This document shows positions 1-64,000 of a DNA stretch of 64,000 nt, in pieces (position 1 is the first letter of the stretch; each line of letters starts with the position of its first letter). The position numbers were made by a program, and so were the translations under genes. The notes below the pieces were generated by a model. It was not told the origin of the DNA. It ran no database searches and saw only the letters and a list, made by a program, of their open reading frames with translations. The stretch covers positions 1 to 64,000 of the forward strand of contig JBBRCZ010000011.1 of assembly GCA_038204425.1 (NCBI GenBank), given 5' to 3'. Source of the stretch: Spirochaetia bacterium. Its GTDB lineage: Bacteria > Spirochaetota > Spirochaetia > DSM-27196 > Salinispiraceae.

Positions 1-64
1 GTGAAACGTCTTTGCGCCGATGGTACTGCATCTTGAAGGTGTGGGAGAGTAGGTCGTCGCCAGG
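1..64 (+). rRNA. rrf: 5S rRNA, 3' portion (truncated by window start)
   Basis: GTGAAACG...CGCCGATGGTACTG...GGGAGAGTAGGTCGTCGCCAGG matches the conserved 3' half of bacterial 5S rRNA. Confidence 0.93.
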
Positions 65-218
65 CTTTTTTTTGCCCTAACGGCAACTAGGTTGCCTAGT
101 TAGGCAAAATAAGCAAGCCTGGCTAGCCAGAATCACGTACCACAGGAGCGAAGGCGACGAGGAACGTGGTTGGCTTTTTTTTGCCCTAACGGCAACTAGG
201 TTGCCTGGTTAGGCAAAA
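63..218. repeat. Two 47-bp direct repeats (63-109, 172-218; 1 mismatch), each an imperfect palindrome
   Basis: GGCTTTTTTTTGCCCTAACGGCAACTAGGTTGCCT(A/G)GTTAGGCAAAA; inner GGCAAC-TAG-GTTGCC stem, outer TTTGCC.TAAC/GTTAGGCAAA stem. Confidence 0.9.
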
Positions 219-263
219 AAATGGCTTAGAGCCGTGCACTTACGCGCCGTCTCTAAGCCATTT
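219..263 (+). terminator. Hairpin downstream of rRNA operon, probable terminator
   Basis: AAATGGCTTAGAG ... CTCTAAGCCATTT 13-bp inverted repeat; U-tail weak. Confidence 0.5.
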
Positions 264-600
264 CTAATCTTGCCTTCGCGCATCTGAGGCCGCTGAGCGG
301 TTTAAGGTGTATGACCATGAGAATGGGATTAGTGTCGTGACAGTACTTGCGATTGTGGCCTTCGCTGTGCTGGTGGGCGACCCTGCACGACAGCCTTTTT
401 AAACACCCGCTGCATGAATTTGCTTTTTGCTTTTTGTGTTGAAGTCTAATCTGTATCTGTAAACTGCCGCACTAGGGTTGCCCAAGATATTTAATTTTTT
501 GCAGATAAAGAATCAAGATTTGCACGTCCAGCTAAGTAGACAAGACGATTTTCCCTAGCGATACTGTCAGGGATTTTTACTTTTTTTGGGAGCAACCATA

Positions 601-1569
601 ATGACTAAAAGAAAACCGTTTGTTTTAATTGTACTTTGCTTGGCATTTCTAAACATTGGTTTGCCCGTGCTTGGTGCACAAACTGGTTCAGAAATAGATA
701 AGCCTATTACCACCACTACTGTCACCCAAGCTTTTCCACTCACTTTCGGATTCTACTCTGCACCTCAGCAAGACGGAAGTGTGCTCGGTGGCGCTCTCAG
801 CTATAAGTGGGACGATGTTCAATCTAGTACGATTCGCTTTAGACAAGATACATTCAGGAGTGACTTTGAGTACGCCGATGTGGCTGACTCCTTGGTTGTA
901 TCATACGAGGAATCAAATCGGCTCGATGTTTTACTAATGGAATGGGGGTGGAGTAATTTTGGATTAAGTTTGGGTGCGATGTGGTCCAACACCTACAAAT
1001 GGGAAAAAGGCTACTTTATGGAGCAGGCTCTCGATCCCATCTTTAGTTTTGAAGAGACGAGTGATTTTAACTTGCTGACTCCCCGTATTGGTCTATCGGT
1101 AAAACTTGACGAGCCATCTGTAAAACTTAATCTGTCTGGGTACGTAAGTCCAATTTACTTGGTCACTCAGGATCAATCGCTTGGCTACAATTTTGATGGT
1201 ACCGAAGAAACTCAAGTTCAGAACTCATTGGGGCCGGGCTTTCTTGGCTTGGATTTTATGCTAAACTTGGAGCTTTTTGACCTTGTTCTACTTGAGGGAA
1301 GTTTCAGTAACTACCAGTACCTTGTAAAAGAATGGAGCTTTGGTTCTTACGGTGATGTCGGTGGTTTTGAGGACTACTACGCTGTTGAAGACAAGACCTA
1401 TACGCGAATACTAGTTAGTGCCAGTGCAAGTCTGCTTGTTCCCTTGGCCCAAGGAAAACTCCAAGTAGGCGGCAGCTTCTTCTATCGTGTTTTTACTAGC
1501 TCCGACAACATTGGAAATGTGGAAGAACCTGTCTTTGGCTTTATCTTGGGCTACAAGCCAAGGCGATAA
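601..1569 (+). CDS. Exported hypothetical protein, probable outer-membrane beta-barrel
   Basis: ATG at 601 after GGGAG; signal peptide MTKRKPFVLIVLCLAFLNIGLPVLGA; alternating hydrophobic strands; C-terminal FGFILGY strand. Confidence 0.6.
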   Translation: MTKRKPFVLIVLCLAFLNIGLPVLGAQTGSEIDKPITTTTVTQAFPLTFGFYSAPQQDGSVLGGALSYKWDDVQSSTIRFRQDTFRSDFEYADVADSLVVSYEESNRLDVLLMEWGWSNFGLSLGAMWSNTYKWEKGYFMEQALDPIFSFEETSDFNLLTPRIGLSVKLDEPSVKLNLSGYVSPIYLVTQDQSLGYNFDGTEETQVQNSLGPGFLGLDFMLNLELFDLVLLEGSFSNYQYLVKEWSFGSYGDVGGFEDYYAVEDKTYTRILVSASASLLVPLAQGKLQVGGSFFYRVFTSSDNIGNVEEPVFGFILGYKPRR

Positions 1570-1620
1570 ATAGAGTCTTGATTGTCAGCGCTGCAAACAG
1601 CGGCGCTGATCCAAGAGTGC

Positions 1621-2796
1621 TTAGCAAGTCGCGTCCCATACCCGCATTCGTTTGTATACTTCACCACCCATTTTTTGGATTGGGCTGATGATGGCAAAGT
1701 TGTCTTCCAGTTCCCAAGAAAGTTCGGCGTCAAGAACGCCATGCTCTTTCCCGGCCTTAAACGGTAAAACGTAAAGTAATGCATCCATACCTTGTCCGCG
1801 GTATTCGGGGCTAACGCCAGCTAAAAAGAGTCGGCCTCTTTTAAATTTGGGACGTGGTTTTAGAAAGATTCTGGTGACTAAGCTCAATAACTGCATGATC
1901 TCTTGAAGGGCGAAGGGAAACTTTCGAGCCCAAAGTGTGCATTCCATCCAGTCATAAAGAGATACTGCCATAGCCACGGGTGGCCTTTTGCCGGTCTGTG
2001 GGTTTAGTGGTCCTTCAATCAGAATTACTAGGCCCGAATCTGCAACAAGCTTCATGTTTTCTGCCATCTCCATAAACTGTCGTTCACTTGAAGGTACAAA
2101 TCCCCAGTTGTCTTTCCAGCCTTCGTGGTAGACTTTAATAATTTGCCGAAAATCCTCAACGATATTCTTCTTGTTCAGATTTCGGAAAATAAAACCTCGT
2201 TTTTCCATGCGCTGCTTTGCAATCTCTGCTATTCGGGATTCTTTTTCTGGGATAGCTTTGCGTAGGTCGAGGTGGAAGGCGATCAGGTCTTTGGCCTTGG
2301 TCATGCCGGCACTGCTGCAAAGTTCGATATAGTAGGGTGGGTTGTGCGGCATTAAGAAGCTGCGTTGCGTATCAAAGCCTTCCATAAGCATACCGATTTC
2401 GTCTTGGGTGTCACAGCTCATGGGGCCGCGCATGACGGAATAGCCCTTGGCTTTGACCCAAGCCTTTGCCGCGGCAAATAGTGCATTGGCCACTGCTTGG
2501 TCATTCACGCACTCAAAAAATCCCCAAAATCCGATTGATTCTTTTCGATACTCGACGTGACGGCGGTTTTCTATGGCCGCTATTCTTCCGACTGGCTCAC
2601 CGTCTTGATAAGCGACAAAAAAATCAGCGTCGCCAAATTCGAAGAAGGGGTGGTGTTTTTTATCGAGGCGCTTTTTAAGGTCCATAATGAGATCAGGAGC
2701 CCAAACTGGATCGTTTTTGTAAATATGCCAAGGTAGGCGTATAAATTGCTTCATGCCCTTTTTGTTCAAGGTTACGTTGTTGACTTCTAGTGCCAT
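1621..2796 (-). CDS. GNAT-family N-acetyltransferase (YghO-like)
   Basis: FIRLPWHIY, GRIAAI, GFWGFFEC, HNPPYY, DNWGFVP, GVSPEYRGQG acetyl-CoA motif, ELSWELEDN. Confidence 0.8.
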   Translation of the reverse strand: MALEVNNVTLNKKGMKQFIRLPWHIYKNDPVWAPDLIMDLKKRLDKKHHPFFEFGDADFFVAYQDGEPVGRIAAIENRRHVEYRKESIGFWGFFECVNDQAVANALFAAAKAWVKAKGYSVMRGPMSCDTQDEIGMLMEGFDTQRSFLMPHNPPYYIELCSSAGMTKAKDLIAFHLDLRKAIPEKESRIAEIAKQRMEKRGFIFRNLNKKNIVEDFRQIIKVYHEGWKDNWGFVPSSERQFMEMAENMKLVADSGLVILIEGPLNPQTGKRPPVAMAVSLYDWMECTLWARKFPFALQEIMQLLSLVTRIFLKPRPKFKRGRLFLAGVSPEYRGQGMDALLYVLPFKAGKEHGVLDAELSWELEDNFAIISPIQKMGGEVYKRMRVWDATC

Positions 2797-3279
2797 GCTT
2801 ATGCTCCGTTTGCTTTTGGGTTTGCTCTGACAAGTGAGTTACTGGTCAAGAATTACCAGTAGCAATTATTATAGCACATTAGTAGCTTTTGTTAAGACTC
2901 ATGTTTTACTTCTTGGACAAGATCCATTGTTAGTCGAATTATAAAGAATAAACAGATGATCCGCTGACAAAAATCAAGACCCAGATTGATTTTTTTAAAA
3001 AAACTATTGCAAGCTGGATAGCAATACTCTACATTTGTTGAGTGAAGATAAAAATAGATAATTTTGGTTAAACACGCGTGTTATCACCTTTTTTAGGGAG
3101 CTAGATTGGTCAGAAGTTAAAAAAATGGAAGATTGAGGCCAAAAAAAAGTGCGGATTTCTAACAAAAGTCTCATGCACTTTGATACTTATTTTTGGTTCT
3201 ATTGTTTAGTGCTTGTCTTATGGAAGTTAAATGATGAGATTAGTGCCGGTCAGAGAAAACCATTTGAGAGAGGTAAGCC

Positions 3280-4119
3280 ATGAACGTGAGCGAGATAGTA
3301 TATGACAATTCTTACGCCGGTTTTTTAACAGCTATCTTTAAGGCCTTTGAGTTATCGAGCATTTACCATGGCGACGTCCAGACAGCGCCAAGTCTTGTGC
3401 CAATCAAAAACAACCGGCGCAAAAATCAAATCAAGCACTCCGCTGCCGACATGGACCAAAAGCCTCAAGAAGAACTTAATGTTGAGACTTCTGTTGAGAT
3501 AGCAAGTCGCGTCCACACAAGCCTGAGGCGCATCGCTGGAGATGAAGCTGCATTTGAATTGCGCGATGCTTTTTTACACGTTGAACAAGAGAAAGAGCAG
3601 GCACTGCTTGAGTATGTGCGTCTATGTATTCACCATGGTCCCGAGGTCCTGCAACTGCAGACAGTGGGAGCGGTAAAGGAGACAACACGTCTTGCCAGTT
3701 GCGTGAGAAAAGAGGCTCATCGTTTTTATGGGTTTGTAAGATTTCAAGAATTATTTGACGGTACACTTTATGCAAGCATACGACCAGAACACGATATTTT
3801 GGCTCACTTGATCCCTCATTTTTCTGAGCGATTGGGTGGCAGAGCTTGGATAATTCATGATCAAGGTCGCAAGGTGGCAATGCGTCACTATGACGGCATG
3901 ACAGAGCTTTGGGAGGGTGTTAGTGTGGTTCATGGTATGCCATTGGCAGGTGATCAGAAAACATCCCAGACGCACTGGAGAGACTACTTTAAATCGAATG
4001 TCATCAAGGAGCGATCAGAATCAAATCTCAATTGGCATTATTTGCCAGACAAATATCGAGAGTTTTTGACTGAAATGCAAGTTGGCATCCAAAGAGAGAC
4101 TGCAACTAGCTTAGCTTAA
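3280..4119 (+). CDS. TIGR03915/DUF4130-family putative DNA metabolism protein
   Basis: YDNSYAGFLTAIF, EAHRFYGFVRF, PEHDIL..L.PHF..R, WIIHD, W..YF motifs; RBS GAGGT. Confidence 0.8.
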   Translation: MNVSEIVYDNSYAGFLTAIFKAFELSSIYHGDVQTAPSLVPIKNNRRKNQIKHSAADMDQKPQEELNVETSVEIASRVHTSLRRIAGDEAAFELRDAFLHVEQEKEQALLEYVRLCIHHGPEVLQLQTVGAVKETTRLASCVRKEAHRFYGFVRFQELFDGTLYASIRPEHDILAHLIPHFSERLGGRAWIIHDQGRKVAMRHYDGMTELWEGVSVVHGMPLAGDQKTSQTHWRDYFKSNVIKERSESNLNWHYLPDKYREFLTEMQVGIQRETATSLA

Positions 4120-4137
4120 GCCTATACTTGTTTTCTG

Positions 4138-4941
4138 ATGATAAATCAAATTTTTCCACAACAAGTAGTAGAAGACTATCTATCTATTTATATTTATCCT
4201 GACATGGTGCACGACTATTATTGGTCACAAACTTGGGATGCCAAATTTTATGTCGACCTGTGCTGTGCTGGTTTTATTTCAGTTACAACTATTCAAGACA
4301 GAGAGACTTATCTCTTGCCGCAAATACAACGTAGTTATGCGGTTCTTGACTGGAACAATGTTCATCTTTCAAAAAATGTCCTAAAAATTATGGCTCGAGG
4401 GGGTCTTTTGGCCATGGACTGTGAACTGAAAATTACAAAAAACATAGAAGCGGTAATGGCAGCAATCAGTGATTCACATGGCGATGCAAATTGGATGGTG
4501 GAACCTTATCGGGATCTTTTGCGTCGAGTTGTAGATCTCGGGGCCGACAAGACTTTTGCAAAGTCCTTTGAACTAGTGGCAGTAGAGTTGCGTTGCAAAG
4601 CTGGCAGTGACTTAATCGCTGGAGAACTTGGCTATAGCATTGGCAGTGTTTATACCAGCCTGAGTGGTTTCCTTGACAAAAGGCATTTGCTTTCTAAGCA
4701 CATGGGGACTGTACAGCTTTTGGCCTTAGCAGGTCTGTTGCATCAGCACGGCTTCCAGTTCTGGAACCTTGGCCATCCACACATGCAATACAAGCGCGAC
4801 CTGGGTGCTAAACCACTGCCAAGGACTGACTTCTTGGCCAGATGGGAGCAAGCATGCAAGCATAGCCCAGCAAGTGGCTTGTTGTACTCGTTTGACCAAT
4901 CTGTATCAGCACATCGCCTTGTCGAGCACTGGATGACCTAA
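4138..4941 (+). CDS. Leu/Phe-tRNA--protein transferase-like (Aat-fold) aminoacyl transferase
   Basis: AGELGYSIGSVYTSLSGF, GTVQL, WNLGHP.M.YK..LGA....R..FL.RW resemble the Aat/ATEL catalytic region. Confidence 0.7.
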   Translation: MINQIFPQQVVEDYLSIYIYPDMVHDYYWSQTWDAKFYVDLCCAGFISVTTIQDRETYLLPQIQRSYAVLDWNNVHLSKNVLKIMARGGLLAMDCELKITKNIEAVMAAISDSHGDANWMVEPYRDLLRRVVDLGADKTFAKSFELVAVELRCKAGSDLIAGELGYSIGSVYTSLSGFLDKRHLLSKHMGTVQLLALAGLLHQHGFQFWNLGHPHMQYKRDLGAKPLPRTDFLARWEQACKHSPASGLLYSFDQSVSAHRLVEHWMT

Positions 4942-5600
4942 AAGGTTTCAAGAGCGGCTGCGAGGCTTTCCAAAACTCTTGTACTAGCTTTAGTATTGCT
5001 ACGGCGCCGCATTTTTTGTATTGCTTCTTTTCCTTTTGCCCGCGCCAGCTGTTGGCTGTGTTCAGGCTTGCCAAACCAGACATTACACAAGGCATAGAAG
5101 AAGGCTTCTACCGCTTCCCATGCAGACTGTTCTGACGCTCCAGCAGCAAGCGGCAAATGAGCATTAAGCATGGCGTCTCGTTCGTTTTCCATTTCAAAGA
5201 AACTCAGGGCGCCATTGGTCGGCAGACTCTGAAAGGATAAACACAGCGCGTGGATATGATCTTTAAGGGAGGAATCTTGGTATTCCCTGCCCTTCGTGAG
5301 TGGGTAGCCACGCGCCAGAGCATCACGAAGATTGTGGTAAAAGGCCTGAGCGCTCTGGAGCTTGTCTTCATTGCTTTTGCTTGTCTGCAAACGCAAAAAG
5401 ATCAAGGCTTCCTCAAAGCTTTGATTTAGTCTATCAAAAGCAATGCCGGTCTGCGTATAAGGAGATGTGTCTGGATGCAAGGTCTTGGCGCTCTTGCGAA
5501 AAAGTCCGCGAAGATCTTCTTCGTTTTGAATGCTTCCATCTCGTATTCTTTTTAGGAATGGGTTATCCATCACGTGACCATTATCCATATTTGGCGTCAC
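4938..5600 (-). CDS. Hypothetical protein with N-terminal J-domain-like segment
   Basis: LRGLFRKSAKTLHPD...FDRLNQSFEEA (HPD motif between helices II and III); start uncertain. Confidence 0.55.
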   Translation of the reverse strand: MTPNMDNGHVMDNPFLKRIRDGSIQNEEDLRGLFRKSAKTLHPDTSPYTQTGIAFDRLNQSFEEALIFLRLQTSKSNEDKLQSAQAFYHNLRDALARGYPLTKGREYQDSSLKDHIHALCLSFQSLPTNGALSFFEMENERDAMLNAHLPLAAGASEQSAWEAVEAFFYALCNVWFGKPEHSQQLARAKGKEAIQKMRRRSNTKASTRVLESLAAALETF

Positions 5601-6385
5601 TTGGCAAACAGAGCACTGCGAGGAAAAAGTTTTTCATAGGCCCAGCCAGAAACGTTGTGGTAACCGTATTGTTTACCTAGCGACTTGTTTTTTGACTGTT
5701 CACTAAAATCCGACCGAGAAGCTATGCTTTCTATTACCTCGGCTGACCGGTGAAAGCCGCCATTGTAGGCAGCGGCAAAAAAGGCAAGCCGCTGCAGACT
5801 GGTTTTTTTCGCTAGCCATGGCGCAAAGCGGTGCTCCACCACGATGCAGAATGCGGTGAGGTAGAGTAATTGCCAGTTGATGTTTGTTAGTCTGTCTAGT
5901 CGTTCACGGCGAATGGCGGCCGGATCACTGTATTTAAAACTTAAAAGGCCTTGTTGCGGGTCTCGATAGTCGTCTAACTTGCCAAGTTCTTGCTCCACTA
6001 AGCGAGCAAAACCAGGCTTCATCTGGAAGGGCCCAACGGAAAAGTTGGCGTGAGTTTCTCCAAAGTTGACATAGAGTAATTGCATGCCAGCAATTTCGAG
6101 ACGGTCTCTGATTGACGAGTATCGCAAGAGTTCTGGATAGACGATGGCCGCCAAAAAGCTACCGTCAATGTCAGTTATGGCGCAGTCGAGTGCCGCCTTG
6201 GAGAAATCCAGCTCTTTGGTTCTCACTATTTGGTAGGCATGGTTCCATGCGTTGGCAAAGTCGCGCTTAATAGTTACACCGAGGGCATCGTCCGGTTCGG
6301 CTGGCTTAGCTCGGGCCCGACTTTGGGCGACAACGATTGGTGTCACAATAAGCAATAAGATGACCAACAATTGATAAGTCTTCAT
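5597..6385 (-). CDS. Exported lysozyme/lytic-transglycosylase-like protein
   Basis: Signal peptide; AIVYPE, SVGPFQMKP and AAAYNGG resemble SLT motifs I-III. Confidence 0.55.
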   Translation of the reverse strand: MKTYQLLVILLLIVTPIVVAQSRARAKPAEPDDALGVTIKRDFANAWNHAYQIVRTKELDFSKAALDCAITDIDGSFLAAIVYPELLRYSSIRDRLEIAGMQLLYVNFGETHANFSVGPFQMKPGFARLVEQELGKLDDYRDPQQGLLSFKYSDPAAIRRERLDRLTNINWQLLYLTAFCIVVEHRFAPWLAKKTSLQRLAFFAAAYNGGFHRSAEVIESIASRSDFSEQSKNKSLGKQYGYHNVSGWAYEKLFPRSALFAK

Positions 6386-6391
6386 TAGCGA

Positions 6392-8008
6392 TTACGCCCT
6401 GCTGGCTACCATCTCGGAAGTTGGGTAGAAATTTATTGCGGGATTAACCCGCTTTACGCGGTTGAAGCTCCATTCTGCATCTGACATGTAAATGTAGTTC
6501 CCTCTAATATCCAGCAAAATATTTCGATAGTGTTGGTCCAGAAAAGCTGTAAATACTTTCTTGTCGTCAGAATTGATCCAGTTGGCCAATGAATAGTCGA
6601 CTGCTTCAAAGCGAATGCTTGCTCCGTACTCGTGTTCGAGTCGGTACTTGAGGACTTCTATCTGAAGCTGACCAACCACACCCAAGACACGCGTATTTTG
6701 TTTGTGTGGCACTGAGAAAATCTGAACCACACCTTCTTCGGCCAATTGATCCAAGCCTTTTTGGTACTGCTTAGATTTGAGAGGATCGGTGTTAACTATT
6801 GATCTGAATATCTGTGGAGCAAAGTTAGGGATGCCTTTGTAGTTGATGCTTTCGCCTTCGGTTAGTGTGTCGCCAATCTTAAAAGTGCCAGTGTCATGCA
6901 GACCCACAATGTCTCCAGGCCAAGCTTCGTCAATAATGTCTCGATCCTGCGCCATAAACGCGGTGGGATTTGACGTTCTAAAGGTTTTACCGGTTCTGAC
7001 TTGCAGGTAAAGTTTGTTGCGCTCAAACTTTCCTGAACAAATACGCAAAAAAGCGATGCGATCTCGATGACGCGGGTCAAGATTGGCATGAATCTTAAAG
7101 ATAAATCCAGTAAATTTGCTCTCCTCTGGTTCGACAAGCCTTTCCTCGGCCTGTTTTGCCAACGGTGGCGGTGCAAGTTCTACCAAGGAGTCTAGCAGCT
7201 CACGAACCCCAAAGTTGTTGAGAGCCGAGCCAAAGAAAACTGGCGATACTTTGCCATCAAGGTAATCTTGGCGATCAAAAGCATCATAAACTGTTGCCAA
7301 AATTTCGGCCTCTTCGCGCAGTTTGGCGGCATTTTTTTCGCCCACTGCCTTCTCCAAGAGCGGATCATCGAGATTAGAAATCGCTAAGACTTCAGATGGA
7401 CGATGCGCTTGCCTGGGTCGAAAGAGCAGCAACTTGTGTTCAAACAGGTGATAGACACCCTTAAATTCCGAACCCTGTCCAATTGGCCAGGTTATTGGCC
7501 TGACCTTAACCGCCAGTTCTTTTTCCAGTTCATCAAGTAGCGCGATTGGGTCTTTGCCTTCGCGATCGAGCTTGTTAATAAAAGTTATTATTGGCGTAGA
7601 GCGCATTCGACAGATTTCGCAGAGTTTGCGCGTACGCTCTTCTACACCTTTTACTGAATCGATTACCATTAGCGCCGAGTCTACGGCCGAAAGTCCACGG
7701 TAGGTGTCTTCTGAGAAATCGGCGTGACCAGGTGTGTCAAGGAGATTAATACGACGTCCGCCGTAGTCAAATCCCATTACCGAAGAGGAAATAGAAATGC
7801 CGCGCTCTTTTTCCATTTCCATAAAGTCAGAAACGGTAGCTTGGGCTGATTTGCGGCTTTTGACCTCACCGGCGGAATGAATAGCACCACCAAAAAGAAG
7901 CAATTTTTCGGTAATGGTGGTTTTGCCGGCGTCAGGGTGAGATATGATGGCAAAGGTAAGTCTCTTTTTAAGTTCTGTTAGCAGTTCACTCATGGTTGGA
8001 GCAAGCAT
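6392..8008 (-). CDS. prfC: Peptide chain release factor 3
   Basis: TFAIISHPDAGKTTITEKLLLFGGAI, NLLDTPGH, NKLD, PVFFGSA, KIHANLDPRHRDRIAF; true start may be 7993. Confidence 0.97.
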   Translation of the reverse strand: MLAPTMSELLTELKKRLTFAIISHPDAGKTTITEKLLLFGGAIHSAGEVKSRKSAQATVSDFMEMEKERGISISSSVMGFDYGGRRINLLDTPGHADFSEDTYRGLSAVDSALMVIDSVKGVEERTRKLCEICRMRSTPIITFINKLDREGKDPIALLDELEKELAVKVRPITWPIGQGSEFKGVYHLFEHKLLLFRPRQAHRPSEVLAISNLDDPLLEKAVGEKNAAKLREEAEILATVYDAFDRQDYLDGKVSPVFFGSALNNFGVRELLDSLVELAPPPLAKQAEERLVEPEESKFTGFIFKIHANLDPRHRDRIAFLRICSGKFERNKLYLQVRTGKTFRTSNPTAFMAQDRDIIDEAWPGDIVGLHDTGTFKIGDTLTEGESINYKGIPNFAPQIFRSIVNTDPLKSKQYQKGLDQLAEEGVVQIFSVPHKQNTRVLGVVGQLQIEVLKYRLEHEYGASIRFEAVDYSLANWINSDDKKVFTAFLDQHYRNILLDIRGNYIYMSDAEWSFNRVKRVNPAINFYPTSEMVASRA

Positions 8009-8036
8009 AAGACAGAGCGGCTAGCAGTGGCAAGCG

Positions 8037-9054
8037 TTGCTTGGCAAAGAAAAACTCAAGCGGTACAATAGCCATGTGAGCGACCTTAGGCCAATCTACC
8101 TGACGCGCCTCGATTTATATCTACAACGTATCTTCCAGTCTTTGTTTGTTAAGCACCCCCACGCCAGCATGACCATAAGTACGGCGGGCTATATTTTGGT
8201 AGTAAGCTTTTTTGGCGCCTACCTTGAAGTCTCATCAAACTATTTTGTTTTGCTTCCGCTGACCGCCGCAGCACTCAGTTATGGTTTGCCGGGTGGTATT
8301 TTGGCAAGGCTTCTGGCTTTGCCGTGCAACTTAGCTTTGTTTGTTTTACAGGGACGGCAAGATTTTTTTCCTGACAATTTGGCCCTGGCTCAAATATCTG
8401 GTAGCATGCTTGGACTAGTTTGTGGAAGCTTGGGAGGCTACTTTAAACGCATGGAATCTGAGTATGCTGCGCGCAATCAGATCAGCAAACGCCTCGATGC
8501 AATTCTCCTAGAAAAGGAGCTTATGCTCGACGAAATACACCACCGTGTCCGCAATAACTTAAGTATGATCATGAGCTTAATTCAGTTGCAGGCACTAGAC
8601 AGTCCTAGCAAAGAATTTAGGCAAGCAGCCAGTTTGCTCACACAACGCTTGGTGGCCATTTCGCTCATTCACCACATCTGCCAGGCTCAGGACCCGGGCT
8701 CACTTCAGGTTAACTTAGAGGCAAGCCATGAGCTTCCTGAGCTCAACATCGATACAGCTTCGGCACTTGGGCTTATCTTAAACGAGGTGATCACTAACTC
8801 AGTCAAGCATGGGTTTGTAGAATCGTCTGCCACAACGCCGACCATTGATGTCAAAATAGTGCTCGACGGACCCAACTGGATCGTGACTGTTCAAGATAAT
8901 GGACGTGGTTTTCCAATTTGGCAAGGGCACTTCTGGAGAGCACGGTCTTGGTCTTAAGATAATAAAATCGCTGGTCAATAACCTACAAGGTGTTAGCTGC
9001 TACGCCTGCAACTCCGGTACACTCTTTGAGTTGAGCTTTAAAAAGCCCGAATAG
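8037..9054 (+). pseudogene. Membrane HisKA_2-type sensor histidine kinase, frameshifted and internally deleted
   Basis: EIHHRVRNNL, LILNEVITNSVKHG, VQDNGRGFP; G2 box EHGLGLKIIKSLVNNLQG continues in the +1 frame from ~8917 to TAG 9054. Confidence 0.75.
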
Positions 9055-9213
9055 GACCAAAAAAACCGCGAAATCTCTTGTGGAAGCTCACTACATACTT
9101 GTAAGCAATAACCTGTTGGTATACATTTAGGTAGTAAATCGACGGAAAAGCGACTGTTTCCGCATACTTTATGGCACTAATTCCATTGATGCCATCAATT
9201 TAAGGAGAAATGC

Positions 9214-11328
9214 ATGAGTGATTTCAGCAAAAACATCAACGTACCCGAACTATTTGGTTCTAACAGCTTTAACGACTCGGTACAGCGCGAGCGCTTGCCA
9301 AAAGCGGTCTACAAACTTCTCAAGGAAGTTCAGATTGGTAAGTCGCGCCTAACTAACGAAACTGCCGACGTAGTTGCCAACACGATGAAAGACTGGGCAC
9401 TGGAACGTGGCGCCACTCACTATACGCACTGGTTTCAACCACTTACAGGCATAACAGCTGAAAAGCACGACTCATTTATTTCTCCAAGCAGTGATGGCAA
9501 GATCCTGATGGAGTTTTCTGGCAAGGAACTGATCCAAGGTGAGCCCGACGCATCGAGCTTCCCTTCTGGCGGTTTGCGAGCGACATTTGAAGCTCGTGGT
9601 TACACCGCTTGGGATACAACCAGTCCTGCCTTCCTCAAATCCGATGCCTCTGGCGTTACTCTCTGTATTCCAACCGCCTTTGTTGGTTACCATGGTGAGG
9701 CCCTTGATAAGAAAGTACCGCTCTTGCGTTCAATTGACGCGCTCAATGCCCAAGCTTTGCGAGTATTGCGAGTCCTTGGAAACACAAGTGCCACGCGCGT
9801 TGTAACTACCGTAGGCCCTGAGCAAGAATACTTTTTGATAGACGCTGATTTCTATAGTCAACGACCAGACCTGCTGCTCAGTGGTCGCACTGTTTTGGGC
9901 ACTATGCCTTCCAAGGGCCAAGAACTTGAAGATCACTACTTTGGAGCAATTCCAGAAAAAGTAATCAGCTTTATGCGTGAGTTTAACAATGAACTCTGGA
10001 AACTGGGAATAACCGCCAAGACACAGCACAACGAAGTAGCGCCGCACCAGTACGAAATCGCGGTAATATACTCCAGCTCCAATGTGGCGGCCGACTCAAA
10101 CCAATTGGTCATGGAAACTATCCGTAAGATTGCAACCCGCCATGGACTGGCAGCACTCTTGCATGAGAAGCCTTTTGCCGGTGTAAACGGTTCTGGTAAG
10201 CACAACAACTGGTCTTTGGGATCTGACGATGGCCAGAACTTGCTTGACCCTGGTAAGACGCCCTCAGAAAATACACAGTTTCTCTTGTTCTGCACTGCAG
10301 TAGTTGAAGCAGTAGACACCTATGCACTTTTGCTGCGAACCGCTGCTGGTAACCCCGGCAACGACCATCGATTGGGCGCCAATGAAGCTCCACCTGCAAT
10401 TATATCAATCTTCCTTGGCGCACTTGAAGAAATATTGGAAGGCATCAGCACTGGCAAGGAAGTTAAGTCCAAAGAAGGTCAAAAATTGGTGCTCGGCAGT
10501 AACTCGCTACCAGATCTACCAAAGGATCTTACTGACCGTAACCGAACATCACCTTTTGCGTTTACTGGTAATAAATTTGAGTTCCGCATGTTGCCTTCTG
10601 GCGACTCGGTTTCTGGATCCAATGTTGTGCTTAACACTGCGGTTGCAGAGATCTTATCTCGCTACTGTGACCGACTAGAAAAAGCTACGGATGTACTTGC
10701 AGAAGTTAAGAAGATCATTGTTGATCAATACAAGGCACACAAGCGCGTTGTATTTAATGGCAACGGTTACTCCAAGGAATGGGAAGAAGAAGCAGCTCGC
10801 CGTGGCTTACCTAACGTCAAAGCTTGGGTTGACTGCATCCCTGAGTTGGCCAGCAAGGCGAGCGTTGAACTCTTTACTAAACACAAAATATTTAGTGCTG
10901 AAGAACTTCATAGTCGCGTAGAAATTTATCTTGAGAAGTATGCCAAAACTATCAATATCGAGGCAGGTGTTATGGTGGAAATGGTAAAGAAGTCGATACT
11001 TCCATCAGCAACAGAATGGCTGGCCGGTTTGGCTGCTAACATCCAGATCTTGTCGGAGTCCAAGGTGCCGGTGACAGGTCAAGAGGCTTGGTTGGCTGAA
11101 GGTGGTGATCTGCTGACTAAGTCTTATGCCGAACTCGCTAAGTTGGAAAAAGGTCTGGTTAAGGTTCGTGAGATGGAAGACGTACACAAGAAGGCGCTCG
11201 CCTTCCGACAGGAAATCTTTGTTTCGATGGCCAGCTTGCGAAAAGAAGTTGACGCACTCGAGCGCGTTATGCCTGCTGACTTCTATCCCTACCCTACCTA
11301 CGAAGACTTACTCTTCCGCTTTAATTAA
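9214..11328 (+). CDS. glnA: Glutamine synthetase type III
   Basis: [87 protein letters not shown]. Confidence 0.97.
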
Positions 11329-11361
11329 TTTCTGTCCTGGCGGGCTATCCCGCCAAATTGG

Positions 11362-11397
11362 AAAGCTGCCAGAACCAAGGTTCGGGCAGCTTTTTTT
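11362..11397 (+). terminator. Intrinsic terminator after glnA (possibly bidirectional)
   Basis: AAAGCTGCC.GAACC-AA-GGTTC.GGCAGC followed by T7. Confidence 0.85.
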
Positions 11398-11399
11398 AC

Positions 11400-11678
11400 T
11401 TATCGGCGACCGGTGCATTTAATAATATGCAAGCCAAACTGGCTGACGACAACGGTCGGACTTAGACTGCCAGGGCTTAACTTTGCAACGGCTTCCTCAA
11501 ATGGGCGTACCATCTGTCCGGGGCCAAACCAGCCAAGGTCACCACCCTTTGATTTTGAAGGGCAGGTTGAATGAGCGCGAGCCAGAGTGTCAAAACTGGC
11601 CCCCCGTTTGATATCCGATAAAAGTTTTTCTGCCAAGGCGCGGTCTTTGAGCAGAATATGTTGAGCTTTCCATTCCAT
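11400..11678 (-). CDS. ppiC: Parvulin-type peptidyl-prolyl cis-trans isomerase
   Basis: AQHILLK, F..LARAHSTCPSKSKGGDLGWF, MVRPFE, QFGLHII. Confidence 0.93.
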   Translation of the reverse strand: MEWKAQHILLKDRALAEKLLSDIKRGASFDTLARAHSTCPSKSKGGDLGWFGPGQMVRPFEEAVAKLSPGSLSPTVVVSQFGLHIIKCTGRR

Positions 11679-11770
11679 GATGGTTTAGTATACCGCCATC
11701 TGATTGAAAAAAACAGCATCTTCGACTATAGTCAAACGATATGTTTTTATGGCCGAGAGATCTTTCAACC

Positions 11771-13228
11771 ATGCATTTCTATTTAGTGGGTATCAAAGGC
11801 ACAGGTATGACCGCCTTTGCCGAACTTTTGTCGGCGCGCGGCGCAAAGGTTAGTGGCTCTGATGTAGAGGATACCTTCTATACCGACGAAATTCTCATCA
11901 GCCTCAACATACCTTTTTCTAGTGGTTTTTCTGCTAGCAATCTTGACCAGCATATCGATTGCGTCGTCTATTCTGCGGCTTATGACAAATCTACTCATCC
12001 TGAACTACTGGAAGCTGAAAGAAGAGCAATTCCTTTGCTAGAATACACTGAGGCCTTGGGCGCCTTTTCTTCTGGCCTGGATTCGTCAGGCGTAGCGGGT
12101 GTTCATGGTAAGACGAGTACTACCGGCATGTGTGGAACCTTGGTTAAGCACTTGGGGCTCAAGGGATCGGTTCTGGTTGGATCGGGAGTTTCCAACTTTG
12201 ATGGCCGTTCAACGTTAAGCATGGGAAGTGATTTTTTTGTTGCGGAGACATGTGAGTATCGCCGTCATTTTTTGCACTTTTGCCCAAGTCGCATCATCCT
12301 TACCAGTGTCGAGATTGACCACTTGGATTACTTTAAGGACTTTGACGATATAGTTGAAGCCTTTGTTTCCTATGGCCTCTTGTTGCCTCAAAAAGGTGAG
12401 CTTATTTTCTGCGCAGACGACCACGGAGCCAGGCTCGTAGCAGCTAAAATAGCCGTAGTGCGCCCAGACATCGTTATGACAGACTACGGTTTTTCTGCCA
12501 AATCAAATTACAGAATCATAGCAAGTCGCCAAGAAGAAGGGCGTCAGGTTTTTTCCTTAGAAGCATTTAAGAAAGAGAACGGCCAAGCTTTTGAGTTTTT
12601 TTTGCAGGTTCCAGGTTTGCATAACATTCTCAACGCCAGCGCCGCGCTCGCCTTGCTGTCATCAATTTATCGCACGCACTATGGTAAGCTCGACAGCAAG
12701 GTAATAGACAAGCTTGCGGTGGGTTTGGCGTCATTCAAAGGCTGCAAACGGCGATCCGAAGTCTTGGGCGAAGTTAAAGGGATACTGTTTATGGATGACT
12801 ACGCCCACCATCCCACCGCTATCAGGACAACGCTGGAAGGCTACCGTCGATTCTATCCATCCCGCCGTCTCGTGGTGGACTTTATGTCTCATACTTACTC
12901 ACGCACCAAGGCCTTGCTACAAGAGTTTGCACGCAGTTTTGGCGATGCAGACCTTCTGCTTTTGCACGAAATCTATGCCTCGGCGCGTGAGCAAAACCCC
13001 GGCGACATATCTGGCCAAACACTATTTGAAAGCAGTAAACGCCACCACGCCAAGGTCGAGTATTTTCCACAAGTGATGGACGCCTGCGATTTTTTGCGTC
13101 GTGAACTACGTGCTGGTGATGTTTTTGTGACTATGGGCGCCGGTGACAACTGGAAGCTCGGTCGGGCCTTGTTTGATGAACTTAAGCAAAATCAAGCAAA
13201 ATCAGCGCGTGCGAGTTACGCCTTATGA
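11771..13228 (+). CDS. murC: UDP-N-acetylmuramate--L-alanine ligase
   Basis: VGIKGTGM, GVHGKTSTT, VAETCEY, DHLDYF, GLHNILNA, DDYAHHPTAI, MGAG; start 11771 or 11741. Confidence 0.93.
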   Translation: MHFYLVGIKGTGMTAFAELLSARGAKVSGSDVEDTFYTDEILISLNIPFSSGFSASNLDQHIDCVVYSAAYDKSTHPELLEAERRAIPLLEYTEALGAFSSGLDSSGVAGVHGKTSTTGMCGTLVKHLGLKGSVLVGSGVSNFDGRSTLSMGSDFFVAETCEYRRHFLHFCPSRIILTSVEIDHLDYFKDFDDIVEAFVSYGLLLPQKGELIFCADDHGARLVAAKIAVVRPDIVMTDYGFSAKSNYRIIASRQEEGRQVFSLEAFKKENGQAFEFFLQVPGLHNILNASAALALLSSIYRTHYGKLDSKVIDKLAVGLASFKGCKRRSEVLGEVKGILFMDDYAHHPTAIRTTLEGYRRFYPSRRLVVDFMSHTYSRTKALLQEFARSFGDADLLLLHEIYASAREQNPGDISGQTLFESSKRHHAKVEYFPQVMDACDFLRRELRAGDVFVTMGAGDNWKLGRALFDELKQNQAKSARASYAL

Positions 13229-14091
13229 AGAGCATGACAGGTTATGGCTATGCCGAAGGCAACGATGGCCGTTTTTCGGCGAGCATTGAACTTAAGACTT
13301 ACAACAACAGATACCTTGATTTGATATTTTCTCTGCCACCGGTCCTTGGCCCACTAGAAGAGCGCTTGCGCGAGACTTTGCGCCAAAAAATAGCCCGGGG
13401 TAGAATAGAACTATTTCTTAGATTTAAAGACCTTCAGGAGCAGCTCAGCATTAGCTTGGATCAGGCCAACATCGAGTCATACGCTGAAGTTCTCCGAACT
13501 CTGTCACGGCTGGCCGGCTTGCCCGATGCCCTAAGACTCGAACACCTACTTGCAATGGATGGTCTGGTACGAGTCGACCGAAACCGCGATATTGAGGCAT
13601 GTTGGAGCTTTTTGCTGCCACTGTTGCAAGCGGCCTTGCTGGAACTTGAGGCAAGCCGTCTGCGTGAAGGTAGCGCCATCAGGGCCGACTTGTTGGCACA
13701 ACTATGCATTATCGAAGGCTTGGCTAGCTCCATGGAAAAGCATGTCCCCCAGATAGAACTGACGGTGCGCGACCAATTGCGACAGCGCTTTGTTGGGCTT
13801 ATGGGTGACCTGGTTGATGAGCAGCGCATGCTTGCAGAAGTGGCTGTCCAACTCAACAGATTGACGGTTCATGAAGAACTGGTAAGACTGGCAGCGCATT
13901 GTGGTGCTGCTCGCCAGTTTATCCAAGAAGGTAAGCAAGCAGGGAAGAAGCTTGACTTTCTGTTTCAGGAGATGAATAGGGAGATTAACACAATAGGTTC
14001 AAAAAGCAGCCTCGTCGGTCTATCCAACGATGTCGTATCTGCCAAAGAAGCTTTGGAAAACTTGCGTGAGCAGGTGCGAAATGTGGAGTAG
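13225..14091 (+). CDS. YicC/YloC-family endoribonuclease
   Basis: MKSMTGYG, NNRYLD, EELVRL..H, GKKLDFLFQEMNREINTIGSK, LREQVRNVE. Confidence 0.92.
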   Translation: MKSMTGYGYAEGNDGRFSASIELKTYNNRYLDLIFSLPPVLGPLEERLRETLRQKIARGRIELFLRFKDLQEQLSISLDQANIESYAEVLRTLSRLAGLPDALRLEHLLAMDGLVRVDRNRDIEACWSFLLPLLQAALLELEASRLREGSAIRADLLAQLCIIEGLASSMEKHVPQIELTVRDQLRQRFVGLMGDLVDEQRMLAEVAVQLNRLTVHEELVRLAAHCGAARQFIQEGKQAGKKLDFLFQEMNREINTIGSKSSLVGLSNDVVSAKEALENLREQVRNVE

Positions 14092-14096
14092 GGCGC

Positions 14097-14633
14097 ATGC
14101 TAAAACCTGGCATTAAGATAGCTATTTCTGGCAAGAGTGGCTGTGGAAACTCCACTGTATCCCGGCTACTCGCCCAAACCTTGGATCTGCGTATGATCAA
14201 CTACACTTTTCGTAATCTCGCAATCGAGGAAGGGCTGGAACTCAACCAACTGCGCAGTATGGCTGAGACTGACGAGCATTGGGACACTAACTTAGACAAA
14301 AAGCAGATCCAACTTGCTCAAGAAGGAGGCTGTGTGCTCGGCTCGCGCTTGGCCATTTGGTTGCTCAAGGACGCTGACCTTACCATTTATCTGACAGCTA
14401 GCTCTGATATTAGAGCCGGCCGTATACATCAGCGCGAAGGTGGCAACTTAAACGCAATCTTGCTTGAAACCATGGAACGAGATAGACGAGACAGGGATCG
14501 CTACCTTAAACTCTACAAAATTGACAATGACATCTATCAATTTGCTGATTTAGTGATTGATACCACCCATCGTGATCCAAAAATGGTTTTGGATGACATA
14601 ATCATCACATTGCGAATCAAAAAACTACTATAA
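14097..14633 (+). CDS. cmk: Cytidylate kinase (short AAA-type)
   Basis: IAISGKSGCGNST P-loop, SRLAIWL, RDRRDRDRYLKLYKID, DLVIDT. Confidence 0.8.
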   Translation: MLKPGIKIAISGKSGCGNSTVSRLLAQTLDLRMINYTFRNLAIEEGLELNQLRSMAETDEHWDTNLDKKQIQLAQEGGCVLGSRLAIWLLKDADLTIYLTASSDIRAGRIHQREGGNLNAILLETMERDRRDRDRYLKLYKIDNDIYQFADLVIDTTHRDPKMVLDDIIITLRIKKLL

Positions 14634-14673
14634 TGAACAGAGTAAACATTCCTAAAATAGCAAGGAGTTCTGT

Positions 14674-15039
14674 ATGGGCAAGAACGTGCTCGTCGTTGAC
14701 GATTCAAGTGCCATTCGTCAAAGCGTCAGTTTTATACTCGAACAAGCGCAGTATCAAGTTACACAAGCCAGTGATGGCGTCGACGGTTTGCAAAAACTGG
14801 CTGGTCAAGAATTTGCCCTCATACTCTCTGATGTCAACATGCCAAACATGGATGGGATCAGCTTTACCAAAAAAGTACGAGAGCAAGAAGCTTATCGCTA
14901 TATTCCGATCATCATATTGACCACCGAATCACAAAGCAGCAAGATGGAGGAAGGCAAGGCGGCCGGAGCAACCGGCTGGATTGTTAAGCCTTTTGACGCC
15001 GACAAGCTCTTGTCAGTGGTCAAAAAGCTGATTGGATGA
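14674..15039 (+). CDS. Single-domain CheY-like response regulator
   Basis: VLVVDDS, LSDVNMPNMDG, PIIILTTE, GATGWIVKPF. Confidence 0.92.
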   Translation: MGKNVLVVDDSSAIRQSVSFILEQAQYQVTQASDGVDGLQKLAGQEFALILSDVNMPNMDGISFTKKVREQEAYRYIPIIILTTESQSSKMEEGKAAGATGWIVKPFDADKLLSVVKKLIG

Positions 15040-15046
15040 GGTAAGC

Positions 15047-15670
15047 ATGCTCGAGATTATATGGTATTCACTTTTGCTCTTGCTACAAGTCGTACAAGTT
15101 AACCCAAATATTGATGTTTCGCGACTGGATCTAGAAGTCTATGTAAATAGTGACTTGGTTTATTCCCTAAAAGTCCAGGGAAGCTTAGTGCAGGGGCAGC
15201 TGATTAACAGCGATAGTAGGTCCGTTTTGGGCGAATTTGAAGCCAGCCGTCGCGTGCCACAGGCCTACCTTATTTTCCCACGTCAGGCACCTCCAGAGCA
15301 GCTAGCTGGCGTAAGCGATACTAAGGCCACCGAAGGTGCGCCGGACAATTTTAACTTAGATTTTACCAAGGCACTTAAAACGCTCAAGTCCTTTGAAACC
15401 AATAGGGTACAACGCTTGTCACTGGATCTTTTGCCGCAATTAAAAGACGATTCGTCCGCCAAGACATCCTCATCCACGCCAAGCGCGACACCCAAGACTA
15501 GCACCACCAGTATCAAGCCGACAGGCACTGCAAGTGGACAGGCTCAAGGGACTGCAAGCGAACAGACTAAAGCTAAAAGTGACTATGGGCTTGAGATACG
15601 CGTAAGTGGGCAGCGCGTTGTGCTTACCGTACCCTCGGCCGGGCTACTGGTATTGCTTAGTTACCGTTAA
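15047..15670 (+). CDS. Hypothetical exported/membrane-anchored protein with Ser/Thr-rich insert
   Basis: ATG 15047 after GAGGT; hydrophobic N-terminus; SSAKTSSSTPSATPKTSTTS low-complexity segment. Confidence 0.6.
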   Translation: MLEIIWYSLLLLLQVVQVNPNIDVSRLDLEVYVNSDLVYSLKVQGSLVQGQLINSDSRSVLGEFEASRRVPQAYLIFPRQAPPEQLAGVSDTKATEGAPDNFNLDFTKALKTLKSFETNRVQRLSLDLLPQLKDDSSAKTSSSTPSATPKTSTTSIKPTGTASGQAQGTASEQTKAKSDYGLEIRVSGQRVVLTVPSAGLLVLLSYR

Positions 15671-15685
15671 GGGCTCAATAATCGC

Positions 15686-16165
15686 ATGATAAGAATTTTG
15701 ATGATTTGCACTGGCAATATTTGCCGAAGCCCTCTTGCGCATGTCGTTTTTAAAGACTGCGCAGACAAGGCAGGTCTGTCTCAACAGTTTGAGCTTGAGT
15801 CGGCAGGAACTCACGGTTATCACATAGGTCAAGACGCCGACCATCGTGCCCGCAAAACTGCCTTAAAACACGGCATTGTGCTGAGCCATCCTGCCCGCAA
15901 ATTGGAAGCGCCTGATTTGGCCTATTATAACTTCTTGCTATGCATGGACAACAGCCATCTTAGGCACGTCAAGTCTATGGCCCGCAATGCGCAAGAAACC
16001 GACAAGGTAAGGCTCTTTTCCAGCTTTTACGAGCAAGCTGGGGCCAATACCGAGGTGCCCGACCCCTATTATGGTGACATGAGCGACTTTGAGGCGGTCT
16101 ATCAACAAGTTTTAGTGCTAAGTCGAGCTTTGCTCAATGCACTTACGCAAGCATCTAAAACTTGA
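15686..16165 (+). CDS. Low-molecular-weight protein-tyrosine phosphatase
   Basis: CTGNICRSP signature and DPYYG. Confidence 0.93.
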   Translation: MIRILMICTGNICRSPLAHVVFKDCADKAGLSQQFELESAGTHGYHIGQDADHRARKTALKHGIVLSHPARKLEAPDLAYYNFLLCMDNSHLRHVKSMARNAQETDKVRLFSSFYEQAGANTEVPDPYYGDMSDFEAVYQQVLVLSRALLNALTQASKT

Positions 16166-18122
16166 GAACGGTCAGATAGTTGGAGCGAACGTAGTCGAGT
16201 ATTGCCTGTTCTTCTTGGCTGATCTGCCCGTCAATCGACGCAATGTCCTCCATCATGCTGATGATCTTTTGGCGTTTGCTTGTGTCATGGGGCATCTTGA
16301 TGCGAAGCTTTCCACCTGTCGCGAGCCGAATTAACGCTTCCATGCTTTCGGTACTATATCCCAGTTGCTTGCCGATTTTGAGACATGCTTCTCGTTCTTC
16401 GGGGCTAAAGATGCCGTCGGCCATGGACATTACCATCAGGTTGGTTAAGGCGTAATCCCTAACATCATAGAGCTTGTCATAACGCAAGGGGTCAAAGCTA
16501 CTTATAGTTTTGATTTTGGCGGTTTCTGTACTTTGTTCAAAGGCTTCTTGTTTGAGTGCTTGTCTAAACTGTCCCGGGCGTTCAAAGCCGTCAACTGTCC
16601 ACTCAAACTTGCCTGAGTTGTAGGCGTGTTTGCAATACGGGCAGCTAAGGTCCAAGCTATCTTGAATAGGTGCACCGCACGACGCGCAACTATGTTGGAA
16701 GACGCTGCCCTTGGCAGCCTTAAAATCACTGGAACGAGAAAGTGACAGTATCCAAGACTCTTCTCTCACCGCCGGGTCACGCAGTTTAGCCTTGCCACTA
16801 CTTTCTAGACTGATTTCCTGCAAGCTTGCAGTAAGCGAAAAATCCAAAAGATCACGATCTGGTTTTTGGCGCAGGCCAGATAGCGTTACCTTATTTAGGT
16901 AGAGACGATTGTAGGCGGTTCTGTTTGAATCTTTTTGTTTATGAGACTGTTCTTCCAGCCAAGAAAAGATTCGATCGCTCACAAAACGGCGCGCGACTAG
17001 CGGTTGTGCCAAGCAGCGAGCGCGCAAAATCTGCATATAAGCGTTGGAGGCTTTATCTTCAAGCATCTGTACGCTAAACGTGGGGTCTTTCTTGCGAAGG
17101 CTGGCAACGTTGGCGCTGAGACCCGCATTGCGAGCTGCTCCATCTTCTACGTAGTCTATGGACTGCGTGATTTCTGCTAAGACCCAGTCATAGTCACCTG
17201 AGTTTACTATGCTATTGCAGTACTGACACTGGCCGCGCTCGCCCATGTCCTCGGGAAGAGGTGAACCGCAATGCGGGCAGTTGTTGTCATTATACAGACC
17301 CCCGTTTCCAGAAGAAGGCCCCGTTCGTTTTATAAATGACCAGTATTCTACAAAGTCTTCATAACCTTCGTGATTAAAGGCAGAATAGCTTTGGCAGACA
17401 AAGCGGTCCAACATGCTGGCGTGGATAGAAACGTGGATAACGTCATAGGGTCCGTCCTGCTCGGCCTTGTCTATGCTCATTTGGTGAATCTTAATATTGG
17501 AGAGCGTGTTTTTTTGTCCGAGCAGTTCCATCATGGCAAACTGGGTATAAAAACGCTGATAGACACCGTCTGAAATATAGCGACGCACACCTTTAAGGTT
17601 TTGTTCCATCCACGCGTTTTGTATGCCAAAAAACGCTGTTTCCACTTTTTTTAGAAAACTATCTCGATCAAAGTTGGGGTTGCGTTTGACTAAGGCTGCC
17701 AAGCCCCCTGCTTTTTGTGCAGCCGAACTTGGATTGCTTACTCTGGCATCAGCCTTGCTCAAACGAGTGATGGTATTAGTCTTTTTGTGTTTACTGTAGC
17801 GAAGATAGAGATAAAACAGCACAGCAGCGCCGAGCAGAATCAATGTGGCAGGAATAGGGCCCAAGCTGGCGTACAAAAATCCAACCATACGCACCAGTCC
17901 CTCTACAATTACAAAAACAAAGAAAAGGTCGCCACCTGAGGATCCCGACGAGCTTGAAGACCCGCCTGAATATGAGCTGCCGGAGCTGGAACGACCTGAC
18001 GACCCACCACCGGCGCCGCCAGCACGGGCGTCGAGACTGGCAGTAATAAAGAGCATTATGCCCAGAATCAGCAATGCACACCTAACTAAGTGCTTCAACT
18101 GTTTTTTTGGTTCTGGTTTCAT
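16155..18122 (-). CDS. Membrane protein with two Tim44-like domains, two CxxC zinc ribbons and a C-terminal TerB-like domain
   Basis: RAGGAGGGS..SG-rich N-terminus plus TM segments; PNFDRDSFL..V..AF..IQ.AW, EYWSF, CPHCG..CQYC, WVLAEITQ; second copy with CASCG..CPYC; ADGIFSPEE and DGQISQEE TerB motifs. Confidence 0.8.
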   Translation of the reverse strand: MKPEPKKQLKHLVRCALLILGIMLFITASLDARAGGAGGGSSGRSSSGSSYSGGSSSSSGSSGGDLFFVFVIVEGLVRMVGFLYASLGPIPATLILLGAAVLFYLYLRYSKHKKTNTITRLSKADARVSNPSSAAQKAGGLAALVKRNPNFDRDSFLKKVETAFFGIQNAWMEQNLKGVRRYISDGVYQRFYTQFAMMELLGQKNTLSNIKIHQMSIDKAEQDGPYDVIHVSIHASMLDRFVCQSYSAFNHEGYEDFVEYWSFIKRTGPSSGNGGLYNDNNCPHCGSPLPEDMGERGQCQYCNSIVNSGDYDWVLAEITQSIDYVEDGAARNAGLSANVASLRKKDPTFSVQMLEDKASNAYMQILRARCLAQPLVARRFVSDRIFSWLEEQSHKQKDSNRTAYNRLYLNKVTLSGLRQKPDRDLLDFSLTASLQEISLESSGKAKLRDPAVREESWILSLSRSSDFKAAKGSVFQHSCASCGAPIQDSLDLSCPYCKHAYNSGKFEWTVDGFERPGQFRQALKQEAFEQSTETAKIKTISSFDPLRYDKLYDVRDYALTNLMVMSMADGIFSPEEREACLKIGKQLGYSTESMEALIRLATGGKLRIKMPHDTSKRQKIISMMEDIASIDGQISQEEQAILDYVRSNYLTVLKF

Positions 18123-18202
18123 GGCTAACTCCTTATTGACTGTCGTTTGGCAACAAAGACGCCGTCAATTGACAGCGTCAAACTGCTTAGACACATGTAT
18201 CG

Positions 18203-19219
18203 TTACATCTGAGCCAGAATGTCTTTCTTTTTGGCATCAAATTCTTCTTTTGAAATGAGTTCACTTTCGAGCATTTTCTTGAGCTGGGCAAGTTTGGCCA
18301 TTGGGTCGTTGGCGTCAACGCTTGCTTGCGCTCCATTGCTAGGCGTGGCTATTTGTCCGGCCATCATCTGCCCAAATGCGACTCCGGCACCCATGCCCAT
18401 GCCTAGGCCTGCTCCGCCACCGGGATTGGCGGCGGCTGACTTCATTGCATCAAGCTGTTGCAACTGGGCGTACGACAGACCGGCGGCCGCTGCTGCCTGT
18501 GACTCGGCATTCATGTCTGCAATGCGGTTGATGCGGCGCATGGTGTCTTCATCAAAACTAGTGCCTTCGATGCGGAAGTCTTCAAGCGCAAAGCCCATCA
18601 AAGAGAACTCTTGAACCAATTTTTCGTTGAGGCCTGCAGCAATTTCATTGCGATTGCGGTCTATGTCAGCGTAGCTAAAAGCACCTTCTGCCAAGAAATC
18701 AGACAGTGGTTGAACTATTCTGCTTCCCATTACGGCTCTAAAGTCTTCAACCGTGTAGTTGTTAGCACCGGCTACAACTTGAGAAAAGAAAGGACCCGCT
18801 TGCGCTATTCTAAAGCTGTAGTTGCCAAAGGCGCGCAGACCGACAGGAAACTTGTAAACTGGGTCCTGGTACTTGATGATGCTTGGTGTGCCCCACTTTT
18901 GATTTAAGACCTTTGCAGTTCTGAAGTAGAAAATGCCAACTTTAAACTCACTTTGGAATGCTTGCATAAAGCGTGACAACGTAGTCCAAAACGGCTCATT
19001 GCTTGTCTTTAAGTCGGTGGTGCCTTCTTCGGTTATTACGGCCTCTACCTTGCCTTGGTAGACAAAAATACAACCTTGGCCAGGTCCAACAATCAGCTTG
19101 GAAGCGTTTTTAATTTCGTCTCCATTGTCGGTCCAGCGGAAGAATATATCGTTTGGACTGGGGTTATCCCACTGAATAACCGAACGAAACTGGTTGCGGA
19201 TGCCTGAAAACAGACCCAT
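18203..19219 (-). CDS. SPFH/Band-7 (YdjI-like) protein with C-terminal SHOCT domain
   Basis: SKLIVGPGQGCIFV..G, KWGT..I.Y.DP, GLRAFG.YSF, Gly/Ala-rich MGMGAG linker, LAQLKKMLESELISKEEFDAKKKDIL. Confidence 0.88.
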   Translation of the reverse strand: MGLFSGIRNQFRSVIQWDNPSPNDIFFRWTDNGDEIKNASKLIVGPGQGCIFVYQGKVEAVITEEGTTDLKTSNEPFWTTLSRFMQAFQSEFKVGIFYFRTAKVLNQKWGTPSIIKYQDPVYKFPVGLRAFGNYSFRIAQAGPFFSQVVAGANNYTVEDFRAVMGSRIVQPLSDFLAEGAFSYADIDRNRNEIAAGLNEKLVQEFSLMGFALEDFRIEGTSFDEDTMRRINRIADMNAESQAAAAAGLSYAQLQQLDAMKSAAANPGGGAGLGMGMGAGVAFGQMMAGQIATPSNGAQASVDANDPMAKLAQLKKMLESELISKEEFDAKKKDILAQM

Positions 19220-19220
19220 A

Positions 19221-21011
19221 TTAATCTCCCTTCTTTGGCTTGCGCCACAAGCGGGCCAGAATGGTGATCAGAAAACCAAAACTCATCAGGCCGGCGATGC
19301 CAAAGCCGATGAGCCCAATCACCGGTACCCCATTTACGATAGGCGGTACTTCGGCCCGGATAATCAATGACGAGCTGATCAGGATAGCCGCAAGGACTAT
19401 GCCAAAGATCAGTCTTGTCCCTATATTTTCTAGACTTTGCCTCAGTGGTTCAATACCTTTGATGCGAAAATTAATAGTAAAATCGCCCCGACGAGCTGCT
19501 TTGAGCAGTTCCATGCTTTCGATCGGAAAGTCGCGAAGCAATTCCAAGTATGATTCTGCCTGGGTGGAAATGGTTTTCCACAGCCGGTCAGGTCTCAGTT
19601 GGCGCAGACTCATACGTGCCGCAAAAGGTTCAAAGAGCGTCATCAAGCTAAAGCTGGGACTTAGTTGACTGCCCACACCTTCGGCAATCACTAAGGCTTT
19701 TGCCATCAACAAGAACTTGGATGGTACTTTGAGTTCGTGTCCTTGTATCAACAAAACCAGGCGTTGAAATACTTCGCCAAAGTCAATTTCGCCCATTGGC
19801 CGGTCAAAGTAGAGGTCAAGCAAGTCAGCGATTTCAACTTCCAGTGAAGGTATGTCGTGAGATGTGTGGCCAACTAAGCGTAACAAGCTAGTTGTTATGT
19901 GCTTGTAGTTGCCGCCCGCCATGGCCACCAAAAGCTCGACGAGGATTCGTTGTTCATCAGGATGAATCCGGCCCATCATGCCAAAGTCTATAAAGCAGGC
20001 CCTCCCACCACCGAGCATGATAACATTGCCAGGATGGGGATCGGCATGGAAGAAACCATGAAAAAAGACTTGTTCTAGCATAAGTTCAGCAAGGTTTTTG
20101 GCTATTGCCTCGCGGTCAAAGCCGTTGACCGTTCCATCAAGAATGGCCGACAGTTTAACGCCTTGGACAAACTCCATGGTTAAGATTTTATGTGAGCAAA
20201 GTGGCTTAAAAGCTCCTGGCACATATATGTTTTGATTACCCCTAAATAGTAAAGAAAAACGTTCCATGTTATGGAGTTCGAGCGTAAAATCCAATTCTCT
20301 TAGAATTTGTTTCCTAAATTCTGCAATCAAACCACTCGGATCAAAGTGGCGATACTCGGGTACATAGCGTTCTACCAAGCGAGCAAGCAGCTCCAAGATT
20401 TCTAAGTCACGCATTATCATGGTCTGAATGTCGGGGCGTTGGACTTTGACTGCCACCCTCCTGCCATCCAAAAGCCAAGCTTCGTGAACTTGGGCTATGC
20501 TGGCCGACGCGACGGGTTGTGGCGAAAAGGAGCTAAAAAGTTCTTTTGGGTCTTTGAGCAGTTCATCTCTAATGATAGTTTCTACCAAGTCTGCAGAAAA
20601 CGGCGTGACTTGATCCTGTAGTTTTGATAATTCTTCTATCAGGCCTGGTTCGATTAGGTCAGCTCGATTGGACAAGATTTGGCCAAACTTTACAAACGTC
20701 GGACCCAGCGCCTCAAGCAGCATACGAATGCGTTGCCAATGGGATTTTTTTCGCAAAGTTTGTTGGTCATCTACGCAACGCCAGTCAAACTGAGCGCTGC
20801 CTTGTTCTAGGTCTGGACTGCCTGGATCGTCTTGCTTGCCATGCGAGCTGGCGCGACTTTGAGCACGTCGGCTAGCTTGAGAACTTAAGCGGCGGATGAT
20901 GCGACCAAAGCGAATCCTATCCATCCATTCGCCAAAACCAAAACGAATTAGATTGACGGAAATTTCTTCGAGGCGGCGAATGTGCGAAAAACTAAAATGG
21001 ATTTTGATCAA
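19221..21011 (-). CDS. ABC1/UbiB-family atypical protein kinase
   Basis: LGPTFVKFGQILS, ASASIAQVH, VAVKVQRP, ELDF..E, FFHADPHPGN, IDFGMMG, two C-terminal TM helices. Confidence 0.92.
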   Translation of the reverse strand: MIKIHFSFSHIRRLEEISVNLIRFGFGEWMDRIRFGRIIRRLSSQASRRAQSRASSHGKQDDPGSPDLEQGSAQFDWRCVDDQQTLRKKSHWQRIRMLLEALGPTFVKFGQILSNRADLIEPGLIEELSKLQDQVTPFSADLVETIIRDELLKDPKELFSSFSPQPVASASIAQVHEAWLLDGRRVAVKVQRPDIQTMIMRDLEILELLARLVERYVPEYRHFDPSGLIAEFRKQILRELDFTLELHNMERFSLLFRGNQNIYVPGAFKPLCSHKILTMEFVQGVKLSAILDGTVNGFDREAIAKNLAELMLEQVFFHGFFHADPHPGNVIMLGGGRACFIDFGMMGRIHPDEQRILVELLVAMAGGNYKHITTSLLRLVGHTSHDIPSLEVEIADLLDLYFDRPMGEIDFGEVFQRLVLLIQGHELKVPSKFLLMAKALVIAEGVGSQLSPSFSLMTLFEPFAARMSLRQLRPDRLWKTISTQAESYLELLRDFPIESMELLKAARRGDFTINFRIKGIEPLRQSLENIGTRLIFGIVLAAILISSSLIIRAEVPPIVNGVPVIGLIGFGIAGLMSFGFLITILARLWRKPKKGD

Positions 21012-21161
21012 GCATATTCCTCATCATGTAATATGATGCGTTAGCCTAGAGGGTGTCAAATGAAAATGCCCGGCCTGGTAAAGGTCGGGCACAAAGTTGG
21101 CATAGAATCAGACTATAAGCCAGAGTCTAGGTCAGACTATAGATCCGGATAGAGTTCCTAA

Positions 21162-21494
21162 TTAACCGGTGACTCGCGCAAAGGTCGATACATTGTTATC
21201 GCTGTTGGTCAACTTAAGAACATTGACGTCTACCGCATAGGTAAACTGTTCGTTAATTGAAAGTCCGCCGAGCGTGTAAGTTCTGGTCAAAGTGCTATTT
21301 ACCCGGGTGAAAGTACCCGTGATGGTGATAAGTCCATCAATGACAAAAGTGCCATCGTTACGATAGGTGGTAGTGTAACCATCGGTGTCTTGCCAAGTGC
21401 CTACAAGACCCAAACCAAATAGATCACAACCTGAAAGAGTTACGAGCACTAGCAATGCAAGTGCAATTGAAACGAACGATACTGTTTTTTTCAT
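21162..21494 (-). CDS. Small lipoprotein (lipocalin-like beta protein)
   Basis: MKK + hydrophobic + LSG-C lipobox; LVGTW..., Y..DGTF pattern; RBS AAGGGA. Confidence 0.75.
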   Translation of the reverse strand: MKKTVSFVSIALALLVLVTLSGCDLFGLGLVGTWQDTDGYTTTYRNDGTFVIDGLITITGTFTRVNSTLTRTYTLGGLSINEQFTYAVDVNVLKLTNSDNNVSTFARVTG

Positions 21495-21577
21495 ATAAAA
21501 TCCCTTATTATCTCAAATAATAATAACGAATTGGAAAACGTCCAATATAATAAATATTATTAATCTTGCACGGGAAT

Positions 21578-23008
21578 CTAAAAAACCTCTTTAAAGGAAG
21601 ACGGATCAATGCCTGCGGCCTTACCTTTGCTGTCGATCCTAAAATGCCAGTGGCTGTCAAAAATATGCAGATCATCCAAGACTTTACCATCGCTTACTAT
21701 CATAGCGTGTAGCCGGGTGCTGTAATTGTCCCTTAGCTGTTTAACAAGGTTGGACTTCTTAATCAGAATTTTGGGAACCTTAAAGTCCGAAATAATCAAT
21801 ACGTCGGCCCTGCTCCAGTTTTCTTCTCTAACCAAATCGAGGCAGCGGTATAGGGCTGGCCTAAGATCGGTGCCACCTCTAAAAGAAAAGTCTAAAAATG
21901 AGCTAAGTGCATCCAAATCTCTAAGAGCTTGGGACACATCAAGGGTTTCTATCCTGTCAGAAAAACTGATGATGAAGCAGGGTCTTTGCTCTTGATAACA
22001 AATTCTGACCAAAGCAAGCACCATCGCCTTGGCAGCTTGTTCAGGAAGTCCTTCCATAGAACCTGAGGTATCTACGCAGATAATAGCTGGTCCTTGCTGT
22101 TCTGGTGTGGGGGCTTTTGATTGCACGTTTTGAAGGGGCACAAGCTGGCGTTGGCTGAGGTAGTCTAGATTGCTGAGCCGTGACTCAGCATAGTCTTTTA
22201 GAAAAAGTAGGTCTGTGCCAGGTTCAAACAGATGTGCCCAGGCAGCCTGAGGCACCAAAGTGAGGTCTCGGCCTTGGCTATAACCTACTATTTCGCTACG
22301 TCCCAATTCTTCGATTTGGTTGCCTTGCTTGAGACTTGCACTAGCATCTTGGGATTCTGGCTTGCTGCTATCATCTGGTGGCGTGAGTCGAGACCGCCCA
22401 ATGCGTCGCGCCAAGTCGTTTAGTTTATCAAAGGACGCCAAAAACAGGGCTGCATCGTCGAGCGCCTTCCAATGCACTCGTTTCCAATGACCGGCATCTA
22501 GATCCCATCCAGCGTCACTGCGACCAAAAAAATCTTTGATTTTTGGGCCGCGCTCTTCTAAGGTTTTTTTGAGTGCAAGCATTTCCAGCTTCATTCTTTC
22601 TAGATCGTTTCTCAAAAAATTGCTTTGCTCCTGTCTTAGCTGCAGCTTTGCGTCATCCAAGTGCTGCTGCAGAGCCAACAAGCTAAGTGCTTCATTCCTT
22701 ACTTTAAGCCATGCATCATGATCTAAGTTGCTTTGTCTAGCTACACTTTGGCAATCCTGACGATATCGGTCCTCGAGGGCGCTGTGATCTGCCTGCACAT
22801 GACTAAAATGGCTTTGATCTAGCTTGTCGAGTTGCTCCTGCCAATTTTTGCGTGCTTCTTTGCCAAGTGCTCTAAGAAGTGGATTACCAGCTTGCTGCCA
22901 GGTGGCTTCCTTGCCAAAGCCACTTGTGACGTCAAAACCCAAGACCAGTCCGAGTTGAACCAAGGCCGAATCAAGAACTGGATTTTTTGACAAGTTCTTG
23001 TAAGTCAC
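21578..23008 (-). CDS. ViaA-like von Willebrand A domain protein
   Basis: LARRIGR, GPAIICVDTSGSM (MIDAS), AKAMVLAL, FRGGTD, ADVLIISDF. Confidence 0.85.
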   Translation of the reverse strand: MTYKNLSKNPVLDSALVQLGLVLGFDVTSGFGKEATWQQAGNPLLRALGKEARKNWQEQLDKLDQSHFSHVQADHSALEDRYRQDCQSVARQSNLDHDAWLKVRNEALSLLALQQHLDDAKLQLRQEQSNFLRNDLERMKLEMLALKKTLEERGPKIKDFFGRSDAGWDLDAGHWKRVHWKALDDAALFLASFDKLNDLARRIGRSRLTPPDDSSKPESQDASASLKQGNQIEELGRSEIVGYSQGRDLTLVPQAAWAHLFEPGTDLLFLKDYAESRLSNLDYLSQRQLVPLQNVQSKAPTPEQQGPAIICVDTSGSMEGLPEQAAKAMVLALVRICYQEQRPCFIISFSDRIETLDVSQALRDLDALSSFLDFSFRGGTDLRPALYRCLDLVREENWSRADVLIISDFKVPKILIKKSNLVKQLRDNYSTRLHAMIVSDGKVLDDLHIFDSHWHFRIDSKGKAAGIDPSSFKEVF

Positions 23009-24419
23009 TTTCCATGCCTGCTACAAAGAAGTCAAAAGTGCCGCTCGGCAAAAACAGATGCTGGCCTTCTTGTGTTTTTAATGAAGCTATCGTTTGTCTG
23101 AGATCTAACGCGGCGCTCTCATACACAGCACGCTCCCTTGAGTTACTGGCTGAATGCCGTTTTGCAGCAAGCGCAACGGCTTTGCGCTCGCGGGTCAGAC
23201 TGAGTTGCTGTCCGTCCCAAGCTACACCGTTAGCAGTTTTTTGTAAGTGCAAGCTTTTGCTGCCGTCGTAGGTGCCGTTCGTATAGACAAAACACTCGCA
23301 ACTTTGGGCTTGGACAGAACTAAGGCTTTCGTAGTCTTCCTTCCAGATGCGCAGTTCGTCAAAGTTTTCGGGAAACAACCCAGTCTGCAGAACAATCTGG
23401 TAGTATTCTTGATCGAGCAAAACGGGCAGTTCTACGGTTTCAAAGACTTGCTCGGGTGCAGGTTCATCAAGATTAACGGCGCCCGCTGCCCGGTCGCTGG
23501 GCCTACTGAGAACTGAGCGCAGGCTGTCCCAAGCCAAATCATATTGTTCTGGAAGATCCCATAAAAGGTCAGGCAATAAACCAAGATCTAGTAGATTGGT
23601 GGTGATTCGACCATGACAAAGGGCGCTGGCTCTGACGATTTGGCCGGCCTTCTTCCAGCGACGGTCGCTTATGTAGGGTGCTTTTGCGTCACGGTGCAAG
23701 TCTTGAAACAGTTGACGCAAAGCAACGATCGCCTCAAGCGAACGGTCATCGAGCGTTACATGCTGCAAGGCTGAGGTCCAGGCTTGCCATTCGTCGGCCC
23801 CAATTTTAACGGCCGGCTCAACCGGATCGTGGTAAGGGTCACGTAAGTTGGACAAGAGCTTGCGAACATTGTCGGGGTTTTTTAAAGGTGCGACGTAGAC
23901 TCTAAGCAAAAAGCGGTCCCAGAAGGCACGCGCGGTATCATCACTGGGACCTTCGTTACTTGCTGCAATAAGTAACTTGAGAGGTAGCTGGATTTCCGTA
24001 TCGCCGTTGAGCCAGAGCTTTTCGTTGAGGGCCGTCAACAAAGCATTCTGAATGGGTGGACTGGCTTTCCAAATTTCGTCGAGAAAAACTATTTCTGCCT
24101 CGGGCAAGTAACCTTTGCTTCGGCGGACGTAGCGATCTTCATCGCGCAATGCCTTAATGGAAACCGGACCAAAAACTTCCTCGGGGGTAGAAAAACGCCC
24201 CATTAAATAGTCAAAGCTGCGAGCATCCGAAAAGGCAAAGTTGAGGCGACGTGCAATCAGGCTCTTTCCAGTGCCTGGAGGCCCCCACAAAAACACGCTT
24301 TCGCCAGCGATTGCCGCCAAGAGACAAAGGCGAAGATGACGCGAGCGTTCAAAGAGGCCAAGCTCAAGTTGAGGAATAAGCACTTTTAATCGTTCAAACA
24401 AATTTTTTGATTGACTCAA
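22971..24419 (-). CDS. RavA-like MoxR-family AAA+ ATPase
   Basis: GESVFLWGPPGTGKSLIARRL, RFSTPEEVFGP, FLDEIWKA.P.IQN.LLT, ASNE, DRFLLR, ISDRRWKK; TTG start. Confidence 0.9.
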   Translation of the reverse strand: MSQSKNLFERLKVLIPQLELGLFERSRHLRLCLLAAIAGESVFLWGPPGTGKSLIARRLNFAFSDARSFDYLMGRFSTPEEVFGPVSIKALRDEDRYVRRSKGYLPEAEIVFLDEIWKASPPIQNALLTALNEKLWLNGDTEIQLPLKLLIAASNEGPSDDTARAFWDRFLLRVYVAPLKNPDNVRKLLSNLRDPYHDPVEPAVKIGADEWQAWTSALQHVTLDDRSLEAIVALRQLFQDLHRDAKAPYISDRRWKKAGQIVRASALCHGRITTNLLDLGLLPDLLWDLPEQYDLAWDSLRSVLSRPSDRAAGAVNLDEPAPEQVFETVELPVLLDQEYYQIVLQTGLFPENFDELRIWKEDYESLSSVQAQSCECFVYTNGTYDGSKSLHLQKTANGVAWDGQQLSLTRERKAVALAAKRHSASNSRERAVYESAALDLRQTIASLKTQEGQHLFLPSGTFDFFVAGMESDLQELVKKSSS

Positions 24420-24574
24420 AGTGCAGCTTCCACCTGTTCTTTATTGACAAAACCAAGCTTGACCAATATTTCGCCAAGGCGTGAGCCTGGCTCGGCCGTT
24501 TGTGCGCCAAGCGCCTTCTCGAGTTGTTCTGCGCTGAGCTGACCCTTTTTGATCAGGTTTTCTCCAAGTGGCAT
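24416..24574 (-). CDS. 52-aa stand-alone MshEN-like (c-di-GMP-binding) microprotein
   Basis: ATG 24574 with AAGGAG RBS; PLGENLIKKGQLSAEQLEKALGAQ-TAEPGS-RLGEILVKLGFVNKEQVEAAL fits the tandem RLGxxLxxxGxxxxxxLxxxLxxQ motif. Confidence 0.8.
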   Translation of the reverse strand: MPLGENLIKKGQLSAEQLEKALGAQTAEPGSRLGEILVKLGFVNKEQVEAAL

Positions 24575-24636
24575 AGCATGCTCCTTTTTTTGTGGGATAT
24601 AGAGTGGTTCTATTTTAGTCTTTGCAGGTTGATGAG

Positions 24637-25821
24637 TCAAACAGGAACAGCTTTTGAACAAGCTAAAACAACGTAGCGATTGTCATCGGCTAACGTAAGC
24701 ACCTCGCAAAAAAGTTTTCCCAAAAAGCCAGCATAACCCAAGTGACGATTGGCCACAATTAATAACTTGCCACCGCTTTTGAGGCGACCAGCTGCTTGGG
24801 CAAACATCCTCTTGGCCACGGCATCAGTTTGGGTTCTACCTTGATGAAAAGGTGGATTGCACAGAATTAGGTTTGCACTTCCACATTCATCAGACGTCAA
24901 GCAGTCGGTCCAAACAAAGCTCGCGCGAGAGCACATGCCATTGCGCTCAAAGCCATCGTGCGCAGAACATACTGCCAACCAGGACTCATCAGCACAAACG
25001 ACGTGAGCTTTGGGAAATAGCCGGGCTGCGCATAGGGCCAAGAGGCCGTTTCCGCTGCCACAGTCAATAATCGATTCTGGCAAGTTTGCCCAGTGCTTGG
25101 ATTCGATGACTAAAGTTTTGGCCAAAAGCAGACTGCCTCGGTCGTGGCCGTTGACAGAAAAAACCCCTGAGTAATTGACGGTTTCTAATGCACCAAAGGC
25201 AGAGTCGTCCAGTTTAATTGCCTTGGGCCAAGTCTCTTTACTTGGCAAAGTTGGCAGGTCTGCATTTTGTTTGCTGGCAAAAATCAACCGCGCTTTATGA
25301 GCAGCCAAGCTGGTCTTGCTCTGGCCGATATGGTGGTCAAAAAGTGCTAAGCCTGTCTTGTGGATGTCACGAGTCATCGCCCCTGCAATCACCGAGCAAT
25401 GCTGCGGCAAGCTTGACAGGCTATAAAGTTGGAAGTCCAGACTGTCGTGGCTTTTGGGAACTTGCATCAGAACTAGTTCAACCGAAGCAAGCCGTGCAAG
25501 CAAGGCATCATCAAAAGACTTAAAGCGAGTCAGATTCGTTAGGTCTAGGTCATTTAATCTAAGGTTTTCTTGACATGCAAGCCAAGATAAGTAGGACTCG
25601 TTGAGCCAAGTAATCTTGTGGCCCGCCGCCAAGGCGCCAAGTGCTAGGGCGCCGCAGTGGTCGTTGAGAATGAGCACATGCAAGCAAGGCCTAAAGTGCT
25701 TGGCGAGATAGTGAACCATAAGTGAGTCGGCGGCGTTCCAGGCCTGCAATCCAGTTTGTTCTTGGTCATAGGGAAAACGGCCAAGATTGAATGGCCCAAA
25801 GGGCGAATCCCATGTCTGCAT
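24637..25821 (-). CDS. RlmG/RsmC-family rRNA guanine-N2 methyltransferase
   Basis: LQAWNAADS, ILNDHCGAL, GVFS...D.GS, IDCGSGNG, DES..AV, ILCNPPFHQ, IVANRHLGY; N-terminus is RlmG-like. Confidence 0.85.
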   Translation of the reverse strand: MQTWDSPFGPFNLGRFPYDQEQTGLQAWNAADSLMVHYLAKHFRPCLHVLILNDHCGALALGALAAGHKITWLNESYLSWLACQENLRLNDLDLTNLTRFKSFDDALLARLASVELVLMQVPKSHDSLDFQLYSLSSLPQHCSVIAGAMTRDIHKTGLALFDHHIGQSKTSLAAHKARLIFASKQNADLPTLPSKETWPKAIKLDDSAFGALETVNYSGVFSVNGHDRGSLLLAKTLVIESKHWANLPESIIDCGSGNGLLALCAARLFPKAHVVCADESWLAVCSAHDGFERNGMCSRASFVWTDCLTSDECGSANLILCNPPFHQGRTQTDAVAKRMFAQAAGRLKSGGKLLIVANRHLGYAGFLGKLFCEVLTLADDNRYVVLACSKAVPV

Positions 25822-25858
25822 AAACGACTAAACGCTAGAGTTTTTCATAGTCTCTTAT

Positions 25859-26524
25859 CTATTTTAAGCGAATCAACGTGTCGCTGTAGCCCAACTGAGC
25901 CAAGTGGTTTCGCAGCTCGGGGATTGTATTGAGACCAATGTTGCGGACTACCACTCTGTAAATGGCAGTTCCAAAAATTTCCTCTTCGGCGCTAATCTTT
26001 TGGTTGACAAAGTACTGAACAAGCTTTTGCGCATATTCTCTATTGGCGTAGCTGGCAATCTGGATGGTTCTGGTCTCAAGGCCTGCATAGGACAGGTTGG
26101 CGGGAGCCAGAGTGTTTGCAACAGGGCGAGCAGGTGCGTTGACTAAGACTTGAGCTTCGATGCGGACTCGGGCAACGCCAGCGCCTACCATAGCGATTTC
26201 TTCGGCGGCTGCTCGCGACAAATCGATGTTGCGACCTTTTATAAAAGGTCCACGATCAGTAACCCTAACATTGACGCTTCGGCCGTTTTGAAGGTTGGTA
26301 ACCTTAACAAGGGTTCCAAAGGGCAAGGTCAAATGTGCGGCCGTCAATTGATTGGGGTCATAGACTTCGCCATTGGCTGTTAAGCGACCGGCAAATTCTT
26401 GACCATACCAGGATGCGTAGCCTTCTTCGAGATGTTGAGCATCTTGAGCAATCAAAAGTGTTGGCGTGCACAGCCCTACAAGAGCGACTATCAATAAAAA
26501 AAGTTTGCTGGTTTTCATAAGCAA
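25859..26524 (-). CDS. rlpA: RlpA-family lytic transglycosylase with C-terminal SPOR-like domain
   Basis: GYASWYG..F.GR.TANGE.YD...[37 protein letters not shown]. Confidence 0.9.
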
Positions 26525-26542
26525 GGTATCGGCTTTTGCCCG

Positions 26543-28474
26543 CTATTCATTGACAACTTTTGAAAATTCTTGCACGTGCTGCTGGTTGGCCGCGGCATCC
26601 TGTTCTATCCGTTCTATTACCGTCTTTAACGATTGATTGCTGCGTGTCTGCGTATCCAGCGCCTTGGCTATGGCCTGGTTAGAAGCAACGATTTCTTCCA
26701 TGGCGGATTCCATCTGGGCCGAATCGCGACTCTGACCTTGCGAAATATACAATATTTTTCGAGTGGCGTTAGTGAGATTTTCAATAGAGGCCAATATCTG
26801 CTGCGCGCCTGTTTTTTGCTCACTCATTGCATCAGCAATGGTTCTTACCACTTGAGAGCTATCTTTTACGCGCCCCTCAATAGTTTCAAAGGCAAGCGAG
26901 CTCTCTTCTGCTAGTTCCAAGCCTTTTCGTGTACGCTCAGACATGTCGGCAATCTTGCCGGCTATCTCGCGCGTGCTTTTGGCTGTGGACTCAGCCAACT
27001 TTCGTACTTCGTCAGCCACTACGGCAAAGCCTTTGCCAGCACTGCCAGCATGAGCTGCCTCAATAGCTGCATTCATCGCGAGTAAATTAATTTGAGCATT
27101 TATCTTGCTAATGGTGCGAACGATGGTGACCACCTCAAACGAGGAATTGTCGATCTCTTCCATAGAAATTTGCATGCTGGCGACTAACTTGCCACCGTCC
27201 AACGAGCTTTGCTCGAGTGTTTGGCTTAGCTCGAGGGCCTGGTGAGTCATGTTTGCAACCGAGGCAATGTTGCTGGTAATTTCGGTCATGCCGGCCGAAC
27301 TCTCTTGAACCATCGCTTCTTGGTTCTCGAGTAAGGCCTGCAGTTCGATAATTGTCTTACGTAAATCTGAATTGGACTCTTTGCTGCCTTCTAAAGTTAA
27401 GCTTTGAGCTCGACTTGCAGCTTCCAGAGAGCGCTGGGCTTGGTCGATGTTTATCATTTCTTGTTGGGCTTCGCCGGCAATGGTAGCGACTACCTTTGCT
27501 GAGCCAATCACGCGCTGCGCTATTGAGCGAGACTGTGCAAGGGTTTTTTCCAAGCGGGTCATGACCTCGTTAAAGGCTAGTCCTACTTGGCCAAGTTCGT
27601 CACTACTGCTGATTGGCAGTCGGGCCAAGAGGTCTGCCTGCCCAGATGCAATGTTGAGCATGGTCACTTTTAAGTGACCGAGTTTGGTGGCTATGGTGCT
27701 GGCTGTGGATCGAATAAGTATGAACGACCACAAAAAAACTGCTGCACCCAAGATCAAAAACTGGCCAAAAATAGTCGATTCTTCGCCCAGCACGCCTAGC
27801 TGGATAGGTATACCTGCCTTGAGATCCGCTATCCATTGATGGTAAATGCCAAAGCTTGTCATACAAAACATAATGACGGACATGCTTACAGCCGTAAGCG
27901 TTGTGATCACAATCCGGCTGCGAAGACTTATTTTAGGAAGGGCAGTGTTTTTGGTGACAACGTTTAAAAGCTCTCTGGCTGTTAGGCTAAGCTTGTCTAT
28001 TAGGTCAATTTCTTGCAAAGCTGCCATTAGTCCAAGGCAGCCGTTGAGTAGCAAAACCAAAATGATATCCACAACATCTAAAGCTCTTGTTCCACGTCCG
28101 ATCTGTACCAGGAGCGAAATAAGAGGCCCAACAAAAAACGCGATCACATTTATGCCTATGACCAAATAGTCAAGTGAATCAAGACGTTTTTGCGCCCTGA
28201 GTTTGTCCGCTGCACTGGCAGAAGCAAGCATGGCTGGGTCGCTTACTAGTCTGGAAAGTGGTCTCAACCTAAAGAAAATTGTCAGTCCAGCAAGCACGCA
28301 AAGGCTCAATACAATACTCAAGAAAAGGCCCAAACCGCTGATGACGCTCGCCATCGAGCGCAGATAAAAGTAGCCGTTAAAAAACTGCATCAAACAAGCA
28401 ACAAGCAAACTAATGGTGACTACAAGGACCGCAATGCGCAGGTGAAGTGTTTTCATACCACCAGTATAGTACAC
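26543..28474 (-). CDS. Methyl-accepting chemotaxis protein with multi-TM sensor
   Basis: About six TM helices, HAMP ([11 protein letters not shown]), [35 protein letters not shown]; start may be 28456. Confidence 0.93.
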
Positions 28475-28505
28475 AAAGATGCATTTTTAGCTTAAAGTTA
28501 GTTTT

Positions 28506-29465
28506 ATGACAAAGCTGTCGGTTATCGCAACCGGTTTTTTTCTATTCTTGCCATTGCTGTCACCACTTACGTCTGCATTAATGGGGCAAGAATTGACACA
28601 AGAATTGACACAAGAATCAAAAAATCCAAGCTTGGAAACGTACCTTGGGGCTGAGTTTATTGCCGGTCAAGCCTTGGAGTTAGTTTATAAATTCAAGACT
28701 GGTGACGATTTACTCAGTCGCCTTGATTGGCAGATCCCGCCTGCCATAGGGCTCAGTTTTGGACTAAGGGCTCGTTGGCTGGACAACTTACAAACCAGCT
28801 TAACCTTTTCAACTCTGTGGCCTCTCATACGCGGCAACATGGTAGATGACGACTGGTTATCCGGTCCGTCAAGCCAAGAGCCTGATATACATTCCGACAC
28901 CGGCATTACGCTCAAGTTCTACAATCACCTGCGCTTTGAGACTTCGTTTCCTTTTGCAATCGAAAAATTGGTGATAGAACCCGGTCTTGGTCTCGACTAT
29001 CGCAGTTTGGCCTGGGACGGTTTTGAAACTGTACAAGTGGGACTAGCAGCCGGCACGTACTACGGGCAGACCTTTGCCTATGACCAACAATGGTTGGTGC
29101 CGTGGCTGTCACTTAAAGTGGGTCTGGCACTCAAAGAGTTTGACATCAATCTTGGTTTGCGCCTTAGCCCTTGGCTGTATGGGCAAGGGCGTGACATACA
29201 TGTTTTACGCTTGCTGACCTTTTTGGACTATGTCTACGGTGGCTACATGATCTCGCCCAGTCTAAATATGACGCTGAGAATTTCTAAGAGCCTTTCGATA
29301 GCCAGTCTGTTAGAATACGAGCTAATAGCCGGCACGCGCGGCGATACGCTAACAAGCAGCAATGGCGAGACCAACTTGAACGCTGCTTATGGTCGCTCTT
29401 ACTCGCAGGCAGGAATGGGTTATCAAGCGACAAGACTGCTGTTTTTCTTAAAAGTAGGGCCGTAA
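28506..29465 (+). CDS. Omptin-family outer-membrane protease
   Basis: Signal peptide; ELVY, LSRLDWQ, GNMVDDDW (Asp pair), GRDIHVLR (Asp-His dyad). Confidence 0.75.
   Translation: MTKLSVIATGFFLFLPLLSPLTSALMGQELTQELTQESKNPSLETYLGAEFIAGQALELVYKFKTGDDLLSRLDWQIPPAIGLSFGLRARWLDNLQTSLTFSTLWPLIRGNMVDDDWLSGPSSQEPDIHSDTGITLKFYNHLRFETSFPFAIEKLVIEPGLGLDYRSLAWDGFETVQVGLAAGTYYGQTFAYDQQWLVPWLSLKVGLALKEFDINLGLRLSPWLYGQGRDIHVLRLLTFLDYVYGGYMISPSLNMTLRISKSLSIASLLEYELIAGTRGDTLTSSNGETNLNAAYGRSYSQAGMGYQATRLLFFLKVGP
28587..28617 (+). repeat. 12-bp in-frame tandem repeat (CAAGAATTGACA x2.6; QELT-QELT-QE)
   Basis: Read directly at 28587-28598, 28599-28610, 28611-28617. Confidence 0.9.
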
Positions 29466-29591
29466 ACAGATTATAGGACAGTAGTGCAGGGCCAGCTAAG
29501 ATGGTTTTCAATTGACTGTTGTCGATTCTTCGTGCTATTTTCACCAGATTGATATTTTGAACCCCAAGTACAAGGTAAGGAAGTAATATAC

Positions 29592-30017
29592 ATGAGTAAT
29601 CTATTTGGTAATCTCGGTCTCTTGTTGGGCATGGGCGAGGCAGGTGCCAGTTCTGACCCATTGCAACAGTTTATGCCTTTTATAATGTTTGGTCTGATCA
29701 TCGTAGTCTTCTACTTTATGATAATTAGGCCCCAAAGTAAAAAGCAAAAAGATACAAAAAAAATGCTTGATACGCTTAAAAAGGGCGACAAAATCCAAAC
29801 TATCGGCGGACTGCGCGGCATTGTGTGGGCGCTTAAGGATGATAGCGTAGTTATTAAGACTGACGAAACCGTAAAACTCGAGTTCGTTAGATCTGCTATC
29901 GCAACTGTACTTGAGCAAAAGCCTGCTGACGATAACACCGCAGCAATTGAAGACAAAAGCACCGAAGAAGCCAAGCCTGCTAAAGCACCACGCTCAAGCA
30001 AGCCAAAGGCTGACTAA
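29592..30017 (+). CDS. yajC: Preprotein translocase subunit YajC
   Basis: FYFMIIRPQSKKQK, LKKGDKIQTIGGLRG; upstream of secD. Confidence 0.95.
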   Translation: MSNLFGNLGLLLGMGEAGASSDPLQQFMPFIMFGLIIVVFYFMIIRPQSKKQKDTKKMLDTLKKGDKIQTIGGLRGIVWALKDDSVVIKTDETVKLEFVRSAIATVLEQKPADDNTAAIEDKSTEEAKPAKAPRSSKPKAD

Positions 30018-30121
30018 GAAACCAAAACTAGCAAGGCCTTGAGCCGGTGGGGTTATTGGATCCTGCCCATGTTGAATATAGCATGTTGCATATATAAAGT
30101 TGTTTGACTGGAGTTTCAGGC

Positions 30122-31927
30122 ATGACAAAGAAAGCCCGTTTTCTTATTTTGCTAGTTGTTTTGGGTATTGGAGCGACGCTCATCTACCCAACTATCAACT
30201 GGTATTTTCTTCTTGACAAAGAGTCCAAAGACTTGGCCGCGTTGCCGCGTGAACGCATTAGGCAGCATGCTCAAGAGAATGCTGCTGACTTAGTCAGTAA
30301 GCTACTTGATCTTTCGACAAGCACCCCTGAGGCGGAGATACCGGCTGACTACCTCTTTGTAGTCGACATTGCCCGAGCCGAAAACGCCAAGTTGCGACGT
30401 GAGCAACCAGCCAACTTTAGAGTTAGCAACTTGCTTGACCCTTTCTTAACTTTTGATAAAGACGCCAAGGTCATAAAGAATGACCAAGGAAAACCGGTCA
30501 TCAAAACCGCTTTGTTGACCGCTTTAGAAAAAAAATATCGCGAAGATATCTTGGCCTTTAAAAAAATGAAGAACAATATCATTCAGCTTGGTCTTGACCT
30601 ATCTGGTGGTATGTCTGTTGTTTTGGAAGCCAACGCTGACCGCATTGAAGAGCGCCGCGGCGAAAAGCTCAACGACGTTCAATATAATGAAGCACTCGAC
30701 TTGGCGGTTGAAGTACTCAAAGGTCGCATTGACACCTTTGGCATTACCGAGCCTTCGGTTCGTAAAGACGAAGCAGCCAAGCGAATATTTATTGATATCC
30801 CTGGTGACAGTGACCGCGAGCGTGTAAACGCCTTTTTGTTGGGCGGTGGAAGTCTTGCACTGCAAATTGTAGATGACACGGCGACCCAAAGCCTAATTAC
30901 CCACCAAAACAGTTTTAAAGACAGGACCAATCTTCCTTGGACGCCAGAGAGAGAAGACCCAACCATACTTGCAACTTTGCAAAGCGCTGGCGGAGCAATT
31001 ATTCCCTATGTAAAGCGTGACACTTACGGCATCGACTACACTGTGCACTATATTATTGTCAAAACTGCGAGTGAGTTTGTGGTTGACGGTAGTTTTATCA
31101 CCGAGGCACAGGTTGTTCGTGATCAATTGACTGGTGTGCCCAATGTCAACTTTGTAATGACCAGCGATGGTGGTGAAAAATTTAGGGTTCTAACTAAAGA
31201 CAATATCAACAGTAGTATGGCGATAGTGTTGGATGGCAAAGTTCGCGCTAGTGCCAACATCACCAGTGAAATTGGTGGCGGTTCGGTAAGAATCACCGGA
31301 TTTAACGCAGAAGATGCCAATAGTATCAGCAAGGTGCTCAAGACTGGTGCACTACCAATTGACCTACGCATTGAATCGATCCAGTCAGTTGGTGCATCAC
31401 TCGGCGAAGACGCCATCAAAGCCGGATCAAATGCTATACTTTATGGTTTGGTTGCCGTCTTGGTCTTTATGTTGATTTATTATCTTGGCGCCGGGCTTAT
31501 TGCAAACATTGCCCTAGTCCTCAACGCTTTCATAATGATAGCAACCTTGTCCGCGCTCAACCTTACCATGACGCTAACAAGTATTGCGGGTTTTGTATTG
31601 ACTATTGGTATGGCTGTAGATGCCAACGTGATCATCTTTGAACGAATTAAAGAAGAACTTAGGCTAGGCAAGGGGCGCGCAGCATCAATCGCTGCTGGTT
31701 ATCAGAAGGCCTTTTGGTCAATTGCTGACTCCAACATTACTACAATAATCGCCTCGGTACTCTTGGCCTTCCTCGGCACAGGACCTATTCGTGGTTTTGC
31801 CGTGACCCTTACCGTCGGTGTCTTAACATCGATGTTTACTTCTCTGTTTGTAACCCATTTGTTCCAAGATTTTGGCACGGAGCAACTTAAACGAACCAAG
31901 ATGAGTATAGCTTGGAGGCTCAAATAA
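30122..31927 (+). CDS. secD: Protein translocase subunit SecD
   Basis: LGLDLSGG, RIDTFGITEP, GALP, VGASLG, IGMAVDANVIIFERIKEE, DSNITT. Confidence 0.96.
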   Translation: MTKKARFLILLVVLGIGATLIYPTINWYFLLDKESKDLAALPRERIRQHAQENAADLVSKLLDLSTSTPEAEIPADYLFVVDIARAENAKLRREQPANFRVSNLLDPFLTFDKDAKVIKNDQGKPVIKTALLTALEKKYREDILAFKKMKNNIIQLGLDLSGGMSVVLEANADRIEERRGEKLNDVQYNEALDLAVEVLKGRIDTFGITEPSVRKDEAAKRIFIDIPGDSDRERVNAFLLGGGSLALQIVDDTATQSLITHQNSFKDRTNLPWTPEREDPTILATLQSAGGAIIPYVKRDTYGIDYTVHYIIVKTASEFVVDGSFITEAQVVRDQLTGVPNVNFVMTSDGGEKFRVLTKDNINSSMAIVLDGKVRASANITSEIGGGSVRITGFNAEDANSISKVLKTGALPIDLRIESIQSVGASLGEDAIKAGSNAILYGLVAVLVFMLIYYLGAGLIANIALVLNAFIMIATLSALNLTMTLTSIAGFVLTIGMAVDANVIIFERIKEELRLGKGRAASIAAGYQKAFWSIADSNITTIIASVLLAFLGTGPIRGFAVTLTVGVLTSMFTSLFVTHLFQDFGTEQLKRTKMSIAWRLK

Positions 31928-33267
31928 TGCGCATCATTCATTTTACCAAGGCGCGCATAGTCGCATACACTGTGTCGCTTACCGCTATCGCTGCTATGTT
32001 TGTGGTTACCTTTGCCGTTTACGGTGGGTTTAACCTCGGCATCGACTTTAGAGCGGGGCTCAGCGTTCAAGTTGAAGCCGGTTATGCTGAAGTCAGTGTC
32101 GAAGAACTGCAAGCAAAACTATCAAGCTTGGGGCAGGTACAAGTTTCCAAACCTGACGACACAGCCCAAGGTGAGTTGCTAGTATTTGTTCCTGCAGCTG
32201 GCGCGCCCCAAGTGGATCCTGAGGCTAACGCGGATAACGTCCGCTCAGTTCTCAATGCTGCTTATAGTGACAGCACCGTAAGAGTTGGAGCGAGTGATGG
32301 ACTGATCGGTCTAGAAACTGACAACGGAGTTAGAGTTTCGGCTCGTAAACTGGTTAAAACTTCTACAATCGAAGAAGTAAGAGCTGCATTGTCCAGTTTA
32401 GAAGGAGTGCAGGTTCAGGCAACTGGTGATGCAACAAGCCAACAATTTATTATCCGTGTCCGAGATCCTGGCACCACAGAGAATTTCATTGACGTTACCG
32501 AGGCTGCAATTAGAACAAAGCTGATGGCTGTCTATGGACTAGGCAATGTTCGCGTTGGTGACAGCCAAGGCTTGGCGACCAACAGCGTCGGCGCACGTTT
32601 TTCCCAGACTCTTGCGACCTCGGCGATCTGGCTTGTCAGCTTGGCGATGATCTTTATCATGATATACATTTGGATACGCTTTAAGCTCGGATTTGCTATT
32701 GCTGCTATGGTAGCAACGTTGCACGACGGCTTGTTTATGGCGGCTTTTATCGGTGTCACTCAGATGGAGTTTACTTCGGCCACTATCGCCGCTGTGCTCA
32801 CCATCATCGGCTACTCGCTTAATGATACGATAGTTGTCTTTGACCGCATACGTGAAAACGAAAAGCTGATGGCTGACAAAAAACTGTCGTTTATTTACGA
32901 CAGTTCTTTGAGTACTACCATGAGCAGAACCGTTGTAACTAGCTTTACAACCTTGGTTGCCGTAATATCAATAGCCGTCTTTACGCAAGGTGAAGTTAAA
33001 GATTTTGCCATCGCCTTGGTAGTTGGTATCTTGGTGGGTACCTATTCATCCATCTTTATTGCTTCTGGCATATTGTTAGACTGGCGCAATAGATCTATCA
33101 AGCGTCGTCGCCTTAAGGAATCCAAGATAAGCGGCAAGCCACTTGACCAAATACAAAGTGCCGAGTTAGAAATGTCGCCTAATTCCGCCACAGCAAGCAG
33201 CGAAGTAGACGCTGATGCGCTGGCTGACGACATCCGACGTCAAAGAAAAGAACGTAAAAAGTTCTAA
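31927..33267 (+). CDS. secF: Protein translocase subunit SecF with enlarged periplasmic domain
   Basis: NLGIDFRAG, HDG, IGYSLNDTIVVFDRIRE, SRTVVTSFTT, GTYSSIFIA; TAATG overlap with secD. Confidence 0.95.
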   Translation: MRIIHFTKARIVAYTVSLTAIAAMFVVTFAVYGGFNLGIDFRAGLSVQVEAGYAEVSVEELQAKLSSLGQVQVSKPDDTAQGELLVFVPAAGAPQVDPEANADNVRSVLNAAYSDSTVRVGASDGLIGLETDNGVRVSARKLVKTSTIEEVRAALSSLEGVQVQATGDATSQQFIIRVRDPGTTENFIDVTEAAIRTKLMAVYGLGNVRVGDSQGLATNSVGARFSQTLATSAIWLVSLAMIFIMIYIWIRFKLGFAIAAMVATLHDGLFMAAFIGVTQMEFTSATIAAVLTIIGYSLNDTIVVFDRIRENEKLMADKKLSFIYDSSLSTTMSRTVVTSFTTLVAVISIAVFTQGEVKDFAIALVVGILVGTYSSIFIASGILLDWRNRSIKRRRLKESKISGKPLDQIQSAELEMSPNSATASSEVDADALADDIRRQRKERKKF

Positions 33268-33286
33268 AACGGCTTTGGTCTAATAG

Positions 33287-33316
33287 AGGGCTGCTTCTCA
33301 TAAGGCAGCCCTTTTG
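33287..33316 (+). terminator. Intrinsic terminator after secF
   Basis: AGGGCTGC...GCAGCCCT followed by TTTGTTATTTT. Confidence 0.8.
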
Positions 33317-33329
33317 TTATTTTAAAGCT

Positions 33330-34148
33330 ATGATACTTTTGCCTCAACTCGCGTCAAAATTCTACCCTCCAGATTCAGCGCTTATAGACGCCTGTCCACT
33401 TGTGCTAATCCACGGCCTGTTTGGATCCGGCGACAACTGGGCTCCGGTTGCCCGTTTACTGGCGCGGACTAGACCGGTGCTAACGCTTGACTTGCCAGCT
33501 CACGATGGTTCTAAGAACTTCCCTTCGGCACTAGATTATCCAAGTTTGTCGGAGGTCGTCATCAGGCACTTGCAAGCCAGCGTTGAGCTTAGTTCTTTTG
33601 AAAAGATTGATGTGCTGGGTCACTCCATGGGCGGCAAAGTGGCCATGACCATGGCCCTGTTGCGCTACAAAAAGCTTAGACGACTTATAGTGGCAGATAT
33701 CGCTCCCAAGACTTACGAGCCGCACCATCAACACATTTTTGCCGCGCTCGAAGCCGTGCATCCCGAGAAATTACAAAATCGCTCTCAGGCCGATGCAATT
33801 TTTGCGCGCTACGTTGACAACAGTGCCGAGCGGGCCTTCCTTGGTTGGAACTTACGAAGTTCTGACCAAGGTGGCTATCAGTGGCGCTTTGATCTCGAGC
33901 GTATAGAGGCAGCTTACCATGATATTCTTGGTTTTCCTATTATTGAAGCTTCACTGTTGCCAAGCGACCTCGCTACACTATTCATTAAGGGTTCGCTTAG
34001 CTCGTATTTGGCAGACCCCGAGGACCGGCCTTTGTTGGCTAAATTCTTCACAAACTTTAGCATTACTTGCTTGGAGCAGGCCGGTCATTGGGTACATGTT
34101 GACAAAAGGGCAGAATTTGCCCTACTTGTCGAGCAGTTTTTGGTATAG
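33330..34148 (+). CDS. Alpha/beta hydrolase (YbfF-like esterase)
   Basis: HGLFGS.DNW, GHSMGGKVAM, DIAP, AGHWVH. Confidence 0.9.
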   Translation: MILLPQLASKFYPPDSALIDACPLVLIHGLFGSGDNWAPVARLLARTRPVLTLDLPAHDGSKNFPSALDYPSLSEVVIRHLQASVELSSFEKIDVLGHSMGGKVAMTMALLRYKKLRRLIVADIAPKTYEPHHQHIFAALEAVHPEKLQNRSQADAIFARYVDNSAERAFLGWNLRSSDQGGYQWRFDLERIEAAYHDILGFPIIEASLLPSDLATLFIKGSLSSYLADPEDRPLLAKFFTNFSITCLEQAGHWVHVDKRAEFALLVEQFLV

Positions 34149-34157
34149 ACTTGCTGT

Positions 34158-36320
34158 ATGAGTTTGCAGTCAATCGGTCGTTTTAGGATTTCAGCAGGTA
34201 GCGCCTTACCATATGGAGCGACCTTCACACCTTACGGTGTCAACTTTTCACTTTTTTCCCGCAATGCCAGCGCGGTAACCCTTTGTATTTTTTCTGATCC
34301 GCAGGATGCCGAAGCAGAAGTACGCATTAGTCTTGATCCTATGCTCAACAAAACTGGTGATATTTGGCATGTACTTATTAACAATGCGCTGCCAGGTATG
34401 CTTTATCTCTATAGCGTTGATGGCCCGTTTGCACCCAAGCGAGGTTTTCGATTCAACAAATACAAGCATTTGATTGACCCGTATGCAAAAGCCTTGACCG
34501 GTGGTTTTCGCTGGGACTTTTCGGGTACTGTCGCTTACGATCCAGATTCGCCGGAAAAGGATCTTTCTTTTTCTGAAACGCAAGACTTGTCAGTGCTACC
34601 AAAGTGTATTGTAGTTGACGATAACGATTTTGACTGGCAGGGCGACAAGCCGCTCAATTACCAACTAAAGCATTCAGTGATCTACGAAACCCACGTTAAG
34701 GGTTTGACCGCCCACGCAAGTTCTAAAGTAGAACATCCAGGCACCTATCGTGGCGTAATAGAGATGATCCCCTATTTAAAGAGTCTGGGTATCACCTCGC
34801 TTGAGTTTTTGCCCACTCAAGAATTTGATGAATTTGAGTACCAAGACAGAACCAATCCGATGACCGGTGAACCACTCAAAAACTATTGGGGTTACAGCAC
34901 GATTGCTTTCTTTGCTCCCAAGGCTAGCTATGCAGCCGACGGCGCCAACGGGCAGCAGGTCAATGAGTTTAAGGAGATGGTTCGCGAGTTACACAAAGCA
35001 GGCCTTGAGGTGATTATGGACGTGGTCTTTAATCATACTGGTGAAGGCAATGAAATGGGTTACACTTACAGTTTTAAAGGCATAGACAACAAGATCTTCT
35101 ATATGCTGGAGCCAGACAATCAACGTTACTATCGCAACTACTCTGGCTGCGGTAACACGGTCAACTGCAACCATCCTGTAGTTAGAGGCTTTATAGTTGA
35201 CTGTTTGCGCTATTGGGTCCTTGAGATGCATGTTGACGGATTTAGGTTTGACCTTGGTAGCATCCTTGGGCGCGACGAAAACGGCAATATTATGCATAAT
35301 CCGCCAACCTTGAGTCGGATTGCCGAAGATCCAATCCTGCGCAACACCAAGATTATCGCCGAGGCATGGGATGCTGGAGGCGCCTATCAAGTGGGTAGCT
35401 TCCCCGGCGGGCGTTGGGCAGAATGGAATGACCGCTTTAGAGATGATATGCGACGCTTTTGGAAAGGAGATCATGGTTTGGTTGCAGCTTTTGCAACCAG
35501 GTTTGCAGGAAGTTCGGACCTCTATGGCGATGACGGTCGCAAGCCCGAGCACAGCATCAACTACATAACAGCGCATGACGGTTTTACGCTTAACGACATG
35601 CTCAGCTACAATGAAAAGCACAATTTTTTAAACGGGGAGAATAACAACGACGGAAACAGCCACAACCTAAGTTGGAATTATGGTATGGAAGGTGAAAGTC
35701 GCGACGAAGAAGTGCTTTGTGTCAGAAATCGCCAAACCAAGAACTTTTTGGCTACGCTAATGCTGTCTATGGGAACTCCTATGATGCTTGGTGGCGACGA
35801 GTTTAGAAGGTCGCAGTTTGGCAACAATAACGCTTATTGTCAGGACAATGCTATTTCCTGGTACGATTATACAATAACCAAAAAGCATTCTGATATCGTT
35901 AGGTTTACGAGCATCCTGATCGCCTTTAGATCTAAGCATCCAGTTTTTAGACGTCCGGAGTTTTTTACTGGCCGCGACAATACAAATAACAACATACCCG
36001 ACGTAGACTGGTTTGATGAGCATGGCCATGCGCTTGATTGGCAGAGAGAAGAAGGCATAATGGCACTTAGGCTTGACGGAAACAAACACGAAATCGGCCA
36101 TAACATTGACGACAACGACGTCTACATCATGGTCAATGCTAGTTCATTCGATCAATTTTTTGTGGTTTGTCTGCCCCGCAAAGGCAGTCAATGGCACAGG
36201 GTAATTGATACTTCATTAGAAAGTCCAGAAGATATTGTTGAAAACTGGCAGGATAATGTTTGGGACCATAAAGCACGCTATTTGGTAGAAAGCCGCTCGA
36301 TGGTAGTTCTGCTTTCTTAG
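34158..36320 (+). CDS. glgX: Glycogen debranching enzyme (isoamylase, GH13)
   Basis: GVNFSLFS, IYETHVKG, NYWGYST, DVVFNHT, NYSGCGN, DGFRFDL, IAEAWD, AHDGFTLND, GNNNAYCQDN. Confidence 0.96.
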   Translation: MSLQSIGRFRISAGSALPYGATFTPYGVNFSLFSRNASAVTLCIFSDPQDAEAEVRISLDPMLNKTGDIWHVLINNALPGMLYLYSVDGPFAPKRGFRFNKYKHLIDPYAKALTGGFRWDFSGTVAYDPDSPEKDLSFSETQDLSVLPKCIVVDDNDFDWQGDKPLNYQLKHSVIYETHVKGLTAHASSKVEHPGTYRGVIEMIPYLKSLGITSLEFLPTQEFDEFEYQDRTNPMTGEPLKNYWGYSTIAFFAPKASYAADGANGQQVNEFKEMVRELHKAGLEVIMDVVFNHTGEGNEMGYTYSFKGIDNKIFYMLEPDNQRYYRNYSGCGNTVNCNHPVVRGFIVDCLRYWVLEMHVDGFRFDLGSILGRDENGNIMHNPPTLSRIAEDPILRNTKIIAEAWDAGGAYQVGSFPGGRWAEWNDRFRDDMRRFWKGDHGLVAAFATRFAGSSDLYGDDGRKPEHSINYITAHDGFTLNDMLSYNEKHNFLNGENNNDGNSHNLSWNYGMEGESRDEEVLCVRNRQTKNFLATLMLSMGTPMMLGGDEFRRSQFGNNNAYCQDNAISWYDYTITKKHSDIVRFTSILIAFRSKHPVFRRPEFFTGRDNTNNNIPDVDWFDEHGHALDWQREEGIMALRLDGNKHEIGHNIDDNDVYIMVNASSFDQFFVVCLPRKGSQWHRVIDTSLESPEDIVENWQDNVWDHKARYLVESRSMVVLLS

Positions 36321-36390
36321 GCAAGACCCGGCCAGAGAATCTATGGACAGCTTCTTGCATCTTTACGATCTAGCGTCTACGTGCTAAACT

Positions 36391-36591
36391 TTGCCAGTTT
36401 ACAAAGCAAGTTGGTATATTCTATAGAGGGAGGATCAAAAGACAACTATGCCAGATGGCAGTTTATGCGAACAACGCATTTTTACTTACCCTCCCTTGTT
36501 ACTTACTTAAGCCCAGTGGCCAACAGGTCTCAACTGCTTATGATAGCGTACCTGTAGAGGGGAGGATCAACCTTTACTACAGGAGCCCTTG
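36391..36591 (+). promoter_or_regulatory. Putative promoter and structured 5' leader of corA
   Basis: TTGCCA(36391)-18-TATATT(36415) with extended TG; duplicated TAGAGGG(G)AGGATCAA; CCTGTAG/CTACAGG hairpin covering the AGGAG RBS. Confidence 0.55.
36448..36510 (+). CDS. Putative 20-aa leader peptide MPDGSLCEQRIFTYPPLLLT
   Basis: ATG 36448 to TAA 36510; GGAGG 14 nt upstream (long spacing); translation unproven. Confidence 0.4.
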   Translation: MPDGSLCEQRIFTYPPLLLT

Positions 36592-37521
36592 ATGATTACA
36601 CTACTCAAAGATAATGGCCGGGGCTTTTACCCGGTAGAAGACTTACAAGATGGCGTCTGGGTTCGAGTGATCGATCCGGGTTCTGATGAACAAGAGGACC
36701 TTAAAGAACGGTTTCAGCTTGATGACGACGTTTTGTCTGACATGCTTGATGCCGATGAGCAATCGCGCATAGAAAAAGAAGACGATGGTCTGACGTGCAT
36801 CATTCGCTTACCCATATTTGCCCCTGATCGAGAGGTTCCCTACTTCACGGTGCCATTTGGTATCATTGTGCGTACTGGCGTGGTGATAACCGTAAGCCTT
36901 TTTGACAATCCCATCGCCCAGGACATGCTGCATAGACGCATCCGGGGAATAGATCTCTTTAAGCCACATAACTTGATTCTCAATACAATCTTGCGTTCTG
37001 CTTTGTATTACATGCGCTACCTCAAGGACATAAATCGTCGAACCACCACCATAGAACGTGACCTGCACGGCTCGGTCAAGAACGCAGATTTGACTCAACT
37101 GTTACATTTCCAAAAATCATTTGTCTTCTTCAATACCAGCTTGAGGTCCAATGAGCTTTTGTTAGAAAAGATCAATAAACTTTCGGCCTGGCAACTTAAT
37201 GAGGACGAACAGGAAACACTTGAAGATGCCAGAATAGAACTCAAACAAGCTATTGAAATGGCTAAGATTTATTCCAATATTCTTTCTGGCATGGTTGATA
37301 CCTTTTCTTCGGTGGTGGCTAACAATCTCAACCAGGTGATGAAGCGTCTAACGCTGGTTAACCTGACGCTGATGATTCCCACTCTCTTGGCCAGCCTCTA
37401 CGGCATGAACGTTACCTTGCCTTTTCAGGAACAAAGCTGGGCATTCTGGGGGATTTTGGCCGTGGCCGTCACGATATCGATCAGTGCCTGGGTTATCTTT
37501 AGGGTCAAAAAACTGTTCTAA
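36592..37521 (+). CDS. corA: CorA-family Mg2+ transporter
   Basis: WVRVIDP, LDADEQSRIE, NNLNQVMKRLT, PTLLASLYGMNV (GMN motif), two C-terminal TM helices. Confidence 0.92.
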   Translation: MITLLKDNGRGFYPVEDLQDGVWVRVIDPGSDEQEDLKERFQLDDDVLSDMLDADEQSRIEKEDDGLTCIIRLPIFAPDREVPYFTVPFGIIVRTGVVITVSLFDNPIAQDMLHRRIRGIDLFKPHNLILNTILRSALYYMRYLKDINRRTTTIERDLHGSVKNADLTQLLHFQKSFVFFNTSLRSNELLLEKINKLSAWQLNEDEQETLEDARIELKQAIEMAKIYSNILSGMVDTFSSVVANNLNQVMKRLTLVNLTLMIPTLLASLYGMNVTLPFQEQSWAFWGILAVAVTISISAWVIFRVKKLF

Positions 37522-37562
37522 ATCTGCGCACTAAGACAGTCTGTGAACTATAATGGAGCAAG

Positions 37563-38852
37563 ATGATGAAGTCCAAAGCTGAAAATCTCGTGTTTCCCAA
37601 AGAATTTTTATGCGGTCTTGCTAGCTCAGCCACACAGATAGAAGGTGGCTGCCAAGGCCATGTTTGGTACCGTTGGAGCCAAGAAAATCACATCAAAGAC
37701 CACTCAAGCAGCCTGCGGGCTGGCCAACACTGGCAACGCGTTGACCAAGATTTGCAGCTTTTGAGTCAGCTTGGAGTACAGACCTATAGGATGGGCCTAG
37801 AATGGGCGCGGATCCAGCCAAGTGCCTCGAGCTTTGATGAACAAGCTCTGGTTGTATACCGAACTGAGATCTTAAAACTGAAGGCCTTGGGTATCAAACC
37901 CCTGCTTACCTTGTTTCATTTTAACAATCCATTGTGGTTTGAAGACTCAGGCGGTTGGATGAGAGCAGACGCCGCTACGGTGTGGTTGGGTTTTGTTGAC
38001 TTTGTAGTAGAAGGGCTTGGTGATCTAGTGAGCGACTGGATTACCATAAACGAGCCCAATGTCTATCTGTATAAGAGCTTTCTTGACGGAGAGTGGCCAC
38101 CCGGCGAGCGTTCATTGCTCAAGTACTTACGCGGCGGCCGTCAAATCATCAAAGCACACCGTCTGGCCTACAACTTGATTCATCGCAAAAGAAAAGAAAA
38201 ACTGTGGGACCGAGACCAAGCTACCTTAGTTGGCGTAGCTCACCACCTGCGTATTTTTGATCCGTTACACAAATGGAATCTTGTGCTTAGAGTGCTAAGT
38301 GCAGCCGTCCGTTATTTGATCCAAGATTGGTTTTTGTATGCTATGACGGGGCCCAAGACTAAGGCTGCACCTCGCAAGTGGGCCGACTTCATTGGCATAA
38401 ACTATTACACCCGCGACATGATGAGCATGAGTTTTAATGCCTCAAGCCTTTTTACGCGACAAACGGTTAAAAAAGCAGCCTTGGTCAATGACCTAGGGTG
38501 GGAGATCTATCCAGAAGGTCTTTATCGCCTAGTTAAGAAACAATGGAAGGCTTTTGGCTTGCCAATTTGGATAACTGAAAACGGCGTTTGCGACCGAAGT
38601 GACGCTTTGCGCACTAGCTTTATAGCCGACCATCTGGCCTACCTTTTGGCGGCAATTGAGACGGGTGTCAAAGTGGAACGTTACTACCATTGGACCCTAT
38701 ATGATAATTTTGAATGGACAGAAGGTGAGGCCGCGCCGTTTGGCCTCTTTGCGCTAGATTTTGAAACCCAAGAGCGCACAATGAGACCATCCGGGCAACT
38801 CTATGCACAATGGGCACGCAGCAAGATTTGGAAAGGCGTCGGCCAACAATGA
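37563..38852 (+). CDS. Glycoside hydrolase family 1 (beta-glucosidase)
   Basis: SSATQIEG, YRMGLEWARIQP, TINEP (acid/base), INYY, ITENG (nucleophile), DNFEW. Confidence 0.93.
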   Translation: MMKSKAENLVFPKEFLCGLASSATQIEGGCQGHVWYRWSQENHIKDHSSSLRAGQHWQRVDQDLQLLSQLGVQTYRMGLEWARIQPSASSFDEQALVVYRTEILKLKALGIKPLLTLFHFNNPLWFEDSGGWMRADAATVWLGFVDFVVEGLGDLVSDWITINEPNVYLYKSFLDGEWPPGERSLLKYLRGGRQIIKAHRLAYNLIHRKRKEKLWDRDQATLVGVAHHLRIFDPLHKWNLVLRVLSAAVRYLIQDWFLYAMTGPKTKAAPRKWADFIGINYYTRDMMSMSFNASSLFTRQTVKKAALVNDLGWEIYPEGLYRLVKKQWKAFGLPIWITENGVCDRSDALRTSFIADHLAYLLAAIETGVKVERYYHWTLYDNFEWTEGEAAPFGLFALDFETQERTMRPSGQLYAQWARSKIWKGVGQQ

Positions 38853-39592
38853 AAGTGGCAGCCATCAAAATCTTGGTTGTTGAGGACGAATTTATCATCG
38901 CCAGCAACATTCAACGGATGCTCGAACGAATGAAGTATTATGTTACCGATATTTGCTCCCGTTCTAACGATGTTTTGCCATCGGTGCAGAACGAACGCCC
39001 CGACGTGGTTCTGATGGATATTAGAATTGATGGTGACGAGGACGGTGTAAGCCTAGCCGAAAAGCTGCGCGACTTGTACAATCTGCCAGTAGTCTATCTG
39101 TCTGGCCTGATGGATGATCAAACGCTCGAGCGAGCTAAGATTACTCAACCCTTTGGTTACATCGCCAAGCCGTTTTCGCAACGTGAGTTGGAAGTAACCC
39201 TAGAGATTGCACTCTACAAGGCCGAGATGGAACGCAAGCTCAGTGAACAAGAAATCCATATCCAAGCCATCGTGGATGGTTTTCCGCAAGGATTCTGTCT
39301 GGTTGATCAAATGGGCCGCTTCCGCTACGTTAATCGCCATTTAACCACGCTAATTGGCAGGCCAGTTGGAGAGCTGCAGGGTTTAGTAGCGGGGACAATC
39401 ATAGAACTACCAAACGAAAGTCAAAACACTCTATATGCCGCTTGGCGACAGGGTGAAGCTTTTGAAACAAGGCTCAAGTGTGCGCAAGACTGGAAGACGG
39501 TAGTGGTTAGTGCTCGCCACCTTGACGACAGTGATGGGTCGCGGGGTAGTTTTTTGAGTGTCACAGACCCCTCACACATCGTGAGAGCATAA
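38849..39592 (+). CDS. Response regulator REC-PAS with no output domain
   Basis: ATGA overlap with GH1; ILVVEDE, DVVLMDI, PFGYIAKPF; PAS-like CLVDQMGRFRYVN. Confidence 0.85.
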   Translation: MKVAAIKILVVEDEFIIASNIQRMLERMKYYVTDICSRSNDVLPSVQNERPDVVLMDIRIDGDEDGVSLAEKLRDLYNLPVVYLSGLMDDQTLERAKITQPFGYIAKPFSQRELEVTLEIALYKAEMERKLSEQEIHIQAIVDGFPQGFCLVDQMGRFRYVNRHLTTLIGRPVGELQGLVAGTIIELPNESQNTLYAAWRQGEAFETRLKCAQDWKTVVVSARHLDDSDGSRGSFLSVTDPSHIVRA

Positions 39593-39631
39593 AATTTTGC
39601 ACAAAAAATATCTGACTTGGGAGTTGTTTGC

Positions 39632-40885
39632 ATGATCAAGATTCGTCTGCCGCTTCCATCGAGGACTCAGTTGGAGCAAGACTTTGGCGCTCATGTGCAA
39701 ACTCTCGAGCATCTGGCCTTTGAGCTACACAAAAGGATCAAACATTTGCTTTCTGACTCGGGTATTCAGGTTTCGATAAAGTATCGCGTCAAAAGCTTTG
39801 AATCCTACTACAAAAAAATTCTGCGACGGGTGAGTTCGCCACCCAGCGAAAATGACTGGTTTAGCATTACTGACTTGCTTGGAATAAGGCTTGTTTGTCC
39901 CTTTATTGCTGACATCCCCGTTGCCGAAAAAATATTGACTTCCAACTTTGAGGTAATCGAGCATGTCCGTAAGGGCGCTGAGTTTAGCTTTAAGGAATTT
40001 GGTTACGAGTCTTTGCATTATCTGATTACCCTTCCTCAGGACATCTCAGAGGGCTTTTTGCTACCAGATGGTTTGGTCTGCGAAGTTCAAATGCGCACCA
40101 TCTTGCAGGACGCCTGGGCAGAAGTTGAGCATGAACTAGTCTACAAAAGTGACTATACGCCCTTTGATGAGTCACTACGGCGCAAGCTCGCTGCCTTAAA
40201 CGCCAATCTTTCCTTGGCAGACATGGTGTTTCACGAGATTCGCGAGTATCAACGAGAGTTACAGCGTCAGCTCAAGAAACGGCGCAATGATTTTTGGGAT
40301 CTGGTTCGGCATAGTGAAAACGAACAAAAAGGAAAAGACCAAGTTCCGCTTCAATTGATGCGGCATGATGAAGATGGCCCCCAACTGAGTCAAGTTGCCA
40401 TGGGGCATGTGGACGTGGTTGATGGTCATTTACTGGGTGCCTTGTACGCTCACAACAATCATCGTTATGAAGAAGCGCTCGAACGTTACACTACCATTCT
40501 CAAGCTCAATCCAAGACCGGCTGTTAAGACCATAGTTTTAGTGCATCGTGGTATGGTGGCTTTTGCTCTGGGTGATTATGTTGATGCGATTCAAGATTTT
40601 GGACGCAGTCTCGATGGAGAAGGAGACCACCGCAAGGCCTACTACTACCGTGCTGTTGCGCATCGCCAAATGGGCGCCTTTACCGAAGCTCTCGATGACC
40701 TCAATCAGTGTTTGGCGATTGATCCTTATCAAGCCGAAGCCCTGCTCAGCCGCGGTCAAACCCTAGTCAAACTGGGTGACTACTCAGCTGCCTTACAAGA
40801 CGTTGATGCTGCAATCGCACTCAGGCCTTCAGATGAAGAAGCCCATAGATTTAGAGATCTAATAACCAACAAGCTCGGTGTTTAG
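39632..40885 (+). CDS. Small alarmone ((p)ppGpp) synthetase with C-terminal TPR repeats
   Basis: RVKSFESYYKK, DLLGIRL, GYESLHY, EVQMRTILQDAWAEVEH; about four TPR-like repeats. Confidence 0.9.
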   Translation: MIKIRLPLPSRTQLEQDFGAHVQTLEHLAFELHKRIKHLLSDSGIQVSIKYRVKSFESYYKKILRRVSSPPSENDWFSITDLLGIRLVCPFIADIPVAEKILTSNFEVIEHVRKGAEFSFKEFGYESLHYLITLPQDISEGFLLPDGLVCEVQMRTILQDAWAEVEHELVYKSDYTPFDESLRRKLAALNANLSLADMVFHEIREYQRELQRQLKKRRNDFWDLVRHSENEQKGKDQVPLQLMRHDEDGPQLSQVAMGHVDVVDGHLLGALYAHNNHRYEEALERYTTILKLNPRPAVKTIVLVHRGMVAFALGDYVDAIQDFGRSLDGEGDHRKAYYYRAVAHRQMGAFTEALDDLNQCLAIDPYQAEALLSRGQTLVKLGDYSAALQDVDAAIALRPSDEEAHRFRDLITNKLGV

Positions 40886-42309
40886 GGTAGGATTTCGAGT
40901 GAAAAGCGGGATCTAAGCGCAGTCCAGAGTTGGTCTACGGGGAAGTAGCGATTGCGACCTATCATCGAAACACCGTCGCCATAGCGCGCACTATTGTAAC
41001 CCCAGTCTGAGGGAATTGAATCATAGACGATGAAATATTTTCTATCCAAACTATATCCTTTTATAGCAATATAGTGGCCACCTTTGTCTTTGTAGTGTTG
41101 GCCAATTAGATCTTTCTGTGGATTCTGAGCCATTGCAACCCCGGCCATATCGTAACTTACCGCCAGCAAGTGGCCTCTATCAATTACATCAAAAATATCA
41201 GCAGGGGAGTTAAGGGTACGTTGTTGCCAAGAAACGCCATAGTAGTCGAGGGAATTTTGCATATCCTTAATCGTGATGGCACCAATGCCTTGCCAGCCTA
41301 TTAATTGACGGACGTCAATCACTTGCGTTTGAGTTCCCTTTGCCCAGCGAATCGCCATAGCGGTGACCGAGGGGCCACAATTAGAAGTGGTTTTAGTATT
41401 ATATTGAGTCAGGTACCAATTGATGTCTGGCCTGTCAACGTGTTTGCTTGGTACTGGACTAACGAACACGTGGTACTCACGACCGATCTCATTTACAATC
41501 AACATAAAGCCCGCAAGTTTTGCTTGCCAAACGTGGTAAGTGCCTACGGTGCCTTTGCTCTCAAGACTTTGCTCAAGTCCATCCGAACCCTTAAAGGTCT
41601 TTATCTCGCCTTCGATAGTAAACATGCCACCAATAGAAGGCACATTTAGATAGATGCTGCCCGGCGTATCTTCCTTGCCTCGCCCAAAGTCAGAAATAGG
41701 CAAGGATTCTTGAGACGGGCCAGAAGCACGCAAAGCAAGGCTGACTGCTTCCATTTCAGTGTTTGAAGAGGCAAGTGAAGCTGTGTTGGACTTGGAAGAA
41801 CCCGAAGCTTTTTTGTCGGACCCAGAATAAGCTGATCGCCGCACAGTTGAGGATAATTTGCTTTCTTTGCCGATACGCATTCCAGACACGCTATACACAG
41901 TTTCCAAAGGGGTGGAACTGGTCTCCACATTGCTTAAACCCTGGAACTCAACGTTGCCATTGCGGCTACCTTCGAGCTGTACGACATAGTTTCCACCTTG
42001 TAAGTAAACGCCAAATACCGTGTGACCACTGGCTAGTTGTCCGTTGCCTAAGTTCCACAAGTAATTAATACCTGCTTGCGGGTCGACAGAAAATTGAACA
42101 ATTGAATGAGCACCATCAAACCACTGGGTGGTTTTGATAGGCAAGTGACTCGCTTCAACGGCGCCAATACGAAGGTTGGGGTTTTCTAAGACACTTTGGC
42201 GCGCGCCATATTCGTAGAACAAGCCTATACCAAGTGAAAAAGCGATAAGGGCTGTCCAAAGACAAACTCCTGCCACCATTGCATACTTAATTTTGCTTGC
42301 TCTGCTCAT
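40882..42309 (-). CDS. Membrane-anchored PKD-like + C39-like cysteine peptidase
   Basis: N-terminal TM; YLWNLGNG PKD motif; QYN..SNCGPSVTAMA, GHYIAIKGY, VYDS (Cys-His-Asp). Confidence 0.7.
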   Translation of the reverse strand: MSRASKIKYAMVAGVCLWTALIAFSLGIGLFYEYGARQSVLENPNLRIGAVEASHLPIKTTQWFDGAHSIVQFSVDPQAGINYLWNLGNGQLASGHTVFGVYLQGGNYVVQLEGSRNGNVEFQGLSNVETSSTPLETVYSVSGMRIGKESKLSSTVRRSAYSGSDKKASGSSKSNTASLASSNTEMEAVSLALRASGPSQESLPISDFGRGKEDTPGSIYLNVPSIGGMFTIEGEIKTFKGSDGLEQSLESKGTVGTYHVWQAKLAGFMLIVNEIGREYHVFVSPVPSKHVDRPDINWYLTQYNTKTTSNCGPSVTAMAIRWAKGTQTQVIDVRQLIGWQGIGAITIKDMQNSLDYYGVSWQQRTLNSPADIFDVIDRGHLLAVSYDMAGVAMAQNPQKDLIGQHYKDKGGHYIAIKGYSLDRKYFIVYDSIPSDWGYNSARYGDGVSMIGRNRYFPVDQLWTALRSRFSLEILP

Positions 42310-42359
42310 GCCGGCATTTTACGCCATATTGTCTATAGTGACAAGGAGATAAGTAAAGG

Positions 42360-43007
42360 CTAAAGCGGAGGTTTTTTACGATCTTTGCCTGGAAATTCAA
42401 TAATTTTAGCTTTTCTGGACGATGTTGTGCTTGATTTTCCTGGTCGTTGATCTTTTGAGGCTGATTCGTTGCTATTTTGATCACCGTCTTGGCCCACATA
42501 AAAAGGGCGTTCGACTACAAAGTCAGGTTGTAAGCGCAGATTGTTGATGCCGTTTTCGGCAAAGTCTTCAAAATACTGGTTGATGTTGTCAAAATAGATT
42601 TTGTCTTTTTCTGATTCTGGTAGCCAGTTCCATTGTGCCTCGCTGCGTTGTTCGGCGATATCACGCATTGCCATTCTGTCTTCGAGCAGCTCCCAAAAGC
42701 TATATTCTTCGTACCATTCAACTATGCTGGCAAGTTCTTCTTCAATTTCTGGTTTGAGGATACCGGGTAGTTCACTTGCGAACATCGATTCTTCGGTATC
42801 GTTTTTTGCTGGCCCACTTAGTGCGTTGGGTCCGAGCGCATCAGCAGCACCAAACTCTTCCGCCATTGCGTATAACTGACTAGAAAGTTCGTGAATTCCG
42901 ATTACGGATTCTCCCTCATGTAGCTCGCTGCCGGCGCAGATGCGCTGTGATAGCCAAGCCATGCGTAACAGGGCTTTGTACTGGCGAGGTGTTAGTCTGA
43001 GTGTCAT
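42360..43007 (-). CDS. Hypothetical acidic protein
   Basis: 215-aa ORF, ATGA-coupled to the FTR-like gene; FWELL..RMA.RD, F.ENGI.NL. Confidence 0.7.
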   Translation of the reverse strand: MTLRLTPRQYKALLRMAWLSQRICAGSELHEGESVIGIHELSSQLYAMAEEFGAADALGPNALSGPAKNDTEESMFASELPGILKPEIEEELASIVEWYEEYSFWELLEDRMAMRDIAEQRSEAQWNWLPESEKDKIYFDNINQYFEDFAENGINNLRLQPDFVVERPFYVGQDGDQNSNESASKDQRPGKSSTTSSRKAKIIEFPGKDRKKPPL

Positions 43008-43360
43008 TGGTCTTGTTTCTCCACAGGTCTTCTTTCTGGTATGTCTTTGGGACTATCACCTATTCGTAACTCTTCTAAACGAGACTCGCTAACAAAGAGG
43101 CAGCAGAAGCACTGGCCATGTTCGTCTATATCGGCCTGGGCATAGGCACATGGGCAGACAATATCACTATCTGCCTTGCGGTCACCATCGCCATCTCGAC
43201 AAGGACACTGGAAAAAACCAAAGCGGTTATAGTTGGTACTCAGACCATTGACTATCAATTGCGTAAAATCAGAGTCAGGGTTTCTATGCCAAGAACGATG
43301 CTTGCAAACTGCCGTGACAAATTGATCGACGTCGCTCGGTTCTTTATGCTTGGCGTTCAT
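43004..43360 (-). CDS. Ferredoxin-thioredoxin reductase catalytic-subunit-like protein
   Basis: GL..N..RFG...CPCR, IVCPC, GQCFCCLF: the CPC/CPC/CxC Fe-S and disulfide pattern. Confidence 0.9.
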   Translation of the reverse strand: MNAKHKEPSDVDQFVTAVCKHRSWHRNPDSDFTQLIVNGLSTNYNRFGFFQCPCRDGDGDRKADSDIVCPCAYAQADIDEHGQCFCCLFVSESRLEELRIGDSPKDIPERRPVEKQDQ

Positions 43361-43677
43361 TGTTGGCTCAGGAAAGCTTGGTATTTTTCTTCGGAAAAGC
43401 CCGAGACCGACTTGGTTCCATTGAGTACCAGCAAGGGAAATACTGGGATATTGCCAAACGAAGCCTTTAGCTCCACCTTGAGCGCTTTTTTGGTTTCTAG
43501 TTCCATGTCGTCAAGAAAGATGTAGCTAAAGCTTAGCTTAGCTTTTTTGAGGTAGTCCTGTGCCTTTTCACAAAAAGCGCAGGTAGAAAGTGCATAAAGT
43601 GTCAGTTGGCGCCCTGCGTTTTGCTCATCTGCTTCGGCACTTATTACATGGTAGTCGACAGTATCAATTAGGCTCAT
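43357..43677 (-). CDS. Glutaredoxin/NrdH-like redoxin
   Basis: YALSTCAFCEKA, FPLLVLNG, SGF. Confidence 0.85.
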   Translation of the reverse strand: MSLIDTVDYHVISAEADEQNAGRQLTLYALSTCAFCEKAQDYLKKAKLSFSYIFLDDMELETKKALKVELKASFGNIPVFPLLVLNGTKSVSGFSEEKYQAFLSQQ

Positions 43678-44498
43678 GACACCTCCTCGTTCTCCAGATC
43701 ATCGGGTCCAAGTCTATCGAGTTCGCCAAGAATTTGCTGCAGTCGGTCTTGTAAACTGTTGAGAGTCTTTTCGATGCGACGTTTTTCGCTGGACAGCTTT
43801 TTGCGCGGATTTACGTCTTTAACTGAGGGACGTGTTTGCAATTGATGCTTTATTTGGTCGGCTGTTTGGCCAAGCTTAAATGCTTGTGTGGCTTCTGCGC
43901 GGGCCAGATTGTTTCTAATGCCGGCCAACGTTTTCATGTTTTCATAGCCGAGCTCTGGCGGCAGGTCAAGCGCCGTAATTTTCATGAGCGTGCTGGCGGT
44001 TTGTTTTGGCATGCGAAGTGCGCGTTCGATAAAGTCTTCAAAACGAGCATTGTGCTTGCGACAGAGCTTTTCGGCCTCCATCAGGCTGTGACCAAAGTCC
44101 TTCATCAGTTCACCATTTACCTTCATAAAATTTTCGCGAACATCTTGAGCCAAACTGCGTAGTTCGGCGACTGCATCCACCACGTTTAAATATACACCCT
44201 TTTGCTCGGCTATTTGCAATAGTTCATGAAATATACTACGAAACTCCACGGTATGAGCCCGGTTAGAGACTGGCTTGCCGGTTCGATATTGATGGACGTG
44301 ATGTGCAAACTCGTGAATGGCGGTGTACATCAGTTCGTTATCATTGTCAAAATTTCTATTGTGAATAATGATTTCGCGGGTTTCTGCGTGATAAAGCCCA
44401 TTTACCTTCTTGCTTTGCTTGCCCGAAAAAATGAGTGAAAATTCCTCAATGTCTTCCTGCAGGATTAGTAGTTTTTCTTTAATTTGTTCTTGATTCAT
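43674..44498 (-). CDS. Hypothetical protein with N-terminal HExxH (SprT-like) domain and C-terminal coiled coil
   Basis: NGLY, IIIHN, AIHEFAHH, AHTVEF. Confidence 0.7.
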   Translation of the reverse strand: MNQEQIKEKLLILQEDIEEFSLIFSGKQSKKVNGLYHAETREIIIHNRNFDNDNELMYTAIHEFAHHVHQYRTGKPVSNRAHTVEFRSIFHELLQIAEQKGVYLNVVDAVAELRSLAQDVRENFMKVNGELMKDFGHSLMEAEKLCRKHNARFEDFIERALRMPKQTASTLMKITALDLPPELGYENMKTLAGIRNNLARAEATQAFKLGQTADQIKHQLQTRPSVKDVNPRKKLSSEKRRIEKTLNSLQDRLQQILGELDRLGPDDLENEEVS

Positions 44499-44602
44499 GG
44501 ATTGATAGTATCCAAGCACTGAGGTCTGAGCAAGACGCTGCCACTAAGCTTGTGGGCAAAATCTCCGCAAAATATACTGCACTTTTTTAACTTATTATAA
44601 AC

Positions 44603-44654
44603 TTGCCTTAGTTATTGATTAATATTACCTTATTGATGACATTGGAGGTTATGT
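44603..44654 (+). promoter_or_regulatory. Putative sigma70 promoter/leader of lipoprotein 1 (duplicated before lipoprotein 2)
   Basis: TTGCCT-17-TACCTT-ATTGATGACA..GGAGGT; homologous to 46168-46219. Confidence 0.55.
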
Positions 44655-46064
44655 ATGTCAAGAGTTAATAATTCACCAAATCTGAGGGTTTTTTTGGTCC
44701 TGCTGACTATGTCTGCGGGTGTTTTCCTTGTGGGCTGTACGCTTACCTTGCCGAGTGAGGCCAGCTTGGATTTTGATCCGCAGAGCTTCCAAGAGGCGCT
44801 TGCCTCACGAAAGGTGAAAGCTGAAGAAGTGGATGTGGCCACCGTGCGAGCAATTCACCATGGTAGAGTGATCTCTTCGGCCACTTTTCGTTTGTCTGAT
44901 GGCGCTGTCAATTTAGAAGTGCCGACCGGCCTCGAGCTTGAGTTCGTACTCGAAGCAAAACTAAAAAAAACCGCAGATGGCATATCTAGCTGGGGATTTC
45001 ACAATATTGTGTATCTACCAAATACTACAGAACGATTCAAACTTGATGCGCCACTAAGGCCGTTGACAAGTTATGTTGTGGTGCCTAAACAAGGTAGTTA
45101 CCTCGTCTTTGACAAGTCTAATTCCGATCCAGACGCGTTAAAAAGTAGTGAGAATGGTCCCTTTGCGACCCCGATTGGCTACGATAAGTCGGCGCGCTTG
45201 CTTTCGTATATGGTAAAGCCTGGCAACAATCAGACCGTTGACTACCAGTACCTTGTTCCTGCAGTAAAAAAGCCCCTTACCGTTGCACTCCCGAATGCTC
45301 CAGCCACACAGTTGAGTATTCCAATCAATTCTTCACCTTCTTGGGACTTTAGCTCTTGGTTTGTTCTACAAAATAACAATGGCACCGTGTCTTTGTTAGA
45401 AACACCGCGCAACAATGCAAGCGGTCTACCAAGTAATGTTTCTAATTCGCTTGTTAACTCGAGAAACGAGCCATTTAATCTTGAAATTGTAGTGCCTAGC
45501 GCCGGTGGTGTTACGGTTGTGCCTGATTTGTCAGCTATGGTTGGTGACAGCGAGGGCTTTTGGTACCTTTCAGGGCGCTACAACTACACCGGGCAGAATC
45601 ACAAGCTCAATTTTGGCTTTGTATTAAAGTTGGAGGTAGTGCCAAGTGCGGGCAATAGCCTTGCTGCAAAATGGCGAGTGATCGATAGCTACCCAGAAAG
45701 CGTGCGATTTACTTATGATGCTCAACGACCCTATAGCAATGACATTCGCGCCAAAGATCTGCTGGTCAGAGGACCTTATCTTTATGTTTTGGATGCAGGA
45801 GTGGCAAGTTTATTTCCACTCCCAGTACGAGCTGCCAAACCTTTGCTGTATAGACTAGACAGAAAGTCTCTTAATCTAGATAGAACTAGTGAAAACTATA
45901 GTGCGGTGGTTAAGTCTCCGCAACGTTTTGTTAATCAGCATGGCTGGCTATTGACCGTTGAGTCAGTGTCTAAGCAAGACGACAATGGCAATATTTTTCA
46001 AGTTGGTTTTGACCTCGTAACTGATGCAGTTTGGTACGATTATGAAGTGCCTGACAATGACTAA
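44655..46064 (+). CDS. Lipoprotein, paralog 1 of a tandem family
   Basis: Lipobox LVG-C; family motifs ALASR, SWGFH, DAPLRPL, PIGY, SPSWDFSSW, FGFVLKL, YLYVLDAG, FQVGFDL. Confidence 0.85.
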   Translation: MSRVNNSPNLRVFLVLLTMSAGVFLVGCTLTLPSEASLDFDPQSFQEALASRKVKAEEVDVATVRAIHHGRVISSATFRLSDGAVNLEVPTGLELEFVLEAKLKKTADGISSWGFHNIVYLPNTTERFKLDAPLRPLTSYVVVPKQGSYLVFDKSNSDPDALKSSENGPFATPIGYDKSARLLSYMVKPGNNQTVDYQYLVPAVKKPLTVALPNAPATQLSIPINSSPSWDFSSWFVLQNNNGTVSLLETPRNNASGLPSNVSNSLVNSRNEPFNLEIVVPSAGGVTVVPDLSAMVGDSEGFWYLSGRYNYTGQNHKLNFGFVLKLEVVPSAGNSLAAKWRVIDSYPESVRFTYDAQRPYSNDIRAKDLLVRGPYLYVLDAGVASLFPLPVRAAKPLLYRLDRKSLNLDRTSENYSAVVKSPQRFVNQHGWLLTVESVSKQDDNGNIFQVGFDLVTDAVWYDYEVPDND

Positions 46065-46096
46065 CTGTTGAACTAACTGAAAAACTGGTTGTTGAT

Positions 46097-46127
46097 AGCT
46101 CTGCTGCTTGGCAGCAGAGCTTGTTTG
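46097..46127 (+). terminator. Intrinsic terminator between lipoproteins 1 and 2
   Basis: Perfect 11-bp stem AGCTCTGCTGC-TTG-GCAGCAGAGCT followed by TGTTTG. Confidence 0.75.
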
Positions 46128-46167
46128 TAACAAGCAAACTAAGCTGCTCATTTAACTTTACCTAGTC

Positions 46168-46219
46168 TTGCCTTTTCTGGCGTTTAACGTTACTCTATTG
46201 CTGACAAAGGAGGTAATGT
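46168..46219 (+). promoter_or_regulatory. Putative sigma70 promoter/leader of lipoprotein 2
   Basis: TTGCCT-17-TACTCT-ATTGCTGACA.AGGAGGT. Confidence 0.55.
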
Positions 46220-47635
46220 ATGTTAAGTGTAAATAATTTACCAAATCAGCGGTTTTTTTTGCTTGCGCTGACTATAATCTTGAGTGCTTTCGTTACTGCT
46301 TGTACCGTTTCTCTGCCAAGTAGTGCCAGCTTAGATTTTGATCCACAAAGCCTGCAACGAGCGCTTGCCTCGCGAAGCATAGTAGCTGATGAGGTGCAGA
46401 CTGCCACAGTACGAGCAATCTATAGAGGCAAAGTGCTGTCGATTAGCAAGTTTTTGTTGTCCGATGGCGGTGTTAAGTTGGAAGTGCCAACCAGCCTTGA
46501 GCTTGAGTTTGTACTTGAGGCAGAGCTAAAGAGTCCAAAGGATGGCATACGCAGCTGGGGTTTTCATGACATTGTCTATTTGCCAGCTGGCACCCAACGT
46601 TTTAAAATTGATGCGCCACTTAGACCATTGACTAGTGCTATTATAGTACCCGAAAAAGTGCGCTACTTCGTTTTTGACCAAGTTGGAGCTAAGCCACAAG
46701 TGCTGACCAGCAATGTAGAGCAGGGTCCGCTTGCAACTCCGATTGGCTACGATAGGTCTGCCCGACTGTTTTCTTTTGCCGTTTTAACCCCTATGACTCC
46801 ACTCTTTGACTACCAGTACCTTGTTCCTGCAGTAACCAAGCCATTTAAAGTTGAACTTCCAGGTGCCCCACAACAGCAAACAAGTGCCCCCGTCAATTTT
46901 TCGCCCTCTTGGGACTTTAGTTCTTGGTTTGTTCTGCAAAAGGACACAAGTAAGGGTGACGCTTCTTTACTGGAGCTACCCATCAATAAAGAAAGCACAC
47001 TGCCAAGTGCTCTATCAAAGTCGTTAGTAGACTCGAGGTACCAACCGTTTAGTCTCGCCATTAAAGTACCAACTGACGATGGCAAATCTACCCTTGAGAT
47101 TGCGCCTGATTTGCTGGCTATGGTTAGTGACAGCGAGGGCTTTTGGTACCTTTCAGGGCGCTACAACTACACCAAGCACAAGCTCAATTTTGGTTTTGTA
47201 CTCAAGTTGGAAGTGGTTCCAGGCCGCGGCTTAGATGCCAAATGGAAGGTGCTTACCAGCTATCCGGAAAAGTTGCAGTTTACGTTTGATGCCGAAATAC
47301 CGTACAAAAACGACGTTTTGGTCAAAGATCTGCTGGTCAGAGGACCTTATCTTTATGTTTTGGATGCAGGAGTGTCAAGTGCTTTCGGGCAAACGACAAA
47401 ACCAGCCATACCTATGCTCTATAGACTAGATAGAAAGTCACTAAATATTGATAGAATAAACGAAGCCTACAGCTCAGTTGTTAAGTCACCAGTTAGGTTT
47501 GTTAATCAACATGGCTGGCTTTTAACTGTTGCGTCAGAGTCAAACAAAGATGGCTTTGGCAATCTTTTTCAAGTTGGTTTTGACCTGCAAGCCGAAGCGA
47601 TTTGGAACGACTATGAAGTGCCTGCTGGCCAATAG
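46220..47635 (+). CDS. Lipoprotein, paralog 2
   Basis: Lipobox VTA-C; collinear with paralog 1 over its full length. Confidence 0.85.
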   Translation: MLSVNNLPNQRFFLLALTIILSAFVTACTVSLPSSASLDFDPQSLQRALASRSIVADEVQTATVRAIYRGKVLSISKFLLSDGGVKLEVPTSLELEFVLEAELKSPKDGIRSWGFHDIVYLPAGTQRFKIDAPLRPLTSAIIVPEKVRYFVFDQVGAKPQVLTSNVEQGPLATPIGYDRSARLFSFAVLTPMTPLFDYQYLVPAVTKPFKVELPGAPQQQTSAPVNFSPSWDFSSWFVLQKDTSKGDASLLELPINKESTLPSALSKSLVDSRYQPFSLAIKVPTDDGKSTLEIAPDLLAMVSDSEGFWYLSGRYNYTKHKLNFGFVLKLEVVPGRGLDAKWKVLTSYPEKLQFTFDAEIPYKNDVLVKDLLVRGPYLYVLDAGVSSAFGQTTKPAIPMLYRLDRKSLNIDRINEAYSSVVKSPVRFVNQHGWLLTVASESNKDGFGNLFQVGFDLQAEAIWNDYEVPAGQ

Positions 47636-47681
47636 TAGGCAGTGTTTCTGCATAGGCCGCATGGAATAATGTAGGAAAGAT

Positions 47682-49028
47682 ATGAAACTTTTATTTGCAG
47701 TAGGTCTTTTACTCATATTTGGATCTTGTACCATTGAGCAGCTTAACGAAGGACGGCTTTCATTTGATGCGCAAGAAATAGGCGACGCCCTCGCCAGTCG
47801 CGGCGTATTGGCAAGTCAAGTGAGCTCGGCGCGCGTGTCGGTCAGCAAAGCAGGCGCCATCATTGTGCAGAAGAACTTCTCGCTCAGTGATAGTCAAGTT
47901 ACGCTTGCTGTGCCAATAAGGCGAGACCTCGAGATTGTTGTAGAAGCTGTTTTGTCTATCCCTGTTAATGGCATACGAAGCTGGGGATTCCATGAAATCA
48001 TTGACGTTGACCGCGGTGGACAAACTATTACGCTCGATGCCCCGCTTAGACCCTTGGATACGGTAATTCTCCTACCAGGCTACGACAATTTTGAAGTACT
48101 TAATACCTTTGATGCTCAACCTATGGCAAAAACTACCAACTTGCCAAATGGACCTTTTGCTTTACCAATAGGCTATCTTCGTAATGGTGACGTCTTGTCA
48201 TGGTATGATGGTAATCTTAATCTGACGATAGTTGACGACGTAACTGGTACCCCAAGAACCGGAACAAGTATTACACCGGGTGGGTTTTATTCGGCTGCGT
48301 CACCTTCTTGGGATTTTTCGAGTTGGAACATATTAACAGGATTTGACGGTTTGGAGGCGTTTGTGCGTTATCCGGCCGTCAGTGAGGATCCGATGCCCAG
48401 CACTATTACTCAAAATCTTGTTAACTCAAACGGCAGTCCTTTTGACTTAAGAGTAATCACTACTTATGACGGTAATGGAGATCCAAATGCTATAACTTAT
48501 CCCTCTCTTTCTAGTTTGCTTGAGGGTAAAGATGGGTATTGGTACTTGGCTGGAAATGTCAGTTACTCTCAGAACTATGATTCCAACAGCTTTGGTTTTA
48601 TTCTGAAACTGAGAGTCAAGGCCGGTGCAAGTCGGAGTGACCCGTCAAGATGGCAGATAGTTGATAAATACCCAGCTGACCTGAGCTTTGCCTACGACCA
48701 GCAGGCTAACAACTACAACAATTCACTTAACGTTAGAGATCTCGTGCTACGAGGGAAGTACCTCTATGTTATCGATGCTGGCCGCCAAAGTGGTCAGGTA
48801 GCTGCAGTGCAACCTTCTCTATATAGGCTAGAAACGCAAGGGTTTGCAGCCAAACAAGCCAGTCATTCTTTTGCAAGCAATGTTTTTGAACCCTATGAAT
48901 TCGTAAGCCGGCACGGTTCGATTTTAACCATCAAGGGTGAACGCCAAAATGCCAAGGTATTGTTTCAGGTAAACTTTGACCTTCAAAGTGGTGCTCGGGC
49001 CAGGGTCTATGGTGTCAACGAAGAGTAA
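47682..49028 (+). CDS. Lipoprotein, paralog 3 (more divergent)
   Basis: Lipobox FGS-C; ALASR, SWGFH, DAPLRPL, SPSWDFSSW, FGFILKL, YLYVIDAG, FQVNFDL. Confidence 0.85.
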   Translation: MKLLFAVGLLLIFGSCTIEQLNEGRLSFDAQEIGDALASRGVLASQVSSARVSVSKAGAIIVQKNFSLSDSQVTLAVPIRRDLEIVVEAVLSIPVNGIRSWGFHEIIDVDRGGQTITLDAPLRPLDTVILLPGYDNFEVLNTFDAQPMAKTTNLPNGPFALPIGYLRNGDVLSWYDGNLNLTIVDDVTGTPRTGTSITPGGFYSAASPSWDFSSWNILTGFDGLEAFVRYPAVSEDPMPSTITQNLVNSNGSPFDLRVITTYDGNGDPNAITYPSLSSLLEGKDGYWYLAGNVSYSQNYDSNSFGFILKLRVKAGASRSDPSRWQIVDKYPADLSFAYDQQANNYNNSLNVRDLVLRGKYLYVIDAGRQSGQVAAVQPSLYRLETQGFAAKQASHSFASNVFEPYEFVSRHGSILTIKGERQNAKVLFQVNFDLQSGARARVYGVNEE

Positions 49029-49040
49029 AGTTGAGCGAAT

Positions 49041-49446
49041 CCTAGTGCAACGATAGGTACGCCTAATAGTACCAATGCAAACTTGAGTAGCTTGATTGTA
49101 AGTTGAGACACTTTGAGCCCGGCATTTTAAATGCTGTCGTAAATCCTAGCGGTAACGGCGCAGGATGGAAGCACGGTTAAGAACTACGTGGGGACGGTAA
49201 ATCGTTTTGGAGCGGACTATTCTTCCGCCACCATTGGTACTTTAAAGTACGTCCCCGCCGGCACCTTGCAGTGTGACGACACAGCTACCAGACCAGCACG
49301 GTAGGTGCCTTCCAGATGAGTGAGAAAGAAATAATCCGCTCACAGTTTATGGCTATGCTGACCCTGTGCAGAACGTTAATTGGTACCACGTCTTATGCGG
49401 CGGCAGCCGGGTCACCAGTCTCGGTTTCCGGGTTGTCCGCAACTAA
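49041..49446 (+). pseudogene. Collapsed cadherin-like beta-sandwich + FGE-sulfatase (C-type-lectin fold) gene remnant
   Basis: In order across stops and frameshifts: STNANLSSLIVS*DTLSPAF*, VTAQDGSTVKNY.GTVNR, IGTLKYVPAGT, AFQMSEKEI, DPVQNVNWYH, VLCGGS, LGFRVVRN*. Confidence 0.75.
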
Positions 49447-49496
49447 TGCTCGCTATCGGCTGGCGGCTTACGACCCGACAAACTATACTATTTAGT

Positions 49497-50606
49497 ATGA
49501 GAAAACTAAGGTTTACTAGGTCAGTCGGGCTGCTAGTCTTGTTTGTGAGTCTGACTGCACCCACTTGGAGTAGCGGTTTAAGTACCGAAGGTTTTGACGA
49601 GATAGAAAAACGGGTAGCAAGCCTCAAGCGACCACGGTCGACCACTGAGCTGGTACAGAGCATAGCCAGTCTGGCTCAGACTGAGGCGCAAAGGGCATTT
49701 GCGGCCTATGTATGGGTGGCTCGCAATGTTGACTATGACGTCGATGCTTTTTTTGGGGGTGGGGGTTCTGCCAGCGAGGCCGATGACGTATTTAGAACCG
49801 GCAAGTCGGTCTGCCAAGGTTACTCTGAGCTCTACAAAAGCTTGCTCGAGAAGCTTGGCATAGAAGCTGTCTTGATCACTGGTTATTCCAAAGCCTTTGG
49901 CTACCAAGCCGGCAAACGCCTTACCAATACCGACCACGCTTGGAACGCCTTTAAGGTGGATGGTAATTGGTACTTGGCTGAGACAACTTGGGCAGCTGGT
50001 CACGTAAGTGGAAGTCGTTTTGTTAGTGACTATACCAGGTTTTGGTTTGCAACATCGCCGGAAATTTTTGCTTACAATCATCAACCGCAAGACTCGGCTT
50101 GGTTGCTTACTTCCAAAAAACGCACGCTACGGGAATATGAACAAGAAAAATATGTAGAAACCTATGTGCTCAAGTCTCTATTTGAAGCAGGTTATTCGCC
50201 CCAAGAACAAGCTCAAGTGTTGGCACATGCGCCCTTGCCACAGTACTTCCACCAGTATGCTCAATCGTTTAAAGCCATTGGTGGCGACGTTGGCGTTCTT
50301 GCTCGATGGTTGGAGCAAAAGGCAGTACCAACTATTTGGTCGTATGAAGGTCAGTCAATTACACTGCTGGAATACCCACAACAGAGTCCCTTGCGCATTG
50401 GTCAAAGTTATCGCTTTTCTATGAAGATTCTCAACTGCACGGCAGCCGCTGTCATTAGCGGCGGGGAGTTCTCCTTCCTCAAACGCGAAGGTGACGTCTT
50501 TAGTGGCGAGGTAAAGGTTAAGAACGGAGAATTGCGCTTGTCGGCTCAGATTACCAACAAAGGGCAACAATCTTACTGGCCGGTACTGGTCTATCAAAGC
50601 CGCTGA
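49497..50606 (+). CDS. Exported transglutaminase-like (Cys-His) protease
   Basis: Signal peptide from ATG 49497; WVARNVDYD, VCQGYSELY, HAWNA, LAETTW (Glu at the usual Asp position). Confidence 0.82.
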   Translation: MRKLRFTRSVGLLVLFVSLTAPTWSSGLSTEGFDEIEKRVASLKRPRSTTELVQSIASLAQTEAQRAFAAYVWVARNVDYDVDAFFGGGGSASEADDVFRTGKSVCQGYSELYKSLLEKLGIEAVLITGYSKAFGYQAGKRLTNTDHAWNAFKVDGNWYLAETTWAAGHVSGSRFVSDYTRFWFATSPEIFAYNHQPQDSAWLLTSKKRTLREYEQEKYVETYVLKSLFEAGYSPQEQAQVLAHAPLPQYFHQYAQSFKAIGGDVGVLARWLEQKAVPTIWSYEGQSITLLEYPQQSPLRIGQSYRFSMKILNCTAAAVISGGEFSFLKREGDVFSGEVKVKNGELRLSAQITNKGQQSYWPVLVYQSR

Positions 50607-50788
50607 TCGCCTGCACAAGGAAGGCACAATTCAAACGATTTGGAGCAGTGCTTAGGATGGTGGCTGAAGATTCTCTGGTGGACTCCTGATTGCAAGCATC
50701 AAGGCAGACTCCATCAATCCGGATCTTGGTCAGTGCAGGTCTTGATATTTATTCTGATAGCGGCTGCTCGACGTAATGACGGGGATTA

Positions 50789-51190
50789 CTAGGGATTTTT
50801 GAGTTTCTGACGATGAAGTTTCAAGAATACATTAACTTTATTTTTTAGAATTGCGGGATCAAGTGGTTTTTGCACATAATCGACTGCACTACTTTCTAGG
50901 CCACTAAAAAAATAGTTTTTGTCTTTTTCACCAGCAGTAATGAAGATGATTGGAATATTCTTTGTTTTATTAGTTCCATGCATAAATTTAGCGAGCTCAA
51001 AACCGGTCATTTCAGGCATTTGAACATCCAGCAGGGCTAGGGAGAAATCCTGGTTTAACATCAGATCAAGCGCTTCATTGCCAGACATTGCTTGCGAAAT
51101 ATTAACCTCATCACTTGCTAATAATGCATTTAAGGCAATAAGATTATGTATAACATCATCGACAATCAGAATTTGAAATCTGTCTTTCAA
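50789..51190 (-). CDS. Response regulator receiver protein (possibly a truncated REC-kinase)
   Basis: ILIVDD, LLDVQMPEMTG, PIIFITA, AVDYVQKP; TTG start just after the cheR stop. Confidence 0.8.
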   Translation of the reverse strand: MKDRFQILIVDDVIHNLIALNALLASDEVNISQAMSGNEALDLMLNQDFSLALLDVQMPEMTGFELAKFMHGTNKTKNIPIIFITAGEKDKNYFFSGLESSAVDYVQKPLDPAILKNKVNVFLKLHRQKLKNP

Positions 51191-51194
51191 TATA

Positions 51195-52064
51195 TCAAGC
51201 CCTTTGATCTTTTGAATTTTGTTTTGCAGAATAATTATCATTCTTTTGAAAAATCTGATCACCTCGGGAAAAATAATCAAAATTTTTGGCGTAATGTGAA
51301 AATTGAATTGTTTCTTTGTGGCCTAAACCCAGGAAACCTTTTCTGCAAAGTGACTCATGGAATAGTCCAAGCGCTCTGTTTCGAAGCTCAAGATCAAAGT
51401 AAATAAGAACATTTCGGCACGAAATGAAGTGGGTTTCTGAAAATACAGCATCGCTAACTAAGCTATGATTTGCGAAGGTGACTTTTTTCTTCAGCATGCC
51501 GTCGAAGATTACCGAATGCAAATTGGCTGTGTAGTAATCTGATAACGCACATTTTCCGCCGGATGATAGGTAGCTGCTGTTGTACTTCTCAATATCTTTT
51601 AAGCTAAAGATACCTTTTTCCGCTTTCTCAATACTTCTTGAATTTATATCCGTTGCGTAAATTAACGTGCGAGCGAGTAGACCTTCTTCTTTTAGAAGTA
51701 TAGCAAGTGAATAAACCTCTTCGCCCGTGCTACATCCGGCGACCCAGATCTTAACTGAGGGATAAGTTTTTAGAATGGGTATTACCTTTTCACGAAGTGC
51801 TAAGTAATAACTGGTATCCCGAAACATCTCACTGACGGGGATGGTAAGAAATTGCAGCAAATCGTGGAAGGAATTTGAATCATGAATGACTTTTTCGTGA
51901 AGAGATGTCAGCGTCAGGTGACCCATACGATCCATCGCTTGCACTAGCCTTCGCTTCATTGAAGCGGGGGAGTAATGACGAAAATCGTAGTTGTATTTGC
52001 AATTAATCTGCTCGAGTAGGAGCTTAAAATCAAGCTCAAATTCAGGATTATGAATTCGATCCAT
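51195..52064 (-). CDS. CheR-type protein-glutamate O-methyltransferase
   Basis: YDFRHY, VSEMFRD, IWVAGCSTGEEVYS, ATDI, SCRNVLIYF, GFLGLGHKE. Confidence 0.92.
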   Translation of the reverse strand: MDRIHNPEFELDFKLLLEQINCKYNYDFRHYSPASMKRRLVQAMDRMGHLTLTSLHEKVIHDSNSFHDLLQFLTIPVSEMFRDTSYYLALREKVIPILKTYPSVKIWVAGCSTGEEVYSLAILLKEEGLLARTLIYATDINSRSIEKAEKGIFSLKDIEKYNSSYLSSGGKCALSDYYTANLHSVIFDGMLKKKVTFANHSLVSDAVFSETHFISCRNVLIYFDLELRNRALGLFHESLCRKGFLGLGHKETIQFSHYAKNFDYFSRGDQIFQKNDNYSAKQNSKDQRA

Positions 52065-52069
52065 GGCCC

Positions 52070-55000
52070 CTATTCCTTCCCTAACTCTGGCATCCATATT
52101 CGAAGGAGCGAGAAAAGATTATGGAGATCAATGGGTTTGGCTAGGTAATCACTGGCGCCTGCTTCCATGCAAAGGATCTGATCTTTTGTACTGGCTCTAG
52201 CGGTGACAGCAATAATAGGAAGTTTGGCAAATCGTTTTTGTTTTCGAATCTCGCGGGTGGCCTGAAAGCCATCCATCTCGGGCATCATAATATCCATTAG
52301 GACAATGTCCATTAGAGGTTCTGCTTCCAGGCATGCCAGCGCTTCTCTGCCGTTTTTCGCCATCAAAACGTAAGCACCTTTTTGTTCTAAAGCGGCCGTT
52401 AATGCAAAGAGGTTCCTGACGTCGTCATCGACGACGAGGATTTTCTTACCTTTATACACATCTTGGCGACTTCGCTCAGTTTTTAAGATCTGCCTTCTTT
52501 CAGGAGTGAGTTTAGCATCAACCTGATGAAGAAAAAGGCTGACTTCATCGAGAAGTCTTTCGGGTGATCGGGCGCCTTTAATGATAATCGAACGAGAATA
52601 TTTCCTCAGGTGGTCTTCTTCATTGAGTGAAAGTGAACGGCCAGTATAAACAATGACTGGCGGGAGCGATGAGATATCTGCTTGTTCGTTCATTTCTTTT
52701 AGAAGTTGTTCACCGGACATATCGGGAAGCTTGAGATCAATAACGATACAGTCGTACGCGTTCTTTTTTAAGGCGTCCAGTGCCTCTCTTGCTAAGGCGA
52801 CGGAAGTTATCTCTAGGTCAGGACTAGCGATAAGTTTGACCATGCTATCTCTTTGAACCTGATCATCTTCAACAATCAAAACGCGTTTGATTCCTGGCGA
52901 TAGCTTGGATTCCAATTTAGCAAAAGCAGACCTGAGTTCTTCAAGATTGGAGGGCTTATGAACGTATCCAATCGCTCCCATCCGTAGAGCCTTTACCATA
53001 TAATCATAGCCTGAAACGATGAGGACAGGAATGTGTCTGGTGATGGTATTTTCTTTAAATTGATCGAGCACCATTAATCCTGAATGATCAGGAAGTTTAA
53101 TGTCGAGCAATACCGCATTTGGAAGAATCGTTTTGGCTAGCTCAAGCCCCTCTTTAGCGTCATGCGCGACCACGCACTTGTAGTAAAACTCATGGCCCAG
53201 ATCACAAAGTATTTGCGCAAACTTTGGATCATCTTCGATCACTAGAAGTGTCCGTCCATTTGAAGCTAAAATGTTTGGATCCTGTGAGACAGGCATGGTC
53301 TGAAGCTCTATTTCCTTGGTTGCCAAAATCGCCGAGTGTGATTCTGCAACGGTTAAAGGCAAGTGAAGAGTGAAGCGGCTGCCTATGCCTGGCGTGCTCT
53401 CAACTTCAATACTTCCACCTAACAGTTGGGCCAGATCTCGTGAGATGGAAAGCCCAAGGCCTGTGCCACCATATTTGCGGCTGCTCGTCCCATCGGCTTG
53501 ATGAAAGGCCTGAAAAATCAATTTTTGTTGACCTTTGGGAACCCCGATGCCGGTGTCGATCACTGCCATCGAAAGCCCTTGATTGGTGCCTCGGGACACA
53601 TGAAGTGTGACTTGACCTTGCTCAGTAAACTTAAATGCGTTTGAGAGCATATTCTTTAAAATTTGTTCAAGTCGTTGACGATCAGTAATGATCGTTTCAG
53701 GTACATCAGGGTCTAATTTGATTTCAAAGCGAAGTTTCTTTTGTTGGGACAATGCATCAAAGGTGTGCTCCAGGCCTTTTAAAACGTTGGGAAGGAATAC
53801 GTTTTCCGGTCTGATCTCCAGCATTCCGGCTTCCACCTTTGAGAGGTCCAGAATGTCATTGATAAGATTGAGCAGATCATTGCCGGCTGAATAGATGGAA
53901 TTTGCAAATTGAATCTGTTCCGGGGACAAGTTTCCTGTTGCATTGTCTGCCAGAAGCCTGGACAAAATTAATGAACTATTGAGTGGGGTTCGCAGTTCAT
54001 GAGACATATTGGCCAAAAACTCTGACTTGTATTGGCTTGCTTTAAGAACTTGATCTGATCTTTCTTCAAGTAGTGTTTGTGCCTCCTTGAGTGCATCATT
54101 ATTTTGTTCAAGTTCGGCGCGGGAATCCTGAAGAGATTGTGACTGTGCCTGAAGTTCCTCATTGGAGGCTCTCAATTCTTCCTGCTGTGCCTGAAGTTCT
54201 TCGTTAAAAGTTTGAGCCTCCTCAAGAAGATCTTGAATCTTGTTGCGATCTTTCCAAGTACGAACAGCAATTGCCACTCCCACAGAGGCTTTTTCTAACA
54301 GCTCAATCACTCGTGGTTCGGGAGCATTCAGAAATCCAAGTTCTATAACCGCCTTCACCGATTCTTCGACAGAAGCCGGTGCAATAACCAGTGCTCTTGG
54401 TATGGCCGCTCCCAGTGATGAGGTAATCTGAATGTAATTTTCCGGCAGATTTGCAACTTGAATCAAGCGATTTTCTGCCGCAGCTTGGCCCACAAGACCT
54501 TCATTCAGTTTGAGCTTAGAAGGTTTGGCCTCAGCTTCATTTGAAAAAGCGTGGGTCGAAACTCTTTGAAGAACTCCTTCCTCCTCTGAAACAACGTAAA
54601 AAGCGCCGACTTGAGCGCCAGTGTAGTAAGCCAGATGATCAATTATCCTAGAACTAAGTACCGAGAGGGAGACACTACCACGAGTAAGATCATTCAGCTT
54701 CGAGAGTCCTGAGCGATGCCAATCTTCTTGCAGGAGTGAGTTGTTAAGTTCTGTTTGTTTCTGAAGAGCAGCACCGAATAAACCCGAGAGGGATTTCAAT
54801 TGTCTGCGACTATAAAAGGCGATAGAAATAGCAGCTATTATACTGATTGAAAGTATGAGAAAAATGACAAGGCGAATGGTTTGATTATTTACTTGGGCCC
54901 GTTGATTTCGAATAGTTACTTTATGACGAATAAATTCCTGGAACAGGTTTCGCATCTCTTCCATGGGTTTTTTTCCGTCACCATCTAAAACACTTTTTAA

Positions 55001-55465
55001 ATAATCGTCGCGACCTTGACGCTTGGTTTCGATCACTTCTTGTGCGTAATTTTTCCAACTCTGATAAATGGACCTTATCTGAATCAATTGCTCAACTTGT
55101 TCTTGATCATTTTTTACTAGATCCTGAAGAATGTTGATTTCCTGATCTATGGTTCGGATAGATTTTATGTAGGGTTCTAAGAAATCATCCTTACCTGTAA
55201 GTAAAAAACCTCGCAGGCCTGTTTCAGAATCAAGCAGAACATTCACTGTCTCATGAGATTTAGAGATCACTATATCGGAGTGCTCAACCAAGCTGACCGT
55301 GTCCATGAGGTGAAGAATAAGACCAATGAAAATGACCGTCATGATGCTCATGAGTATTATAGGTAAACTGACACTGGTCTTGAGTATTCGATCAAAGATT
55401 TTTGAATTAACCGTAGCAGGGACATCTGGCGTCATCGGAAAGTCGGGCGTCGAAAAATTATCCAT
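52070..55465 (-). CDS. Hybrid sensor kinase CHASE3-GAF-HisKA-HATPase-3xREC
   Basis: DSETGLRGFLLTG...FLEPY (CHASE3), EGLVGQAA (GAF), EELQAQQEELRASNEEL, FLANMSHELRTPLN, GGTGLGL, three receiver domains. Confidence 0.93.
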   Translation of the reverse strand: MDNFSTPDFPMTPDVPATVNSKIFDRILKTSVSLPIILMSIMTVIFIGLILHLMDTVSLVEHSDIVISKSHETVNVLLDSETGLRGFLLTGKDDFLEPYIKSIRTIDQEINILQDLVKNDQEQVEQLIQIRSIYQSWKNYAQEVIETKRQGRDDYLKSVLDGDGKKPMEEMRNLFQEFIRHKVTIRNQRAQVNNQTIRLVIFLILSISIIAAISIAFYSRRQLKSLSGLFGAALQKQTELNNSLLQEDWHRSGLSKLNDLTRGSVSLSVLSSRIIDHLAYYTGAQVGAFYVVSEEEGVLQRVSTHAFSNEAEAKPSKLKLNEGLVGQAAAENRLIQVANLPENYIQITSSLGAAIPRALVIAPASVEESVKAVIELGFLNAPEPRVIELLEKASVGVAIAVRTWKDRNKIQDLLEEAQTFNEELQAQQEELRASNEELQAQSQSLQDSRAELEQNNDALKEAQTLLEERSDQVLKASQYKSEFLANMSHELRTPLNSSLILSRLLADNATGNLSPEQIQFANSIYSAGNDLLNLINDILDLSKVEAGMLEIRPENVFLPNVLKGLEHTFDALSQQKKLRFEIKLDPDVPETIITDRQRLEQILKNMLSNAFKFTEQGQVTLHVSRGTNQGLSMAVIDTGIGVPKGQQKLIFQAFHQADGTSSRKYGGTGLGLSISRDLAQLLGGSIEVESTPGIGSRFTLHLPLTVAESHSAILATKEIELQTMPVSQDPNILASNGRTLLVIEDDPKFAQILCDLGHEFYYKCVVAHDAKEGLELAKTILPNAVLLDIKLPDHSGLMVLDQFKENTITRHIPVLIVSGYDYMVKALRMGAIGYVHKPSNLEELRSAFAKLESKLSPGIKRVLIVEDDQVQRDSMVKLIASPDLEITSVALAREALDALKKNAYDCIVIDLKLPDMSGEQLLKEMNEQADISSLPPVIVYTGRSLSLNEEDHLRKYSRSIIIKGARSPERLLDEVSLFLHQVDAKLTPERRQILKTERSRQDVYKGKKILVVDDDVRNLFALTAALEQKGAYVLMAKNGREALACLEAEPLMDIVLMDIMMPEMDGFQATREIRKQKRFAKLPIIAVTARASTKDQILCMEAGASDYLAKPIDLHNLFSLLRIWMPELGKE

Positions 55466-55739
55466 TCTTTTAGCCTATCACACTAAGTTGTTATAATCCA
55501 ATTTTACTGTCTTTTATCGTCAAAAACTCTTATTTATGTTTTAATCAGGCCAAGTTAGAGATTTTTAAGGGTTTTGAGTTTGTTGACCAGCTGGTTTGGC
55601 GATATGGCGTATACGCTGAAAAATCCGTAGGCAGTGGCAGTTGCCTCCAACTAATAGATTAGATTGAATTCGAATTGGTAAAACGTCCTTACAATCGGCA
55701 TAGCGGCAACAATCTATTATAGTGATGCCCGTCAAAATA

Positions 55740-58064
55740 TTACGGGCACCTACCGAATTGACGCTCTGGCAGCCAATCTGCCCGCACCTGCCTTGCCGCC
55801 TCCACCATGTTAATAAGTGCCGGTTCCACCTCGGCCCACGAACGGGTTTTTAGACCACAATCAGGGTTTACCCACACTTGATTGGCGTTCAAAACACCAA
55901 GGGCTTTGCGCAACAGTCCGGTCATTTCTTCCACGCTTGGCGTACGCGGGCTGTGGATGTCGTATAGGCCTGGCCCAATCTCAGCGGTGTAGGCGTGTTG
56001 GGCAAATGTATCCAACAACTCCATGTCTGAGCGGGAAGTTTCAAAGGAAATGACGTCCGCGTCCAAACTGGCAATTGCGTCGATGATGTCGCTAAACTCG
56101 GCGTAGCACATATGCGTGTGTATTTGGGTCGCATCCTGTACCGACGCGGCGCTGAGTCGAAACGCCTTAGTCGACCACGCAAGATAGGCAGGCCACTCGG
56201 ACGCGCGCAGTGGTAGTCCTTCGCGCAAGGCGGGCTCATCAATCTGAATGATGCGAATTCCCGCTTTTTCAAGATCTAGCACCTCATCGTGGAGGGCGAG
56301 CGCAATTTGAGCACAGGTTTGCGAGCGCGGTTGGTCGTCGCGCACAAAACTCCATTGCAATATGGTGACCGGCCCCGTCAACATGCCCTTTACCAGCCGT
56401 GTTGTGAGACTTTGCGCATAAGCTGACCATTCCACAGTCATGGCCGATCTGCGTTCCACATCACCAAAAATGATAGGCGGTTTTACACATCGAGAACCGT
56501 AGCTTTGCACCCAGCCGTTTTGGGTAAAGGCGAAGCCGGAGAGCTGCTCGCCAAAATACTCGACCATGTCGGTACGCTCATATTCGCCGTGTACCAAAAC
56601 ATCCAGTCCAACCTTTTCTTGCCACCGAATGAGCTCGGCAGTTCTTGCGCGCAAACTTGTTTCGTAGTCGTGTGCGGAGATAGTGCCATTTTTGAAATGC
56701 GCACGAAGCGCTCGGATGTCGGCAGTCTGCGGAAACGAGCCGATGGTCGTTGTTGGTAGCACCGGCAATTGCAAAGCCTTTTGTTGAATAAGCCGCCGCT
56801 GCGCAAATGGTGTGGGGCGCGTTCCTTCGCCAGCAGCTACTGACCTTAAGCGCTGCTGCACCGCCGGTTTGCTTCGTTTTTCCGACCTTCGGCGACTGGC
56901 AAGATCGCGCTGATTTTGGTCAAAAGCTGACTGGACAGTAGCGCGTCCGTCGTTCGCTGCTTGTGTAAGGATTGCAATTTCTCCCAGTTTTTGAGCAGCA
57001 AATGCCAACCAAGATTTAAGCTCGGCATCCAGTTTAGTTTCCGCAGCCAAATCCACCGGACTGTGCAACAACGAACAGCTCGACGCGACGATAAGCCTCT
57101 GCGAACCGCGTGCTGCTATAACTTTTTCCACCAAACCCAAGCTGGCGTCCAGGTCATTTTTCCAAATATTGCGACCATCGACGACTCCGATAGAAAGCCA
57201 TCTGTCCTTGGGCCACAAGGTCAAAACATCGTCCAATTGTCCCGGCGCGCGGGCGAGGTCGATGTGTAATCCAGCAACGGGCAGTGCAACAATGGTTTCT
57301 AGATTGCTTCCTAGCCAGCCAAAGTACGTGGTCAAAAGTAAGTGTATTTCTGGGACCATGGCCAAACCGTTGTACGCACTTCGGTAAGCCACAAGTGCGT
57401 CCTGGTCGAGGTCGAGCACTAGGCAGGGCTCATCGATCTGAACCCAGTCCGCACCAGCGTCTTTGAGGCGCGTCAAGATTTCCACATAAACTGGAATCAA
57501 CGAAGCGAGTAGGGCGAGTGGTTTGTCGTTCGAGTCCTTCGATTTTCCCAAGAGTAGGTACGAGACCGGACCAAGCAGGACGGGGCGGGTGTGTATTTTT
57601 AGGGCTTTTGCTTCGAGAAACTCATCCACAATTTTTGCTGAGGACAGCGCAAACTGTTGGTCTTTTTCAAACTCGGGCACCAAGTAGTGGTAGTTGGTGT
57701 CAAACCACTTAGTCATTTCCAAGGCCACTACGTCCGTCGTGTCGCTCTGGCGGCCACGACCCATTGCAAAGTAGGCATCTAGAGGACTAATCTGCTTTGC
57801 AAATTGGTAACGTGCAGGAATTGCGCCTAGCAAAACGCTGGTGTCCAGTACATGGTCGTACAGAGAAAAATCGTTGCTGGGAATGTGGTCTATTCCGGCA
57901 TCGGCCTGTAATCGCCAATTGCGAGCACGTAAGTCTTTGGCTTGCTCTTGCAGCGTTTCGGCGTCAATTTCCTTTTTCCAATAGGCTTCCAGCGCTTTTT
58001 TTAGTTGGCGGTTGGCGCCAATTCGGGGAAACCCCAAAACCGCGGATTGTACTTTGTTGCTCAT
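55740..58064 (-). CDS. metE: Cobalamin-independent methionine synthase
   Basis: LGFPRIG, EMTKWFDTNYHY, PTTTIGSFPQT, HGEYERTDMVEYF, WVQSYGSRCVKPP, HTHMCY, WVNPDCGLKTR. Confidence 0.97.
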   Translation of the reverse strand: MSNKVQSAVLGFPRIGANRQLKKALEAYWKKEIDAETLQEQAKDLRARNWRLQADAGIDHIPSNDFSLYDHVLDTSVLLGAIPARYQFAKQISPLDAYFAMGRGRQSDTTDVVALEMTKWFDTNYHYLVPEFEKDQQFALSSAKIVDEFLEAKALKIHTRPVLLGPVSYLLLGKSKDSNDKPLALLASLIPVYVEILTRLKDAGADWVQIDEPCLVLDLDQDALVAYRSAYNGLAMVPEIHLLLTTYFGWLGSNLETIVALPVAGLHIDLARAPGQLDDVLTLWPKDRWLSIGVVDGRNIWKNDLDASLGLVEKVIAARGSQRLIVASSCSLLHSPVDLAAETKLDAELKSWLAFAAQKLGEIAILTQAANDGRATVQSAFDQNQRDLASRRRSEKRSKPAVQQRLRSVAAGEGTRPTPFAQRRLIQQKALQLPVLPTTTIGSFPQTADIRALRAHFKNGTISAHDYETSLRARTAELIRWQEKVGLDVLVHGEYERTDMVEYFGEQLSGFAFTQNGWVQSYGSRCVKPPIIFGDVERRSAMTVEWSAYAQSLTTRLVKGMLTGPVTILQWSFVRDDQPRSQTCAQIALALHDEVLDLEKAGIRIIQIDEPALREGLPLRASEWPAYLAWSTKAFRLSAASVQDATQIHTHMCYAEFSDIIDAIASLDADVISFETSRSDMELLDTFAQHAYTAEIGPGLYDIHSPRTPSVEEMTGLLRKALGVLNANQVWVNPDCGLKTRSWAEVEPALINMVEAARQVRADWLPERQFGRCP

Positions 58065-58081
58065 TTATTACCCCTGCACTT

Positions 58082-58126
58082 AATGTATCGGTAAATCATG
58101 ATATACCGATACATTTTTTGTTACAA
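58082..58126 (-). promoter_or_regulatory. Putative metE promoter overlapped by a 34-bp palindrome (candidate operator)
   Basis: Minus strand TTGTAA(58126-58121)-17-TATCAT(58103-58098); AATGTATCGGTA/TACCGATACATT perfect 12-bp arms at 58082-58115. Confidence 0.6.
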
Positions 58127-58204
58127 GATAAAAACCAAACTTTCTTTCGGTAGTAAGCCGAAATTTTTTTTGAGATTGGCACCTTATCTATAGTGTTGTA
58201 TTTT

Positions 58205-58362
58205 TAATTCAACGCTATAAGTAGCGGTTTATTACAGGGAAGCAGGTTGAAATCCTGCACGGTGCCGCCGTCGTATGGGGGAGGTTGCTGCGTAATGCCA
58301 CTGGAATTAGTTCTGGGAAGGCGCAGGTCAACCATTGATCCCCAAGTCGGAATATCTGAATA
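58205..58362 (+). ncRNA. Cobalamin (AdoCbl) riboswitch
   Basis: AGGGAA-GCAGG-TTGAAA-TCCTGC, CGGTGCCGCC, GCCACTG(58297), GGGAAGG(58315), AAGTCGGAATATCTG: B12-element order on the plus strand. Confidence 0.85.
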
Positions 58363-58886
58363 AGCCACAACATAGCCTCTTTTGCGAGCACAAAAGGGCT
58401 GGTTCGCTGTAGCCAAGGCCTATATTTTGTACCTAACCGAGCATAAGCGCCTGAGGCCGGCGTCGCTTTTTTTCGCAGCGGTTAAAACTTTTTTGAGACG
58501 CGGGTTACTGATTATCGAAGTGCAGGGGATTTATCGTGGCATTAAGCATCAAGAAGGCCGTTTAAGCCTGTGGCGGCACAAATTTTTAACACGTAAAAGT
58601 ACGTACTCAACAAGTAGTGACGCATCTTAGGCGGGGCGGGAGTAAGCATGGCCAAGGTTGAAGCACTGCATTTCCGGTGTCGATTGCTAGCCATTGATCC
58701 AAGCCCAGCTCGACAAGGTTTTGTCCGGGGTTAAATCGACATCCATCCAGCTCCCATAGTAGGCGTGGCCAGCTTTTTTATAGAAAGAACTCGGTGTGCC
58801 TCTACAGTTGGCCATTACTGATGGAGCAAGTAGTAAATCACACTGGTGCTTGTTTAAAACTCATACAAGCAATGAAGCCCTATAGT

Positions 58887-59515
58887 TTATGAGATACAAA
58901 ATCCGCCTTTGTGTTTCGAATGGTACAATGCCTGATCAGCTGCATTAAGTAGCTGTGCTATGGTTTTGATTTTGTCGCTAACTTGGCTTAAGCCGATGCT
59001 CAGGGAACCATTCCAATATTCTGTTCCTGTTTCTAAACATAGGGGCGTGGCTTGTGAAAGCACCTTTGCGCCTAGTTTTAAAGCGCCGTCTTTATTGGTA
59101 TGTGGGCAGATAGCTAGAAATTCATTTCCTCCGAGTCGACAAACAATATCACTTTCTCGGACCGAACTTTGCAGTCGGGAAGCGAGTGTTTGCAATAGTA
59201 TATCGCCTTGACCATGTCCAAAATTGTCGTTTACTAGCTTAAAATGATCCGCATCGATTAACAAAATAGAAAAAATACTTTTATAACGATTATTGGTGCT
59301 CAAGAATTGATTTAATTTTTGCATCGCAAATCGACGGTTGGGCAATAAAGTCAATTCGTCATGGTTAGAGAGCGTTTTTAACTTTTAATTTGCATGGAGT
59401 TCAGTCTCGTTAGCGGCTGCGGTGCTTAGTCCTTTTTCTTAATGGCTTCTATTTGTCGAGCAAGGCTGTTATCGACTTTTAAGACATGAAAAGCGAGCCA
59501 TCTAACTAAAAAATT
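58887..59515 (-). pseudogene. Hemerythrin-GGDEF diguanylate cyclase remnant
   Basis: GGDEF part DELTLLPNRR, IDADHFK.VND.FGH..GD, RLGGNEF; upstream disrupted FLVRWLAFHVLKVDNSLARQIEAIK (hemerythrin last helix); no intact start. Confidence 0.75.
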
Positions 59516-59570
59516 TGCTTTCAATGTAAAAAGATTTAACAATCGTAGTCTTCTCTAGCTCATAACATAA

Positions 59571-60152
59571 TTAGAGCAGTGCTAAGATTTCGTCCTTAAT
59601 GCCACTTAGGGCTTCTTGGTATTGTTGAACTAGTTTTTCCATGTTCATTGTCAGAAATTTGGCTGTTTCTGGGTCAGTTTCTATGGTGAGTTGGACGCGG
59701 CGGCCAGTTTGTTGAAACATCTGGTCTTCTTTTTGTCGTAGGGCAGGTTCGGCTTGTTTTTGTATTGCTGCTATAAGTTGCTCGCGTTGCGCAAAATACT
59801 GGGCAAAAAACTTTTCTAGTTCGTCCATAAAGGTGGTCATTTCTGCTTGGTCTTTGGACAGGGCGATAAAGGCGGTCTTGTTTTTTGCCAGCCGCGTCAG
59901 TGCACTTTCGTTGCTGGGTAGGTTGAGGCAGGAAGACAAAACTTGCATTAGGCCGCCTTTGACCCAGTCCAAGTGTTTGCCTGTATATGCGCCAAGTTCC
60001 TTGGCAAGATCAAGATCGTCTTCGTTGTCAATCTTGGCGGCCAGCTTCATGCCCTTTTGGTGAAACTCACGTGCTTCTAAGCCTTCGTGGTCAACTTCTA
60101 TATCTTTGGTTCTTTCTAATGCCAGTTCTAACGCGCTTTTTATAAGGGCCAT
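59571..60152 (-). CDS. Conserved hypothetical helical protein (DUF6657-like)
   Basis: ATG 60152 with GAGGAGAGG RBS; MALIKSALELALERT N-terminus; family name from memory. Confidence 0.7.
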   Translation of the reverse strand: MALIKSALELALERTKDIEVDHEGLEAREFHQKGMKLAAKIDNEDDLDLAKELGAYTGKHLDWVKGGLMQVLSSCLNLPSNESALTRLAKNKTAFIALSKDQAEMTTFMDELEKFFAQYFAQREQLIAAIQKQAEPALRQKEDQMFQQTGRRVQLTIETDPETAKFLTMNMEKLVQQYQEALSGIKDEILALL

Positions 60153-60254
60153 TTTTGACCTCTCCTCATCTCGGGTAGTTTTATTGTTGTGGGACCGAGC
60201 TTTCTGCAAAATTCCTTTGATAAAATAACACAATTAGCAACTTGTGACCATTCA

Positions 60255-60893
60255 CTATAAGTCAAATAACGGCGCGAGTGAAAATTGGGTTGGCGCCCGT
60301 GGCGCGCTCAAAAAACGAGTGGTGGTCAGTACGGCGTCCATTCTTTGGTCGTGTAGCTCATGCGGCAAGGTGCTGACTAGTTGGCAGTCAAAGCATAGGC
60401 CCAGTCTGAGTGCTTGCGGCACTCGCGCAAGGCTTTGGTCGTAGTAGCCCTTGCCGCGACCGAGACGGTGGAGCTGGCTGTCAAATCCGCGGCCTGGAAC
60501 AAGCACCAGCAAGCCTTGGCCAAGTTGGTTTAGCTGATCGTCGCTAAGTGTTGGCAGTTGGGCCGAGGCCTGCTGCACACCGAGCGTTGAGTGTTTAACC
60601 GTGGACGAATGAGCGCCATCCCAATTGCAGAAGCGCAAAATTGGCCCCTCTTGACGCGGTAGCAAGAGCCGATGCGAGCAGGTCAAAATAAAAGGCTTAA
60701 TGTCAGGTTCGTCCTGCAAAGAAATAAATACGCAGATGGCTTTGATTGCCGGTACATGAGTCATAAGTTTTTGCAATCGCTGGTTCAAAAGAGCTGATTG
60801 GCTAGCTTTTTGGGCCTGTCCAAGCTCGTTTACAAGCCTGTTGAGACTTAAGCGGGCGTTTTCTTTGTTGGCAAATTGACTGGTTGGCAGCAT
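60255..60893 (-). CDS. 5-formyltetrahydrofolate cyclo-ligase
   Basis: DEPD, LVPGRGFD..LHRLGRGKGYYD, LPHELHDQRMD. Confidence 0.9.
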   Translation of the reverse strand: MLPTSQFANKENARLSLNRLVNELGQAQKASQSALLNQRLQKLMTHVPAIKAICVFISLQDEPDIKPFILTCSHRLLLPRQEGPILRFCNWDGAHSSTVKHSTLGVQQASAQLPTLSDDQLNQLGQGLLVLVPGRGFDSQLHRLGRGKGYYDQSLARVPQALRLGLCFDCQLVSTLPHELHDQRMDAVLTTTRFLSAPRAPTQFSLAPLFDL

Positions 60894-60901
60894 GGCGCTT
60901 G

Positions 60902-61564
60902 TTACTTTTGAAAAATGAGCAGGGTTGACCATTCGGTGTCTATGCTCTCAATCAAATGCAGCCCGGCGGACTCGGCGTCTTGCTGCACCTTGTGCAGGGA
61001 ATGGTCGTAGTGTTCTATGATAAACTTTTTGCCGCCGGTTGCGAGTATGGGGGCCTTGCGCTGCGGGATGTGGTTAAACAGGACTTTGCCGCCAGCTTTG
61101 AGCCACTTAAAGCAGTGTTCAAAAAACTGAACGGGCTCAGCCAAGTGGACCAAGACAAAGAAGGCAAAGAACAAGTCGTAGCCTCGTGCGAGGCCGTCGC
61201 TTGGCTTGATTATTAGCTTTGATTGAGCAAAGTCGGCTTGGCGAAATTTGATGTAGTTTTGGCATTTATGGGCGGCTATTTTGAGCATGGCCGGGCTAAG
61301 GTCCCAACCTTCTAAGCGCAGGCTGCCATCTTTGAGCTGTGGGTTGTAGCTTGCCAGCAAGCGTGCGAGCACGCGGCCGTCGCCGCAGCCGAGGTCGGCT
61401 ACAAAACTTGCTTGCTCTGGGCCGTTTTGTTCTAATAGTTCGTCAATAAGCTGGCTCAGCTTGGAGTTGGTTTCTTCCCAATCGAAGCTGTCGAGGTTGG
61501 CGTGGTCTTTATAGTAGTGGGCAGCGTAGGCTTGGTAGCCTTCCAGGGCGTCGAGGTATTTCAT
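60902..61564 (-). CDS. Class I SAM-dependent methyltransferase
   Basis: VADLGCGDG, DLSPAML, FVLVHL, LKAGG. Confidence 0.88.
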   Translation of the reverse strand: MKYLDALEGYQAYAAHYYKDHANLDSFDWEETNSKLSQLIDELLEQNGPEQASFVADLGCGDGRVLARLLASYNPQLKDGSLRLEGWDLSPAMLKIAAHKCQNYIKFRQADFAQSKLIIKPSDGLARGYDLFFAFFVLVHLAEPVQFFEHCFKWLKAGGKVLFNHIPQRKAPILATGGKKFIIEHYDHSLHKVQQDAESAGLHLIESIDTEWSTLLIFQK

Positions 61565-62415
61565 GGGGCAATAGTGGTGCTTGTTGGGGAAACTTGCAAG
61601 CTGGTGCTGGTACTTATGCTGGTGCTTGTGCTTGGTTTTTGGCGCTGCACAACGGCTCGATATCGTGCCGACATGTCGCCACTGCGCGTAAAGGTTTTGA
61701 CATTGTAGCGCAATGGGCTAGTTATAATGACCGCCAAACGCAGGCGTTGGTCATGGCTGAGGTTCTTAAAGTTGGTTTGGTAGTGAAAGCGAGCTGCTTC
61801 GCCGAGGCCAAAAACGCCTCTGCCAAATTCGATATAGTTTAGGTAGAGTTCCAAAATCCGCTTTTTGCCGAGTATTGCTTCCATAATGAGAGTGGCCTCG
61901 GCCTCCATGGCCTTGCGGATCCAGTTTTTGTCCGGGCTCAAAAAGAGGTTGCGGGCAATTTGCATGCTGATGGTCGAACCGCCAAAAACCGTGCGGCCGA
62001 TGCGACTGTTGCGTTCCATGGCTTCGCGGATGGCACCCAAGCTAATGCCGCCATGCTGGTAGAACTGGTGGTCTTCTAGTCTCAAAAAGGCTCGTTGAAC
62101 CGAGGAGGGTATTGATTTAAGTGGAACAAAACGAACCGATCTAATGCTGTGTCCGTCGCTAAGGTGGCGGTAGGCCATGTAGGATGTAGCGGCTGGGTTG
62201 AGATGGATAAAGACTAGACTGCATAGCGCTACTATGCCTATCCATGCCGCTTGCAAAAAAGCCGCGATTTTAAACAGAGCAACTACAAGCTTGACCCATG
62301 GACGGCGCGTACTGGGGCGAGTGCTGGGCTTGAGCAGACGACGGCAGGCAACTTGAAGTCGGTTGACTAGGGCTGGATCGCTAAAGTAGGTACTGGGAAT
62401 AAAAGTTGCTTGCAT
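61561..62415 (-). CDS. mtgA: Monofunctional peptidoglycan glycosyltransferase (GT51)
   Basis: LEDHQFYQHGG, GGSTISMQIARNLFL, RKAMEA, KKRILELYLN.IEFG, AARFHY; Ser/Thr tail. Confidence 0.9.
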   Translation of the reverse strand: MQATFIPSTYFSDPALVNRLQVACRRLLKPSTRPSTRRPWVKLVVALFKIAAFLQAAWIGIVALCSLVFIHLNPAATSYMAYRHLSDGHSIRSVRFVPLKSIPSSVQRAFLRLEDHQFYQHGGISLGAIREAMERNSRIGRTVFGGSTISMQIARNLFLSPDKNWIRKAMEAEATLIMEAILGKKRILELYLNYIEFGRGVFGLGEAARFHYQTNFKNLSHDQRLRLAVIITSPLRYNVKTFTRSGDMSARYRAVVQRQKPSTSTSISTSTSLQVSPTSTTIAP

Positions 62416-62527
62416 TGCTCACTTTTGTAACAGCTACGAGCTTTGTTGGCAACCGGCAGAGGAATTGTTGCAAATAGGTTTTTGCCGGTGACACGTTGCC
62501 CAATTGCTCATTAGAATGAAGTTTATG

Positions 62528-63358
62528 ATACCAAACCTTACGTCTGACGATCAACGCCTGCTTGCTTGCGCCTTTGAAGCTGCCGAGGCGGCCTACGCTA
62601 TAATTTCTGCAAAAATTGGCACTACTTTTGAAAGACAAGAGAAGGGTCAGGCTAACTTTGTCACCGAAGTCGATAGGGCCTGTGAAACTGCCATCCGATC
62701 AGTTTTGGTAGCGCGCTACCCTGACGATGGGTTTGTCGGCGAGGAAGCACAACACGATAGTTTGGGCATTAACAGTCGCCACTGGATCGTCGATCCGATT
62801 GATGGCACTACCAATTTTATTAAGGGTATACCTTGGTATTCGGTTTCCATTGCTTTATATGACAGTGATGGTCCTTTGCTTGGTTTGGTGATGGATGCCG
62901 CCCACCACGAGTTCTACTACGCTCTGTCTGGCCAAGGTGCTTGGCACCACAAAGATGGGCTTGTTCCGCATCGTCTGAGCGTAAGTCCTGCCAAAACAAT
63001 GGCAGAGTCAGTTTTGGCGACCGGATTTTACTATGATCGTGGCGAACATATGCGTAAGACTCTGGCTCAGATAGAGACTTTCTTTGAAGACGGTATGATC
63101 TGTATGCGACGTTTTGGTTCGGCAGCCTTGGACTTGTGTATGGTGGCTGCAGGCCATGTGGAGGGATTTTGGGAGCACGTGCTCAACCCGTGGGATTTTG
63201 CGGCCGGAATTTTGTTGGTAACTGAAGCTGGTGGCCAGGTTAGTGATTGGCAGGGCAAGCCGATGGGGCTGGTCAAAGGTCCTATCCTGGCCGCTTGCCC
63301 TGCCATTCACCCATTAATTCTTAGACGACTTGGGACAAACACGTCGCCAGCAGGTTAA
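62528..63358 (+). CDS. suhB: Inositol monophosphatase family protein
   Basis: VTEVD, GEE, WIVDPIDGTTNF, RRFGSAALDL, PWDFAAG; start uncertain (62504-62528). Confidence 0.9.
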   Translation: MPNLTSDDQRLLACAFEAAEAAYAIISAKIGTTFERQEKGQANFVTEVDRACETAIRSVLVARYPDDGFVGEEAQHDSLGINSRHWIVDPIDGTTNFIKGIPWYSVSIALYDSDGPLLGLVMDAAHHEFYYALSGQGAWHHKDGLVPHRLSVSPAKTMAESVLATGFYYDRGEHMRKTLAQIETFFEDGMICMRRFGSAALDLCMVAAGHVEGFWEHVLNPWDFAAGILLVTEAGGQVSDWQGKPMGLVKGPILAACPAIHPLILRRLGTNTSPAG

Positions 63359-63376
63359 CTTTGAGGTACACCAAGC

Positions 63377-64000
63377 ATGTTTAGCCTAGGTATTGATATT
63401 GGATCGACAACTGCCAAAGTGGTGCTTTTGGATGCTTATCACGACGTACTTTTTAGTGAATACGTGCGCCACAACGCCCGCATCCTCGAGTCTCTGGTGC
63501 CGGTTTTGACGCGGCTCTTCCAAGAGCGGGGCAACCTTAAGCTTAGGCTGTCTTTGACGGGCACAGCGGGAATGGGCCTGGCTGAGCGCGCCAAACTACC
63601 TTTTGTTCAAGAAGTGGTGGCAGCTGGCTTGGTGGTGCAAGCGATCTATCCGCAAGTCCGCACCTTAATAGACATAGGTGGAGAAGACGGCAAGATTATC
63701 CTCTTTGATCAAGCAAGTGACGGCAGTGGATTTCTGCGGCCAACAATTCGTATGAACGGCAACTGCGCCGGTGGGACGGGCTCGTTTATTGACCAGATGG
63801 CTGGTTTGCTGGGGCTGGATGTTAGTCAGCTTTCTGATTTGGCAGCTAGCAGTACTCAAAATTATCCTATGGCTAGCCGCTGTGGCGTTTTTGCCAAAAC
63901 GGATGTGCAGACGCTCATGTCGCGTTCGGTGCCTCGGGCCGATATTGTTGCTTCGGTATACCGAGCTGTGGCTTTTCAGACGGTTTCCAGCCTGGCCCAC
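63377..64000 (+). CDS. CoA-substrate-specific enzyme activase (BadF/BcrA-type ATPase; 2-hydroxyacyl-CoA dehydratase activator), partial
   Basis: Not in the ORF track; MFSLGIDIGSTTAK, TGTAG, QEV, DIGGEDGK, RMNGNCAGGTGSFIDQMA, SRCGVFAKTD; runs off the window end. Confidence 0.9.
   Translation, partial: MFSLGIDIGSTTAKVVLLDAYHDVLFSEYVRHNARILESLVPVLTRLFQERGNLKLRLSLTGTAGMGLAERAKLPFVQEVVAAGLVVQAIYPQVRTLIDIGGEDGKIILFDQASDGSGFLRPTIRMNGNCAGGTGSFIDQMAGLLGLDVSQLSDLAASSTQNYPMASRCGVFAKTDVQTLMSRSVPRADIVASVYRAVAFQTVSSLAH

Follow-up and report, generated by a model that had tools for sequence, protein, structure and literature searches.

The leader of the CorA-family gene at positions 36592-37521, within the 64,000-nucleotide window analyzed here from a Spirochaetia bacterium, carries a conserved mini-gene that begins with an acidic motif and lies among mutually exclusive RNA pairings. 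We observed this anatomy, its conservation in homologous loci, and its association with Mg2+-transporter genes in the sequences themselves. The leader is likely a translational attenuator operated by the ribosome and expected to open the corA ribosome-binding site (RBS) at low Mg2+. In folding models, an OFF fold (helix A:B plus a hairpin) alternates with an ON fold (helix B:C), and the position of the ribosome on the upstream open reading frame (uORF) sets the choice. A preliminary description of this leader had placed the sensor at two consecutive prolines of the uORF. The feature is real, but that sensor is wrong; the likely sensor is the acidic first codons of the uORF, rather than its two prolines.

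The leader sits between glgX (34158-36320) and the corA gene. The latter, on the forward strand, encodes a divalent-cation transporter of 309 aa with a GMN motif and a PF01544 match of 173 bits, and its homologues align from the Met at 36592. TIGR00383 scored 109 bits, under the family cut-off of 200.75. The nearest named homologues are from Spirochaetaceae and Treponema, at 44–50% identity, and this CorA subfamily is present in 4 of 98 other genomes of the order (47–49% identity) and in none of seven in the family. The host genome, which is 95.6% complete, encodes two CorA genes, as well as Rho, bL31, and CsrA. The second CorA paralogue (L024, G000:C5:58727-59569) is distant, at 31% identity, and has no obvious uORF of the acidic-start type. 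Neither MgtE nor an M-box (RF00380, threshold 44 bits) was found in this genome. As the preliminary description anticipated for the M-box, no Rfam family reached threshold in the corA leader, and nothing came near it. Elsewhere in the window, a RelA/SpoT-domain TPR protein (39617-40885) adjoins a 475-aa ORF (40882-42309) that carries PKD and Peptidase_C39_2 domains.

The five sequence observations of the preliminary description were checked coordinate by coordinate, and all are present. Two G-rich copies lie at 36424-36438 (element A) and 36555-36570 (element C), and between them is a pyrimidine segment at 36489-36497 (element B). The exact core of the G-rich repeat is 11 nt, a length that dinucleotide shuffles of 36391-36594 attained once in 300; in the model, the repeat is an expected by-product, since the A and C strands both pair with the same B. 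Element A contains the SD sequence of the uORF, GGAGG (36429-36433), and is predicted to pair with B when the leader is ribosome-free. The uORF itself has 20 codons (36448-36510), with homologous uORFs in other loci, and its ATG lies 14 nt from the SD, a long spacer for this genome (mode 5–8 nt). Its N-terminal Pro-Asp-Gly-Ser(AGT) motif (36451-36462) is a reduced form of the family motif and the putative sensor. Element B, read here as Pro15-Pro16-Leu17, contains CCTCCCT (36490-36496), with the two proline codons at 36490-36495, and its predicted partner is either A or C. Downstream, the OFF hairpin (36551-36583, about −15 kcal/mol alone) has stem arms at 36551-36557 and 36577-36583 and covers the 5′ part of the corA SD (AGGAG, 36581-36585). 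This hairpin had been described as burying the corA RBS; it is real, but its core stem takes only AGG (36581-36583) of the SD. The anti-SD strand (36550-36557) forms the 5′ arm of the hairpin, and in the predicted ON fold, with an early ribosome, its 36550-36555 portion pairs with an alternative partner at 36523-36528. Likewise, 36558-36565 of element C would pair with B in the ON fold and otherwise lie within the OFF hairpin. The overall fold of the leader is unremarkable (z = −1.59, with 13 of 200 shuffles equally stable).

A second uORF, of 45 codons (36455-36592), does end in TGATG on the corA start as previously described, but a functional role for it did not hold up: it has no SD match in our scan and no counterpart in any of the other 41 leaders of the 42 compared, and it is probably incidental. 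Upstream, a candidate sigma70-type promoter at 36391-36420 (TTGCCA-18-TATATT, with a TG-extended −10) has a predicted start at about 36426-36428. It was the best site at 10/12, among four found versus 1.9 in shuffles, and 30 of 42 leaders have a −10-like hexamer located 18–90 nt upstream of the uORF, versus 4 within coding sequence. A weaker promoter-like site (36517-36544, 9/12) lies farther downstream, and its use would bypass the uORF.

Folding models were then used to estimate the cost of opening the corA RBS. This cost is 8.3 kcal/mol on ribosome-free RNA versus 3.8 kcal/mol with a ribosome at initiation. With the 5′ end and SD kept blocked, it is 3.8–4.0 kcal/mol for a ribosome on codons 1–10, approximately half the ribosome-free value (8.3 to about 3.9 kcal/mol), and 7.4–9.1 kcal/mol on codons 11–20. 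The resulting switch has a ΔΔG of 4.0 kcal/mol, a gain that a single one of 300 sequences with a shuffled middle region equaled. With a footprint that frees the SD once the ribosome has left codon 1, helix A:B forms again, and the leader is ON only at codon 1; the modeled ON state therefore requires that A stay occupied, because release of the SD lets A:B shut the site. Blocking B in the model abolished the switch (4.0 to 8.5 kcal/mol), as did blocking C, and blocking the anti-SD strand opened the RBS constitutively (8.3 to 3.7 kcal/mol). In a short transcript from the proximal promoter, the RBS would be locked at 8.0 kcal/mol.

These computed states suggest how the leader would operate. Transcription would probably begin near 36427, and on ribosome-free RNA, A:B and the C-containing hairpin would hide the corA SD (OFF). 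If a ribosome or a 30S subunit remained on the SD and initial codons of the uORF, it would occupy A and leave B free; B could then pair with C, the anti-SD strand would pair with 36523-36528, and the corA SD would open (ON). A ribosome past codon 10 would cover B, with A:B re-forming after its release, so that the leader returns to OFF. By analogy with MgtL and MgtQ, the early hold may come from the N-terminal motif, whose acidic, proline, and small residues would pause or destabilize the 70S ribosome more at low Mg2+. Under that condition, the ribosome would lag or split on the first codons, keeping A and freeing B. In the available text of the sources, N-terminal Asp, Glu, and Pro destabilize the ribosome and bulky residues counteract this (bioRxiv 10.1101/2021.02.02.429294), and ribosome lag or splitting at such motifs is reported at low Mg2+ (bioRxiv 10.1101/2021.02.02.429294; PMC11282234). 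A lingering 30S or repeated re-initiation would be required, since clean drop-off leaving bare RNA would give OFF; a lingering 30S is suggested for corL in the accessible portion of PMC11552253. The single acid of this uORF, versus two in 29 of 42 leaders, and the long SD spacer count against the attenuator.

We also examined folding across homologous leaders. The 42 leaders compared were curated by eye and thinned from 60 to <75% identity; they are related to one another and were selected for an early acid. Of these, 33 were tested with shuffles, five were set aside, their uORF extending past the corA start, and four long leaders were folded without shuffles. The 33 tested leaders had a mean gain of 2.2 kcal/mol versus −0.4 kcal/mol in shuffles; the gain exceeded 1 kcal/mol in 21 and was matched by at most 1 of 25 shuffles in 20, with five switching in the wrong direction. 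Three of the four long leaders are from the closest relatives, and two of the four, both from this group of relatives, also switched in the wrong direction. An A:B helix is predicted in 35 of the 42 leaders; in 30 of those 35, B switches to a partner farther downstream. In the five leaders (of 42) with a uORF that extends past the corA start and is out of frame with it, full translation would correspond to the OFF state there too. Short leaders with the uORF running across the corA SD and start in another frame were seen at L111, L113, L115, L117, L120, L121, L146, and L175, and in such leaders full translation would itself occlude corA. Both the uORF and the three-way pairing recur in homologous leaders. 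Formal covariation was weak, at 2 of 23 consensus pairs (RNAalifold, on a poor alignment of 10 related leaders). MAFFT alignment across divergent leaders gave nothing informative.

Short SD-preceded ORFs before CorA homologues start with MDSDPGS, MDTDPGS, MSDPDGGGS, MDGGSS, MDDGS, MPDSDG, and similar sequences, giving a family motif of M-D-x-D-P-G-S. The MPDGS start of the uORF studied here is the most reduced form among the leaders, with one acid in codons 2–6. We applied a rule for the uORF (an SD, an early Asp or Glu, and an in-frame AGT), written post hoc with the data in view, to the spirochaete-group corA loci whose upstream sequence was 200 nt or longer, which left out one short locus. 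It was satisfied at 39 of 66 related loci, versus 60 of 1,925 genes (3%) of the host genome; among the 39, L167 and L178 look like chance passes, and in L108 a neighboring ORF was picked. The remaining 27 of the 66 loci have no uORF by this rule, and of the non-spirochaete corA loci only 4 of 71 satisfied it. An acid in codons 2–5 is present in 42 of 42 leaders, this having been the selection criterion. In 35 spirochaete uORF starts chosen without any Ser rule, AGT occurs within nt 10–30 in 30, always in frame, and AGT makes up 22% of the Ser codons of the host genome. Universality of AGU across the family was rejected: only 5 of the 21 ORFs from outside the spirochaetes carry it in frame, and several of these ORFs are probably there by chance. 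The uORF SD spacer is 12 nt in the three closest relatives.

Several variants of the uORF were observed alongside. Long uORFs of 56–70 codons, starting MGES, rich in Asp, Gly, and Ser, and with a YHERT stretch in common, characterize the closest relatives L002, L003, L004, and L160. The uORF start codon is itself predicted to be covered by a small conserved hairpin at L114, L138, L142, L144, L145, L149, L158, and L159. Other acidic-start uORFs, outside the Gly-Ser(AGT) form, precede corA at L034 and L044, L050-L081, and L070, L095, and L107; by record title, such starts include MDDYY in Bacteroidales/Draconibacterium and MDSGHS, MDTIPQY, and MKPDPS in Clostridia.

Specificity was assessed by scanning for the motif alone, independent of corA, with strict patterns that miss the leader studied here, whose motif is shorter. 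In metagenomes, the scan returned 23 loci, some of them duplicates, of which 21 precede CorA or MgtE-type genes: CorA at 19 (17 by blastp and two by tblastn) and MgtE_N at two, which share one leader, with two loci too incomplete to call. Within the phylum to which the window belongs, matches occurred in 11 of 401 genomes, all 11 just upstream of CorA, versus none with a reversed-pattern control; as the pattern was derived from the same loci, this result speaks to specificity only. In the phylum of genome G496 (L037, titled Paradesulfitobacterium), 6 of 401 genomes matched, three before MgtE and three before CorA, one of the latter being the seed. Some loci of genus g100 (L164:919-2349 and others) encode an N-terminal MgtE_N domain fused to CorA, and several of these fusion loci have a uORF of the MDSDPLS type. 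Among 36 loci scanned for M-box riboswitches, L035, L037, L141, L153, and L212 have one in tandem, upstream of the acidic uORF; the spirochaete leaders in the scan yielded none. These five loci would have two layers of Mg2+ control in a single leader, before CorA or MgtE. The tandem M-boxes tie the acidic uORF to Mg2+.

The leader shares features with three enteric systems, here compared through the available parts of the published descriptions. As in leaders of the MgtQ/MgtL/CorL type, we found a short uORF with its own SD before a Mg2+ transporter, with the long spacer of 14 nt; a conserved early acid, often with Pro (P2-D3 here); and, by computation, exclusive helices overlapping the uORF, with weak covariation. 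The closest parallel is Salmonella mgtQ, in which stems 1:2 and 3:4 alternate with 2:3, Asp2 and Glu5 are needed, and the Pro codon is needed only as a stem element (PMC8092293). In common with mgtQ-mgtB (PMC8092293), the leader has an acidic-start uORF and, by prediction, exclusive stems with the transporter RBS hidden in the equivalent of 3:4, a translational output, a Pro codon serving as a stem element, and an OFF state for untranslated RNA. However, mgtQ has 8 codons, is intergenic, precedes the P-type ATPase gene mgtB, and has region 1 inside the ORF, whereas the uORFs of the present family have 17–70 codons, lie in a 5′ leader before CorA or MgtE, and have region 1 in their own SD and region 2 near the uORF end. 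An MgtQ orthologue would be an 8-codon ORF before mgtB, and the 20 codons before CorA found here led us to reject that assignment. The leader would work like mgtQ but is not a member, and the mechanism itself is not new, as mgtQ already has the same logic.

The corL (ysgD)-corA leader of E. coli and Salmonella likewise has a uORF before corA, with the uORF SD hidden in stem A (PMC11552253; PMC5314796), and, as predicted for the present leader, uORF translation that is inverse to corA expression (PMC11552253). Its output as described is Rho termination at a rut site, with a non-start mutant ON (PMC11552253; PMC5314796); unlike enteric corL, the present leader places a hairpin on the corA SD, and its ribosome-free fold is predicted to be OFF. 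The E. coli CorL start, D-T-P-S(AGT)-R, is close to the family starts MDTYPS and MDTDPGS, and in a comparison with one enteric sequence, alignable likeness was confined to the first codons; by sequence, the uORF is at most a candidate orthologue of corL. With mgtL-mgtA, the leader shares an N-terminal acidic/Pro motif, E-P-D-P in MgtL, as the putative Mg2+-dependent element (PMC11282234; bioRxiv 10.1101/2021.02.02.429294). By contrast, mgtL as described there has a transcriptional output, more Pro, and no Gly-Ser(AGT), and the uORF here has one acid only. The M-box also controls Mg2+ transporters, and it is missing from this leader and genome and present in tandem at the five loci above.

We weighed the attenuator against other explanations of the same elements. 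The preliminary description held that stalling at Pro15-Pro16, dependent on EF-P or Pro-tRNA, sets the switch, and we now regard this as very improbable. The Pro-Pro pair does exist in this uORF and occurs in 9 of 42 leaders, mostly of one related group, and prolines matter in MgtL (PMC11552253, in its available text). It is, however, missing from the other 33, and in the 25 leaders with SD core pairing inside the uORF, the B-partner segment is read in three frames (11, 7, and 7), as YPP, KPP, ASR, SLL, NLR, and others. Furthermore, a ribosome on Pro15 or Pro16 would cover B and leave the RBS shut at 9.0–10.1 kcal/mol, so a low-Mg2+ stall there would turn the importer off and could at most reinforce the OFF state. 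With consecutive prolines not conserved and the stall position giving OFF, we do not place the leader among polyproline/EF-P-dependent leaders; under the attenuator explanation, the Pro-Pro codons are a by-product of anti-SD letters. What survives of the earlier reading is a uORF-coupled, non-M-box switch in which a pyrimidine segment is predicted to open the RBS hairpin. In the same sequence, the GGA-rich repeats could instead be sites for CsrA or another RNA-binding protein, which would fit the csrA gene in this genome, the preference of CsrA for GGA motifs, and the presence of such motifs in both G-rich copies and in the SD. This is extremely improbable, as these motifs are already accounted for as SD and B-partner and the conserved uORF is left unexplained.

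The other alternatives keep the uORF. It is unlikely that the same sensor acts mainly through Rho-dependent termination, with a rut site at 36470-36515, a stretch of 46 nt in which C is abundant (15) and G scarce (3). The rho gene in this genome, the CorL start D-T-P-S(AGT), and the Rho output described for enteric corA (PMC5314796; PMC11552253, as available) favor it, but the downstream hairpin targets the corA SD, the switch acts on the SD in 21 of 33 leaders, and the C-rich stretch falls within the uORF and would be covered during its translation. Both outputs may also operate together, untranslated corA mRNA being a target of Rho. It is rather improbable that the switch is real and reads ribosome loading or early elongation (free ribosomes, Ser-tRNA for AGU, or another cation) and not Mg2+ as such. 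The single acid of this uORF, the AGT enrichment in spirochaete uORF starts (30 of 35, versus 22% of genomic Ser codons), the sufficiency of SD occupancy for the ON fold, and the response of E. coli corA to Mn2+ as well (PMC11552253, available text) point that way; against it, the genes found behind the motif all belong to two unrelated families of Mg2+ transporters, and the motif also stands in tandem with M-boxes. Nor do we think it at all probable that this particular leader is vestigial or bypassed, its uORF barely translated or its proximal promoter in use, with the hairpin only damping expression. The 14-nt spacer, the reduced motif, the promoter-like site at 36517-36544, the 27 of 66 homologous loci lacking the uORF by rule, and the 3% of genes passing by chance would all suit a relic. 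However, the switch elements are all intact and perform better than in 299 of 300 shuffles, the three closest relatives keep a 12-nt spacer, and the short transcript would be locked.

In the literature that we found, enteric bacteria are the only ones in which ribosome-based Mg2+ sensing has been demonstrated, and the way in which Mg2+ is read by the ribosome is described as a still open question (PMC11552253, available text). Our search of openly accessible main texts found no description of an acidic-uORF family outside the enterobacteria, a result limited by the orthologue figure in the mgtQ supplement, which may bear on it. With dozens of natural variants, whose N-terminal consensus is tight and whose AGU codon is nearly fixed, the family makes the sensing step dissectable in vitro. 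As the scans of this genome and of spirochaete leaders yielded no M-box, the acidic-uORF leader is a candidate Mg2+ regulator for spirochaetes. More tentatively, and with considerable doubt, CorL may belong to a wider family of ribosomal Mg2+ sensors, spread across phyla and starting M-D-x-(D-P)-G-S, with the AGU-coded Ser as part of the sensor; AGU after the acidic motif would then be decoded slowly in the A site and keep the ribosome in a fragile state. If so, the module would be portable, found before CorA, MgtE, and MgtE_N-CorA fusions and also stacked behind M-boxes, with an SD hairpin, direct overlap of the start codon, or Rho as its outputs, and spirochaetes without M-boxes would rely on it as their main Mg2+ regulator.
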